Assembly: GCA_051362555.1 (NCBI GenBank)
Contig: CM120646.1
Span: forward strand, 1,612,001 to 1,676,000
From: Lingula anatina
Lineage: Eukaryota > Animalia > Brachiopoda
Length of the DNA: 64,000 bases
Reading direction: 5' to 3'
Shown: positions 1 through 64,000 of the stretch, piece after piece
Numbering within the stretch: the stretch's first letter is position 1
Layout: the number at the start of each line of letters is the position of its first letter
Notes under the pieces: generated by a model
Told to the model about the DNA's origin: nothing
Seen by the model: only the letters and a program-made list of their open reading frames with translations
Databases searched by the model: none
Translations under genes and position numbers: made by a program

Positions 1-556
1 ATTGTATAATAAAAAGTCATGGTTGTTAAACATGTGTTATGCTTGTGGTTTACAAATTACCAAGATTATGAAAAAAATGTGCCTTGTGCAAACTGGCATA
101 TTTTCCCAAAGATATGTTCATAAAGATTGTCACAAATGCTGAGAGCTCTTCTATGGATTCCACTTTTCTCATTTTCAAACCAATTTTGCAATTTAATGCA
201 CGGAAATTGTTTCTAAAATTGTGCTAAAACATATACAGAAAGAACCCCACCCCCTACCCATACAATTACAATGCCATTTGAAGTATTAAAAAACAACAAG
301 GAAAAAAAGAACTCACTAATGCAAATGTCCATAAGCTGGACCTCATAATAACTCTCAGTTTACTGATGTTAATCTGCAGTATTCAAAACTTCTTGACTTT
401 TCACTCTCGCCTTCATGTTACACTGGTTAAACCTTACAAGTTCTGGATAATATTTACCTTGAACCCTCTTGTTAATTTAGTGTGAAGACTCAAACCAAAA
501 TATTACATCAGTCTTTGTATTAATTGTAGCGTTCACTTCATTGTCTGAAGGCGAAA

Positions 557-611
557 ATAGCAAAACCTATAGAGTGGCGAGCAATCGAATAAATCCCGTA
601 ATAGCGTTATC
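557..611. repeat. About 55-bp dispersed direct repeat (partner 1935-1990)
   Basis: ATAGCAAAACCTATAGAGTGGCGAGCAATCGAATAAATCCCGTAATAG versus ATAGCAAACCTATAAGGTGGTGAGCCATCAAATTAATCCCCTAATAG. Confidence 0.7.
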
Positions 612-3600
612 TCCACTCCTGTGCCATTGAGGTAAAGTGGTCAGTGAACAACATAGCAAACAAGTTTACAAACTTCTGTTTGATGTTTGGAAAGTCAGCA
701 TATTTAACTGTAACTTGTCATAATCCCTATCCCTCTGCCTAAATGCACTTGGTTACCCCCAGTCCTAATTAACAGCAAAGACTTAATCAATTCTACTGTA
801 CTCATTAATTTAATTCATTAATACATTGCAGAGAACTTCAGTGTGATTGGGAACATGGGATTAATTAACTCACAAATACCTGTTGATGATATAATTGCTA
901 TAATGGGGCATCACATAAGGTGAGGCATTAGCTAATGGGATTAAAGAAAGAGTGATGGCTGTGTATATTTCAGAGCCTGGCAAAGTCTAGAATATGTACA
1001 TGGACTAATTAAAATTTTTACTTGCTTTTTAAAACCCATATGACTTAATGCCTTTACCATACTTTAAGCAAAACCTTGTGCCCTAACTCCATTTTTGTCT
1101 GGCCTGTACTGTGTCATAAAGAACAGGTGTTCATATACCCAGCTGCTATATATATATATATATATACTGAAGCAAATTTTAAATACTTTTTTAAATATTG
1201 AAATGTATGTGTCCCACTTTTAACCACACTGTACTAGTACATTAAATAATTCACCCATAAGAACTGATTTTTAAAAATGGCTGCCATTCTCCTAGATAGC
1301 ATATACTTAGAACTCCAAGCCAGATGCAGAGTGGTCATTAAATTTTGAGTTCCACTGTCCACTTTATCTACCTGTTGTTTGTACACGCTCTCCACCTAGT
1401 CTGTAGTTTTTACCTGTATTGTGGTAAATCCACACTGACGGCTGCAGTATTTGTTGTGCTAACAATGCATCAGCGTGACCACTACTGTTGACATATTGTA
1501 AACCAGAGGGAGAGACTCTACTGGGCTTACAGTGGCCAAGGGGTCTGGTTACTCTGGAGCAAAAGTGGAGGGGGGGGGGGGGGAAGAAGTGGGCTATTTT
1601 CTTATATTTCCTCTACCAGGGTAAGCAGAAGAATGCCTCCTGGTCTTTGTTCTAAAGATTTGTGAAAATCATTGACTTATTTGTGGTATTCTTAAAGGAG
1701 ATTTACAGTGCGCTTAAATCTTATTGTTAACTAAATTAAATTGCTTTCCACTTCAAAATTTTTTCTTCTCCCCCTCCCCCCTCCTTGACCAATGACCATC
1801 AACAATGTTGTGTTTAGAATAAAGGTAATCATGTGTGGAATGTGTAATACATTGCATCTATATTGCCATGTTGTTGTTGATGGTGCTGTAATGCTGTTTC
1901 TTGATCGTCTGGCAGCACTGTTTTTGTAACACCCATAGCAAACCTATAAGGTGGTGAGCCATCAAATTAATCCCCTAATAGTAATATCCATTGCATACAA
2001 ACAATATAAACCAATGTAAGAAAACTGTGTAATTATAACAGGTGTTATGGTCATAGTGGTGGTAGTAAAACCCAGTTACAGAGTTGGAATGTAATGGGAC
2101 GTCAACTCCATTGTCACCCCATGGTGTGACTGACACGTGTAACACAGTGGCGCTTGGTTTTTCTACCCATGTGTCTGCATAAATGTTTCTGTAATGTACT
2201 GCTGAGTTGTAGGTAGTGTAAATATCTTGTAGACCTCAGACAGTTTCTCCTACGTGTCACTGGCGTAAAAGGAATTAAAGCATGGCAGACAGGGCAGACA
2301 CGGTTACTCTTATTCTGATGGAATTTTGCAGATTGAATTTCGTTTTTAAAAATATGACAGCTGGAGAAGGGTGTGGAAAAAAAGTTTATGTATTTTCACA
2401 ATTATCCTTATCAAAATATTTTGTCTCATTAATTGTTCACACTCAAGGAATTTAAAACAAATAGATTTTACTTCTTATTTTCAGAAACACTTGCAAAACA
2501 CATTAAACAAGGTTTTCTTGCACCATATTTCACTGACATGATTATTTTTAGAAGTACGCAATAGGCCTTATCATGTATCCTGAGTCAGAATTAACATAGA
2601 ACTGTCGACGTGCACCCAGTCACATTTCCACTGTGCACCAATTAGTATAAGAAATTACATCGCCATTAAAAGAGAACCGAGTAAATATTGTTCTCTATTG
2701 CATGCAAAAACACATCAACAATCAATCCGCCTGGTGAGAAATGTACTGTTAATGTTTTTCATGCTGACTCAACAAAATCTGTGTATCTGAACAAAACTCT
2801 GGTGCCAGAAAAAGCATCATATCCTGTGTAGTTATCATTTGCGTGCCAGACCAATGTAGCGACATGCATGTTAAGCTATGTGAAACGCATATCAAGTCAG
2901 ACAGATATTTATTTAAAGATAGATGCTCCAGACAGGTACAATATAGGAGTGGTGGTGCATTATTGGAGGGACATTACTTTAAGAATTTGTGAGGTAGATA
3001 TAAAAGAATTGTTCAATTGTTGAGAAACAAAAGACACTGCATGTTCAAATTTCCAGATGAAAGGGAAGGAATGCACAGTCTGAAAGTGAAAAAAAAACCA
3101 AAAAAATACCAACAAAGAAAACAATTTAGTCTGTTAAAACTAAAGACTTTGCCAAAAATGTAAGATATAACAGTAAGAAAAATGGCAATTGTTATCAGAC
3201 TACATGTTGCAAAAGGCATATGTCAATACCTGTTGTTTATTTAGCATCTGTTACGACAAAATGGAAGTACATTTCTCTTTCTATGCATTTATCTTACACT
3301 TCACATTCATGTTATATATTGACTTTATAGGACATTTAAAACTAAAGCTCTTACAGACAACTTATTTGTTCTTGAAAGTCACGTCTGAATATTTGCAATG
3401 ACTAAGTAGTGGCATGAAATAACCAAGGATTGTAGTGAAATGAGAAAACAACATTGAAGATATGCTCTGCTTAGAGTTGTCGACTTTGTTCTGAAAGACT
3501 TTGGGACCTGAACACAAGTGGCATTTCACAATAGCATAAACTGGATCCTGAGTGACTGATAAAATTAAATCTGAAAATGTTTAGAATTAATAGAAATCCT

Positions 3601-5877
3601 TGAAAATGATTAATTTGAGAACATATCTTCACATCATGAATACACCATGGAATATAAGGTGATTTTTCTCTGAAGAAAATGGACAGGTTAAAAAATAGTC
3701 ATTAGGTTAAGAGCGGGTGACTATATGACACTGCATAAAGAACAAACACTTTGAATGGATGGGATCTGTCAGACATTATCTTCTGAAATTCTCCTTTGAA
3801 AAAAAGGAAAATTATGATGATGAACATTTTCTGACACCTTTCATGAACTCATGTTACTTCAAGTAAAGTAGCAGATGTGCCTCGGTCCAGCAGTGACACA
3901 TGAAATAAATATAGTGGGGTATATAGTGTTTAACTTGAACCACCTGATCCGTGGGGTTTCCCTCTTCACACTATTACAGACATAATAGGTAAGTGAAGAG
4001 AGCAGTTCACAGACAGGTGATGGCATTGACCTACAGGGCGTCACAAAAATAAATAAAGAGATAAGATTAATTTCAGTTGGTTTTGGGGGGAGGGGTGGGT
4101 GATATGGTTTCCCCTCCCCTCTCTCTCTTTATTTTAAAACAAAGTTTCCATAATTTATGTTCAATGGGTGATTTGATTTTAAGAAGGAAATTGCACGAAG
4201 AAGAAGAGTGATTGCCTAGTTGGAAAAACATCAGTGTGGAACTTTGGATGAGTCCCTGTCATCTAAGTGGCTGTTTTAACAGTTACAGTATTCACTAATG
4301 GGATGAATTTGCAATTCATACCCATTAGCTATCTTTTTTATGCAGAGGATTTGGCCAGTTACTGTACAAATTACAGTTGTTTTTTGTTCCAGTACCTGTG
4401 CATACTTCCAACCCTGCATGTTATATTTTTCAAACAGTAAATGTACGAGCAACTTTGCTTAAACCAGTCCATCAAAACCTCTTTGAAATCACCTTAAAGA
4501 AAGGCAAATAGACTGGATAACACCATAATAATCAGACTGTCAAACTGATTACATAACCAATGAATACAGAAGACAGGTACTTGTCTAGACATTACAGGGA
4601 GAAATGAATATCTTGAGTATATATTTAGGAAAGTCAATTTTAATTACCCCCCTCCCCTCCATTCACTCTGTAATGGGCAAGATGACACTTTAACGACCCT
4701 ATTCACTGTCCACTACCCCTCTCTGTTACATCCTATGGGCCTGTGACTGGGCGCTTTTGGTCATTCCGACAGGTGTAATGTGTTAACTGTGGTCATCCAC
4801 GTCTGGACATTAACCCTATAGACACCCATTTAATGACTGTAATGACACGGTTAAATCACACCCATACCTAATACATGCATCGTCCTTTAAACATCTGAAA
4901 CATCACTACCGCGCTTCACAGCTTTTACTCCACATCCCTATTATTTATTTAAATTACTTTTAACTTTTGAATTAATTTCATGTCTGAATTTTCAGAATAA
5001 ACAGCAGTTTAGCCAAATTGTTGATATTTTTTACCCACTCTTTCAACAGTACCTTGACTGCTGCAGAGGGGCTGTCCGTGTGTGTAAATGGACCATTAAG
5101 TTGAGTTAATAGTGTAGTTAACCTGTGTTGTTTGGGGAGCTAGTTGATTGTTGACATACGTGAATCTCTTTTATGTCTACCGACCTAGGTAACTTACCAG
5201 TTTTTTATTTTTTAATTTTGATTTCTGGCTATAATTTGTTATGCTTAGTCACAGGGTATGGAAGAATTCAATTTTCTAAGATAAAAAAAGTGAAATTTAG
5301 AATAAAAAATAATACCTGTATATCCATAAATATAATTTGTATGAACCTCCAATTTCTGTTGAAACTCATTAAACTAAAATTTGAAAAAAAGAAATCCTTG
5401 GTCTATAAAACAAAAAGCTAAGTCTGAAGAAATGCGTGGCAAAAACATATGCTTACTTGGTAAAACCAACACAGTCTGGTAATAAACAAACTGGAGTATG
5501 GGAAGTCAGCAAGTACAACAGACTCTTAGTAAAGATTTATGTGTTGGTTAACACAGGTGAGTTATCTGTGGCTAACCGACATGGAGAAATTGTATGGGAA
5601 TTAACATTAATATGCTGAGTATGGTACAGGTTTCACTGCTGTGTAGACGGATTTGTGGGGAGCAAGCAAAAAGTAAGCTACTGCTGGGGATTGGGTCATC
5701 AACTTTTTAAAAATAAATTTTGGGGGAGAAGGGGAGGGGTTTATTTAATTAAAATATCTGAATGACAAAATTTTTGACAACACTCTTTAAGATTTATGAG
5801 ACTTGTTAAATTTTTTGAAGGGGAGGTAGTTGCATCAAATTATCTTTCCATCACAATACAACTGAGCCTATTTACAC

Positions 5878-6012
5878 CACCCTGAGCTTCAGAGCTAACT
5901 TGACACTAACCTTTTCACTGTAGCCTATCTCCATCGTGTCAAGTTACTTGACACGATGGAGATAGGCTACAGTGAAAAGGTTAGTGTCAAGTTAGCTCTG
6001 AAGCTCAGGGTG
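5878..6012. mobile_element. Fully palindromic 135-bp MITE with 8-bp TSD (hAT/P-like)
   Basis: 67-bp perfect arms CACCCTGAG...CTCAGGGTG around a 1-nt centre (5945); TSD ATTTACAC at 5870-5877 and 6013-6020. Confidence 0.9.
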
Positions 6013-9000
6013 ATTTACACCAGAGCAGTATAATAAAGAAAAAGCCTTCAATAGACTCTAGTAGATCCAACGTTTAAAATTACAAAATTCCACTTTCTTT
6101 TCATCTCACAGGTCCACTTTTATAATCTATTCACCTCGGCTAGTGTGTGCAAGCTGTTGGCTTTTAATGAGCCCAGGTGATATAAAATACTGCTTTATTC
6201 AGACCCTGTGTATTTTATATTTAAGCTTCTGTAAATATTCAACAGAAAGTATTATTGTATTGGGGTTGCTGAAAGGAGGTCCCTCTACTTTTTTAATCAC
6301 TGTGTACCACAGTAAACTGGCCTGGTAAACCAGCATAAAAATAGTTGTAACAGTAGTGCAGTTACAAAATGAGTATATGCTTTTGCAATTAGAAACAAGC
6401 ATGTTTTGTGTTTGGTAGCTTTTTATAAAAAACTGAGTCAGATATAATATTTATTACTAGTACAGATGTTTATTCTGTTTGCATCCTGGCAGTCTTAGCA
6501 CCTTTCACACGCCTTCTAACACTTCATATTTTAACGCTATTGCATGGATACAAATTAAATTGACAGCTAGCCCTTGTGGCACGCGTTTAATTTCTCCCTG
6601 GAGAAATAGAATTACATCACTCAAACATAGAAATTACAGGTAAATTCATAAAGGCAACTGAGGATTAGCATCCTTGGTGGTTTTATGAAAATTGCTAGCA
6701 AATTCCATCTCCTGAATGTAATATATGGTAATTACTAACAATTATCAAATTCCTCATTTTATAATATTTAACTTTTTCTGGATTTATCATTTCCAGACAC
6801 TTATATAAATGTACTTTCTATTGTGAATCAAACTCACTTTTTTCTTTAGAATCACCATGTTTAAATATACGTACAGAATACTCATTTGGAAAATAATTAT
6901 TTCATGGCAATCAAATTTATTGAATAATTACCATTTACTCACACTCTATGCCCCTAGTTTTTAGTCCCTAGACATGATCTCAAGTGCTTACATAGAACTT
7001 AGCTTACATCACTCTCATTGTTAATACAGCTAAAATGCTGCAGGCAGTGACAACTTGATTTAGAAGTGCTTCACAGGTAATTTTACATCATCATCATCAT
7101 CAAAGGTATGGCTTGCATAGCTGGCAGACAAGAATTTGGTATCATTTGATAAAGTAGAGCACTTTAAAAGGAACTTTATGATTCACCTACGTAAAAAAAA
7201 GTCATATATTTACTGAAATATTCATTCATTATGCACCAAGTAACTCCAAATAACAACCTAAAGCTAAATGAAAAGATCTTGTAATTGAAGTAAAAGAGCC
7301 CCAAACAAAAAGGTGACCCAGAGGGAAAATTTGTTACACAACTTGAAAGGAAACTACAGGTGAAGCAGTGTCATCTGAAAATTATGGGTTCGGCACGATG
7401 GGAAGCGGAGCATATATGTACATCATAGGTGACAGGGATAATGTCAACAAAATGTGTCACATAACATTAAGGGATATAAATCAGCGGAAGGAGCAGTCGG
7501 TACGGTTTTTATGCTGGCTTGGCATGCTAAGACAATGAAACGGGGCCGACACTTAATTTTGCACTCAGGGTCATTTTAAAGCGCAAACGAAAAAGCGGTG
7601 GGAGTGATTTTTAATTCACCATGAGTGACTGTGTTAGAAACTTGAAGGTAATTTCTTATCAAAATATCAAAAACTTTAAAATATCACGGAGTCCCAGAAT
7701 TTGTGACAAAGGAAATCTCATGTCAACCATGTCAGGACTGCCAATCCTTTATTTTAAGTTCATAATCTTTATTGTTTCCATGGGTTAATATCCTATGATT
7801 TTACTTGTTTTGATTTTTAAAAATGCTAATGGCCAAAAATGTGCCGTATTCTCCCATCTTTCTGTAGATTGCTTATGCCTAAATAAGAACATTGTCTTTC
7901 ACCTATAATTTCTTCCTTTTTTGAAAAAGAAGAAAGACTTTCATTATCAAGATAATAAGTAATATGCATGAGAAATATATCCATTAGGACATTGGACCAA
8001 AGTTTGACTAAATTGCCCAACTAAAGTATGGATACCAACCTGTCATTTAATAGTATGTGTCCATACCGTATCAGGATTGTTTTTAGTGACTAAAATGGTA
8101 ACATTTACCCTTATCATAATAAATATGTCATTCAGTGTGATGGTATGACATTTACTTCACTAATAAAGGACTGCCTTTATCAAGATTTAAAAGGAGAAAT
8201 GAAAAAGCTAATTTTTTGGGCAAATATGATTCAGACAGTTGAAATGCTGTTGTGTGGTTTATAGTTGGTTTGTTCTAATTCTTGTCAGAAGGTTGGCAAC
8301 AAAAGGCAATAATTTGTAGATCTATGGCACATGGTATTCTGATTGTTTTCATAACCTCAAAAATGTTTCTTTTTTTTTCTTTGGGGAGGGGGGGGCAGTG
8401 TCTTCTTGTTACTAAATAGGCTGTCAGATGCCACAAATTCTTGAGTTCCATGGACAAAATTCCAAAAGTCAATTTGAAGTTTGTTTTAGCCCATTTCTGA
8501 TTATGCATTTGCTCTCACTGAGAGGTGTACAAAAGTGAAAAATACCATGAATTTCTTAAGATGTAGCAGTCTTTAAGCCTGTCATTTATTTAAAACTTGG
8601 TTGTTATGCAACTATTTCACAAGAATTATCCATAGACTGATCAAGTACCAATCATGAATGTGCTACTATTAAAAAAAAAACGTGACAAAATAAGCCTTTT
8701 CTTGCCTCAAAACTCGAGTACATAATTGACGACTCCACAAACACAAGCAAACGTTCCTCTCAAAAGAAAGAACCCAAAAGTCAATCGAGGCTAAAATCTT
8801 AAAGACGGTGGAATTCTAACCAAGATAACGGTATCACGGTACACATAGAACACCCTAGCCCATGTCACATATTTGACTGTTTACACTGTTGCTTGCCCAA
8901 GACCTCGACCGTTTTATCAGTGTTTCTAGGTTTAAAAAGATGGGTCAATAATACAACAATGTTTAATATTAGATTTACATAATCTGGTATCAAAAAGTGG

Positions 9001-9706
9001 ATTATCTTTTTGAATTTCATTCCAGTCTCCATTCTAGGTCAGAGGAGATTAAAGTTTTTTTCTCACTTCAAACCAGGCCATTACTTACTGAATCATTACC
9101 CCTAGTTCCAGTCTTTGCAAACTATGAAATAAATTCTAGAGTACAAACTCCAGAATAAAACAGCCATCCTCTTTCTCCAGTAAATTAGTTTAGTGTTCAA
9201 AGTTCTTAGTTTTATTTTAGCCATGACGAATACATGTATTTGAGCAGGAGAAACAGATTTCAGATTTCGCAATTTTTTTACCAACTCGTACAGGCATAAT
9301 ATCACAGAGTCACATCAACATTTTAGCTACCATGAAAATTTGTGAGATTTTTTTCGTCATGACTCGAACAGGCTTAATATGGCTTGTGTTCAAATTTAAC
9401 TCAACATGTAATTTCGCCATTTTATCAACATTGCAGCTGACAGTGACAATCAGATAGTATCAAAGAATGTTTCATATAAATCCTTTGAAGGTTGAGTTTA
9501 GAAGGCCATCATGCATTTTGCAACAGTCATGTAATGTGACAAATCATGCGTGATGTTTTTTAAGCATTTTGCAGCTTATCTTTCATATCAGTATTCCCTA
9601 TGACAAACTTTAACTGTGACTAATAAAATATACATACTACTTTTTGATTAAAGCTGCCTCGATAATAGGGGCAGTTTACTCGCCGTGACTCAATATGTGC
9701 TAAATT

Positions 9707-9882
9707 ATTTACATATACCACATTTTTATCTTCAAAGTCTCTGATGAAATAGAGACATCTTTATTTAATGGCTCCAAAACTATAAATGATTTACATATAC
9801 CACAGTTTTATCTGTAGTCTCCGCAAGATATAGAGACATCTTTCTTTAATGACTCAAAAACTATAAAAGCATTTACATGTAC
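9707..9882. repeat. 82-bp tandem duplication (about 2.1 copies)
   Basis: TTTACAT(A/G)TAC at 9708, 9790 and 9872; TAGAGACATCTTT and AAAACTATAAA repeated at the same period. Confidence 0.85.
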
Positions 9883-10897
9883 TTGCTTGACATTTGACCA
9901 TTGTGTGTCATATATTGAATTATCTGCAAGAGATTATATTTGACATTGTCATATAGAAAAATAGTTGCATTGTTCACGTTTTACCATATTTTAAGTTTAA
10001 CATGTACCTTATTATGTGTCTGCCCAAAATGCAACACTTTCTGAAAAAAAAAAAAAAAAAAAAAGAAAAAAAGAAAATTTTACCTCTGATACCCTTTTTC
10101 CTGAACCATGTGCCAAGTATTTGTCAAACAATCACAACTGCTTGGCATATCCATTGCATTAATAAATTAATGTTCCCCCCACAGAGCAATTTGTAATGTA
10201 TCAAAGTGTGAACCATTTCTGGTATGGAAAGTATAGGTAACTAGTGGCAGCGTATCCACAGGGTGTCATATTCAGAGTGTCACCCCGTGAATAGATTGTC
10301 ACCAAGGACAAGTGAGAAGTGTGACAATTTGTGGCTCAAATTGCTCACAACTTCCCAAACTTTGTCATAAAAGCTGATACCACAAGAGTTGACCATGTTG
10401 CTTGTGGAATGCCGCTGCCTTTTTTCTAGTTTTTATATCTTATTTTAATCAGTTTTGTCATTTGGCATGACATCAATTGGACTAAGCCTATATCCTGACT
10501 AAGCTGATCTAGTGGTTAATGCACCCTAACTCATTAATTATTGGTTGCATTTAATTAGTGATATGTCAAACTGGGTATTGCACCTGTCACATTATGCTTC
10601 ACAATAATTCCTGTAATATTTATATTTATACATTTCCATTAAACCATTTCTTCGATATGCCATTGTAAATTAATAATTTCCTTCAGTCCACAACAAGGAA
10701 TTTTTGAACAAATGTCAAAAGTGGTAACAGTCAGACAAAAAATAATTTTCTCAGTTAGTCAGAAGAAACGCTGCCAGTGAAAATATCTTTTATATACGTT
10801 CAGTTACACTAAATCTTAACAAGCTGCCAAACATTGAGCTTAATTTAGCAAGGAGTTTTCGGCCAATTTGTTCTGTCTCGGGTACCAAGCAGTCTAG

Positions 10898-11112
10898 CAC
10901 CCCATTTCCATAGATTAGATCGACCTACTTTAGATCGACCTAACTCCCTGGGGGTTCACGCTAAATAGCTGTCAGCCGGGCGGACACGAAAGTTAATTAC
11001 CCTCTTACAGCTTGTAGTAGGCGAGATGGACATTTAAGTCGGATTATCTGAAAGTAATCTTTTGAGACTCCCCGCGGGGATAGATCGATCTAAAATCTAT
11101 GGGAATAGAGCC
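10898..11112. mobile_element. Degenerate MITE, possibly PIF/Harbinger-like
   Basis: Imperfect terminal inverted repeats ATTTCCATAGATTAGATCGACCTA / TAGATCGATCTAAAATCTATGGGAAT; TAG on both sides; CpG-rich relative to flanks. Confidence 0.5.
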
Positions 11113-14100
11113 TAGGTCACTTGTTATGTCACCGAGACACATACCTCATTATAATAGCACTTGTTTGTATATTGATGTCACACATACACACACACATCAC
11201 AGCAAAGAACGTAAATAATTGGTGATATTACATCACAAGTTTATGCAAGAACTACAACAACGTTACCCTTATTCTTCTAAAGGTATATTCAATAATATTA
11301 TATTACTGCCCCCTGGGTGAAACGGACTTTTGTGAATGAAAAGACCCCCTTGGGGTGGTTGCTGTGTGAAAAGCTGAATCCCAGCTGTTCATACCATAAC
11401 CTTTTCACTAAAAAGACTGGATATATATTCCCAAGATGTCATGACTGTAGATATATCTATACAGTAGTTTGGGACATTCGTCAAGTCTTAAATTTCTCCA
11501 TATTTAATTTCGCTTAAAAGGCTGTTTCTGTACTGTTCTCTGCTGGACTGTACATCAAATCATTCCCCCCCCCCCCCCCCCCCCCCCCCCCCCGTAGTGG
11601 ACTGCCTGGTCATTTTTCAACCTCATATCTATGTACTTTATAAGAATATTATGGTAATAAGAATATATCGGCTTTCCCATAATTCACAGTGGCGTCATGT
11701 CAGGTGAATGCCATTTTCACATGCTGGTACTTGTGTGGGATTTGAAGTAAAAGGTGACAGGTAACAAGTGCCCCACCCCCATTTTCATGTTTACAGATGT
11801 GCTAAGTATGACCCCCTTTATGGCTAATCAGAATTGCAATTCCTTCACACTTTAAGGCACATTTAAGATATTTCTAGTATCATTTCTATTATTAATTTTC
11901 TTCTTTATTTTATTCCTCTGAAAAGAACAATAAGTTATATGGAATCGCCAACTCTCCATGTTCTAAATAAAATGCTTGTCACTTAAAAAACTTATTCTTT
12001 CATTAATAACAAGTTCAGCAACAGACCAACACACTCTAAATAGATGACATTTCTCAACGATTTCTACCATCAAACAACCAATTTCTCTGTTTATTGTGTA
12101 TTAAAAGTGTCATTTTCCACATGACTGTCATGTGTATTTATCAAGCATCCTGTCACTACATATAGATTTATTATTTTATACACTGGAGACCCTATTATCA
12201 CTATGATATGGCTGACTAAGATGAAGTATGCATGAAATAGGAAAGAATAGGAAAACGTGAGCCCAGATATAAATCCATCTTTGCTTATTTCATCTTCTCT
12301 GCCCTTACCTGCCATGGTTGACAGACAGGAATGTGATCTCATTCATAATTCTGAGTAGGAGCATGTGTGTTATGAAAGAAGTATTCATCTGGACAAAATA
12401 AATTTCATAACCTTTCCGCAGTTGCAGGTGGTTCGATTTATTCCTTTCATCATGGTTAATTTTCAATTTGTCAAACTTTCAAGCAATAATGCTATTTGAT
12501 CTCAATTTCTTTTTCATTTTCTGTAAAATGTGTCATATTTATTGTAAAACACAGCAGATATCATGAGAGCACCTGTTTACTAATATGTCACTTTGTCTCC
12601 ACGTCACCTGCATTCAACTTGTCCCCGTACATCACACCATACAAAAAATGTGGACAAACAATGTGGTTTATAATAACAACTTGGCACTTTCAATAAGTCA
12701 GCTTCAGATAAAAGTGGGCCGTAAATGTCAAAGGTTTATTGATTATAAACACCCATAATAGTGGGGATATTTTTATATACTGAAAGTGCTTGCAATTTTA
12801 TAATCTGAAAGGCATAAGTTCATATTTTAACTTTTTTTGTTAAAGTGCTGAATATGCAGGTTACAAACATAAAATGCTGCCAAAATACTTTCCTTGCTGA
12901 TTGCCAAACCAACATACGTGAATAATTAATTCACAAATTTGTCATTAGTGTCTCGTTAGCCAAAAATGTTGCACATTTGCTGCAGAATCAAATAAATTCT
13001 TTAAGCAGCCACGATGATGAAAAACAGAATGCAGCTATGGCAGAATTTTGAAAAGTTTTCACCAGGAATGAAAATTAGAACCATTTAGTATTGTTGTCAC
13101 TAATATTAGACATATTTGAACAAAGGGGAGAGACATGATGGTGACAGGTGGACACATTTTTGCCTCGTTAACACCATAGTATAAAGACATATTAGATGGA
13201 TTAAATATGAAATGAATTCTTTGGAGAACAGGACAAAATGTACATTCTGCTCTCTTTTCTCTTCAAGAAAAAAAGCTCTCTATTCTTTCATTTTCTTTTG
13301 AAAATACTAAATAATTTTTATTTTGTAATCACTCAAGCCATCACATATAATTGTTTATGTTTGAAATACAAAGGCAGGTTAAAAAACATTTAAATATGAA
13401 AATACACTATTGTTTTCAACTGAGTCTCTTGATCCTGATGTGTTATCATTATCTCCAAGTGCAGAACCACTTACTATATGTGTCAAACACAGTTGTTTGG
13501 AAGTTATCAAATTGAATTATTCACCTTGAGTATTAAACCAACAGTAAATTGTCATGAGTTAACACGGCAGGAAGTAATGGGACATTGTATTGAAGGCAGA
13601 GGAAAATAACATGTATTTTATCACTTAGAGTGGCAACAGTAAATTGTGGCTAATTTATGGTCCTTAATGTTAAATGTCGGTATGCTTTAGGTTTTAAATC
13701 ACTCCTGTTAAAAGACCACTGGTCTACAAGTGTCAGTCTTGTTAAAATACCTCATACAAGTAAGCAAACACCCTTCCTGCATTGTCTGAGGTAAAACATA
13801 TAATTTCTATTAAGGACATTAAGGTGAAAAAAAAATCTGTGAAAACATTAGTCCAACACATCATCATATGCAGTCCACATCCTCTTTTTGTTGATGTTAC
13901 TGTGAGATATTCAAATTAAATCATATTTTTTCTGTAATCATATCAGATAACTCTCATCATATTCCCACTGTAAATTAAAGATGAAATTTACTTGGTCTTT
14001 GAAGGTTATTAAATTTATATTGAATTTTTTTTCTAGGGCATTTAATAACAGATGGTGATTAATATAATCATTTAAGCATCTTTAAGGTTTAATCACTATG

Positions 14101-14556
14101 GCAAAAAGACTGGTCAAACATAACAGCCATATAAAAAGTGTAAAATAAAATTGATTTTTCTTCATACTGAAGCTAGGATGGCTCACCTCTAGCCTTATCA
14201 CATGTAGGTGAATGTAGGATAAAACTGATAAATTAAGTTTGGCTAAGATTACGCCAGCTTCGTCAATAGAACGATCTCCTAAATGTAGTCAGTCTCAAAT
14301 AACCACACTGTGAACAAATTGTGGGGTAGAAAAAAAACTTTCCCTGTCACCCAAAACGCATTGAAACGACACATCACAATTTTTCTGAAGATTAATTTGA
14401 ACCCTTGCCAAGCGCCTCAATACATGCACTGGTCTCTATAAACTATTGATTAAATAGCCTTGCGCAGGCTTTAGTTCTCTTTAATACACCTGATTTTAAC
14501 AAGGGACAAATCTGTCGTCTACCTCATTAACAGACAGCGTTTTTCTCCCCACTCAC

Positions 14557-14656
14557 CTATGTTAAACAACTCAGCCATGATCCCATCCCAGTCGGTAAAT
14601 CCCCGGCGCTCTTCAAGTTGGGGGTCTGTGGTCGACATTTTCTTAAACTTCAACAT
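14557..14656 (-). CDS. Candidate internal alternative first exon (MLKFKK)MSTTDPQLEERRGFTDWDGIMAELFNI, phase 1
   Basis: ATGs at 14656 and 14638 (AAAATGT); ends TAG|GTGAGT consensus donor; lies in a local CpG-retaining patch inside otherwise CpG-poor DNA. Confidence 0.6.
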
Positions 14657-15603
14657 TAAGTCATAATCCTGAGCGACATTAAATAAGCTTGGGCAGCAGT
14701 AGCAGCAGACATATTGGGCTTTGAACTGCGACTGCGTCTCAGGCAGTTGTTACTGGCTGATTGTGTGTGGTTGAAAGTCTCTATTGTGAGGCATGCTTTG
14801 TGCCCGAACACACTGCGCTAAACATACATGAAATCAATGAGGTCATGTGACATGAGCTAAGCAACACAGGAGTGTACACAGCTACAGGGGGGTACAAAAT
14901 TGGAGGGATTTTTCCTTTTTGCTATTTCCAGGATGTAATTAATTGACAGTTGTTACCTGTTCTGTTGTCACGAATTGGAGGTGACATTTAGAGCGGAATT
15001 AATGAGATCTATTTCACGGCGTGGAGCTACAGGGGTTGCAGAAGTTTGTGCTTTAAGGCTTAATTTTCAGTTTCAGTTAATAACACCTCAATGATTACCT
15101 TTATGGAAGGGCGGGGGGGGGGGGGATGATCATAGGTGAAATGATTGTTATTTTCGCATTAAAAGAACCTGTTTGGGGATATTAAATAATCATGACTATA
15201 TTGTACTGAAAATATGATTCACTACTTGTTGCTACCTAATTGTAGCAATTAGGTGTTTTCTTTTGAATATTAAGAATAATAAATTGGTGTTAATGGTAGA
15301 ACGCTAAAAAGTATACACTACAATTATCTGATTTGAAAGGGTACAGATGCATGGATAAATTACCTCCTATATAAGATTAAAAAAAAACACAAAACAGTGT
15401 CAATGATCAACATGATTTAAGCCTAAATATCTGAATTAATTGTCCTCATATATTTATCATGGTATGATATATAATAAATGTATCATGTCATAAAGTAAGA
15501 AATATTCAGTCAGTCACATGAGTTATCAACATCATTATCTCTGCTATTAAGCAATAGAACAGGAAGGGGGGAGGAGCAAGATATAAATCTTATGATGAGA
15601 TAT

Positions 15604-16218
15604 TGTAAAGGTCTCCCGCTTTTCTGCCACCAGTGTACGGTTCTCTTACTTCGCTGCCACCAACAAAACAAGGTCTCTGTTTTGTAAACTTTATTTCTAC
15701 GAATAACTCTCAACACAAATGTACATGTTTCTGTATCTTTTACTAAACACTGTCTCTATTCTTGCTGTACTGCTGTACTTCTAATTTAAACAACTGCAAC
15801 TCAGCTACAATAAACTAACTGGAACTATATTGCGAAACTGACTCAAACTAAGTTGTGAAACTAAGTCTGACACTATACTCTCACTGAGTACTGCCACTAT
15901 ACTCTACAGTAACTCTAACTGAACTCTAACTGAACAACACTGCGAAGAGCAGCTGTATTTATACATTTCAAAAGTGGACGGCCTTGAATGGTTCACTGCT
16001 ACTTTGACTGGCAGCCAGAGTAAAAGTGGACGGCCTTGAATGGTTGACCGCCAACCCCTCTACTGGACACCACAATCCCCTCTTTCGTAAACTGATACCA
16101 CTTACAAGCCATTCCAACTTAAGGTTCAAAGTTCAACACACACAAGAATGTAAACAAAAGGCTACAGCTTACTGCAGCAACTTTACCATGAATTTTAAGG
16201 CTATGTAAAATCGTTACA
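15604..16218 (-). repeat. 3' LTR (615 bp)
   Basis: Direct repeat of 22012-22626; preceded on minus by the PPT; AATAAA on minus at 15690-15695. Confidence 0.97.
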
Positions 16219-16230
16219 CTCTCCCCCCCT
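16219..16230 (-). other. Polypurine tract
   Basis: Minus strand AGGGGGGGAGAG directly abutting the 3' LTR. Confidence 0.93.
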
Positions 16231-16407
16231 AGGTCTGATCCCACCGGGGATCTGCCCAACTACTAAATCAGTTAAAACTAAAATTATTCTGAAACATTTA
16301 AGCAGTTAAAAATTCAGTCAGTTCATAAAGTTCATTCAATAGTTCAGTGTCACTTTGATTAAATAAAATTACTCTTAAGTTCAACATTGGGTTAATAATG
16401 ATAATCA

Positions 16408-16495
16408 TTTAAAGTTCATAGTCTGATTCATAATAATGTTCACTTTAAAGTTCAAAGTCTGATTAATAATAATGTTCATTTTTAAAGTTCATTGT
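16408..16495. repeat. 36-bp tandem repeat (about 2.4 copies) in the retrotransposon 3' UTR
   Basis: TTTAAAGTTCA(T/A)AGTCTGATT(C/A)ATAATAATGTTCA at 16408 and 16444, partial third copy. Confidence 0.85.
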
Positions 16496-16500
16496 CACAG

Positions 16501-19500
16501 TCAATCAGCAAATCTCTTGGGAGGTCTTCTTTTCCTTCGTGGTCTTCCCTCATTTCTCAAATTACTGTCAGGTTGGTTCTTGGGTACTTGCACTTGTTTA
16601 GATTGGCCACTCTGCTTCATTCTGTGTTTGATGGCACTTCCCTCATGTTTCAGTGGACTGCCTTCTACATAATTACCTTTATGTAAACATTTCTGCAAAC
16701 TGGACACCCAATCTGGAACTTGGTCACTTAAAAATGGCTTAAGACGGTCATGGTGCACGATCTTCATTTTACACTTAGGTTTGCCTTTCACTGCAAACAA
16801 CAAATCACTGTGCTTTTTGACAACAACATAAGGTCCTTGCCATTTATCACGTTTCAGCTTTGGGCTCAGTCCCACTGTTCTAGTGCTATCTAGTAAGTAC
16901 ACCAAGTCACCAACTTTATAGTTATTTTGCGAAATACGGGTGTCATGGTCTCTTTTCTGCCTTTGAAAGTCCTTTTTCAAATGCAATCTCACTATTTCAT
17001 GAATTCTAGTCATTTTCTCTTGCAACATTTTGACATACTCTGAAGGAGACGTCACAGATCGGTCTTCTGGTGGTTTTCCAAAGATCAGTTCTGTAGCTGT
17101 GTGAACTTCTCTGCCTAACATAAGCAAATTAGGGGAATAACCAGTGCTTTCATGTTTACAGCACCTGTATGCTGCAGTCAATAAAGGCAAATGAATGTCC
17201 CAATCCCGTTGGTCTTCTGACACGTAAGCTGATATCATGTCACATAACACAATATTGAATCTCTCCACCATTCCATTTCCTGAGGGATGATAGCTGGATG
17301 TTCGGGTTTTATTTATTTCTAATACTTGACATACTTGTTTGAATAACTGTGACTCATAGTTGCTACCTTGGTCTGAATGGAGATCAAGGGGTAGGCCAAA
17401 TCTAGAGAAAAACTCTGTCACTAGCTTGTGTGCTACAGTTTTAGCTGATATGTCAGGGATGGCATAGCACTCCACCCATTTGGAAAACTGGTCCATTGCT
17501 AAAAGAATATATTTATTGCCTCTTTCACTGACTGGAAAAGGTCCTAAGATGTCTGTTGCCACTCTGTCCATGGGAGCGCCTACAGCATATCTTATCAAAG
17601 GAGCCTTAGGTCTCGACCGTGGTCTTTTTCTCCCACCACAAATAGCACATCTTCTTATGTAATCTCTTACACTTTCTTTCATCTTGTACCAGTAGAAGTG
17701 TCTTTTCAACTTGCTCACTGTTTTCTTGACGCCAAGGTGACCTGACGTGACTTTGTCATGCACGCCATTCATCACCTCGTTCCTCATCTCTCTCGGAACC
17801 AATATCTGTAAAAAGGAACCTGTCTTATCTAAAGTTTCCCATCTTTTATATAAAATGCCCTCCTGCAGCACAAGTTGGTCCCAAAGCAACCATAACTGTC
17901 GTACTGCAGGACTTTCTGCGGCCACTTTATCTCTTTCTGGTCTCTGTGATGACTGTTCCTTCCAGTCCAGCACAGTCTTCAACTCAGGGTCTTTATGCTG
18001 CAAATTAAACAATTCATTCACAGTGTAACTGCCCAGCCACTCGGCTGGAAGTCTACCTCTGTCACTCTCAGATTCACTGAGATCTGTATCTTCATCACCA
18101 TGAGAAAAATCTTGATCCTTGAATGTCAAGTTTTCTCTAGGCAGCACTTCCTTTTTCTTGGAAACTCTCATCCTTCGAAGAGAAAGTGCTCTAACTTCCT
18201 TAAAGATACACCTGAATTTCATGGTCACCCAGCTCAGGATTGCAAAGAACAATGTCAGTAGGATGTAAAGGCCTGTCAATAAAACTGAACAAGCTGCTGT
18301 ATACACACGTTTTACTGGACATTTTCCTTGGTTTCCCGATGCTTGACCACTGACTCCATTGTCTGATTTTAGTTCTTTCTTTCGGTTTTCTGTCATTCTT
18401 CTTATAACTAACGGGACGACTTCTTCTTCCAGATATCTGGACCATTGTTCATGTTTCTTTTTACACTGTACGCAACCATCGCATGGCAAATTGCTCAAGA
18501 TGGACTCTCCATCGTAGCATGGACACTCATCTGGGTCGCATGGAAACCTTGATATTGCATCTGCGTTACCATGTCTAGCCCCTGCTCGGTGTTCTATTTT
18601 AAAATCATACTGTGATAGCACTTCCAGCCATCTGGCCATCTGATCATTGGGCTCCTTAAAGGACATAACCCATCGGAGGGCACTGTGATCGCTTCGTACC
18701 AAAAACTGTCTACCCAATAAATGGTGTCTGAATTGTTGAACAAAGGTAACAACGGCAAGCAGTTCTTTTCTAGTCACGCAGTAACGGCGTTGAGTTTTCG
18801 TCAATGACTTACTTGCATACGCGACTGGTTTCTCTATTTCTTTCTGGGTCTTCTCACACCACTGTAACTGAGATAAAACGGCACCAATGCCCGTGGCTGA
18901 AGCATCAGTGTCGAGAATATACAATCCTTCGTCTCTCGGATACGCCATTACCTCATTACCTGTAAGGGCACTTTTGAGTTCCTCAAATGCTGTCTGACAA
19001 GAGTCCGTCCAAGTAAACGCCTGGCCGGCCTGGAGCAGGTAATTAATTGGAGCAGCTCTTGTTGAAAATCCTCTAATAAATCTACGATAATATGAGCACA
19101 GTCCTAGAAAACTACGTACATCAGTCAGATTCCTGGGAACTGGCCATTTCTTTATACACTCTACCTTCTCAGGATCTGGTTTAACGCCATCTTGTGTCAC
19201 TACATGTCCCAAAAACTGAACTTCAGTCTGGAACAACCTGCATTTGCTTGGTTTCAGTTTTAGTCCTGCTTTCCCAAGACGATTAAAAACCTCGTCAAGT
19301 CTCTTATAGTGTTCTTCAAATGATTTACCAAACACAATAATGTCATCAAGGTAAATCAACACTGTCTGCCACTGCAAACCACGAAAAATCAGTTCCATAC
19401 ACCGTTCGAAGGTTGAAGGAGAATTAGAAAGACCAAAAGGCATAACATTATATTCGTATAACCCATTTCTGGTCACAAATGCAGTCTTTGGCTTATCTTC

Positions 19501-20865
19501 TTCTGCTACCTCGATTTGATAATACCCGCTCTGGCAATCAGCTATTGAGAAGAAAATTGAACCACCAAGAGAGTCTAAACAGTCATTTATTCGAGGAAGA
19601 GGGTAAGCATCTTTCACTGTTACATCATTTAAGTGTCTATAGTCAACACAGGGTCTTGTTGTTCCATCCTTTTTCTTGACATAAACTAGTGGAGCTGACC
19701 AAGGTGAGGTGGACTCTCTAATAACACCATTTTGGAGCTGTTCCTGAATTATTTTCTCTTCTTCCCCAGCAAACGCTCTAGGGGGTCTTCTGGGCTGCTG
19801 TTTTATGGGTCTTGCATCACCAGTGACAATCTTATGCTTTACGACAGATGTGTGACCCATGTCACTGGAAGACTTGGCAAAAACATCACTGTGCTTCTGC
19901 AGGAGTTTCTTTAATTCACATCTTTCAAAGTCAGTCAAATTCTCACCTGACTGTTTATAGAGGTCAGCCAGGCACTCAGGCAATTCTGGGCTATGAAGGG
20001 TTAAGGCTGACTTTTGTTTACCAGGGGTTAAGTCTGCTCGTAAGGTGGGCACAGAAAGGCTATCTTCAAGTTTATCACCAATCACATGGTCTACTTCATG
20101 TAAATGAGCAACGCAGGTGTCTTTCAAAAGTGAAATGTCTTCATTAGAAGGGTTAAGGAGTCTCACAGGTATTTTATTGTCTCTTGTGAAAGGATCAACT
20201 AGCACATGTCCGATCAGAAAATCACTTGACTTCTCTGGAATTGCCTCTACCAGTCCCAATCCTGATTTTATTTTGCTAGAATCAACTGTCCCTTCTATGA
20301 TCAACTCACTGTTTGCAGGAATAATAACGTCATTAGTCACTGTCACTCTAAAGGCATGCTTTGGTTCCCTCTCAACCAAACAGGGCACTCTCTTCCCATT
20401 AAGTTTCAGTCCGTTCACACCCAGTGAAAAATCATGATGGCACAGGAAGTCCATTCCTAACAAACCATCGTCCTTTATTTTTGCTACAAGCATGTCCCAA
20501 ATAAACACTTCTTCACCAGACTGAAATTTTATTTCTACATGGCCTTCAATTTCAATGTTTCTACTGTCTGCAACCTGCAACTGCAATTTTCTATGAGTCT
20601 TTTTCAGTTCAGGTCTAAAATCATGGGGAATTCGTTCATAAATGTGGGTAGCTATAATTGTTTTTGACGCACCAGTGTCTACAATAAAGTTCACTTCTTG
20701 GCCCTGAATCTTCACTGGCCAAGAAACACTAGCATTTCTACAACTAACGGTTTCAATGTCACTGTCAACAGGTGTTTTTAGGGGTTCATTCTGGCCGGCT
20801 GGAATGCCCCTTCTCAGTTTCCCTGGTTGTTTACATGCTGAGCCTCTTTCACAGGTGCCTTGCAT
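16501..20865 (-). CDS. pol: Pol polyprotein (aspartic protease, reverse transcriptase, RNase H, integrase), probably expressed as Gag-Pol by -1 frameshift near 20820
   Basis: Protease FIVDTGAS (DTG 20671-20679); RT motifs CVDYRHLN, YPLPRI, MPFGL, YLDD (19342-19353); RNase H TDAS/KELLA/SDH/ADAISR; integrase HHCC, TDILGP/SDQG/ERFN (DDE) and GPY motif; no stops. Confidence 0.97.
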   Translation of the reverse strand: MQGTCERGSACKQPGKLRRGIPAGQNEPLKTPVDSDIETVSCRNASVSWPVKIQGQEVNFIVDTGASKTIIATHIYERIPHDFRPELKKTHRKLQLQVADSRNIEIEGHVEIKFQSGEEVFIWDMLVAKIKDDGLLGMDFLCHHDFSLGVNGLKLNGKRVPCLVEREPKHAFRVTVTNDVIIPANSELIIEGTVDSSKIKSGLGLVEAIPEKSSDFLIGHVLVDPFTRDNKIPVRLLNPSNEDISLLKDTCVAHLHEVDHVIGDKLEDSLSVPTLRADLTPGKQKSALTLHSPELPECLADLYKQSGENLTDFERCELKKLLQKHSDVFAKSSSDMGHTSVVKHKIVTGDARPIKQQPRRPPRAFAGEEEKIIQEQLQNGVIRESTSPWSAPLVYVKKKDGTTRPCVDYRHLNDVTVKDAYPLPRINDCLDSLGGSIFFSIADCQSGYYQIEVAEEDKPKTAFVTRNGLYEYNVMPFGLSNSPSTFERCMELIFRGLQWQTVLIYLDDIIVFGKSFEEHYKRLDEVFNRLGKAGLKLKPSKCRLFQTEVQFLGHVVTQDGVKPDPEKVECIKKWPVPRNLTDVRSFLGLCSYYRRFIRGFSTRAAPINYLLQAGQAFTWTDSCQTAFEELKSALTGNEVMAYPRDEGLYILDTDASATGIGAVLSQLQWCEKTQKEIEKPVAYASKSLTKTQRRYCVTRKELLAVVTFVQQFRHHLLGRQFLVRSDHSALRWVMSFKEPNDQMARWLEVLSQYDFKIEHRAGARHGNADAISRFPCDPDECPCYDGESILSNLPCDGCVQCKKKHEQWSRYLEEEVVPLVIRRMTENRKKELKSDNGVSGQASGNQGKCPVKRVYTAACSVLLTGLYILLTLFFAILSWVTMKFRCIFKEVRALSLRRMRVSKKKEVLPRENLTFKDQDFSHGDEDTDLSESESDRGRLPAEWLGSYTVNELFNLQHKDPELKTVLDWKEQSSQRPERDKVAAESPAVRQLWLLWDQLVLQEGILYKRWETLDKTGSFLQILVPREMRNEVMNGVHDKVTSGHLGVKKTVSKLKRHFYWYKMKESVRDYIRRCAICGGRKRPRSRPKAPLIRYAVGAPMDRVATDILGPFPVSERGNKYILLAMDQFSKWVECYAIPDISAKTVAHKLVTEFFSRFGLPLDLHSDQGSNYESQLFKQVCQVLEINKTRTSSYHPSGNGMVERFNIVLCDMISAYVSEDQRDWDIHLPLLTAAYRCCKHESTGYSPNLLMLGREVHTATELIFGKPPEDRSVTSPSEYVKMLQEKMTRIHEIVRLHLKKDFQRQKRDHDTRISQNNYKVGDLVYLLDSTRTVGLSPKLKRDKWQGPYVVVKKHSDLLFAVKGKPKCKMKIVHHDRLKPFLSDQVPDWVSSLQKCLHKGNYVEGSPLKHEGSAIKHRMKQSGQSKQVQVPKNQPDSNLRNEGRPRRKRRPPKRFAD
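20781..20823 (-). promoter_or_regulatory. -1 programmed ribosomal frameshift signal
   Basis: Slippery heptamer G GGA AAC (20817-20823) in the gag frame just before the gag TGA; 6-nt spacer; hairpin GGGGCATTC-loop-GAATGAACCCC (20781-20810); pol is in the -1 frame. Confidence 0.88.
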
Positions 20866-21941
20866 TCTCTTGCCAGATGCCCATATCTATGGCACTTGAA
20901 ACACTCTACGTTGTTTTTCCAATTTTCTGACTTGGGTGGTGGAGGACTTTTCGTGTCTTTTGCTTTCTCTTTCATTATCAAGTCTTTAATTTCATCTAAC
21001 TTCTTGTCAAACTTCTTTTCAAGCTGGTGTAGCTGACTTTCTGTTACAACAGCCTCAGGATTTGCTGCCCTAACACTTGGTCTTTTCACTGCCTCTTCTC
21101 TTAGACTGTTATACATTTCAAGGGCCTCCCTTGCTTCGTCTAGATTTTTGGGCGTTTTCATGCCCACTGCCACGGCGGCTTGATGGTCTGGCAACCCTTT
21201 TATGAAATGGCGCAATGCAATGGCCTCACGTGTGGTGCAGTCAGCCGTCGGGTAACCTTTTAACACTAACTTTCTAATATCGGATATGTACTCTGGCAGT
21301 TTCTCTCTTGAACTAAGCTTTCTGTTTTCTAGCTCTGACAGATAGGAGCTTGTAGTGCGCTTTTCTTGAAATCGGTTTTGCAACGCCCTCTGTAGCAGAG
21401 GGTAGGAATTTACCACTTCTGCTGACAACTGCACAAAGGCGAAATCAGCAGCCTCACCACGCAGACTGTTACATAATCTAAACAGTTTTTCAGACTCACT
21501 CCATTCACAAGTCTGGCTTAGTGCTTTGAATGGCTCAATGAAACCCTCCCAGGATTCTTTTCCACTAAAGAGAGTCTGTCTGGGCAAAGGTATTTCAAAG
21601 TTACTACGGCCGTTAATTCTGTGAAATGGGGTAAGTGTAGGGATTATTGTTTCTGATATGCGTTCATTCTGGGCTCTGTGTTCTATTTCTGTCTCTTTCT
21701 GTCGCTCTAGGGCTCTGACTCTCTGTTCTGCAGCCTCAGCACGTGCCTCTAAGATGTCAGCATTCTCTTTAGCATTTCTTAGTAATCTTTCTTTTTCTGC
21801 CTCTGCTTCTTCTACAGCAACTTGTATTCTGTGAGTAGAATTTTCTTTTTCAGCTTCAAGAGCTCTGCAGGCTTCTTCTAACTGTTCCTCCAGGTTTCTC
21901 ACTTCCTCCTGGTCAGATCTGTTGTCCTTTTTAGGAGGCAT
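20814..21941 (-). CDS. gag: Gag (N-terminal coiled coil, capsid-like region, C-terminal CCHC zinc knuckle), 375 aa
   Basis: ATG 50 nt after the PBS; E/A/R-rich heptad-like N-terminus; CFKCHRYGHLAREC fits CX2CX4HX4C. Confidence 0.95.
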   Translation of the reverse strand: MPPKKDNRSDQEEVRNLEEQLEEACRALEAEKENSTHRIQVAVEEAEAEKERLLRNAKENADILEARAEAAEQRVRALERQKETEIEHRAQNERISETIIPTLTPFHRINGRSNFEIPLPRQTLFSGKESWEGFIEPFKALSQTCEWSESEKLFRLCNSLRGEAADFAFVQLSAEVVNSYPLLQRALQNRFQEKRTTSSYLSELENRKLSSREKLPEYISDIRKLVLKGYPTADCTTREAIALRHFIKGLPDHQAAVAVGMKTPKNLDEAREALEMYNSLREEAVKRPSVRAANPEAVVTESQLHQLEKKFDKKLDEIKDLIMKEKAKDTKSPPPPKSENWKNNVECFKCHRYGHLARECKAPVKEAQHVNNQGN

Positions 21942-21991
21942 TTTGAATTTCTTGATTTCTTGAGCTTTTCTCTTGGCGTGTTAAAGTCTGT

Positions 21992-22010
21992 ATCCCAGCG
22001 CTTGCCACCA
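21992..22010 (-). other. Primer binding site, tRNA-Leu type
   Basis: Minus strand TGGTGGCAAGCGCTGGGAT, 1 nt inside the 5' LTR. It is complementary to the eukaryotic tRNA-Leu(AAG/TAG) 3' end ...ATCCCACCGCTGCCACCA (recalled from memory) with one mismatch and one extra base. Confidence 0.85.
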
Positions 22011-22011
22011 G

Positions 22012-22626
22012 TGTAAAGGTCTCCCGCTTTTCTGCCACCAGTGTACGGTTCTCTTACTTCGCTGCCACCAACAAAACAAGGTCTCTGTTTTGTAAACTTT
22101 ATTTCTACGAATAACTCTCAACACAAATGTACATGTTTCTGTATCTTTTACTAAACACTGTCTCTATTCTTGCTGTACTGCTGTACTTCTAATTTAAACA
22201 ACTGCAACTCAGCTACAATAAACTAACTGGAACTATATTGCGAAACTGACTCAAACTAAGTTGTGAAACTAAGTCTGACACTATACTCTCACTGAGTACT
22301 GCCACTATACTCTACAGTAACTCTAACTGAACTCTAACTGAACAACACTGCGAAGAGCAGCTGTATTTATACATTTCAAAAGTGGACGGCCTTGAATGGT
22401 TCACTGCTACTTTGACTGGCAGCCAGAGTAAAAGTGGACGGCCTTGAATGGTTGACCGCCAACCCCTCTACTGGACACCACAATCCCCTCTTTCGTAAAC
22501 TGATACCACTTACAAGCCATTCCAACTTAAGGTTCAAAGTTCAACACACACAAGAATGTAAACAAAAGGCTACAGCTTACTGCAGCAACTTTACCATGAA
22601 TTTTAAGGCTATGTAAAATCGTTACA
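22012..22626 (-). repeat. 5' LTR (615 bp)
   Basis: No differences from 15604-16218 seen by eye (offset 6408); adjacent to the PBS; TATAAA on minus at 22366-22371. Confidence 0.97.
22366..22453 (-). promoter_or_regulatory. LTR U3 promoter: TATA box plus a duplicated 24-bp element
   Basis: TATAAA on minus at 22366-22371; plus-strand AAAAGTGGACGGCCTTGAATGGTT at 22378-22401 and 22430-22453 (also 15970-15993 and 16022-16045). Confidence 0.65.
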
Positions 22627-25296
22627 ATATTAAAGTATGTGCACAGCTACATATATCACATGCTGAGAGGAAATTAAATGTAATGCATGAGATTATGCAA
22701 TAGGATGAGCACCTGGATACAAGAAATTACCTGTTAATACACCTTGAAGGGTGATAGCAGTAAAAGAAGGCAACTCCTATCTAAACTTAATTTGTGTGAA
22801 TTTATTCTTCGGCATCTATTGACAGAAGTAACAGTAATTGAAGTTGACAGCAGCTTGGTGAAATTGCAACTCTGTGTGAATGACCTTAATGCCGTGATGA
22901 CACATAATCTAATAGATGAGTTACACATTGGAAAATATCATTTTATTGTTGATTGATTTAAAAACAATCTAAATACTGGTGTGTGGGACAAAATTTTTAG
23001 GCGAGAGTGAGGGGCTAACCATTTAGTCATAATAAAAAAATTATGACAAGGGGAGACTAATCCCCCCCCCCCCCCCCCCCCACATACACACACACACTTC
23101 TTGTGCTATGTACTTGAAAAAGATGGGATTTGTTTTGGGGTGAAAGACTAAGCTTTTCTAGCCCCCTCCCTCTCTGAACTCCCAGCTATTACACTATATG
23201 TGAAATGTGAAAATGCCTTACACTTTATGTATGATGGAAGACAAGATTAATGTAAAATGAATGTGCGGTACAATATAGTCCTTTACTTGTGAATAGCAAT
23301 AAAGACGTCAAGCTGTGAGGTGACTTAAAGTGATGTAACCAGATATTTCACCTGTCTTGTGCTGTTAAAGTTATGCTGGTATACAAGATTTATAAGCTGA
23401 TTAAATCCAGACTTTATGTGCACAGGGGGCCTCAAATGTCAATACACACTTCTATTTCAGTGTCAAAGACATACGGAAAAATGCATTTTTTTGTCAGAGT
23501 AAAGCAAGTTGTGATGGACATTCATTACATGAAAAAGACCTACACCATGATTAAGATATTAAATTAATTTGCTACATTAGAGGTTTTTATTGAGACCACA
23601 GAAGCTTGATTTGCAATGAGAAATCTGAAAAATGTTAATGTCTTTTTGTTAGGTCTATTGACATCAAAAATAAAATGGATTCAGTGTTCTAAATGAGTGA
23701 ACAAGCTGTAGTTGTTACAAGGAAAAGGAACTGCTCTTCCTGATAAAGATCTGGAATATTTTTCAGTTAAATTTCACCCCTTTACTTTTACTCTGTTGAG
23801 TTTGAAGACATTTTCCAATATCTTGCAGAAAAGTTTACAATTATCTCATATTTTGTTCAGACATATAATTCCTTAGTTTTTAATTTTGTTTTACCAAGCA
23901 TGCATAAGATATGTATTTTATTAATGTTATGTGTCCTTTTTAAACTCCTTTTACATGAAATATATCATACACACTGAGTAGAGGGATAATCTATCTTTAT
24001 CCACATATTTTATTCATGTAAACCGCAATATTTACTGACATATTTTAAGGATTTATTTTGTCAGTGTTTACAAAAAAAAAAAAAAAAAAAAATTACTGAC
24101 ATGAGCTACAGCTGTTTTGCAAGACTTAGCATTATTTATAGGAGTTCACTTCTAACAGAACTGTGTTTTGGGATCTAATGCCCATCAATTCCGAATGTAT
24201 GAATTATTCATCCATGTTGCATATTTTCTGCATTACCTCATGAATATAATTTTCACTTTAAAATTCCTAATTTCTGTAAGTCACATAATGTGAACTGTGA
24301 ATTGTACCACAGTGGGCACAAACTTTCTGAACACCCTGTAGAAATATGGCTGACTACCTGGATATATACATGTTCCAGTCCAGTGGTTGGGACATAGAAA
24401 TTATACCAGTATATACTGGTACTCGGGACTATACCCTCTGTACACAGATGTCAGGAAAGATGAATGCGAATGTCTTATTAATCCAAAAATGAATTATTTA
24501 TATATTTTGTTGTAAATTAGTCTTTATAATTACTGATCTTTTTTTAATTCATTTATTTATAGACAATGCAAATTTATTTTGGAATGTAATCAGTTTTAAG
24601 CTGAAGTTTATCTGATAAGATATGGACAAGATAACACATATATTTATACCTGAAACAATGTATTTAGTAACAAGATTTAAATAGCTAAATATTTGAAAGT
24701 ATATCATATTTGTAATAAATTTTTTTTTCGAAAATAAACAATAAGTTACATGTTCATTTATTTATTGTGCCTTTTCCTCCTGTCATTTTGATATTCACAT
24801 TAAATGCTATATCGTACTGAATGACCCCAACCATATAAATTATCACTCCTCATGGCTGTTATGTATAAATGGATTCCCTTGGGTTATATCTATTTCTCAC
24901 CAGCACCAGGTGCATGTGTGATACTTTTTTTTACTCTGATCAGATGTCATCCCAAGCATAACCATAATAAAGCTATAAAACATAACCTATATAATGTCAT
25001 AAAGGGATTCAGCTTTCCAGTTGACCTCTTCTGACTTGTGAATGCTTGGGAACAGGATTAAATGTTTAATTACTATGGTTGCCAATTTTGGTTCAATTTT
25101 CAAAGTTTATAAAAACGTAGTTTTTCTTGCTATTAACTATACAATCACACTTGAAATGGAAAAATAGGTGGGTAAAAATTCATAGAAATTAATTTGTGCA
25201 TATCAGTTGTTGGGTTTGGAAATGGTCTCTTTAAAATTAATCTATTGGATGCATTTTCTTGTATAGGACACACATGCAGTTTTTTTTTTAAACTTA

Positions 25297-25541
25297 GGCT
25301 TCGTTCACATGCAATGTCTATTTTCTATTTTCTATTTTCGGTATGTCTTATGATCACGGTCTGTGCACTGAATATCCCGCGGCGTAATTACTGGCAGCGC
25401 GAGACAGTTACTATAAGTTACTATAAGTAACTGGCTCGCGCTGCCAGTAATTACGCGGCGGGATATTCAGTGCACAGACCGTGATCATAAGACATACCGA
25501 AAATAGAAAATAGAAAATAGACATTGCATGTGAACGAAGCC
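25297..25541. mobile_element. PIF/Harbinger-type palindromic MITE (245 bp)
   Basis: 116-bp arms with 2 mismatches and a 13-nt loop; termini GGCTTCGTTCACA; TSD TTA at 25294-25296 and 25542-25544. Confidence 0.92.
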
Positions 25542-25960
25542 TTATTCTTCTTTGCATCAAAATGAACAAAGGGCAATATATTATTTATACATCAACAAAG
25601 TTCAAGTCTTGTTGTTTGCAGATCATGATATTTTTTCATTGCCCTTTTGATAGCCATACAGATGGACAGTCTTTCTATGTCTCATGCTGCAGAAAAATAA
25701 AATAGGCAAAAGCACTGCAGAATTACCTTTTGTTCTTACACCCAGTATCTTGAATGTACACTGTACTAACATTTTCATATTTCTATTTTTAAATTTTAAA
25801 GATTAATGCTTCATAATGATTCTTTTGTGGTTTTTGGTTTCAACTGATCTCTCTAACAATTAAATTTTAATGATGAGGAATTGTCTGTCAACAGACACTG
25901 ACCATGATAATTACATACAGTACATATCTGTTATGTGCAAGCAGAAATCAGACAGACTAG

Positions 25961-26165
25961 GGGTGGGTTCAGAACAAGTTGAGTCATGTACTAACATATC
26001 TGTAGATCAAATATGTCCTATTCACTTGAAAGCTTGCTGCATAATACCCTAATAGATACTGAATAGATTCCCTGCAGGGATTATGTGACAAGCTTTCAAG
26101 TGGGTCGGCCATATTTGATCAGTGGATCTGTTAGTCCCTGGAGCAACTGGTTGTGAATGTGACCC
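25961..26165. mobile_element. Old long-TIR MITE (Harbinger-like), family shared with 37164-37329
   Basis: About 90-bp degenerate inverted arms (GATCAAATATG..CACTTGAAAGCTTG / CAAGCTTTCAAGTG..CATATTTGATC); TAG flanks both ends. Confidence 0.7.
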
Positions 26166-29100
26166 TAGTCCCCAGTCAGGGTCAGACAGAGGTCACAATA
26201 CAGCAATTAATTATATCAATGATATCATCTCTCAGACAATATTGATATCATCTTATTGCCAGCCACAGCAGATGACCTCCTAGATCAGTACACCACGGTC
26301 AGCTGGTACGTGGACGCATTAAATGTTTTATGCATCCAAGGCGAGCACAGGCAGGAGAGAGGAACAGTCACTACATCCAGGTTACTATACTGACTTTAGG
26401 CATGGTCAGAGTTGGACATTATTATTTCATTTTGTTAGGAGGTAAATGGAACTTCTTTATGTATTTTATTTTATTTTATTGTATTATTATTATTATTATT
26501 ATTATTTTAGATAAATAGGACATTTAAATGTACTTAGAGAGGTTTTACAAGAAGATGGAGGATACATTTCTGAAGCATTTATTTGAGATGCATCTTAAAG
26601 TCCTTTTCACTATAAAGACAATATCTGACACTTTAATAATTTAATAATTAACTTAGTGTCAGTGATGGCCAGCTGCCTTAATGGGGATTGGATGTTGTCT
26701 GTGGGATATCTACTTTCCTCAAAGCAACATCAATCTTAAATATTCCACAGTACATTTATTCTGCAGGTATACATTATCCTGTTATTACCAGCCACTCTAG
26801 TATGTTCAAAGCACACTGGTTTTTGTTTCATAAAAAACACAAGTAATGATCCACAAATATTATATATTTATCATTATGACATATATTCCATAAAAATCAT
26901 CAGTTACAAATACATGTAATTTTAATATTTGACCTCTTTTTGAACTCATTAACTGAGACAAATAATCAATAATAAATGGGTGCCAGAACATCATCTGCAC
27001 CTTAGACTCAGTGCTTGTCAGCCTAAGAGATAACTCAAAAATTAATATACAGATATGAAAAACATCCAAAACATCCTCGTGCTATTATCGATTTTTGAAA
27101 CAGCGACTAAGATATGATGTATCTGAGATAATTCCAAAAAATTTTTTCATATAATTATTTATATTTTCAGATTAACTTTGTGAGATGCGAAAGAAGTTAA
27201 CTAATAAGAATGTAAGAGATTGGCACCAGGACAAAAATATTCAGATCTAGTAAACCAATTAACTTGCATCAATTTTGAAGGAATGTCTTATCAGCCAAAA
27301 GGGAGGTTTTCATCCTGCTTGTCCTATAAAATGACAGTGCTGTGACAGTTGACAGACACTGCCATTGATGGCCAGGTGGTAATCTGTGACAGGTGGGGTG
27401 ACAGACAGTATAAGGTGACAGGTAGATGTGTCAACAGGTGTATGTGCTATCATACTGGGTGTTATACTCTGTGCTTTATCATTCCTCTCTTACAGATTAT
27501 CATTTTAGCATTGACAGTGGGGTCTGCTAATTTTTTATCATTCCAAAAATAAAATAAACAAGTACAAAATAAGTAAAATGGGGGAGGGGGCACATTTGAA
27601 ATTTGCCTTTTTGTTTTTATCTCAGACTCTTTGAAGTTTCTCAATGGATTTTTTGCTGACGTGATGGTGGCAGGGGTTTGTTATAGAGTGACAAGGAAGA
27701 GCTGACAAATGGTTATCAGAACAAGTTTTTTTGCTGGTAAAAAGTTAACATTTCTAAAGATTCTATACATGTTTTTACCTAACAGGCATTGCATTTTGAC
27801 CTTTTTTTATCAAAGATATTTGTTCACTTGACTGATTTGTCTGTGTAACTCTGAAAAACCCTCTTTTGCTTACTTTTTTCTAAGAAATATCATATTTCAG
27901 CAGCCGAGAGAAAAACCCAGACTGCGTTTGTTAGTTATATAAAATGGTGCCGATAAATATTTTTAATTCATATAATTTTTTTCTGAATCATATACATACA
28001 TCTTGCAAAATTGGATCTGACATGATTAAAAGATATCTCTGTACAAAGGAAGAAAAAACGTGATTGTCAAATACATCAAAATTTTGTCCTAAATCCAAAC
28101 AAATGCCATGATGTGATTGCCCCCTCTTCTTATCCAAACTGAACCCTCCATTGTCCAAAATCAGTTACGTGACTTTTTAACCACTTGTGTCTGTGTAAGT
28201 CCCATTTTCCCATTTAGCATTGTTTGTTATACTTTATTATTTTACCAGTCAAATAATAATGCATTATTTACAGTGTACAGCTTTGTCTACAAGAGATGTG
28301 TGTGCTGATCAATTTCTTTTTTAAAAGGCCAAATTTACAAATGGAATCTTACTTTTAGAAAACAATTCACATTTTCTGAAAAGCAATATGAATTACGTTC
28401 ACATTAACTCCACAGTGAAGATTAGCTGTGGCAATATATATGAAACCCCCTGTACAACACAGACAAACTCATGTATTGTTTCATGTATATCCAGTCCTAA
28501 TTAATGCAGAAAACCTAAGAGAAAGAGACATATACAGTATGTACTGTATGTCTTCAACAAACTATTCAATAGCAAAGATCCAAAACTATTTTGATAACTT
28601 CACAGGGGGGAATTTATCTGCAGTTTGTGCCTGAATTCCTCCCCGATACCTATCCAATACAAACAGAGGTCCACTTATCACCCTTGTGTAGAAATTAATT
28701 ACTGCTAACTCTGCAATCAATTGTTTGCCTGGTTTCAGTGGTGTTTGAAGCTTAAGAGGAAACTGATGGTTGTCGTGGCAAGAGTGGGGAAGTTTGGAAT
28801 TTCGGGGCACTACTGTAACTGATACAAGGAGGTTGGATATTGTGGACAGGTTGCAAGGTGTTGCAGTTATCAGAAAAAGCAAACAAGGTTGCTCCAATGG
28901 GGACCTCAATATTAAAAAACATTCTGCTGTACCTGCTTTTGCTTTTAAATTTTCGTAATGCAATTTCCCTATTGTTGTGATCTTGTTTAAATTGCCCTTT
29001 AAATTATTTGGTGACTATCATTTAAATATTTAAAAGTGACAGTGAAAATTTTAAGCCATTTCAAGCCATTTGGTTTAATTGTCGTTGTAGTGTACAGTAT

Positions 29101-30665
29101 GTTCCATGGAAACTGATTATGATCAATTCTTCGGAGCGCTTTAGATACCGTACCTCCAATTTTTCCAAGCTTTAGACAATTCTATTTTTGTGGGGAAAAT
29201 CATGTGTGAATTTCTGAAACACCTTTTATAATTGGCCGACTTCCATTTCTCTTTAGAATGTGGGCATATTAGCTTGTTGCTATGGAGGCAAAATTAAACA
29301 ACAAATATTGCTTTCCGAGCTTTTGCAGAGAAAGATCAAGGTACAGCGAACAAACACATTAATATGCAATAATTAATGCCTTCAATATTTTCTCCTATGG
29401 CTCTAAGTTGGATTTGCCATGGTGTCTAAATGCTTTGGATAATTGTTACTTTTAATGTTTTATTTCATTTATCTATTTCTTGCTTTCTTTTTTTTGTAAT
29501 AAGCCCTGTGCTTTCAGCCATACAAAGTGGTATTTGGTTTTCTAAACGAACCGTTAAACGTTGTCATTGTTCTATTGTTATAATCTACCTATATTTACAT
29601 GTTACCCATTGCTGCTTCCAGACCATCTGCAAATGACACAAGTACACAACGTCCAAGCACAGTGACATAATAATTTAAGGAAGATATGCACACAGAGAAG
29701 GAGATATGTACACCACCATGTGTTTTCAGTCAAGTTGTACTAGCCAACACGTGGATCTCATCCAGCACAGGTCATGTAGGGTAACAAATCTGATTGCCCT
29801 GATGGCCAATTTGGATGACCTTATTGCAATCTGGTGGCTTATTGAGATGGTTTGTGACAACATTGGTGGGTTTTTCTTTCTGGAAGCATGACAAAAACTC
29901 ACAGGTATGTCATAACCTGATGCAAACCTGACGTTAACCTCAAGAACCAGGTGAAACATGCCACAAAACCCATGGCAACTAATGCCATGAATAAGGTGCA
30001 ACATGACATAAACCTGGTGGCAAAAGCAAGAACCAGGCGCAGAATGACATAAACCTCATGGAATTGTCAAGAACCGGAAGTAAACCTACAACTGCCAGTT
30101 ATTTGATATTAATTGTGCACCAAGCTTGTTGAAAGAAAGGACACCTGGAAATGGGAACTCTGAAGTTCATGGTAATAAACACTTCAAACAGATTGATAAA
30201 AAATTGACCAAGCTAATCAAAGATTAGCCAAAGGAAGGCTCAATGGCTTTAAAATACCTGTTGCCAAATAATACATACTTTACAGGGTATGTCTGCTATG
30301 TAAAGATTTATCAAAAGCACTGGACACAGGAAGGCTTTGCCTTTGTCAAGTTGCCAATGACCAAATAACATTTCCTTTGACACTGTGTATACAGAAAGAA
30401 GTGGAATTTTGTGCCTGTATTGGTCACCCCCGGCTTAGCAGCTGGCTCTTCTGTTGACATACGGGTGTTTTATTTCTAGACAGCGTTTACACCATTGAAA
30501 TTGGTATGACTTAATATATCTTTGAATGTTGTGTTCCAGACGGACATCCAAGGATTCAGTGTTTTAATGTTTTAATGTTTTGAAGCAATATGAGAATAGT
30601 GACAGCAAACAAACGGAATTCTTGTATCAGTAGATGACAGTTACCACAACTTTTGCGCTGTCATT

Positions 30666-30700
30666 TGTATTGTATTGTGTTGTATTGTATTGTATTGTAT
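30666..30700. repeat. (TGTAT)n pentanucleotide repeat
   Basis: Direct reading. Confidence 0.9.
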
Positions 30701-30821
30701 TTTAAATCATGTCGTAGTTTATTGTTTTAGGTACATTTCTTATTTCACGAAAAAGTATAGTAAATTCTATATTATTCTGTTATATTACACTAAGTTATAT
30801 AAGTGATGAAACGTTATTAAT

Positions 30822-30982
30822 CAGGGCCGTAGCCTGAGCAAAATGCCAGGGGGGGGGGCAGTAAGCGGACACAAGGGGGCGAAGCCCCTGAGGGGGAGGG
30901 GGTGTCCCCCTACCAGTGTGGAAAATTCTAAATCCCAGGGGGGGCAGCTGCCCCCCCTGCCCCCCCGGAGGCTACGGCCCTG
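30822..30982. mobile_element. GC-rich hAT-like MITE
   Basis: TIRs CAGGGCCGTAGCC / GGCTACGGCCCTG; internal G/C runs; flanks TTATTAAT and TTAATCAT (imperfect 8-bp TSD). Confidence 0.8.
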
Positions 30983-31068
30983 TTAATCATTTATGATGTA
31001 AAATCGCCTTGCGAATTCAACAACGTCATTTCAACTTAATACAAAATATATTTTAAAGTCAGTCTTAC

Positions 31069-31098
31069 CGATTGTTCTAGCACCCACAGCCGTAACGT
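31069..31098 (-). CDS. 30-nt symmetric phase 1-1 microexon, (N/D)VTAVGARTI
   Basis: Minus strand has a long T-rich tract, then ...TTTTTGAATCAG|ACGTTACGGCTGTGGGTGCTAGAACAATCG|GTAAGA; open in frame with both upstream candidate first exons. Confidence 0.65.
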
Positions 31099-32675
31099 CT
31101 GATTCAAAAAGATATAATAAAAAACAAATAAAACAAATAGCAAAGAGACTAAGATAACCTGTATCTGAACGAATTCAAATAGTATACATACCACGAATTA
31201 CCTGCTATCATGACTAAATAGCCAAATTAAGCACCGTATTTATACATTCCTCCCCAAATCTCTAGAATGTGTTACATCTAAATATTGACAGAGAGCCGTG
31301 GTAGAGTAGCAATGGAGAACAGTTTGCCAAGGATTAAGGCGGATTAGACCATTGTTGACCGCATGGACTGGATGGATGACCGGTTATCTATTGGGTTGGC
31401 CCAATTCAACAAAGCTCTCACAAACGGGACGGACTCTATGTGCATGTGAAAGAAATATGTCTGTATTATCCGAGATTTTCTGAATTTTGGAACCAGTTTT
31501 CTGAACCAGTTCCTGCCCAAAATAGCGAAAATTTGTCTAAAATTGACCCCAAATGTTCAGGAGCATGAATCACCAAAGTCGTGTTTTCATTCACGTTTTT
31601 CCTTATATTAGAATTCTTAAATAAAAACGTGACAAGTTTGGAACTGAGAATGACTCACCAAACAAACAAAATTTTCTGACACCTCCAATTCTAATAAAAT
31701 AATCCTCGCGTTATACGATTTTTTCACGTTCATAACTACTTCTGTATTTACAAACTTTTTTTTACCACGTACTACGTTGATCTAAACATCCATTAATTGA
31801 TTTGAGGACTGTATTTTGCAAGTTAATTTGAGCAAAGCGGTGTAGTTATTTAAAACAACCTTTTTACTGTTGGTAAATACAATGGGTATTGTTGTTACAA
31901 TTGGTCCATGTGCGCCAATCAATGGCCCACTTCCCGTTCTTTCTGAATTGCAATGATTTTCCTCTGGTATTTGATGATTGACTAAATAAAATAGCTGTGT
32001 GGAACAACATAAGGATTCTTTGCCATACTTTCTAGGTGTTGACTTTTGATCTAATTGAAGATGCACAATAACAAGGGCAAATATGTTCGCATAACTGCAC
32101 GTTCCAGTTCTAATAATGGTTAACTAGGAAGGAAAACGCTCTGGGGCAGTGCAGGATGACCTCGCGACGTCATTTCTCAATTTCGTCCCTAGAGATATTT
32201 TGTAAACTGATGGATCACTGACCCATACCCATCGGGACGAGCTCGGTGTCCAAAAGTGCGGCAATGAACTGTAATTACAAGACTAAATGTCCTGACTGGG
32301 AAATATTACTTTTTTTCAGAGGTAAAATGGTTAGGCATCCAAAGTCTCAGATTAATCCTTTTCTATCTCTTTTTAATTTGTGGTTATGAATGTGGTATGA
32401 AATAAACTTTCCTTTGGGGGGGGGGGGGGGGGGGGGGGGCTCATGAGATGCATCTTTATAGGACCAAGAGGAAGGTATAGGAATGCTGATTTGAACATCG
32501 ATTCGGAATCCATGTCTTTTGGTCCACTTAAAGTGTGTTTCCCTTTTTATGCGTGTGTAGAAGCTAGAGGTCATATTTTGTTGACTAATTGCACATTTTG
32601 TACTATACTGGTCATCATTGAAAATGAAACGCCCGCTTAATGCATCGATCTCCGGACTGACAGCAAGAACATTAC

Positions 32676-32817
32676 CTGTATTTTGCAGTATCCGCTTTTC
32701 CTTCCCACAACTAAATGAACTTTTAGCTCTGCACGTTGTCATAAACTTGCCGAGAAACCCCGAGTCGCCAATCGAATGACCGTACATATCTTCAGCAGTA
32801 TTCTCTCTTTGCATCAT
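32676..32817 (-). CDS. Candidate alternative first coding exon MMQRENTAEDMYGHSIGDSGFLGKFMTTCRAKSSFSCGKEKRILQNT, phase 1
   Basis: 47 codons + 1 nt ending CAG|GTAATG; CpG-rich context; the rest of the 156-aa ORF runs into a G-tract and is probably intron. Confidence 0.5.
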
Positions 32818-35382
32818 GTCGATGAAGTCAAGAGCGGGGGAGGGGGTCTTTTTATCGATTTTGCTTCAATTTCGTCTCGCAGCAACAGCGTCCGTAATCT
32901 TATTTAAGAGCGCCAAATGTCAGGTCCGGCAATGGTTTGTAATGTGCCAATGAATGGCGCTGTTAAAGAATGTATGTAGGGTATTCAGTTTGGGGTCTTT
33001 TAAAAATCTTGATCGCTGATGTCGCATTTAGTTTTTCTGTGATGAGACAAAAAATGAGCATAGTAGTTGTTGTAAGGTGAAGAGTTTTGGAAGAGCGGGG
33101 GGGGGGGGGGGGGAGGGAGGGGAGTGAAGGGAGCTCGAGGGGTTAGGAGATATCACGTATTCTATTTCAGATGTGGTAGACGAGTCAACAAAACAGACTT
33201 TGATCAGAAAAAAATATATGTATAAAACAGTTTTCTAATGAACAAAATGTAGCTTTCAATTTTGCAAAGTAAGCATGATAAAGACCATGCGCCACTACTC
33301 CTGTTAAGAATCCAACGCAACTCTTTTTAATTCTGACCCAGAACGACACGAGGCATTGTCGTCAGTTATCTTTGATGTTCAGGATTCTCTGCGCCAAACG
33401 ACGCTTACTTCATCCAACTACAGAGCCATATAAAGAAATTCCATCGATTGTCAAAACTACAAATGTTCCGTCTCTGAAGAAACAGACGTGACTTGGCAAA
33501 ACTACATTTCATGAAAAGCCAGGCCAAGCTATAAAAATAAATTGATTTCGGTACGTGTCAGAAAGGTTCCCTTAATAGAAAAGAAGATGGTTTTGTTCTT
33601 CAAAATATTTATCGCTAAACCGTGACTGGCTTTGGGTCTTCCCCGACAGGCCGTGACTACGTGTTTATAGTATTTGCGGTATTAAAATAGGATTTCTTTT
33701 CTCTGCATCCATTTAGGAGAGCTGAAGCGCGACTTTACACCTGTGTATATTTGCACATCAAATAGTTTTAAGCTTGGCGAAATGCCTTTCTTGAGTAATG
33801 ACCAGTTACGGGGGAGCTCCTAATTTTAGCGACGTAATTGACTCCGGAACGTAATGAGAAAAATGTAGTTGACCCCAACGAATTAACTAAGAATAAATCC
33901 GGAAGGGTTAGGGGACGGTTCAGCGTTAAATCAACTTGTCCAAGAACTATTCTGAGAGGTTACGATTAACGTTTTACGGGAAAGCGGCGTTTTACACTGA
34001 GCACAGTTTGCCTTACACTGGTCTCTCACCTTGCGTGTCACACGTACACATTGCGAACACGCTCTACCTGTATTCCTCATTGTACCAGTACAGTTGCCAA
34101 TGTGTGCTTGTTTTACTAAGCAAATATTGAACAACCACCAAAATATGTCCATTTTTTCTCTGACTCCAGTTTCTTTGTCCGTCCCTTTGAGTCGAGCGTA
34201 TTTGCTCAGTGCTGCAGTGTCAATATTTCTGTTTTTATTCCACTTGTGTAGCGTAGTGACATATAAAATATTATGAGCAGTGTTGTTTGTAAGGCCTAAT
34301 ATGGCAGAGTGTACGTCTTGGGGTGAAGGGGGGTGGAAGGGGCGTACGTGGGTGCGGTTGGAATGGTGCTCATGAGAGAAGCGATTGTGAAATGCGATAG
34401 TTGTGACGTGTTGTAGGTCTAATGCTCGGCTTGTGTGGGGTTCTAGTAACGATTTGAGACGTATTATTTCTACAGCAGAGTAAATGCACAAAGCACTTAT
34501 AACATATCCACATTAGGTTTATTTTCAAGCGACCTTTCACCATTCTGAAAGCCTTTTCAAGTCGGACATTAACACCCCTTTGCTTCTACCGCTATTTATT
34601 TCTTGAAAAATTACGTATTATTCTTTATACAAACTGTCATATTTTTCAATTAAATAATTCGGTAAATGGTAACTCTACCTAAACTGTTTACAGTGGATTT
34701 GAAAATCCTTTTGGGCCATGTTTTGTTTTTACCTATTAAACAACTCCAAGCCTAAACCCGTTTTGTCCCAAAGTGCCGCTAAGGGACATCCAGGGTCAGA
34801 GGTCATACCCCGGGTGCGCACGTGCTGACCTAGGAGGAGTCACGGGGTCTCAGAGGTCAAACCCGACGTCATTTAACGAGAAATTAATTTCTAATCGGTC
34901 TTTGATTTGCCGAACGTGGTCAAAAAAGGCAAAACATTTTGGGACTTTCTATCCACTCAACGAGGGTGTCCTTTGAGTTCAGTAAAATAGCATTTGCGTT
35001 CGTTGATTTTGAATGGATAGTTTTTTTACCAAACCTTTTTTCCAAGTAAACCTAGCTTAGCTATTTCTTCTATAATTGTATTGTTTTGTTATATATGCAT
35101 ATATTGAAATGTACAAGTGCTCAATAAATTCATTAAAAAAGAAATAATATTAAATTCATTAGGCCTATCAACTTGTCTGACTCGTGCCTACAGAAAAGTG
35201 TGGCCCTCACACGGAGCAACTGTATAGCGACATGCTAACTGACGAAAATATATTTAATTTTACTTTAATTTTTCTTTATATATCTTTGTACCCACGGTAA
35301 TTTATGATAGCATCACTACTAAGGTATGATCATGATTGAATTCCACTAAAAAAGTTATATAATCATAAAGGGCGAGAGAGAG

Positions 35383-35532
35383 AAGGACCGTTGCCAGCAA
35401 TTTCAAGCTAGGGGGTGTCTTTTTCTGAAAAGATGGACCCTTTAACATGAAATAATCATGTACCAGAAGCGGACTTTTTCCCGGAAAAGGGCAGTTTGTG
35501 CTAACTCCCCGAACCCACCTGTCTACGGGCCT

Positions 35533-35533
<1 letters not shown>
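35383..35533. mobile_element. Degenerate hAT-like MITE inserted in a GA microsatellite
   Basis: Ends AAGGACCGTTGCCAG / CTGTCTACGGGCCTG (11/15 inverted match); GA repeats on both sides. Confidence 0.45.
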
Positions 35534-35567
<34 letters not shown>

Positions 35568-37163
35568 GGGGGGGGTCTTTCACTTGATAATAAAACCTAC
35601 CTCTATACGGCATGATATACCGCCCCATGGCTCGCCTTACAGAGGGCGTCCCTGTGTAGACTGTACTGCCGAGTTCTGTGAACTGAGAATCCAAGCTTAT
35701 CTCTGACATGGTGTACGCTGAAATAAGGAGACAATGCTCAATTTGTCAAATATTAGTTGTATCAATGGCTTTCATAATAAATTATACTTTATATACTTTC
35801 GTAGGCCTAAACTTTGTAGTTATACAATTATTATTATTACATGTCATAGCTACAGCGAGAACCGCAAAGCAATACGTCTAGTCTAGCAATACGTCTAGCA
35901 ATACGTCTAGAGATCACGAAAGTCAGAATGAGAGTTTAAAAACTGGGGAAAAAGATAAACAAAAACGACCAGAAGACACAAGGTTGAAGTTTATTCCACT
36001 GAGCTTATTCTACATATTATCTCTTGTCTTTTTGAAACTTTATTTTATATAACATCACATTTCACACCCAGGCTAGGAAACTCGCTGTGTATAGATTCTC
36101 TGTATTAAAGTCCCTAATATGCCAAACATATGAAAAATATAATTCATTAAATGAGAGCAACTTAAGCCAAAACTCTTATGATTGTATCAATTGTTGTCTG
36201 CATTCATACCAAAGGCACCAATATTTTAGCGTGTCATTTCAAATCAGCCGGTAATGGCTCAATGCTCTTCTTGTCTTATTTCTTTTGATCTTACATCTAA
36301 GTATAGACAAATGCAGGAGCTTGTTGCATATTAGAAGTGATCAGAGACAATAAAAATAATAAATTCTGCCAATGGCGAAGTTATCTGCATAGTGCAAAGC
36401 AAGAGGCCAAATACAGGAATACCATCAGTGTGATACTTTAACTTAAGTCGCTGATACCTATGTAATGTAGGTTGGGTTCAAGTAGAAAAGGCTTGATACT
36501 TACGTACGCAGACCTCTTATTCCCAAGACTGCTAATGAATATTTTTAAAAAATGACAGCGTTTTACTTTACTGTGACCGTTTAATTTGACCAACAATCGC
36601 GACGGCTTCTAACAAACAGGCTCGTGTATTCTTTACCATCTTAAAAACATTCAGGGACTGACGAACAATGAGATGTCAGTCTACAAATCGTTTTCTGTTT
36701 TAATGAGAATGTTGATAAACATATAAAACATCAAAGCGCCCTGTGTCAGCCGCTAGGCAATGCTCGAGGCATTTTACCTGTTTTACATATATGTTTTTAT
36801 CGTTTCGGTGTTAATAGTACACTATTGTCCCGCTATATAACCGTGTCTTCTTTTTAGACATACATCGGAAGTAATATTTTAAAACCTAATGGTTCAAATT
36901 AAAGCAGCATTAGTATGATTATCGATCTTATCGAATGTTGCGTTTCATAGAGAAATGTTTAGGCCGCTCATCTCGTTTAATTTTGGCTTTTAGTTAATGT
37001 ATCCTTATAGCCCCTTGTTTTTGTCATTTTGTCTTAGTTTCAATTTCAAGTGATTACAAGAGTCTATTTAGGAATATCAGCTACATTTATTGTGTTTTTT
37101 TTTGCCTGCTATACTTTGCGTACTTGGCCATTAGCAGCCTAAGTTAAGCTTTAGATTTTAGAC

Positions 37164-37329
37164 GCATTCAGCACAGTGGGCTAACTAGTCCGAGGGCCAA
37201 ATATGGCGACCCACTACAAAGCTTGCCGTCTAATCCGCTATTAGACACTAAATAGGTTCCCCGTGGGGAGGTATTCAACGGGTCGGCCATATTTGACCCC
37301 CGGACTAGTTAGTCCACTGTTCTGAATGC
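37164..37329. mobile_element. MITE with about 49-bp TIRs, second copy of the 25961 family
   Basis: GCATTCAGCACAGTGGGCTAACTAGTCCG... / ...CGGACTAGTTAGTCCACTGTTCTGAATGC; shares GGGTCGGCCATATTTGA and internal sequence with 26102-26118. Confidence 0.8.
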
Positions 37330-38430
37330 TTTAAACGTGGACTATCTAAAACAAGGAACGAAGGCAGTGGGACGGTGCCGCAGGAAGGGCAGTGCAGGCG
37401 CCATGTAAACTGTCATTAAACAAGTCCACAGAGACCTTATGATAAAACAATCGTGCTTTATGATTAGTCATAATCGTAACTCGACTATTATTCTATAATT
37501 ATACGTGCAAAATAACGGGATAGGCTACTGTCGATGAGCTGACCCTGTACATAAAGACCTCATAATTATAATTTGTCACGCCTCCTGTTGCTTCCAACGT
37601 ACTCGTTTAATCGATCAGCGAGAATCCCCCCAGAGTTTCTACGTAGATAGATAGTCTCAATGGGAAAGAGCCTTTAAGGGAGGAGATCCAGACATAATTT
37701 CTAATAGTTTTCTAAATGATCTTTGTCGATCCATCCTCCATTTTTGACCGTCTTCTAACAGAAAAAATTAGACAGTCGTCAACGAAAACATGAAAATCTG
37801 ACCCTCTTCCGGCAGACCCTGAAGACGGCCTCAGTCCGCCCCTACCTTTACAGGTAACGGTAAGTTAATTGGACAAAGACAGATAGACATCTGACATCTG
37901 GGTTCGCGGTGACAAGTATGCTAATTAAAATACCAGCGAGGTAGCTTCCAGTACAAGGAAGTTAAGTGAGTTTAAGAGAGATATATAACTATTACTATTC
38001 TTGTCTTTAATCCCACATTTACTTTCAGAATAACACCGACTTGTGTCTACCCAAAATGTTTATTGCATGAAAATCAGAAGAACAGAAAACGATGCAAATA
38101 AAGAGATAGCAAGTATAATGGGTGTCAAAACTTCAGTGTTTTTGAGTTTGTATTAAACATGGTTCTTTTGCTAAGCCGAGCCATAACACCAATACCATTA
38201 GAAAGTATACTGTGAACGGGAAGCTATAATGGGGAAAGGGGGGGGGAGGGGGTGAAGGAAGAGGGGCTGTATGGAGCACTTGTTATGTACACAAGTATTT
38301 CTATACTATCAGTATATTTGCTGGTAAAGCGCGAAGCTAGAATGCACCAGAATATGACACCGGTATGTAAACAAAAAAAGTGGAATGTACACTCATTCAT
38401 TCTTTTCGAGTTAAAATGTACAAAGTGTCA

Positions 38431-38433
<3 letters not shown>

Positions 38434-38469
<36 letters not shown>
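38434..38469. repeat. (GA)n microsatellite
   Basis: Direct reading. Confidence 0.95.
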
Positions 38470-38474
<5 letters not shown>

Positions 38475-38480
38475 ACTTAC

Positions 38481-38538
38481 TTGACGCTCTTCTCTCCACC
38501 AGAACCCTCGGCAACTCCTTCCCTTGGCTCCCTCCCAT
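38481..38538 (-). CDS. Candidate first coding exon of a minus-strand host gene: MGGSQGKELPRVLVERRAS (N-myristoylation-like start), phase 1
   Basis: Strong Kozak context AGCATGG; 19 codons + 1 nt, then GTAAGT donor; CpG-rich promoter-like DNA upstream. Confidence 0.6.
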
Positions 38539-39827
38539 GCTGAACCGCTGCACTTATCTAAGACCTCTTTTTCCTGGATAGAATCCTCTTTCGCGCGCAG
38601 TCACGTCCGGCAGCCCTGACGTATTCCCTATAGCTTAAAAACACCGTGGTGGACCAAGCAAACTTAATACGGCAACTGCACCCGCGTAGCACCTGTGTTG
38701 CAAAGCGATACACTGCCCTTGCTCAGTAAATATTTACCTCAGGGTTAAATTGAACGGTAATGATATAAATAATTCATTATCACAACATGTGGAGCTCTTT
38801 TGATCGGCATTGTTCCACGCCACGAAAGCGCTACCCAAAAATTACCCCCTTCAACGAGTAACGTTATCGCCTTATCTCTTTCCCACCGATTCCATAACTA
38901 TCTGATAGTCATAAAATTTCACGTTCTCTGACCGTAGCTCTACCTGGGTAAAACTTGGAATGCAGGTAAATGTACTTTTGGAAAACCGATATTGCAACGT
39001 TGCCTAATTATAGCCTCGTTTCAGTGGTTCACGTAGGCATATTTTTAGATCAATAGTTAACCAGCATTTTCACGGTGCGGGTAGAACCGTGCGTGAGAGG
39101 TTCAGGTCGCGTGTCGCACAGTTTAAGTCGGTTGACGTTTGCGTCTGACAGGCGACGCGCTGTTCCTGTCTGTTAAAGCGAGATGTTATGCCAATCAGGT
39201 GTGTTTGGAGACAAAAGCGACTTAATGGCGTCCCGGCGTGATCCCCTAGCTATCCAACTAACTTGGTTTAAGCTGAAAATTTAAAATTGTGCGCAGAACT
39301 CGCGTCCAAAGATGCAATTTGCCAAAAAATTAATAGTAAGGCTCAGATTGCATGTGCCATGTACTTCGAGGCTCGTAAACTACCCGTATGTCCATTTTGT
39401 GGAGGCAGTATTCACAGGATCCGTAGGTTGTATATTCTGTATAACTCTTTGTTTTTTATATTTATTGTTACATAAGCATGCTATGTGCTAATATAAATAA
39501 AATTAATATATAATTATCATCATTTTTATTATCACAAGCATAACTTGACGGTCGTTGTACATGATTTATTTATGTTTTGTTACTGGTTATTTTTCAGTCC
39601 ACTTAACTTTATAATTACAATTTTTACCGGGTTTGGCAATTATTGCCTTTTCTTTACAGCATAGCTGTATCATTAAGGCTAAGGCATTCCATTAACAAGG
39701 TACACCTAATAAAAGCTCATTTTTTATATTCATTCTCGGCCAATGTTATATTTTGTGTAACATGTATTAGCATTCGTTTTCCCCATTTTTCGATTTCGAG
39801 GAGATATAGACAGATGTCGATAGGAAT

Positions 39828-39956
39828 TCATATTATTGAAATATAAATATCATACATGTACAACATACTCAGTCATGGTTTCTGAGAGCGTCACGCTCTC
39901 AGAAACCATGACTGAGTATGTTGTACATGTATGATATTTATATTTCAATAATATGA
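39828..39956. repeat. Perfect 129-bp palindrome
   Basis: 64-bp perfect arms around a single C at 39892; no TSD found. Confidence 0.93.
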
Positions 39957-40734
39957 CAAAACTGTCCAGAATGATAGTTCTTTGATCCTGAGACAAACCG
40001 GCCTCCAGGGTTAGCCGACTTCAGGTAAACAGCTCCCAAAGCGCCACCTGTGAGCCCTGGCAAAGCTTGAACAAAACTGGGCGGAGGCAACATAGGCACG
40101 TATAACTCTTTTATACTTGTCTGTCTGGGTGCCTTGTGGGCTAGGTGGTGAGGTTATGCAAGTCATCTGTACTTACGTTACTTGTACTTTTGAAGATAAA
40201 GATGGCTTGCTGTTGGCCTAAGCAGGATGGTTATCAGATCCCCTTTAGTGTGTTAGGATATCATGATCTTTAAGGTTTGTTATTATGCTCCTAAATGTTC
40301 TTTTCTATTTGTTTGTTTAATGTTTGAAGTATTGTTCTCGTTAGCCTACATATGTTTTCTTTTGGTCGAAATGTTTTCATGTCTAAGGTAATTGCTTTCA
40401 ATTACCGTAATAATAATATGCTTTCAGTTGGCTGTTTTGAAATACGTGAAAGAATGTGACATTATTTCCTTGTTGACGTCACATTATGCAAAAATGTTCC
40501 TGACAACACAATATTTTACCTTTTTCTTCCTGAAACACAGATATCCGATGAATCACTATTAAGTCTATTACCTCTTATTGCTATGCATATTTGATAATTA
40601 TGGACGTGCCGTGATTACATTAATGTGTTCTAATCACGTACAATGAGACCTTTCTATAGCAATGTGTGAGGTGCGCCTTTTTAATATACTGTCGCAATCA
40701 TCATTTTTTACGTCTCACCTGTTGCAACCCATAC

Positions 40735-40932
40735 TTGCCGCTGTGACTGTAAATGGTATTCAAAACAAACAAAAAATGGGAATTCCAGAATCCCACACAA
40801 TGTGTACAGGTTAGGGTTAGCCGGACGTAGCGGGTTTAGTATATGGGACAAATATCACCTGTACAAAGTAATGGGATCCGGACCACGGTTCCTAGCTAGC
40901 CGACTACCGTTCTTGTCACACGCACTGACGAC
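40735..40932. mobile_element. Second, inverted copy of the 62241-62417 element
   Basis: Reverse complement shares CTAGGAACCGT, TACTTTGTACAGGTGA, ATATACTAA and CTAACCCTAACCTGTAC in the same order. Confidence 0.72.
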
Positions 40933-41574
40933 TTTAAGCGTTTTGAAAATTGCTATCCTCCCACCCAAGAGAAAAAGAAGCAGAAACAAAATTTTACATA
41001 AAGTGACACTGTAATGAATGCATGTAGGAGTTCGTCTGGCTTACTTAGCGAATATTTATTTATTTATTTTTTTTTTAATTTTATAACTTATTAAGGTAAT
41101 GGCCAGTTGGCGCTAGAAACATGTTTAAAAAAAGGACGATGGAAAATAAAGTAAATTGTACCAAAACACCCTTCTCTTGAGCTCGTGCATCAATGAGTGT
41201 ATGCAGAACTCCAAAAAGTCTTGTAAACAACACTGTGTTAGAGCTTGGCAGAAAACAACTCGTATCGGTGGAGGTAGTTAGCTGGGTACATAGAGAAACT
41301 ACAGGCGGCAACCTCTTACACTTTACTGTGAAACTAGAAGGGAAAAGAATAAGGCTGACATTTTCTTTCTGTAAAGGTTAGATTCCTGGGAATACTCGTG
41401 TGCCTAGTTGAGGACTATCATAGCCACTTGTGAACATGAGTTAAGATTGCGTCTAAAGAGCAACTGGTTCGTCTATCTCCTCACACAAATAAACACACAA
41501 ACCCTTATTGCGATGCTCGTTTTACGTTTGATTTTCCAAGTTGCATCTCTTTGTTTATTTACCGCAATTTGTGA

Positions 41575-41612
<38 letters not shown>
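41575..41612. repeat. (AAT)n microsatellite
   Basis: Direct reading. Confidence 0.95.
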
Positions 41613-41614
<2 letters not shown>

Positions 41615-42947
41615 CGAAATGGAAACAAAAAAGTGCATCCGCTATCATGAGTACATATGTAAATAATGTGTGCAAAGATGTAGACTATATCACAAAGCAT
41701 TTCATAACCGAAGGTAATGAAACTAAAGTGTTAGGTCCATCGATCCAAATCCCCAGGTTTAACATGCATCCTCTTGTTTCAAAGCCTTTCTGTATTCTAC
41801 TCATCGCTAGGAGGAGGCCTGTTAATCACTTAAGCTGATTGTATTCAGCGAGGATGCCCGCTGGATCAATCTGCATAGAACAAAAGTTAAATTTGGAACG
41901 AGCACTTGCCTACAAAGAGCATTTTGCGAGAGCATTTGCTCTTTGTTTTGTCCAATTATTTTCATTTTGCGAAAACCAAACCTCTTTACTCTTTACATGA
42001 TATTTACCTACGGGCTTACTGTCCGTTGCCATGGATACCGACAGGCTGTACATATCAGTTAGCTAAGAAACTTGAAATTATTTTGCGTGTATCTTTCTGA
42101 TTTCGTTGTGTTGTTGAACCATTTGAATCTAGTCAGTGTCTATGAGGCCATTATGCGGCAAACGGTGGATGGCCATATTTGATCCGCGAGCTTTCTTGTT
42201 CCGAATAGCATATTTTGAAAATAAAATTTACAAGGATTTGAATGCAAGCGTACTGTCCCAGTTAGCGTACTAAGCAGTTTTTCTGTTTGACTGGGAAACC
42301 GCCTTTCGTGATAGCTGTCATTCAATGTAACGTCCGGTAAAAACACGTGTTAAGTACATGGATAGAGCATTGATTGGTTTTCCCCCTTTAGATTGCTTGA
42401 ATGTTACTTTTAAAGCTAAGGATGCACCGTGGACTTAACATGCTGATCTCAGAAATACTAGGGAATGCTGATGTTTCCCCAGTGACAAACCTGGTTAAAT
42501 TTTCGATCAAACTTGTTCTCTTTATTTATAAATCTTTCAGCATATGTGGTATCGATATCTGATATAATAAAAGAAAAATGATTAAAGTGTGGGCTTTTGT
42601 GCTGATTGGAAATATTCATCATATTGTCCGTTCAATAACGTTTCTCATTGTAGAATGATTGACCTGGTCCGGCAACGGCTTGATCGAAAAGGGGGTTACA
42701 CGCAAAAAGAATGGCTGTTCTGAACCATTCAATTTAGACCGTCTTCTTTCCTTATCTTCTCTATGAATGTTGCAACATTGATCATTAATATCCTGTACTC
42801 AAGATTTAATTTAGATATTCTTTTCTCTGGCTTTCCTTCCGTGATTAACAATCTTTTTTCTTACAGCTTGCCCCAGAAGATGCGCACAATATATTAATTT
42901 TTCTTTTCACTGGACCATAATAACTCTGTCCTCTTAATTAATCTAAC

Positions 42948-43260
42948 GTGATGAGGTCGCCATGAACATATTTGGCTCAAGGAATGTTCTACTGTATCTG
43001 AACCGTGTGCGATCAGTTGCGTATTGCCTGCCAAAGGCTCGGTAGGCGTGCCTGTATTGATTTAACGTTCCGGATAAAAGGGAAACGAGATCGCTATAGG
43101 GGTATCCAGGGACGTTTGTTCCCAATACTCTCCCCCGTCTCCTTCGATGCCCACATTTCATTTGAGAAGAGGCGTAATGCGGCTCATCGGAGCCCTTTTC
43201 GACCACGCTCCGAAATTTGCTCTGGCATTGATGTCTACACATTTTGAATACTTTTGACAT
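42948..43260 (-). CDS. Weak candidate further first exon (MSKVFKMCRHQC...MATSS), phase 1
   Basis: 104 open codons in a GC/CpG-richer patch, but the donor C|GTTAGA is weak and no domain is recognisable. Confidence 0.2.
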
Positions 43261-46200
43261 AGTATTCATCCTTAATCCCACACTGGGATTGAAAACTGAT
43301 TCTTATTGACGCATGTTTTGACCACCTCGTATATTTGACTAATGAAAAATCACTGTAATTCGGTGCGAACCATCAACAGGGATATATATACATACATCGC
43401 CAAACAGATGCGCCCATCTTTTAATTACACCGTGGTTTAGAACGCTACAAAGGTTCTCTGCCGTGAACTTAAAACACAGATGTTAAGGTCAACCAGGTGA
43501 AATTGAGGTATTTCAGTCTTCAACTTTAGTCTTAAGTCAACAACACCGGAGGCCAAACACCACAACGGTTCTGATTTTTTCCCTAGCGGAACCCAGGGAT
43601 TATCGGTTCCTCTCGCTTTGCCTTGCCTGCGTTGGGGTATCACCCTTAAGCCCATCTGATCATAAAATTTTAATTTGAAACTCAGTAAATCATCTAACCA
43701 AGACTCCGCTACTGCTATCTGTATAGCGGGGTGGTGTTGGTGGAATGAGATGGGTGGGAGTAAGTGTATCTTAGCGTGGAACCAAAGCACCATGAACTCG
43801 TTGCACGGAAATCTAATCTTTGGATTAGGTTAGACTGCTAAAATCGGATAGCCGACTGTTGAAAGTCATTTATATTTTTGTTTAAAGAGCACAAGTAAAA
43901 TAAATAGTGTCGAGGCAATATTTCAGTAAATCGACGGTTTTGTAATCTTACAACTAGCAATATACTGTTATTTTCCATTACTGTGTTTAAGCCAAGAGCG
44001 TGAACATGTAACTTCATGACGCAGTTTCTCATTTTTTATTTCCTTCTTTGTACATAGAGCAAATCATTATCCCGATCATTATTTATAACAACGAATAAAC
44101 ATGTTTTCAATTAATCTTCATCACACTGTTCCAGAATTCAGAAAGCGCATTTAAATGAGCGTCAGATCGCGTGTGATCTGTATTTATTGCGTTGCGCACA
44201 TTCCTAATGAATAGGATTAACTGTACATATTTTTCTCATGGAATAGATCGAGACGACTAAAAACAAGTCTACAGTCTGTAATGTATGTCAAAAGACAAAA
44301 AAAAAAAAAAAAAAAAAAAAAACTATTATCGATTAACAGAACATTCTCATTTGTTCATAATAACAAAACTTACGGACCGCCATTGAAAACTTAATGTTCT
44401 AAAATGAAAATAAGTTGCCATTTTGTTTTCATGCGACTCTTGCTTGCATTATATATTGCAAAACTTTATGTCTGCTACAATTATTAAGTATATAGAAGTA
44501 ATGGATACTGACAGAATCTACAGCAGCGCTCTTTAAGCCCATTTTCTGTCGTAAAAGGTGGGTTGCTTTTTTTTTTTTACTTCAGTGTTTCCCTAACATT
44601 TCATAGTTATTACTTGTATCACAATCATATCAAATTGAAAATTTACTTTATAATCAACTGAATAATGAGCTGAAGCATTTTGGGTGTATAAAAATACGTT
44701 TTATAAAAATATGATGTACTAGTTTAGTGCACAGCACTTGTGGTCATAAGTACATTGGCAGAGGCAGTAGAGCCAACCGATACTTATTTCTTTATCGCAC
44801 GACGATCGATATTCCCTTGATGTGGCTGCCCTTCTGCAATCAAGATGAATAATACCCACTTAACCTAAAGCAATGAAAGGACGCTCAAGTTTGATCTCAC
44901 GCAACTCTCGTTACAGACAAGATGGAAGAGACTTAAGTGCCATTGCTTGGATAAACTCACGGAGAGATAACGGTGATTTACTGCCTCCAGGGTCTAGAGA
45001 GTGAATCCCGACTCCGAGGCACTTGCCAAATAGGAGAAAGAGTCCATTTCACTCAATGACGCGTGTGGCATGCCAACGATAAGTATGTATCTACTCAAAT
45101 CGAATTTGGAAGCCCGTAGGTTATGTATTTTATCTTTTTTATCAACTTGTCGGCTGGCCAACTGCTCAACAATCATTTTAATACATTATTGACGCGTATT
45201 AGAGTTTTGGTCTTAACCGCAAAGTCAATGCATTTAATACACTAGAGACGCTCTGGAGATGCTGCCAGTAAATTTCATTACGGAAATATTAAATTTGCAG
45301 GTACTCGTTGAGACATTGGACTTTAGATGATCAGAGTATTGTCCCTTTAAAGAGCTTTCATTATGCCATCTGGCAAGAAAGTTTGTTCAACCGTTCAAGA
45401 AAAAACACAGCGCTTCCCGGTCTTTCTCTTTGCCATTTTAATTAAAATGCCCTAATTGATGCATTGTTTCCTGGTCTAAACGCGATGATCCTCGCTTTAA
45501 TTAAATGTCCGCTTATTATCCTTATTTACTGCCTTGTTTAATTAAAGCGTCTGTGTCTTAATGATCTACTGATAGTTTACGGAAATTCCAAAGTCACCTT
45601 GATTAAAACTGTCAGTAAATCGAGGTAAAAAATATATGCTTGGTAATGTGCTGCTGGTTAATTGAAATAAATTACCGAGGCCCTCATTGCGTACTGTCCC
45701 TTCTGTACCCTTTCCTAGTAAAATTCACTCATTCAAATCGTATTCCAGGTAATCCTCTGAGGTCACGGTGACCTTGGTGTTGTGACGTCAGTAGAGGTCA
45801 GCCTCCTGATTACCTTTCATCAGTGAGAAGTTCTAAAGTATCTCATTAAGTCTGTACAAGAGGTAGAACGTTGAGTGTGTATACCACCTTAGTGGAGCGG
45901 CGCGTTTATCTCGATGTTCCAGATCATAAAGCGTTAACTCGAGTGGAGAGACAGACTCAGAACTAGTTGCCTAGAATTTACGATTCACGGGAAGCGATGT
46001 TCTGGTAATGGGAAGTCATTCCAAGAAGTGTTTACCTCCAGGTGCATAATGTTGGATAATTCAATGAATTCGTGATATATGATATTAAGTAACCGATACA
46101 CGCATCGCTTAACTGCACGGACGGAGAAGTCTATGGTAGTCCAAGTTCTATATCTCATTTGCAACACGTCAGACGGAGACAAGATACGAAGTATATAAGT

Positions 46201-47494
46201 CAGAGATTTTAAGGCGAGGATCTGTCATTTGTGACACCACAGAGCACTTGAAAAAAGTAACGGAACCAGGAAGCTGAGAAAGGAGAGCAATTAGAACAAA
46301 AAGGTAAGATATGCTTGCTCTTCCCAATTTTTCAGTTTATCGTTTTATGAATGTATTGACGCACGCAGGCATAGATAGCAGAGACAATAGAACTGCCTGT
46401 GTTTAAAGTTCTAAGCTGGACGTACATGCCATGTACAGGCAACAATGGTGTCCATTTTATGTGATGCAGCACGGTTTGGTAACTTCTTCTTTTATCAATC
46501 TCATGATCACCATCAAGCTAGTTGCTATAAATCTGACTCGTTCTATGAGATTAACTCGCAGCAAATGAATTTATGCTTCTCTGTATTATAAATAATGAGC
46601 ATGCCGTACTGTCTCCTACATTTTGGAAGAATGCCATATTTATAGTGGTCCAAAATGGGCGGCCAATTTCTGATATTTTACCTGTTAACATTATAATGAA
46701 CCTGTTATAAATTTACAAATTATCACTCTGATGTACTGTGTTCACATACATCAGAATTCATTTACACTTTTGCTTTTTACTTGTTTTGCAAGTGCGCCGT
46801 ATTATGATTATCCTTCGCACTGATTTTATGTAAACTTGTAGTTTTTTTAAAAGAACTGAAATATTTTATATGTCATGATGTGCATATATTCAAAATGTGT
46901 GTCACTGTTGTTGTTACGTCAAACCTGACATTTTCTAAAAGAAAGAATTGCTACCTGTAAGCTAGTTAATAGGAGCAAAGCGGAAATGCGTGAAAAACAA
47001 CTTTGACGGCGTCAAGAAGCCACGTACATGCTTCCAAGAAACGCTGTTTAATGAAGAGAATGTCGCATCCAAAAGATCAGAGACGGAACCATCAAGTTAT
47101 GTCATTCTTGTTTGTTGGCATCTTTCAAAATCTGAAATAATATCTCTGAACTAGAATTTTTTTAGACTAACTTTGTTAAAAGTTTACTTCTAAATTGCAG
47201 CGATATCCCTCAAATCGTCCCTGAATATGGATTGTTGTATTCAACCTCGAGTGCACCCCCTCCCCTCCCTTCTACCCGTACCCCACCCCCCTCAGCCCCC
47301 CAATGTGCCAAACTTAATGGCAACTCCAAGTTCTGTCAGTTTGGGTGTAGATGTGCACTTTACATGAAAGTAATATGAGGTAGGTAGTTTGCAAGGTAAA
47401 AAGTCCACGTCTAATTACGTGACCTCTTGGTTGAGCTGATGCTCCACCAGGTAATTTTAATCAATAATGGCAGGGGTGGGGAACAGAATGGGCG

Positions 47495-47495
<1 letters not shown>

Positions 47496-47525
<30 letters not shown>
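47496..47525. repeat. (TG)n microsatellite
   Basis: Direct reading. Confidence 0.95.
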
Positions 47526-47530
<5 letters not shown>

Positions 47531-48869
47531 TGGGGCGAGATACGCATTTTCTCCACACCCCAATCCCTGGGACTGTTTCACAAAAGATTGGCTTTGAATT
47601 AAAGACGAAATTTTGGTCGACTCACCGTGCAAGATGTACGCAGATAAAACAAGATTCCACTTAAAAATGTTCTGGTTTGAATCATTAGATAAGTCCTTCT
47701 TTTTATATAACAGGCGCAAAATGAGATTTGAATATCTTAGGTCCAAGTAAAGCACAGATCTGGTTTTAAAGATTGAAGCAATTTCAGACTGAAGGTGTTT
47801 TTTGTGGAACCTGTTCAGGTCCTCCTTTTTGGATGCACATGTTCGTTTCTGTCCTTTCCGTTCTTCCTTTAAATTAGAAATTATTTCATTGTTTGGTATA
47901 CATAGCAGACCTTTCCGGTCGTTTTAGTTAAAGAAGAATATGAAATGCATTAAAAAGAGTAGATTGATTGTGTGTTGCCACTCTATGTGCACTGTGCATG
48001 TGTGCAGTCTTTCTGGTCTTCCTACAATTCTATTATAAATAATTAATTCCATGATATTTCTATGATTGATAATAGAGATATTATAGAATTAATTATTTAT
48101 AATTAATTGTATAATAAAAATATTATAGAATTAATTAAAATAATAAATTCTATACTATTTCTTTTGTCTGTTTTCCACATGAGTGTAACTGCGCTGAATT
48201 CAGCATTCTCTTCTATTGCGCTTTTAAAAGTACTGGAATGAATAATATACCTGGCCCCTCCTACAGTTAAACACAACACGCCTCATATTGCAGGAACCGT
48301 GCTTCTGGCATTGTCGACAGGTCAACAGAGGTTTCTATGCGATCTTAAAGTGGTGTAAGGCAAGCAATTTGCAGTTAAATGCTGGAGTCCTTTCATTAAT
48401 TTATCAGCGTACATGCGATGCGAATGTTAAACACTGTCGCTTGGTTCGCCTACATGGCGTTCGATAAACACGTATCAGATTTGGATTACTGTCTATATAT
48501 ATACTCAGTCGAGTGTTGAATATCATTAGTTCCCAGAGGAAATCATGACTGTATAAACCTCCTTTTCTTTGTTCCGTTGGTAGGTACATTGGCACGGAAC
48601 CCACGTTACCTCCAGAGTCGACGCAACAATCGGATATCATTGATGTGCTCAATATCGCTCTGAATAGCCGCAATGCAAGGTATTGTGGACAAGGTGAAAC
48701 TGAAGAATGAATCTTGGGTTAATGTTCACGAGATCGCATCGGTCACAGGTTGCATAGCCTAACTTCCATTTAGGTGAGTCACGCGACACGGTATTGGAAC
48801 TTTGGAGAAGCAGGAGAGCGGAGCCGTTGGCAGCAATTCAGTGAATACAATCCACGTGTTTAAAGGCAA

Positions 48870-49422
48870 ATGACAATGCTACCACACGACGACGCAATAG
48901 AGGTACTTCCTTACGACCCTCCCGAATCCGGCGCGTGTGAGATCGACGGGGAGTGTAGGCACGTGCTTGCGTGCTACCACGTGGAAGACATCGGTCCCAT
49001 TCACGTATTCCTCCAGGGGGACGAGGACAAAGAGGACGGGGAGAGACCCGAAAGTTACACAGCGATGCTGATGCTCCCTCCAGGCACGTACCCGGCTCCG
49101 TCATGTACCGAGGGCGTGTGTACCTGCGGAGTCCTTCGCCCGGAGCAGGTTCTCTCGGACGAAGAGATGCTCTCGTACGAACAACAAGAACAAGAGGAAA
49201 ACGACGTCATAAGACACCCCAAAAAGAAACGAAAGTACTCTTGGTTTCACGGCGAGGACGTTGTGGCACTTCCGGTCTCGAGCCGGGTGGAGGACAAAAG
49301 TGCCGAAAAGCACAGAAAGTTTATTGTGCGTGTGATTGTAATTGTGACAGTGGCCATCTTGTTGATTAGTTTCATTCTTGTTGTGGTGATGCTGAAGATG
49401 TCAAACCACATAGATACTCTTG
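48870..49422 (+). CDS. First coding exon of an uncharacterised single-pass membrane protein
   Basis: In-frame TAA 9 nt upstream of the ATG; GC-rich coding-like composition; acidic/Cys-containing N-region, KKKRK, then hydrophobic FIVRVIVIVTVAILLISFILVVVML; TTG|GTAAGT donor after 49422; possible acceptor at 48583 in the 5' UTR. Confidence 0.8.
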
Positions 49423-50929
49423 GTAAGTGTGCATTTTCAACTTTTTAGTCATCATTTTGCAAAAAATTGCCCGCACCGATATATCAAAATGCATGAAAAC
49501 GGGTTATATCTTTTAATCAGAATGTTATAGCTAAAGCAAACATACTGAATGTATTGGTGTCAATGCCTCTGTCATTACCTTATGTTGAACAGTGATTTGA
49601 TTGTTGACCATCCTATTGCATTGCACTTTGAGAGTGCTTTGTGGCATTGTGTGATTGAAATCTAGTCTCTAGAACCATTTCAAGTACCACACATATTGAC
49701 AAATGTTATATTTCAATCTATTCGATGTCTGATTCTAAGTTTGATGTGAGGAACCCAAAGAACGTTTTGCGGTTCTTAAAATCTCCTACAGCAAGACATT
49801 AAAGGTCATTACAGGATATGATTTTTTAAAGTTGCGAGGGACATAAATGGCATCCTTAATGTTAAAGCCGGGAGGGTTTTTTTATTTTCTCGCATAAAAT
49901 GCATCCTGAAAAATCTTTAGCCGATGGATATAACCTTTCTCTTACAAAACGCATTCGAAACGGGATTTATAACGTTGTATTTGGATAATGTCATGTGGAA
50001 TAAAGAAATTATAACTGTTAACTACGTGAAAAATAACACATTCTATACTTAAAAGAGGGATATGAATATTTCAGAGGCAAACCTTTATGCCTAAGTTGGT
50101 AACCAGTATGGTAGGTGGTATAACATGTTGTCATCAGTGACAAGGAGGTATTAATGTCATTTTAATACTTCGAACAGAAAACAGAAAGGCAGGCAGATCG
50201 TGATGAAAATTGAATGGCGTTCAAGAAGAATGGCAGTCACAATAAAACGCTTACAAATGAAATTATGAAATGAACACATACACCTATCCTTCTTCGATCG
50301 ACGTGTCCGCTCCCTTAAATCACTGATTAAAACAAAATGATCCTCTATCGAACCTCATCGTCCTTGCCAGAGATTTACAATTGAAGAGCCCCTTTTTTAT
50401 TGCTCACCCATTGATAAATCGATGGTGGCTTAGTGGCTTACATCATAATATGTTCTTTTAACAAAATATTCAATATCTAATTAATCATACCAACGAAATT
50501 ATTTTCTGTAAGAAACGCATTTTGTGAGGAAAGCAAGTGCGATTCGGGTTCCTTTGTAAAATTAGCCGTACGGTGACGTCACTTGGTCTATTGCCGGTCA
50601 AAAAGTAGTCCAGCTGTGAGCACGACCAAGTACCGTTCTGTACATTAGATCTTCCTCTTGTCTTACTGGTCAATCGGTTAGCTCGGGGTCAAGCGAAATG
50701 TAGACTATAGATTAAGTTAAAATCCCATACATACGAAAGGGGCATCGTCCTTTGGAGAAGTCTGAATAACATCGTGAATTATTGATAGACGTGAGCCGCA
50801 GGCGGTTCTGTTCTTGGCAGTGTATGGTGAAAGCAGACACTGTGAGACTGATTATATGACAGTTTTATTATATGGTCACCGTTCTGGCTGAAACAAATTC
50901 ATTTTCTTCCATGTATTTGTTTTCTAAGG

Positions 50930-50946
50930 ATGTGTGTGTGTGTGTT

Positions 50947-51010
<64 letters not shown>
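50930..51010. repeat. Compound (TG)n(AG)n microsatellite
   Basis: Direct reading. Confidence 0.95.
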
Positions 51011-51014
<4 letters not shown>

Positions 51015-54000
51015 TAAGCCTACTTTAACTGTTCAATTTTCCCGATCACCCATAACGGCCATTATCTACTAATAACGTTACGTCGTAAATGTTGTCTTAG
51101 ATATGATCGTCTGGTAGGTATCATATTGGCAAAAACACTTCATTTATCAAATGTAACTATCATATACATCTTCCCTTTGTCTTTTCCCGTAATCCGATTT
51201 TTCTAATAGGTCATAATGGAAAGCTCGACCGATCAATTTCTTTGAAACCATACCAATTAGACCGACTTGGAAAGAGAGTGCCAACTTCTTGTCATGTTTA
51301 GGCTTTTCAATCCTGACAAATGGATGCCTTAGTTTCATCTATTATTCCTGTAACAAGGAGTAAATGGGAAAAAGAGATCCATACTTACGAATAATATCTA
51401 GATCCATCATTTTCCACATCAAAAGAAGAAATGTACCGAGGTGTTGGGAAGATTTATGATCTGCCTATTATAGCATTGTGTGACATGGTGCTTGTGTTTG
51501 AAGTTTCAAAAATGTTCCTGACTTTGTTTCATTCCATTTATTCTTTGAACAAACTAAGCTGTGAATAGAGAAGTATCTTTTTACGTTTTATATTTAAAGA
51601 AAACGCTCAGAAAATACCGTGCTATGCTTGCACTGGGTGGATACCTGTGAATACATGCAGTTTGAGTATGGGCATGAAATGGTTTTTACGTGCATCTACG
51701 CACGTTTTCCACATATTTTTTCTTTCAAAGATAAATAAAAAAATGAACAAAAAGATAAATGAAATGGAATAAAAACACGGATTTCTTAAGAATAAGAAAG
51801 AAAGAAATAACATTTATATAGAGGATATATTATTTGTTTGTTCACACATGAACTTACCTCGAAAATATTAGATATACCTGTAGCTCAACCTTGTTGTTAA
51901 TCAAAACTGTCATTGGAAATTTGCTGTGCTCTTAAAACAACTTACATGTCTGGGATTGTGGAAATAACATCGTTTTATAAAAACTCGGACAATTTTTATT
52001 AATTTACTTTAATTTTAGGAGAGCTGGCAGACGACACGGAGTCACGTGCTCAACGTGAACCGTGACGTCATGTCTTGAGGGAAATAGTTGGATCCGAGAC
52101 GAAACTCAAAGTGAGTAAACAGAAAAAAAACTGAGTTTTTAAAACGATGTCATTATGAGGGCTTGCTTGGCCAAACGTCTGCTGTCGATATGAAATAATG
52201 TGATTATTGATAATTAGCTTATTCTTCATGCACGCAATAAAAGGAAAGTTGCTTGAAGAGCCATGACTTACTGTAATACGTAATTTCATTGTTCAAACAC
52301 AATTGTACTATATTGGATTTGCTGTTCGTCTGCATGCTTCGGGTTCATTGACCGGAGATTTGTATTAAATATTCCAAAGTGCTTGTTCTTAAAAATGAAT
52401 CTGGTGCAATTGGTCTGGCAGAGGTCGCAATGTGTTATGGCGTGTAGCCTTTGTTTTCAATTGATATCATTCTACATGTACGTATTTTACTTAACAAAAA
52501 AGTTTTTGTCTGTTTGAAGTTCTTTTACGTATACATGTATTTATTAATAGGGTGCACCAAGAGGCATCCGCAGATATCTCTCAAGAACATAAAAAGTAAA
52601 AAAAAAGTTAAAGCAAAAAAAAAAAAAAAAAAAAAAAAAGCATTACAATTTCGTTTAATTTGGTTTTACGACAATACAAAGAATTAATTTTCCAAAATGA
52701 TAACTGCTTTGTTTAAGATTTTTTAATCTGTAATTGATGAGTGATGTTTTATGCCTGGTCAGACAAAATTTGAGAGGAAAGTGCTGCTTTTAGAGCGGAA
52801 ACCCGATGTTTTAACTGTTAAGAGGTGCAAAAGGATGAAAGCTGGGCAGCTTTAAAATACAGGAAAACACTTTAAAGCAAAAAGCTGGCTCGTGCATCAG
52901 CACAAAAATAGTCTAATGTTTTAAACTCTGCGAGAGAAAAAAAATGCACTGAATTAAGACATAAATATAGAACGCGTGAAGTACCTTCATGGGATAGCAC
53001 AGACATGAACGTATATATATGTCTGAAAGGCGTCCTAGGATATAAAAAGACATTGACGTGTGTGGAGGTAGTTAGGAGGAGACGATGAGCGACATATTGT
53101 AAACTCCCTTCAATGGAAGGCAATTTTCGAACGTGTAAAAGAATTTGTTTGACAAAGAAACGGATTGTTCCTTTAGTCGACTGATTCAATCAAACTGTCA
53201 AGCTTAAACAAACATGTCTTCACGCCCTGAATGATTCTGTTTGTCAATCGCCATTAGCGGGATGCCAACATCCATTCGATGTAAACACATGCACCTGTTT
53301 TACAATAAAGATGTATCTCCAAAACTGGTCTAGACTTTTAGTCTAAAATTTTGATCTGCTTTTTTGTTCAAGGTAAATCTATTTGTTTCCATATACGCAA
53401 AACTCTTGTAATAAAACAGGCATAATATTTTATTTCGACTGCTACTAAATATTATTTTGTATTGAGGGTCGGGTCAGAGAAGATAACAATTTTGGGCCAA
53501 ACCTTTGGACCAATCGTCTTCATAAAGTTCTTTCGTGAAGTTGGTGCTGCGTCAATTTGTTAGCTGCTCACAACTACAACATAGCTTGCCTTTTTCGCAG
53601 AAAGCAGGAAATGGCAGATAATTTACATTCACTTTTGGTATATTTTTAGACAAAATTCGGATAAAATTAGAACAAATGTTTCGGGTTTTGGTTTCCGGAC
53701 CAACTTCTGACTAAACTTTTATTGGAACCATGTTTTGAAATGTTAGTTCCACTTCACATGCCGTTCATAACTATACATCTCAATGTACCGTATACCAGAC
53801 AGGCTGACGGTAGGCTTACATTACGTTACATTTGCCTTTTGTACACAGTTTTGAGCTTACGTATTTGCCCTTTGATTACAACCAGCGGGGATCGCCAAAG
53901 TCTATGTATTCAAAGATTAGAAAAGGTAACTAACACGTATTTCCGAACCGTTGGTGTTATGTTAGGTCTGCTCCTCGCCTCACGAGTGTATTGATTTAAT

Positions 54001-56170
54001 GTGAGACCTTACGGCTAGCGGAGTGTAAGAAAACCGAAGAAATTGCAAAAGTGATTTCTCATTTTTATCACGCAATGTGACTGCTGATGGCATATTTGAA
54101 AGTGCCAGGGGAATTGAATAAAAAACAATGAACTGCACAACTCTGTATCAAATTAACAAATGCCAAGCGGTAAGTAACATTTCGATCTAACGGACTAATT
54201 TAGTAAGCTGGGAAAAACAATGGTCGTAATTGAATTGCGACTTCGCGATGGTACGAAAGTTAACAAATTACCCCAGAAATGTTCTTTGAGTCTTAAGGAA
54301 GAGGAAAGAAGATGGTGTAACGGATGCCTCAACATGTTCTAACACTGCACAAACTGTTGGCATGTAACTTAACACTTCCCGCATAAACTGACTTACGCCT
54401 CTATTTACGCATTCGAGAAATTCGTTTATGTACAACCGATTCCAAACTGTTGAAGATACACCCGATTCCAGAGCGGCAAACATGGAGACTCACAGAAGTG
54501 GTGTTATATTTTAAGTGATGAACTCATGTGAAAAGACATGTTTCGTGAATTCATTTCAAAAGATTCACATGTATTACTAAAATATATGTGTTCCCAAGAT
54601 GTTTGCGTGCACTGAATGTGCAAGAAAATGACGGATTAGTCTAGTGTGCTCTTTCAGCCCGTCTGTAGGTCAGGGTCTGTAGAAACCTCCTTATTGTACC
54701 TTTCAAAATCCAACTTAAGTCTGAATTTAAAAATTAAAAAATGCACAACATATGAAGAAGGTTGACATTCGAATTATCAGATGGAATATTTAAAGTTCAA
54801 ATGGCCACCTATGTTCCAAACAATATTGATGTTACAAAACAAAAAAACTGTTGAATAATTTCTTCATTATTTGCCAATGTTTCCATTTTGGGTTTGCGTT
54901 GCCGAAATAGCGTTATTGACTTTCTGCGAACTTTAGCTCACGTGTCACGATAGCTCATATTTCACAAGATTGATTTACAAAACCGTGTTACAAAATAAAC
55001 ACCTTTGCATAATCTTATTATGTCTGTCAGTGTTTCTATTTTTGACTTGCTCTGCCAATAATAACGTTATTGACCTTCTGTGCAATTTAGCAAACGTGTG
55101 ACACGAAAACACATTCTTTATGATGATACGATATGTAATATGTCGTCCAAAATTATTATGCAATTCTTCCGTCGAGTGCTGTCTGTTACATAAACATGTA
55201 AACAGCTTTTTGATAAATATTCTCTATATATCTAGCCTGTCTTTGATCTGGTTCGGTGACAGCAATGTGTGATGTAAAAGTAGTCCAGAAACTGTGACCA
55301 TTCCATGTCATATAAGCCTGTACCAATAATTTAACCTTTCGGGTCCATGTCTGTTGAAATGTTGCATCTGTTTCTAAGTATCCTGGAATTTTCTTCACAA
55401 AGGAATGCAAATTGAAGAGTACAGAAAATTGAGTTGTGGCTTATCTGTCCGTGTGCGACTAAACGTGCTCTGTGATACGTTGTCTGTTCATTTCATGTAT
55501 ACCAGATTTTTAAGAACAAGATGTTGTAAATTGAAAGCAAAAAAGTATTTCAACCTAATGAGCTGGAACAGGTGGGAGGTTTGTACCTTGTAATTCTGGT
55601 ATACCCAAGTAATATTTATGACAAGGCTGGTTTCACTTTTAGGGACCTATACATCCTGTATTGCCTCCCAATATACCAATAAAGCGGCGAGCAGAAGGTC
55701 ATCTTTTCGGTCACTAATACTTATACCTTAAGGGTGTTTTAATCACGGCACTGCGTCCGCCATTGTAATAATGGAACCCATTTGACGTCAGTCGCCTAGA
55801 GGGTCGCGCCTCTACCATTAACCTTGCCTATTAGCTCCACTTTATCCTTTAATCCATGTCTAAACCACTGCGATGTACACCTCTCAAATCGGGCACAAAT
55901 TGGGCAACTTTCAGGTGAGATAATGGGCCAAAGGATGAATTGAACTGACGGCTTCACATTACCCTGCTATTTCGCCTGTAGTTAACATTCGATCTTCGGT
56001 GTTATTTAAGGTGCGTCGTTGATCATTCTTGCAATAAACTGGGCTTGTAAGGTCGACCATCTTTTCAAAAGCCCGATACCTTGTTTACTGTTTTGCCAAC
56101 ATTCTGGCACATGTTGTCTGGTTGTGATTAAGTAATTGTATTAACTAGCCAATATGCACAAGAGAGACGT

Positions 56171-56173
<3 letters not shown>

Positions 56174-56204
<31 letters not shown>
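56174..56204. repeat. (GA)n microsatellite
   Basis: Direct reading. Confidence 0.95.
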
Positions 56205-56209
<5 letters not shown>

Positions 56210-59200
56210 TTTTGTGTAAAGGATTTCTACATCTTGCTGGACCATTGTTGTGAATGATCGGAAAATGTTTTTTTTTCATCCTGAGTATCAGCACAGTTGT
56301 TTTATAACTTTATAACTATAGCGTGGTGCTACGCGAACAACTTTCATCTCCTTTTTGGTGATATGTAAAGCTTGGACATTTGGTAAAATGCCACTCATCA
56401 AACTCAATTGCCACCCTGTACATAAAATACCTTTACAAAATGGCAATAATTAAACGTAACATTTCAGGAAAGTGTTAATTTATATGGTAAATGACCAGTT
56501 TCTCTATTTCAAGAGCAGAGGCTACATCACTGAGCAACTTCTGATGGATCAAGCACGCATTACTTGTGATGGGAAATAAAGTTAAAACAACTGCGTGTTC
56601 ATCTTGTTCGTTTGAAAAGGTCATGTTGTTCCAACTTGATTTAAGCCTAATTTGATTGTGATTGAGTTAGTTTTATGTTACGGGTCTGCTCCCCGTAGTT
56701 TTTTCAGTGGGGGGTTAGTCAGTCTAAATATACACCATGAATGCAAATATGTATTGATTTATACTGTGAACAGAATGTTTTCACCTTCCGCCATCCATAA
56801 TTCCAGATATTTTCCTTTCTAAGACAATGTCGTTGCCGGACGTTATACAAATCCCATAAGGATGTAACTAATTTTCATAATTCGTGGCATTTCCCGAGTT
56901 TTAGTAATGAATATAGTGAAGTACAGCACTTTTTTCAAATTAGTGGGTCATTTCCTTCCTAACATAATGAATTATTTTCAGGTTTCTATTTTGCGCCTAT
57001 ACAGCCCGTGCAAGCAACAGCAATGCATTTCCCATTTTATCTGGTGCACGCAAATGTTTTTGAAAGCCAGTAATATTACTTCTAAAGTGCATTATGGTTA
57101 AGGAGTTGGTCTCTAATGTAAATTGTTTGGTCAGCCCTTGTACAGTTTCATTTCATTTGTGAAACGGGCACTTATTTTAGCTGATGTGTATCGACGTGAT
57201 GGAGTTTTTAACGTTCAGTTGAACTGTTTAGCGAAGTTTGAAAAAACATTCCTGGAATGTATCTCACGCTTTAGTGCACTTGAATGTTAGAAGTTTTCAC
57301 TTTTGACATTGGTAACAAACTCACGGGAAAGGCATGGCAGCGAGCCTATTAGCAAGGGAAATGTACTTTTGTGCTTTGTTCAATGTTGGAGATATATGGT
57401 ACCAGGTTCGTATAGATTGGAACGCTTTGTTTAGCCTTATATCGGAATTGTATGATCAATACGATGTAGTGCTCTTTTACAGGATGTATTTTAGTAATGA
57501 TTGTCGTGCATACTTCCTGTTTTGTTCATTGCCATAGTTACCGTGCAAACAATATGAGACTATAAAGAGGAAATATATATCCCACGAGTATTGCATGTCA
57601 ATGGACAATGATGCTGAATCTATCTTATCTTCAAAGAAATATTCCCAGATTACAAAAAAAAAAAAAAAAAAGAAGAAATACTTAAATGCCAAAGGTCTGC
57701 AAGTTAAAGAGCGTAATATCACCAAATTTGTTTATCTTATTAACCAATATTTTGGCAAGAGAAATCACTAATTTATATTGTCGATGATATGAAACGTTTG
57801 TGCTATTCATGTTTAACCGGCTGAAATAAAGGATGAAATATGGGAATAAAAGCCGTGTCACATTTCAAATTGTATGCAAACCAATACACGGCAGAACCAG
57901 AGCATACCTGACTTCAGCATGCACAGTAAGTTATTATCAGTGTCATGGCGGGAAAATATGCTTGGAGGGTGGGGCAGCTGTCCAGTGCCTACAATACATG
58001 CAAAGATGTTATTTGTACTGAGTGGTACTCATCTAGACGCTGAGTGAAGTAAAAGTAGGAGACTTCTGATGGACCGAGAGATAGGAAAAGGCCAACACTT
58101 TATATTTGTATTTTCCTTTTTTTTTTTTTCAAATAACTCGGGGGGGGGGGGGGACTGCCCAAACCCCCACCCTGTAGTTTACGCCCCTGGTAATATTCAC
58201 AAGCACCAGTTCATCTGCCTGAAGTAACATTAACTAAATTGAGAGTTATTTCAAAGGTAACGACAAGAAGGAATTGATTTTACACTGAATATCCTTGGAT
58301 TAAAATGTCACTTAAATGCCAAGGCCCATAGCGTAGCCTTTTGGCCCCTGCGATTGCGTGTTCCTTTGACGTCAATGGCGGCTTTATTTCTTCACACAGC
58401 TTCCCGTTCTAGTTAGCAGCCATATAATCCTCTCCCATCTGAGGGGAATTATCAGCGTTGTATACATGTGCTCACACATTGCTCAAATGATCGTGTATTA
58501 CATTTCTTGTTGTCTTAAAGCTTCCCGTCTTCCTTGTAGATGAAGCATGATTGTATCCCAAAATTATGACATCTCGTTCTCAAATGATATAAACATTTCC
58601 CTTCCCTGTCATAATATTGGATTTCTATTGGATTTGTAACTTTTCACTCGAAGTGAAATGAAAAGTAAACCTGGTTTTACAGTTTTGAGGAAGTCAGTTA
58701 TGAATTAAGCGCCAAAATTCCCTTGTACGCTCTTTTGAACTTATATTCTCCAAATCTCCAATTCTCTAATTTTTTTTTTATTCGGAAAACTATAAACTCT
58801 TGCCAGCTCACATATCATCATTTGACATGTAAATGTGTTGTTTTGTAAAGAAACAAAATGCTTTTCGTTGATGTTGTTTTGATTCGTTCATTAGGTCTTT
58901 GGCTTAAGGTAAATACGTTTTTATATTAATGCGATTAAAAAATGCCAACTGATGTCAACTTTGTCAGAAATGCTAAGCCGATTACTAAAGAATTTGTCAG
59001 GATTACCAGTGATTAAAGAGTTCATTTTAGTTGTGCTTATATTGCAATCTTTCATGAAAAGGCAAATACGTCAATCACTCAAAGCACTAACATACCAAAT
59101 AAAATATTTTTTCCGAAAGTATCGATTTATAACTTTGAATAATCTTTTAAGATTAAAATGTTGCACAGGATCAATTAGCCATATCATTTCTTTAAATGTT

Positions 59201-61638
59201 TCGTTTGTGAGAGGGCAATATATCTTTTCCATGCTTCGGTCTTGCAGGTCCCGCATTTCTGTTTCAAGAACGCAGAAAAACGCTTCTCCAAGCTTTTAGG
59301 TGATTTATTCTTAACAGGGATTAGTACTTTTGTACAATGTAGTTAACTGCTCCATTTAGGTCCGCTTTCATTTTAAATGAGATATTTTAAGTTAAACGCA
59401 GTAATTGCTGGGGATAGGCAATTAGCGTTATTTATGAATGTTTGGGAGGGAAAGATATACAGTTTGAAACGTGGAATACACTCCAATGTACTTACTAGCA
59501 GATAAAGAGAAACATGTGTCTGCTGACACTCCTAGTGGTATGTATTTCACTAAATATTTTTAAGTCAAGTGTTGATGCTAATGAACCAAACTAATATCTT
59601 TCGCCTTAGAAACTTAGGTAAATGCTGTTTTTCCATTCACGCACTCCGGTAGATTCATTCAGTTCCTACACGGTAAATTTCAGACGGATGTTCTTTGCTC
59701 TTTTCTTGGCGCAGTCTGTTTTGGTTTTTTGCGGATATACCACGTGCGTCATAAAATTCCCTTGTGGCAATGAACGTCCTGTCGAACGACGGTTAGTGTT
59801 TTTAATGCGGCCACCGACGTCGTGTTTCATGCTTTCTTAAAGAAGATAACTAACAACATTGGTTTTACAGTATCTGTAAACAGCTGTTTACACCTGTACA
59901 TGTATGGTCCATTGCAGACCAAACGAACGCAGTTACATGCATTAAGATGTACAGCTGTAAATCAATAGAACCTACCATCTCGTGAATTATGGGTCGTACC
60001 GGTTATAGTATGTCAAATTAGAAGCTAGTATGAAGTAGTGGGATGAAAACAACGCTGAATATGTCACGGCATAGCTACCAGGCGAAATAGTGATATTATA
60101 TCAAATGTGTGAAAGGTTTCAACTTTCATTCAATAACAGTAATAAATAACTATGTATGGTAATAAGATGGAACGCATCAGCATTCATGTATTAATTGTAT
60201 TAAGGACAACATTAAAAAACTCCTGGTACCCATTGAGAATAATTCAGAGAACGGTATAATTAAATGAACTAATTAAAAAACTGTATTATTGCACCCCAAT
60301 GCCACATATGTCAAGTGTAATCTTAGTGTTGCTTCTCTTACTAGAACCAACCATATATCGCCATAGTCACTTCTGACGATAAGGTTGAAGACTGCTGTGC
60401 CTTTTAATGTAGTTTTAACCGAGAAAGCATATAAAAGTGTGATAGCGTTGACGTCACTCCGGGGGCCTTGGCGCAATAAACACTTCTCTTTGGGTGAAGT
60501 GCCTCCAGGGAAAAGGTGAGCTGGAAGTAATATTCCACACTTTGATGTGATACGTCCTCGAAACATTCACTTCAGTTATTGGATACATCTTTTATCATAA
60601 TTTAGAATTTCCGAATTAAGGGTCCATGGTAATGACGGCTTACAGGAAAAGCCCTTCCTACACGTTGCTGAATTTTTTTCAAAATCTTTGTTAGAGTTTT
60701 CCCAAGTGTAAATACACGAAAACGTTTTAAAGGTTGGCTGGAAAGGTCACTGAATAGATCTGCACAAAAGTCATTAAGTGTTCCCTTGAAAATCATAAGA
60801 CAATAAGCAGCGTTCTTAGGCAGGAATTAGAGGCTGAATGGTCAGATTTGGATGGCTGTGGAACCGGATAAATTACCGTTTACAAAAAGATGCTTAAACT
60901 GTTTCTCTAGCTCTACCTTCTTGTTGTAAGCACTTAATTTGTGCCTTACAATGTTTTTAGAAATACAATTTTATGTATTTCTTTAATGTATGTCAATGAC
61001 TACTGTTTTCTTTATCTTTGCCTCTACTTAAGCTATCAGAGAAGCAATACAAGGCTATGAAAGAAATACACAACAAACTGATTCCTGTTTTGAAGAAATA
61101 ATGAATTTTGCATGAAAAAAACATACCACGATGCGAATCTACACGAAAAAGGTTCATTAGGCGCAGTCTGCCTACTCATCCAGTTAGTTTCTAACACCAA
61201 GCGCTGCTGTGAAATTAGGTATTTGGGATTTTATCATTTGGCTTGTTGGTGCTTGCCATTTTCACATTTGTTTGATATTAATCTTACTGTGAATGGCGCT
61301 ACTCTTGAGATAAGAACGTAATGCTAAGTGTTTCCTCAGCACGAGGTAGAACACACACTTATTCCTACGTCTTAGTTCACGTGCACCGAGTTAAGCTCAT
61401 AAACGTCTATCTGCGAGCCAAAAACATTGATTTGTGAAATGCCTTGCAAGAGTGACTTCGTAGCTATTTATACAACTTATCTGTGAACATATCTTTGAAT
61501 TATTTAGAGCAAATTTGCCAGATCCGTGAACGCTTGCATGGGGTTGTTTTTGATGTACTGGCAAGCGTCAGCAGCTGACGACTGACGTTTATGCAGATAT
61601 ACGTTTTCCTGGATGGATTGACCTAGACACTGGCAGAT

Positions 61639-61641
<3 letters not shown>

Positions 61642-61676
<35 letters not shown>

Positions 61677-61692
61677 CGTGCGTGTGCGTGTG
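61642..61692. repeat. (TG)n microsatellite
   Basis: Direct reading. Confidence 0.93.
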
Positions 61693-62240
61693 AGGGGGGG
61701 GGGCGAGGATGAGAGAACGGTCTGGTTTCCCTTACTTTACTGGTCTTAAATGAGGGTGGAGGGGGGTTCAGAATCTTAGCGACGAGCTTTGTGAAAAGCT
61801 ATGCTCTCTGGAACCCTTACTGCTGCAAAATGTGGGATTGGATGACAGTGACGAATACACAAAGTGCAGTTGTATAATTCACCAGGCCCTACAAGACTAG
61901 ACCTCACTGTCTAAATTTATTGTCACTGTCAAAATTATATAAATGATATAAACATTTTGTGAGTAAATTCACCAATTATATATCATGCAACAGGAAATCT
62001 GCGTCAATAAAGTAACAGAAAAATGTAAAAATAACTAACACTAAGGCTGTCTGCACTCTCTTCCTTCTAGAAACACATTTCGCATCAGCTAATGTGTTTT
62101 CTGATATTCATTATGATGGCTAAATCTCTAGCTATTGAACAATGTAAGTGTACTGCATATACCTTAAATTATTCTTCATGTCCATTCACCAATGTCGCGA
62201 TTCAGTCAGTGCTAGCTTATAGCCTGCCTTAAAAGACCGA

Positions 62241-62417
62241 GATTGCCAGTGTAACAAGAATGGAAGTCCGCTAGGAACCGTACTCCATTCCCCAATACTT
62301 TGTACAGGTGACATTCGTCCTATATACTAACCCCAATACTCCCACTAACCCTAACCTGTACTGATCATATGGGACACCAGACTTCCATTCCTAGAACTAC
62401 CATTGCTGTCGGCAATC
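62241..62417. mobile_element. Non-autonomous DNA element with a CTAACCCTAACC core, short TIRs and subterminal inverted repeats
   Basis: Ends GATTGCC/GGCAATC; inverted repeat GAATGGAAGTC (62258-62268) / GACTTCCATTC (62380-62390); inverted homologous copy at 40735-40932. Confidence 0.7.
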
Positions 62418-64000
62418 AGCTTCTACCTGCCCGTACACGTGTTAAACGTTACACATGGATGTGCTAGGCTGTCAGCGCTCAATGAGAATGTGTTGGAACA
62501 AATTGCACTACTTTCATCATATGATACGGGTGTTTGCGTTTTACCTTGACTTTCATAATAATCTTACCCCTGTGATTGGTACCATTGAAGACCTCTGTAG
62601 TTCATAGTTGTCACCCCCTAGTCATATTTTTAAAGTCAGTCATCATTGCCCCATAATGCTACGAAAGTGTAGTTTTTCAATAAACATAGGGCTAATTAAA
62701 GTTGTAAAACAAAGATGAAATACAGGTTACCGGCGAGCAGGATATTTTGTATGGCAATAGGAATATTTGTCTGCCTCGAACATGGGTATTGTAAAAACTG
62801 AATGGAAGCTCTATGTGATTGCCTCAAACATTTCTGGTTAAGCAGTGCTAAGATTTTAGAAATAAATTTTACGTTTTTCCAAGGGGCCCAAACTCTATAT
62901 GGACACTTGTCTTCTATCTAACGTTATGTCGTCGATCGTAGTGAGATGCTGACCGCTTTGTTTAGTAAATTATTGAATTTAATTAGAGAGATCAAATTCA
63001 TCAGACCGCTGAATATCATAGTATATTCGTTACGCCTTTTAGTCGCCCAGGATGAAAAGCGATTTGGGATTCCAAGAAAAGTATACGTGAATTCTTGGAA
63101 AAGGATCCAATGTTAAGCACAGAGTAAGCTTTTCCTGATATTATCTGAAGCATACTTACTTGAAGAACATGCAATGCGATAATAAATCAATCTGGCGGTT
63201 GGAATTGAAATTGGAAAGAAACATTGAATGATTCATTTTATTACAATTGGGCCTGTCTCCTCAGCCCATTACATGTATCAAAACACCAATTATTGATGCT
63301 GCCACTTTCTGGGGATTTGATGTAATGTTGGCTTTGCATTTGACAATCATTCTAATTGCTAGTTTCTTCGTGTAGAGAAGAAATATTCATCGGCGCCAAA
63401 TCCCTTGCCTGGTACACAAAACTTTGATATATGAGATACTAAATCAGGTCTTCTTTGATACACACAATCAGCTTATATTATTATTGCCTCTGTCGTCTGC
63501 CTCAGTCTAAATCAAGGCACGGCTCCAAATGGTGAGAGATAATTGATGACGCTGTCTTATGTAATACTGGATACTGATTCATATTCCAAGGCAAGCAGCA
63601 CCAAGAGGCACTCTTTTATAATGTTTGACTAGAAAAAAACAGGATTCAATCTTGAAATGATACATTTGTATCAGTTTTCTGAAAAAAAATTTAATGTGTT
63701 CAGTCGTTTTGGACGAACTAAGCCCCTACACAGCACAGATACACGCCCTGTCCGTAGGTACGGTATTCTAGGACTGACAAATCTGATTGCATTTATGAGT
63801 TCTTTAAGATAAAGAAATATTGCGGAAATTTGTGTTGGTGTTTCCCCTTTTCTGTGAATTTCAAAGATAGCTCTTAAGAAAAAACATTTAAGATTAATAT
63901 ACACATAATTGGCGTTATTTTGAACACACGTATGTTTGAGCTAGGATTTATATCTAGTATTGCTAGAAACCTATTTAGCACATCGCAAACAAAATTAGTT

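What the first reader, a model, noticed from the sequence alone, without database searches (positions are those of the whole stretch)
18020..18400. Predicted transmembrane helix and polybasic tail embedded in Pol, between RNase H and integrase, in an env-less Gypsy element
Seen: in the open pol frame after RNase H there is a 27-aa uncharged hydrophobic stretch VYTAACSVLLTGLYILLTLFFAILSWV (18226-18306). It has nearby cysteines and is followed by basic KFRCIFKEVRALSLRRMRVSKKK and an acidic linker (DEDTDLSESESD) before integrase. An in-frame Met with A at -3 lies upstream at 18396. Established: Ty3/Gypsy Pol is normally soluble and membrane functions belong to a separate env ORF; a TM helix with juxtamembrane Cys and a polybasic stretch is the layout of small viral membrane proteins such as reovirus FAST proteins. 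Inference: this young intact element may release a small membrane peptide by protease cleavage, or make a membrane-anchored integrase from an internal start or spliced RNA. That could anchor assembly to membranes or allow spread without Env.
Basis: partly seen in the sequence, partly recalled or inferred. Interest (0 to 1): 0.82.

Follow-up and report, generated by a model that had tools for sequence, protein, structure and literature searches.

The report
Membrane helix hidden inside retrotransposon Pol
One lineage of envelope-less jumping genes carries a fast-evolving, strongly water-repelling helix in the middle of its enzyme polyprotein; the helix is predicted to bind membranes and is likely cut out by the element's own protease as a small peptide, which would give these elements a membrane tool not found described in the papers searched.

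Summary
An intact minus-strand Ty3/Gypsy element (15604-22626, identical 615-nt LTRs, no env) has a hydrophobic stretch at Pol 861-887 (hydropathy 2.41; next best in Pol 0.99). It is a lineage trait. In an RT-RNase H tree that leaves the linker out, 29 of 30 members of one clade (SH-aLRT 100) have it and 0 of 49 outside do. Its sequence changes fast (48% identity vs 89% in RT-RH) while hydrophobicity stays. The RT/IN junction motif of helix-less relatives recurs after the helix (9 of 26 at p<0.05), suggesting a peptide of about 50-120 aa cut at both ends. One nested family lost exactly that module; one element carries three helices. No splice signal was found. FAST hallmarks (own ORF, myristoylation, one-sided polybasic patch) fail. 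Best reading (0.45): a protease-excised membrane anchor of Gag-Pol, working like potyvirus 6K2. Membrane binding, cleavage and function are all untested. A role in env-independent spread stays open (0.2).

The parts
22012..22626 (-). 5' LTR (615 nt)
   Evidence: identical to the 3' LTR; TG...CA ends; TSD ATAT
21988..22011 (-). primer-binding-site-like sequence starting TGG next to the 5' LTR
   Evidence: sequence; priming tRNA not identified
20814..21980 (-). gag (ATG at 21941; PNMA-like capsid, CCHC knuckle)
   Evidence: weak Pfam matches below the curated cut-offs
20817..20823 (-). GGGAAAC slippery heptamer just before the gag stop, followed by a hairpin; predicted -1 frameshift into pol
   Evidence: hairpin -10.7 kcal/mol; frameshifting is inferred
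16501..20886 (-). pol: protease, RT, RNase H, linker with hydrophobic helix, integrase
18451..18540 (-). Cys-rich motif after RNase H (Pol 783-812); its C[DNE]PxxCxC form marks the clade
   Evidence: 25 of 32 clade members, 0 of 89 others; Cys/His columns nearly invariant
18388..18405 (-). first junction motif (Pol 828-833), at the place of the [VI]-R-x-[VLI] RT/IN junction of helix-less relatives; putative protease site; holds the polymorphic Met831
   Evidence: cleavage is inferred
18226..18306 (-). hydrophobic helix (Pol 861-887)
18163..18225 (-). basic continuation of the helix (Pol 888-908)
18178..18195 (-). second junction motif (Pol 898-903, VRALSL), the best match to the junction profile in the whole Pol; putative protease site
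   Evidence: score 9.7, p=0.003 against shuffles of the downstream linker
18061..18096 (-). acidic, predicted disordered linker before the integrase N-terminal region
16219..16232 (-). polypurine tract
   Evidence: sequence
15604..16218 (-). 3' LTR (615 nt)

Best explanation
A clade of env-less Ty3/Gypsy elements carries a hydrophobic helix between two copies of the RT/integrase junction motif in Pol; it likely binds membranes, likely tethers the Gag-Pol precursor to the cytosolic face of a membrane, and would be cut out by the element's protease as a peptide of about 50-120 residues at maturation. Shown here: the helix, its clade-wide retention under fast sequence change, the repeated motif, and loss and triplication as a unit. 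Inferred: -1 frameshift to Gag-Pol; binding with both flanks cytosolic (in-plane or hairpin), because a plain single span would put either RT or integrase in the ER lumen; concentration of the scarce Gag-Pol at a membrane where particles assemble; two cuts that free soluble RT-RH and integrase. It works like potyvirus 6K2 or picornavirus 3A: a membrane peptide embedded between replication enzymes of a polyprotein. It is an accessory, since one family multiplied without it.
For: (1) RT-RH tree, linker excluded, 79 of 87 candidates long enough: a clade with SH-aLRT 100 holds 30 rows, 29 with the helix; 0 of 49 outside have it; 2 changes vs 23.8 for shuffled labels. A flank-only tree of 103 rows gives 25 of 26. 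(2) Of 31 clade segments, median hydropathy is 2.1, 28 reach 1.6, and 30 exceed every other window of their own protein; 9 of 11 long non-clade linkers stay under 0.9, so length is not the cause. (3) Of 20 loci fetched by the Cys-motif DNA pattern alone, all 10 with an open frame into integrase have it (1.57-2.52); 5 of these 10 repeat proteins already held. (4) T is enriched at codon position 2 (0.61 vs 0.28 in integrase), not at position 3 (0.27 vs 0.29), so it is not a T-rich DNA tract (window alone). (5) In five related families identity is 48% in the helix vs 89% in RT-RH and 80% in integrase; dN/dS is about 0.47; the helix core is gap-free. (6) A profile trained on 70 helix-less junctions finds a second copy after the helix: 13 of 36 at p<0.05 and 9 of 26 after removing near kin, vs 2 of 23 before the helix and 0 of 26 in the integrase N-terminus. 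(7) The helix-less family (P0012 plus 7 of 7 scorable members) has the two motifs abutting, as if the module were removed as a unit; all 48 scorable members of nine other families keep it. L083 has three helices in tandem. (8) K/R lies within 10 residues before the helix in 27 of 36 and after it in 32 of 36; Cys is 4.6% vs 2.4-2.7% in RT-RH and integrase. (9) AlphaFold2 predicts long helices: 48 aa here and 42 aa in L003.
Against: No TM predictor or experiment was run. Some members are weak: hydropathy 1.4-1.7, uncharged runs of only 12-14 residues, and 7 of 31 not beyond their own shuffles at p<0.05. Both AlphaFold models show a straight helix, not a hairpin. The motif is a protease site only by position; 17 of 26 second sites do not pass p<0.05, the first site in this copy scores low (2.8), and 4 of 27 long helix-less linkers also hold a second motif. 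A multi-copy family lacks the helix. One contig in run X10 skips 18044-18292 in frame (1 contig, 23 letters on the short side). Two rows outside the clade have a hydrophobic linker (P0127 2.19, P0053 1.31), so one origin is not certain. The dN/dS rests on 41 codons at near-saturated distances.
Confidence: 0.45

Rival explanations
1. The excised peptide is a membrane-active entry or spread factor that stands in for Env: either a lytic peptide stored in the particle and released on uptake, as in non-enveloped viruses, or a FAST/sORF2-like fusogen.
For: No env in this element or in six relatives with downstream ORFs (five match C2H2 zinc-finger families; L082 not scanned). Fast evolution and dispensability in a family that still multiplied fit an accessory for spread. 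The helix starts a median 30 residues after the VVP anchor, close to the roughly 30-residue ectodomain reported for sORF2/FAST proteins (10.1101/2025.03.14.642691, passages). An amphipathic moment after the helix beats the shuffle mean in 24 of 35.
Against: No separate ORF; 0 of 36 with MGxxxS/T and 5 of 36 with any GxxxS/T near the first site; no consistent charge asymmetry. From general knowledge, Pol is made at a small fraction of Gag and is processed inside the particle, so little peptide would reach the plasma membrane. That argues against a FAST-type fusogen more than against a lytic peptide.
Confidence: 0.2
2. Only one site is cut, so the helix stays on a mature enzyme: an N-terminal anchor on integrase or a C-terminal anchor on RT-RNase H.
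For: Many members have only one strong motif; in this copy the second site is strong and the first weak, which would leave the helix on RT-RH. Basic residues lie on both flanks.
Against: The motif occurs on both sides across the clade; the internal Met is polymorphic; a membrane-bound integrase must still reach chromatin (inference).
Confidence: 0.15
3. The helix is not a membrane anchor but an exposed hydrophobic signal, or a protein-binding helix, that sends part of Gag-Pol to quality control and so limits Pol dose, or that packs Pol precursors together.
For: Weak, charge-interrupted helices in some members; free sequence drift fits a generic hydrophobic signal.
Against: 22 of 31 reach hydropathy 1.9 or more; Cys enrichment and basic flanks are typical of membrane segments; Foldseek found no soluble fold match at E<=0.001.
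Confidence: 0.15
4. A neutral, hypervariable linker that is hydrophobic by chance or by base composition.
For: Length and sequence vary widely (76-301 aa); one family lacks it.
Against: 29 of 30 vs 0 of 49 on the tree; enrichment only at codon position 2; retention across Pols only about 50% identical.
Confidence: 0.05

Closest known systems
Ty3/Gypsy (Metaviridae) LTR retrotransposons of marine invertebrates
   Same: LTR-gag-pol-LTR, PR-RT-RH-IN order, predicted -1 frameshift, and a Cys-rich motif after RNase H shared with many helix-less relatives.
   Different: A hydrophobic helix inside Pol. Term searches in the mollusc (PMC6238403) and polychaete (PMC8556966) clade surveys gave 0 hits for 'transmembrane' or 'hydrophobic' in the main text. 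The section on the RH-IN 'bridge' in PMC13524379 lists only RNase-H-like and mini domains. I could not assign a named clade (MolGy etc.) because no reference sequences were at hand.
sORF2 of MDG1/412-group retrotransposons and reovirus FAST proteins (10.1101/2025.03.14.642691)
   Same: A small hydrophobic-helix product in an env-less Gypsy element; a short N-terminal part; basic residues after the helix in about half of members.
   Different: sORF2 is a separate ORF of about 70 aa, mostly with a myristoylation motif and a juxtamembrane polybasic patch (passages and section 8 read). Here the segment is in frame inside Pol, has no MGxxxS/T, and has basic residues on both sides.
Potyvirus 6K2 (PMC7595835, passages); picornavirus 3A (recalled)
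   Same: A hydrophobic peptide (6K2: 53-54 aa, 19-residue TM) cut from between replication proteins of a polyprotein by a viral protease; it remodels membranes and its vesicles carry genomes between cells.
   Different: RNA viruses; no homology is claimed; GxxxG was not tested here. The resemblance is one of design only.
Membrane-lytic peptides of non-enveloped viruses (nodavirus gamma peptide, birnavirus pep46, astrovirus)
   Same: A peptide released by maturation cleavage and able to act on membranes (search listing only; the rest recalled).
   Different: Those come from capsid precursors at high copy number; this one lies in Pol.
TM-bearing ORF3 proteins of bdelloid LTR retrotransposons (PMC5408684, passages)
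   Same: Small TM products proposed to stand in for Env.
   Different: Separate ORF3s downstream of pol, 220 aa or longer.

Membership tests
Ty3/Gypsy LTR retrotransposon | LTRs with TSD, PBS and PPT; gag; pol in the order PR-RT-RH-IN | tested here: met
Errantivirus-type (env-carrying) Gypsy | env ORF between pol and the 3' LTR | tested here: not met
   about 280 nt of space, longest sense ORF 37 aa
FAST / sORF2 | separate small ORF with its own start | tested here: not met
   in frame in Pol; Met polymorphic; Met before the helix in 15 of 36
FAST / sORF2 | single hydrophobic TM-length helix | tested here: met
   by hydropathy and AlphaFold only; no TM predictor run
FAST / sORF2 | N-myristoylation motif MGxxxS/T | tested here: not met
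   0 of 36; GxxxS/T near the first site in 5 of 36. Two of six sORF2 proteins also lack it
FAST / sORF2 | 3 or more K/R within 15 residues after the TM | tested here: inconclusive
   met in this copy (4); 15 of 31 in the clade
FAST / sORF2 | N-out/C-in topology | tested here: inconclusive
   net charge higher after the helix in 16, lower in 10, equal in 5 of 31
FAST / sORF2 | cell-cell fusion activity | not testable with these tools
   needs expression in cells
6K2/3A-like polyprotein membrane peptide (works like; no homology) | hydrophobic segment between replication enzymes | tested here: met
6K2/3A-like polyprotein membrane peptide (works like; no homology) | flanked by sites cut by the element's own protease | tested here: inconclusive
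   motif repeated above chance; cleavage untested
6K2/3A-like polyprotein membrane peptide (works like; no homology) | membrane association of precursor and peptide | not testable with these tools
   needs fractionation or imaging

The most novel reading that the evidence does not exclude
This Gypsy clade hides its Env substitute inside Pol: the protease releases a membrane-active peptide from between RT and integrase, and the peptide lets naked particles cross membranes and move between cells or hosts. Families that lose it become purely intracellular.
Probability: 0.2. Interest if true: 0.92.

Novelty: new variant of a known kind. Interest (0 to 1): 0.74.

Why it matters
Retroelement Pol is treated as soluble, and membrane functions are sought in separate env or small ORFs; the published screen for sORF2/FAST-like genes looked for ORFs of 60-210 aa and could not see a segment inside Pol. 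A clade-wide, gained-lost-triplicated membrane module at the RT/integrase junction adds a third place where retrotransposons can encode membrane functions. It also gives a small, directly testable peptide for the open question of how env-less elements reach membranes and move between cells or species in marine invertebrates.

Tried and rejected
No host genome is held. RNA: no RNA holder was listed. Four RNA runs of the same species label gave only 33, 31, 56 and 35 reads on the element, no joints, and no depth at 18117-18363: too thin to bear on splicing or expression. The four-copy complex of the helix gave 'no answer' (score 0.01). Foldseek against PDB found nothing at E<=0.001. The ESM Atlas gave no hit at 0.9 or above. 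Viral contigs held no relatives. Five look-ups of earlier scan findings were empty. The careful tree did not finish, so the quick tree was used; 13 of 116 rows were dropped for short flanks; no AU test was run. One search is also a quick tree (LG+G4). Rejected: T-rich DNA artefact; internal Met start; splice acceptor upstream of the helix; the 249-nt skip in X10 as an intron (DNA run, no GT-AG in any register by my reading, 4-nt microhomology); an overlapping 81-aa sense ORF at 18200-18445, which is hydrophilic by inspection. Literature: ten searches, of which some were aimed at a TM segment in Gypsy Pol; none listed such a paper. The library lacks most subscription journals and Repbase Reports. 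I read no supplements, and they could hold such an annotation.

Full report
The element. The finding lies in a complete Ty3/Gypsy LTR retrotransposon on the minus strand, 15604-22626. The LTRs are 615 nt and identical, with TSD ATAT. gag (20814-21980) overlaps pol (16501-20886, 1461 aa) in the -1 frame, with GGGAAAC and a hairpin at the gag stop. Pfam finds protease, RT, RNase H (to residue 760) and integrase (from 1030). There is no room for env. The family is multi-copy in its host: DNA contigs of four runs cover the insert at depths of the same order as its flanks. Many close relatives sit on contigs filed in symbiont MAGs titled Ca. Thiodiazotropha or Sedimenticola; I infer these are animal, probably bivalve, host DNA.

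The observation. Pol 861-887 (18306-18226) is as described. Its 19-residue hydropathy is 2.41 and the next best in Pol is 0.99; 0 of 500 shuffles of the insert reach it. AlphaFold2 with 28 sequences predicts one helix from 861 to 908, flanked by low-confidence linkers. No TM predictor was available.

Conservation. A search with Pol 740-1040 gave 21 relatives, and a HMMER search of 1.84 billion representatives listed 150. Of 171 proteins, 116 had both anchors (the Cys motif and the integrase N-terminal region); most have short hydrophilic linkers, and a minority have long ones with a hydrophobic stretch. A tree built from the flanks only (103 rows; 13 dropped for short flanks; quick method) put 25 of the 27 hydrophobic ones in one clade of 26 (SH-aLRT 96); the other two (P0127, P0053) lie outside. 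An RT-RNase H tree (79 of 87 candidates) gave a clade of 30 with SH-aLRT 100, 29 with the helix and P0012 nested without it, and none among the 49 outside. P0127 and P0053 were too short for that tree. Among 31 clade segments the median hydropathy is 2.1, 28 reach 1.6 and 30 exceed the rest of their protein; 7 are not beyond their own shuffles at p<0.05, and some uncharged runs are only 12-14 residues. As a sample chosen without regard to hydropathy, I fetched 20 loci by a DNA pattern for the Cys motif. All 10 with an open frame into integrase have the segment (5 repeat proteins already held). Of the other 10, five show it before a contig end or a stop, four stop too early to tell, and one (L075) stops after 34 non-hydrophobic residues. 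In 17 segments with DNA, T is 0.31/0.61/0.27 at the three codon positions vs 0.21/0.28/0.29 in integrase, so the signal is at the protein level. In five related families the helix is 48% identical vs 89% (RT-RH), 80% (Cys motif) and 80% (integrase), with dN/dS near 0.47 on 41 codons: the property is kept, not the sequence.

A bounded module. Helix-less relatives have [VI]-R-x-[VLI] just after the VVP anchor, which by position I infer to be the RT/integrase cleavage site. A profile trained on 70 of these finds a second copy after the helix in the clade: 27 of 36 above the shuffle mean and 13 at p<0.05; 9 of 26 after removing near kin (and L083), vs 2 of 23 before the helix, 0 of 26 in the integrase N-terminus and 4 of 27 in long helix-less linkers. 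In this Pol the best match of all is residues 898-903, right after the helix. The spans between the sites are mostly 50-120 aa, about 70 here. The P0012 family (7 of 7 further scorable members) lacks the helix and has the two motifs abutting, while 48 of 48 scorable members of nine other families keep it; 27 of the 82 listed members lacked an anchor and were not scored. L083 has three helices in tandem. So the module was gained (once, on the RT tree), lost once and multiplied once.

The Met at 18396 is not fixed. Contigs with GTG make up 413 of 1096 (X3), 756 of 862 (X4), 61 of 61 (X10) and 0 of 340 (X1) in word depth, and the -3 A changes at the same depths; these depths are not copy numbers. 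Only 15 of 36 relatives have a Met before the helix, and none has MGxxxS/T. No pyrimidine-rich acceptor precedes the helix. The FAST/sORF2 comparison (10.1101/2025.03.14.642691; passages and section 8 read) is met for the helix and roughly for the length of the N-terminal part (median 30), not met for a separate ORF or myristoylation, and mixed for the polybasic patch (15 of 31) and charge asymmetry (16 higher after, 10 lower, 5 equal). Basic residues flank both sides (27 and 32 of 36).

Mechanism. From established cell biology, a single span inserted in the middle of Gag-Pol would leave RT or integrase in the ER lumen. I therefore infer binding with both flanks cytosolic, or insertion only after cleavage. 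The most economical model is a membrane tether of the precursor, removed by two protease cuts at maturation; potyvirus 6K2 is built this way (PMC7595835, passages). I give it 0.45. An entry or spread peptide gets 0.2, a helix left on one mature enzyme 0.15, a non-membrane hydrophobic signal 0.15, and neutrality 0.05. Against the tether model: both AlphaFold models are straight helices rather than hairpins; some members are weak; cleavage is untested; a family multiplied without the helix; and one weakly supported contig in X10 deletes it in frame.

Novelty. Six targeted full-text searches listed no paper on a TM segment in Gypsy Pol. I read section 7 and passages of PMC13524379 on the RH-IN bridge, term passages of PMC6238403, PMC8556966, PMC8220671 and PMC5408684, and no supplements; none of what I saw mentions it. 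The library is incomplete, so this is 'not found', not 'unpublished'. The element is an ordinary Ty3/Gypsy member; the Pol architecture is a new variant. Verdict: real, clade-wide and unexpected, with function untested. Interest 0.74.

Noticed in passing
L002:5306-6055, L007:2834-3586, L068:6235-7161, L069:2371-3594(-), L083:7645-8031: Several helix-bearing relatives have a third ORF after pol that begins with C2H2 zinc fingers (some matches weak). It is not env. The window's element has none.
   Followed up: partly
L083: The RH-IN insert is 301 aa and holds three hydrophobic helices in tandem.
   Followed up: partly
window 18451-18540 (-): A Cys/His motif (CxxxxCxC...LPCxGCxxC..H) follows RNase H in a broad Gypsy group, including helix-less elements; it has no Pfam match and may bind zinc.
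   Followed up: partly
window 22012-22075 and 15604-15667: The U5 end of the LTR holds two short repeats (CTGCCACCA on +) that resemble the adjacent primer-binding site.
   Followed up: no
window 15980-16040 and 22388-22448: A direct repeat of about 26 nt lies inside each LTR.
   Followed up: no
L007 and L069: A gag (in L007 also the start of a pol) follows downstream of pol and ORF3, suggesting tandem copies or collapsed assemblies.
   Followed up: no
L001-L064: Many contigs filed in bacterial MAGs (Sedimenticola, Ca. Thiodiazotropha and others) are animal-type Gypsy elements, most likely host DNA binned with symbionts.
   Followed up: no
window 21370-21590: RNA reads from a diverged gag fragment, with a shared loose end at 21587 in two runs, point to a transcribed degenerate copy elsewhere.
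   Followed up: no
window 5873-6017, 25296-25542, 25955-26170, 39828-39956: Long near-perfect inverted repeats (palindromes or MITE-like elements) outside the element.
   Followed up: no
window 18346-18351: An in-frame 6-nt insertion polymorphism among sister copies, in the spacer before the helix.
   Followed up: no
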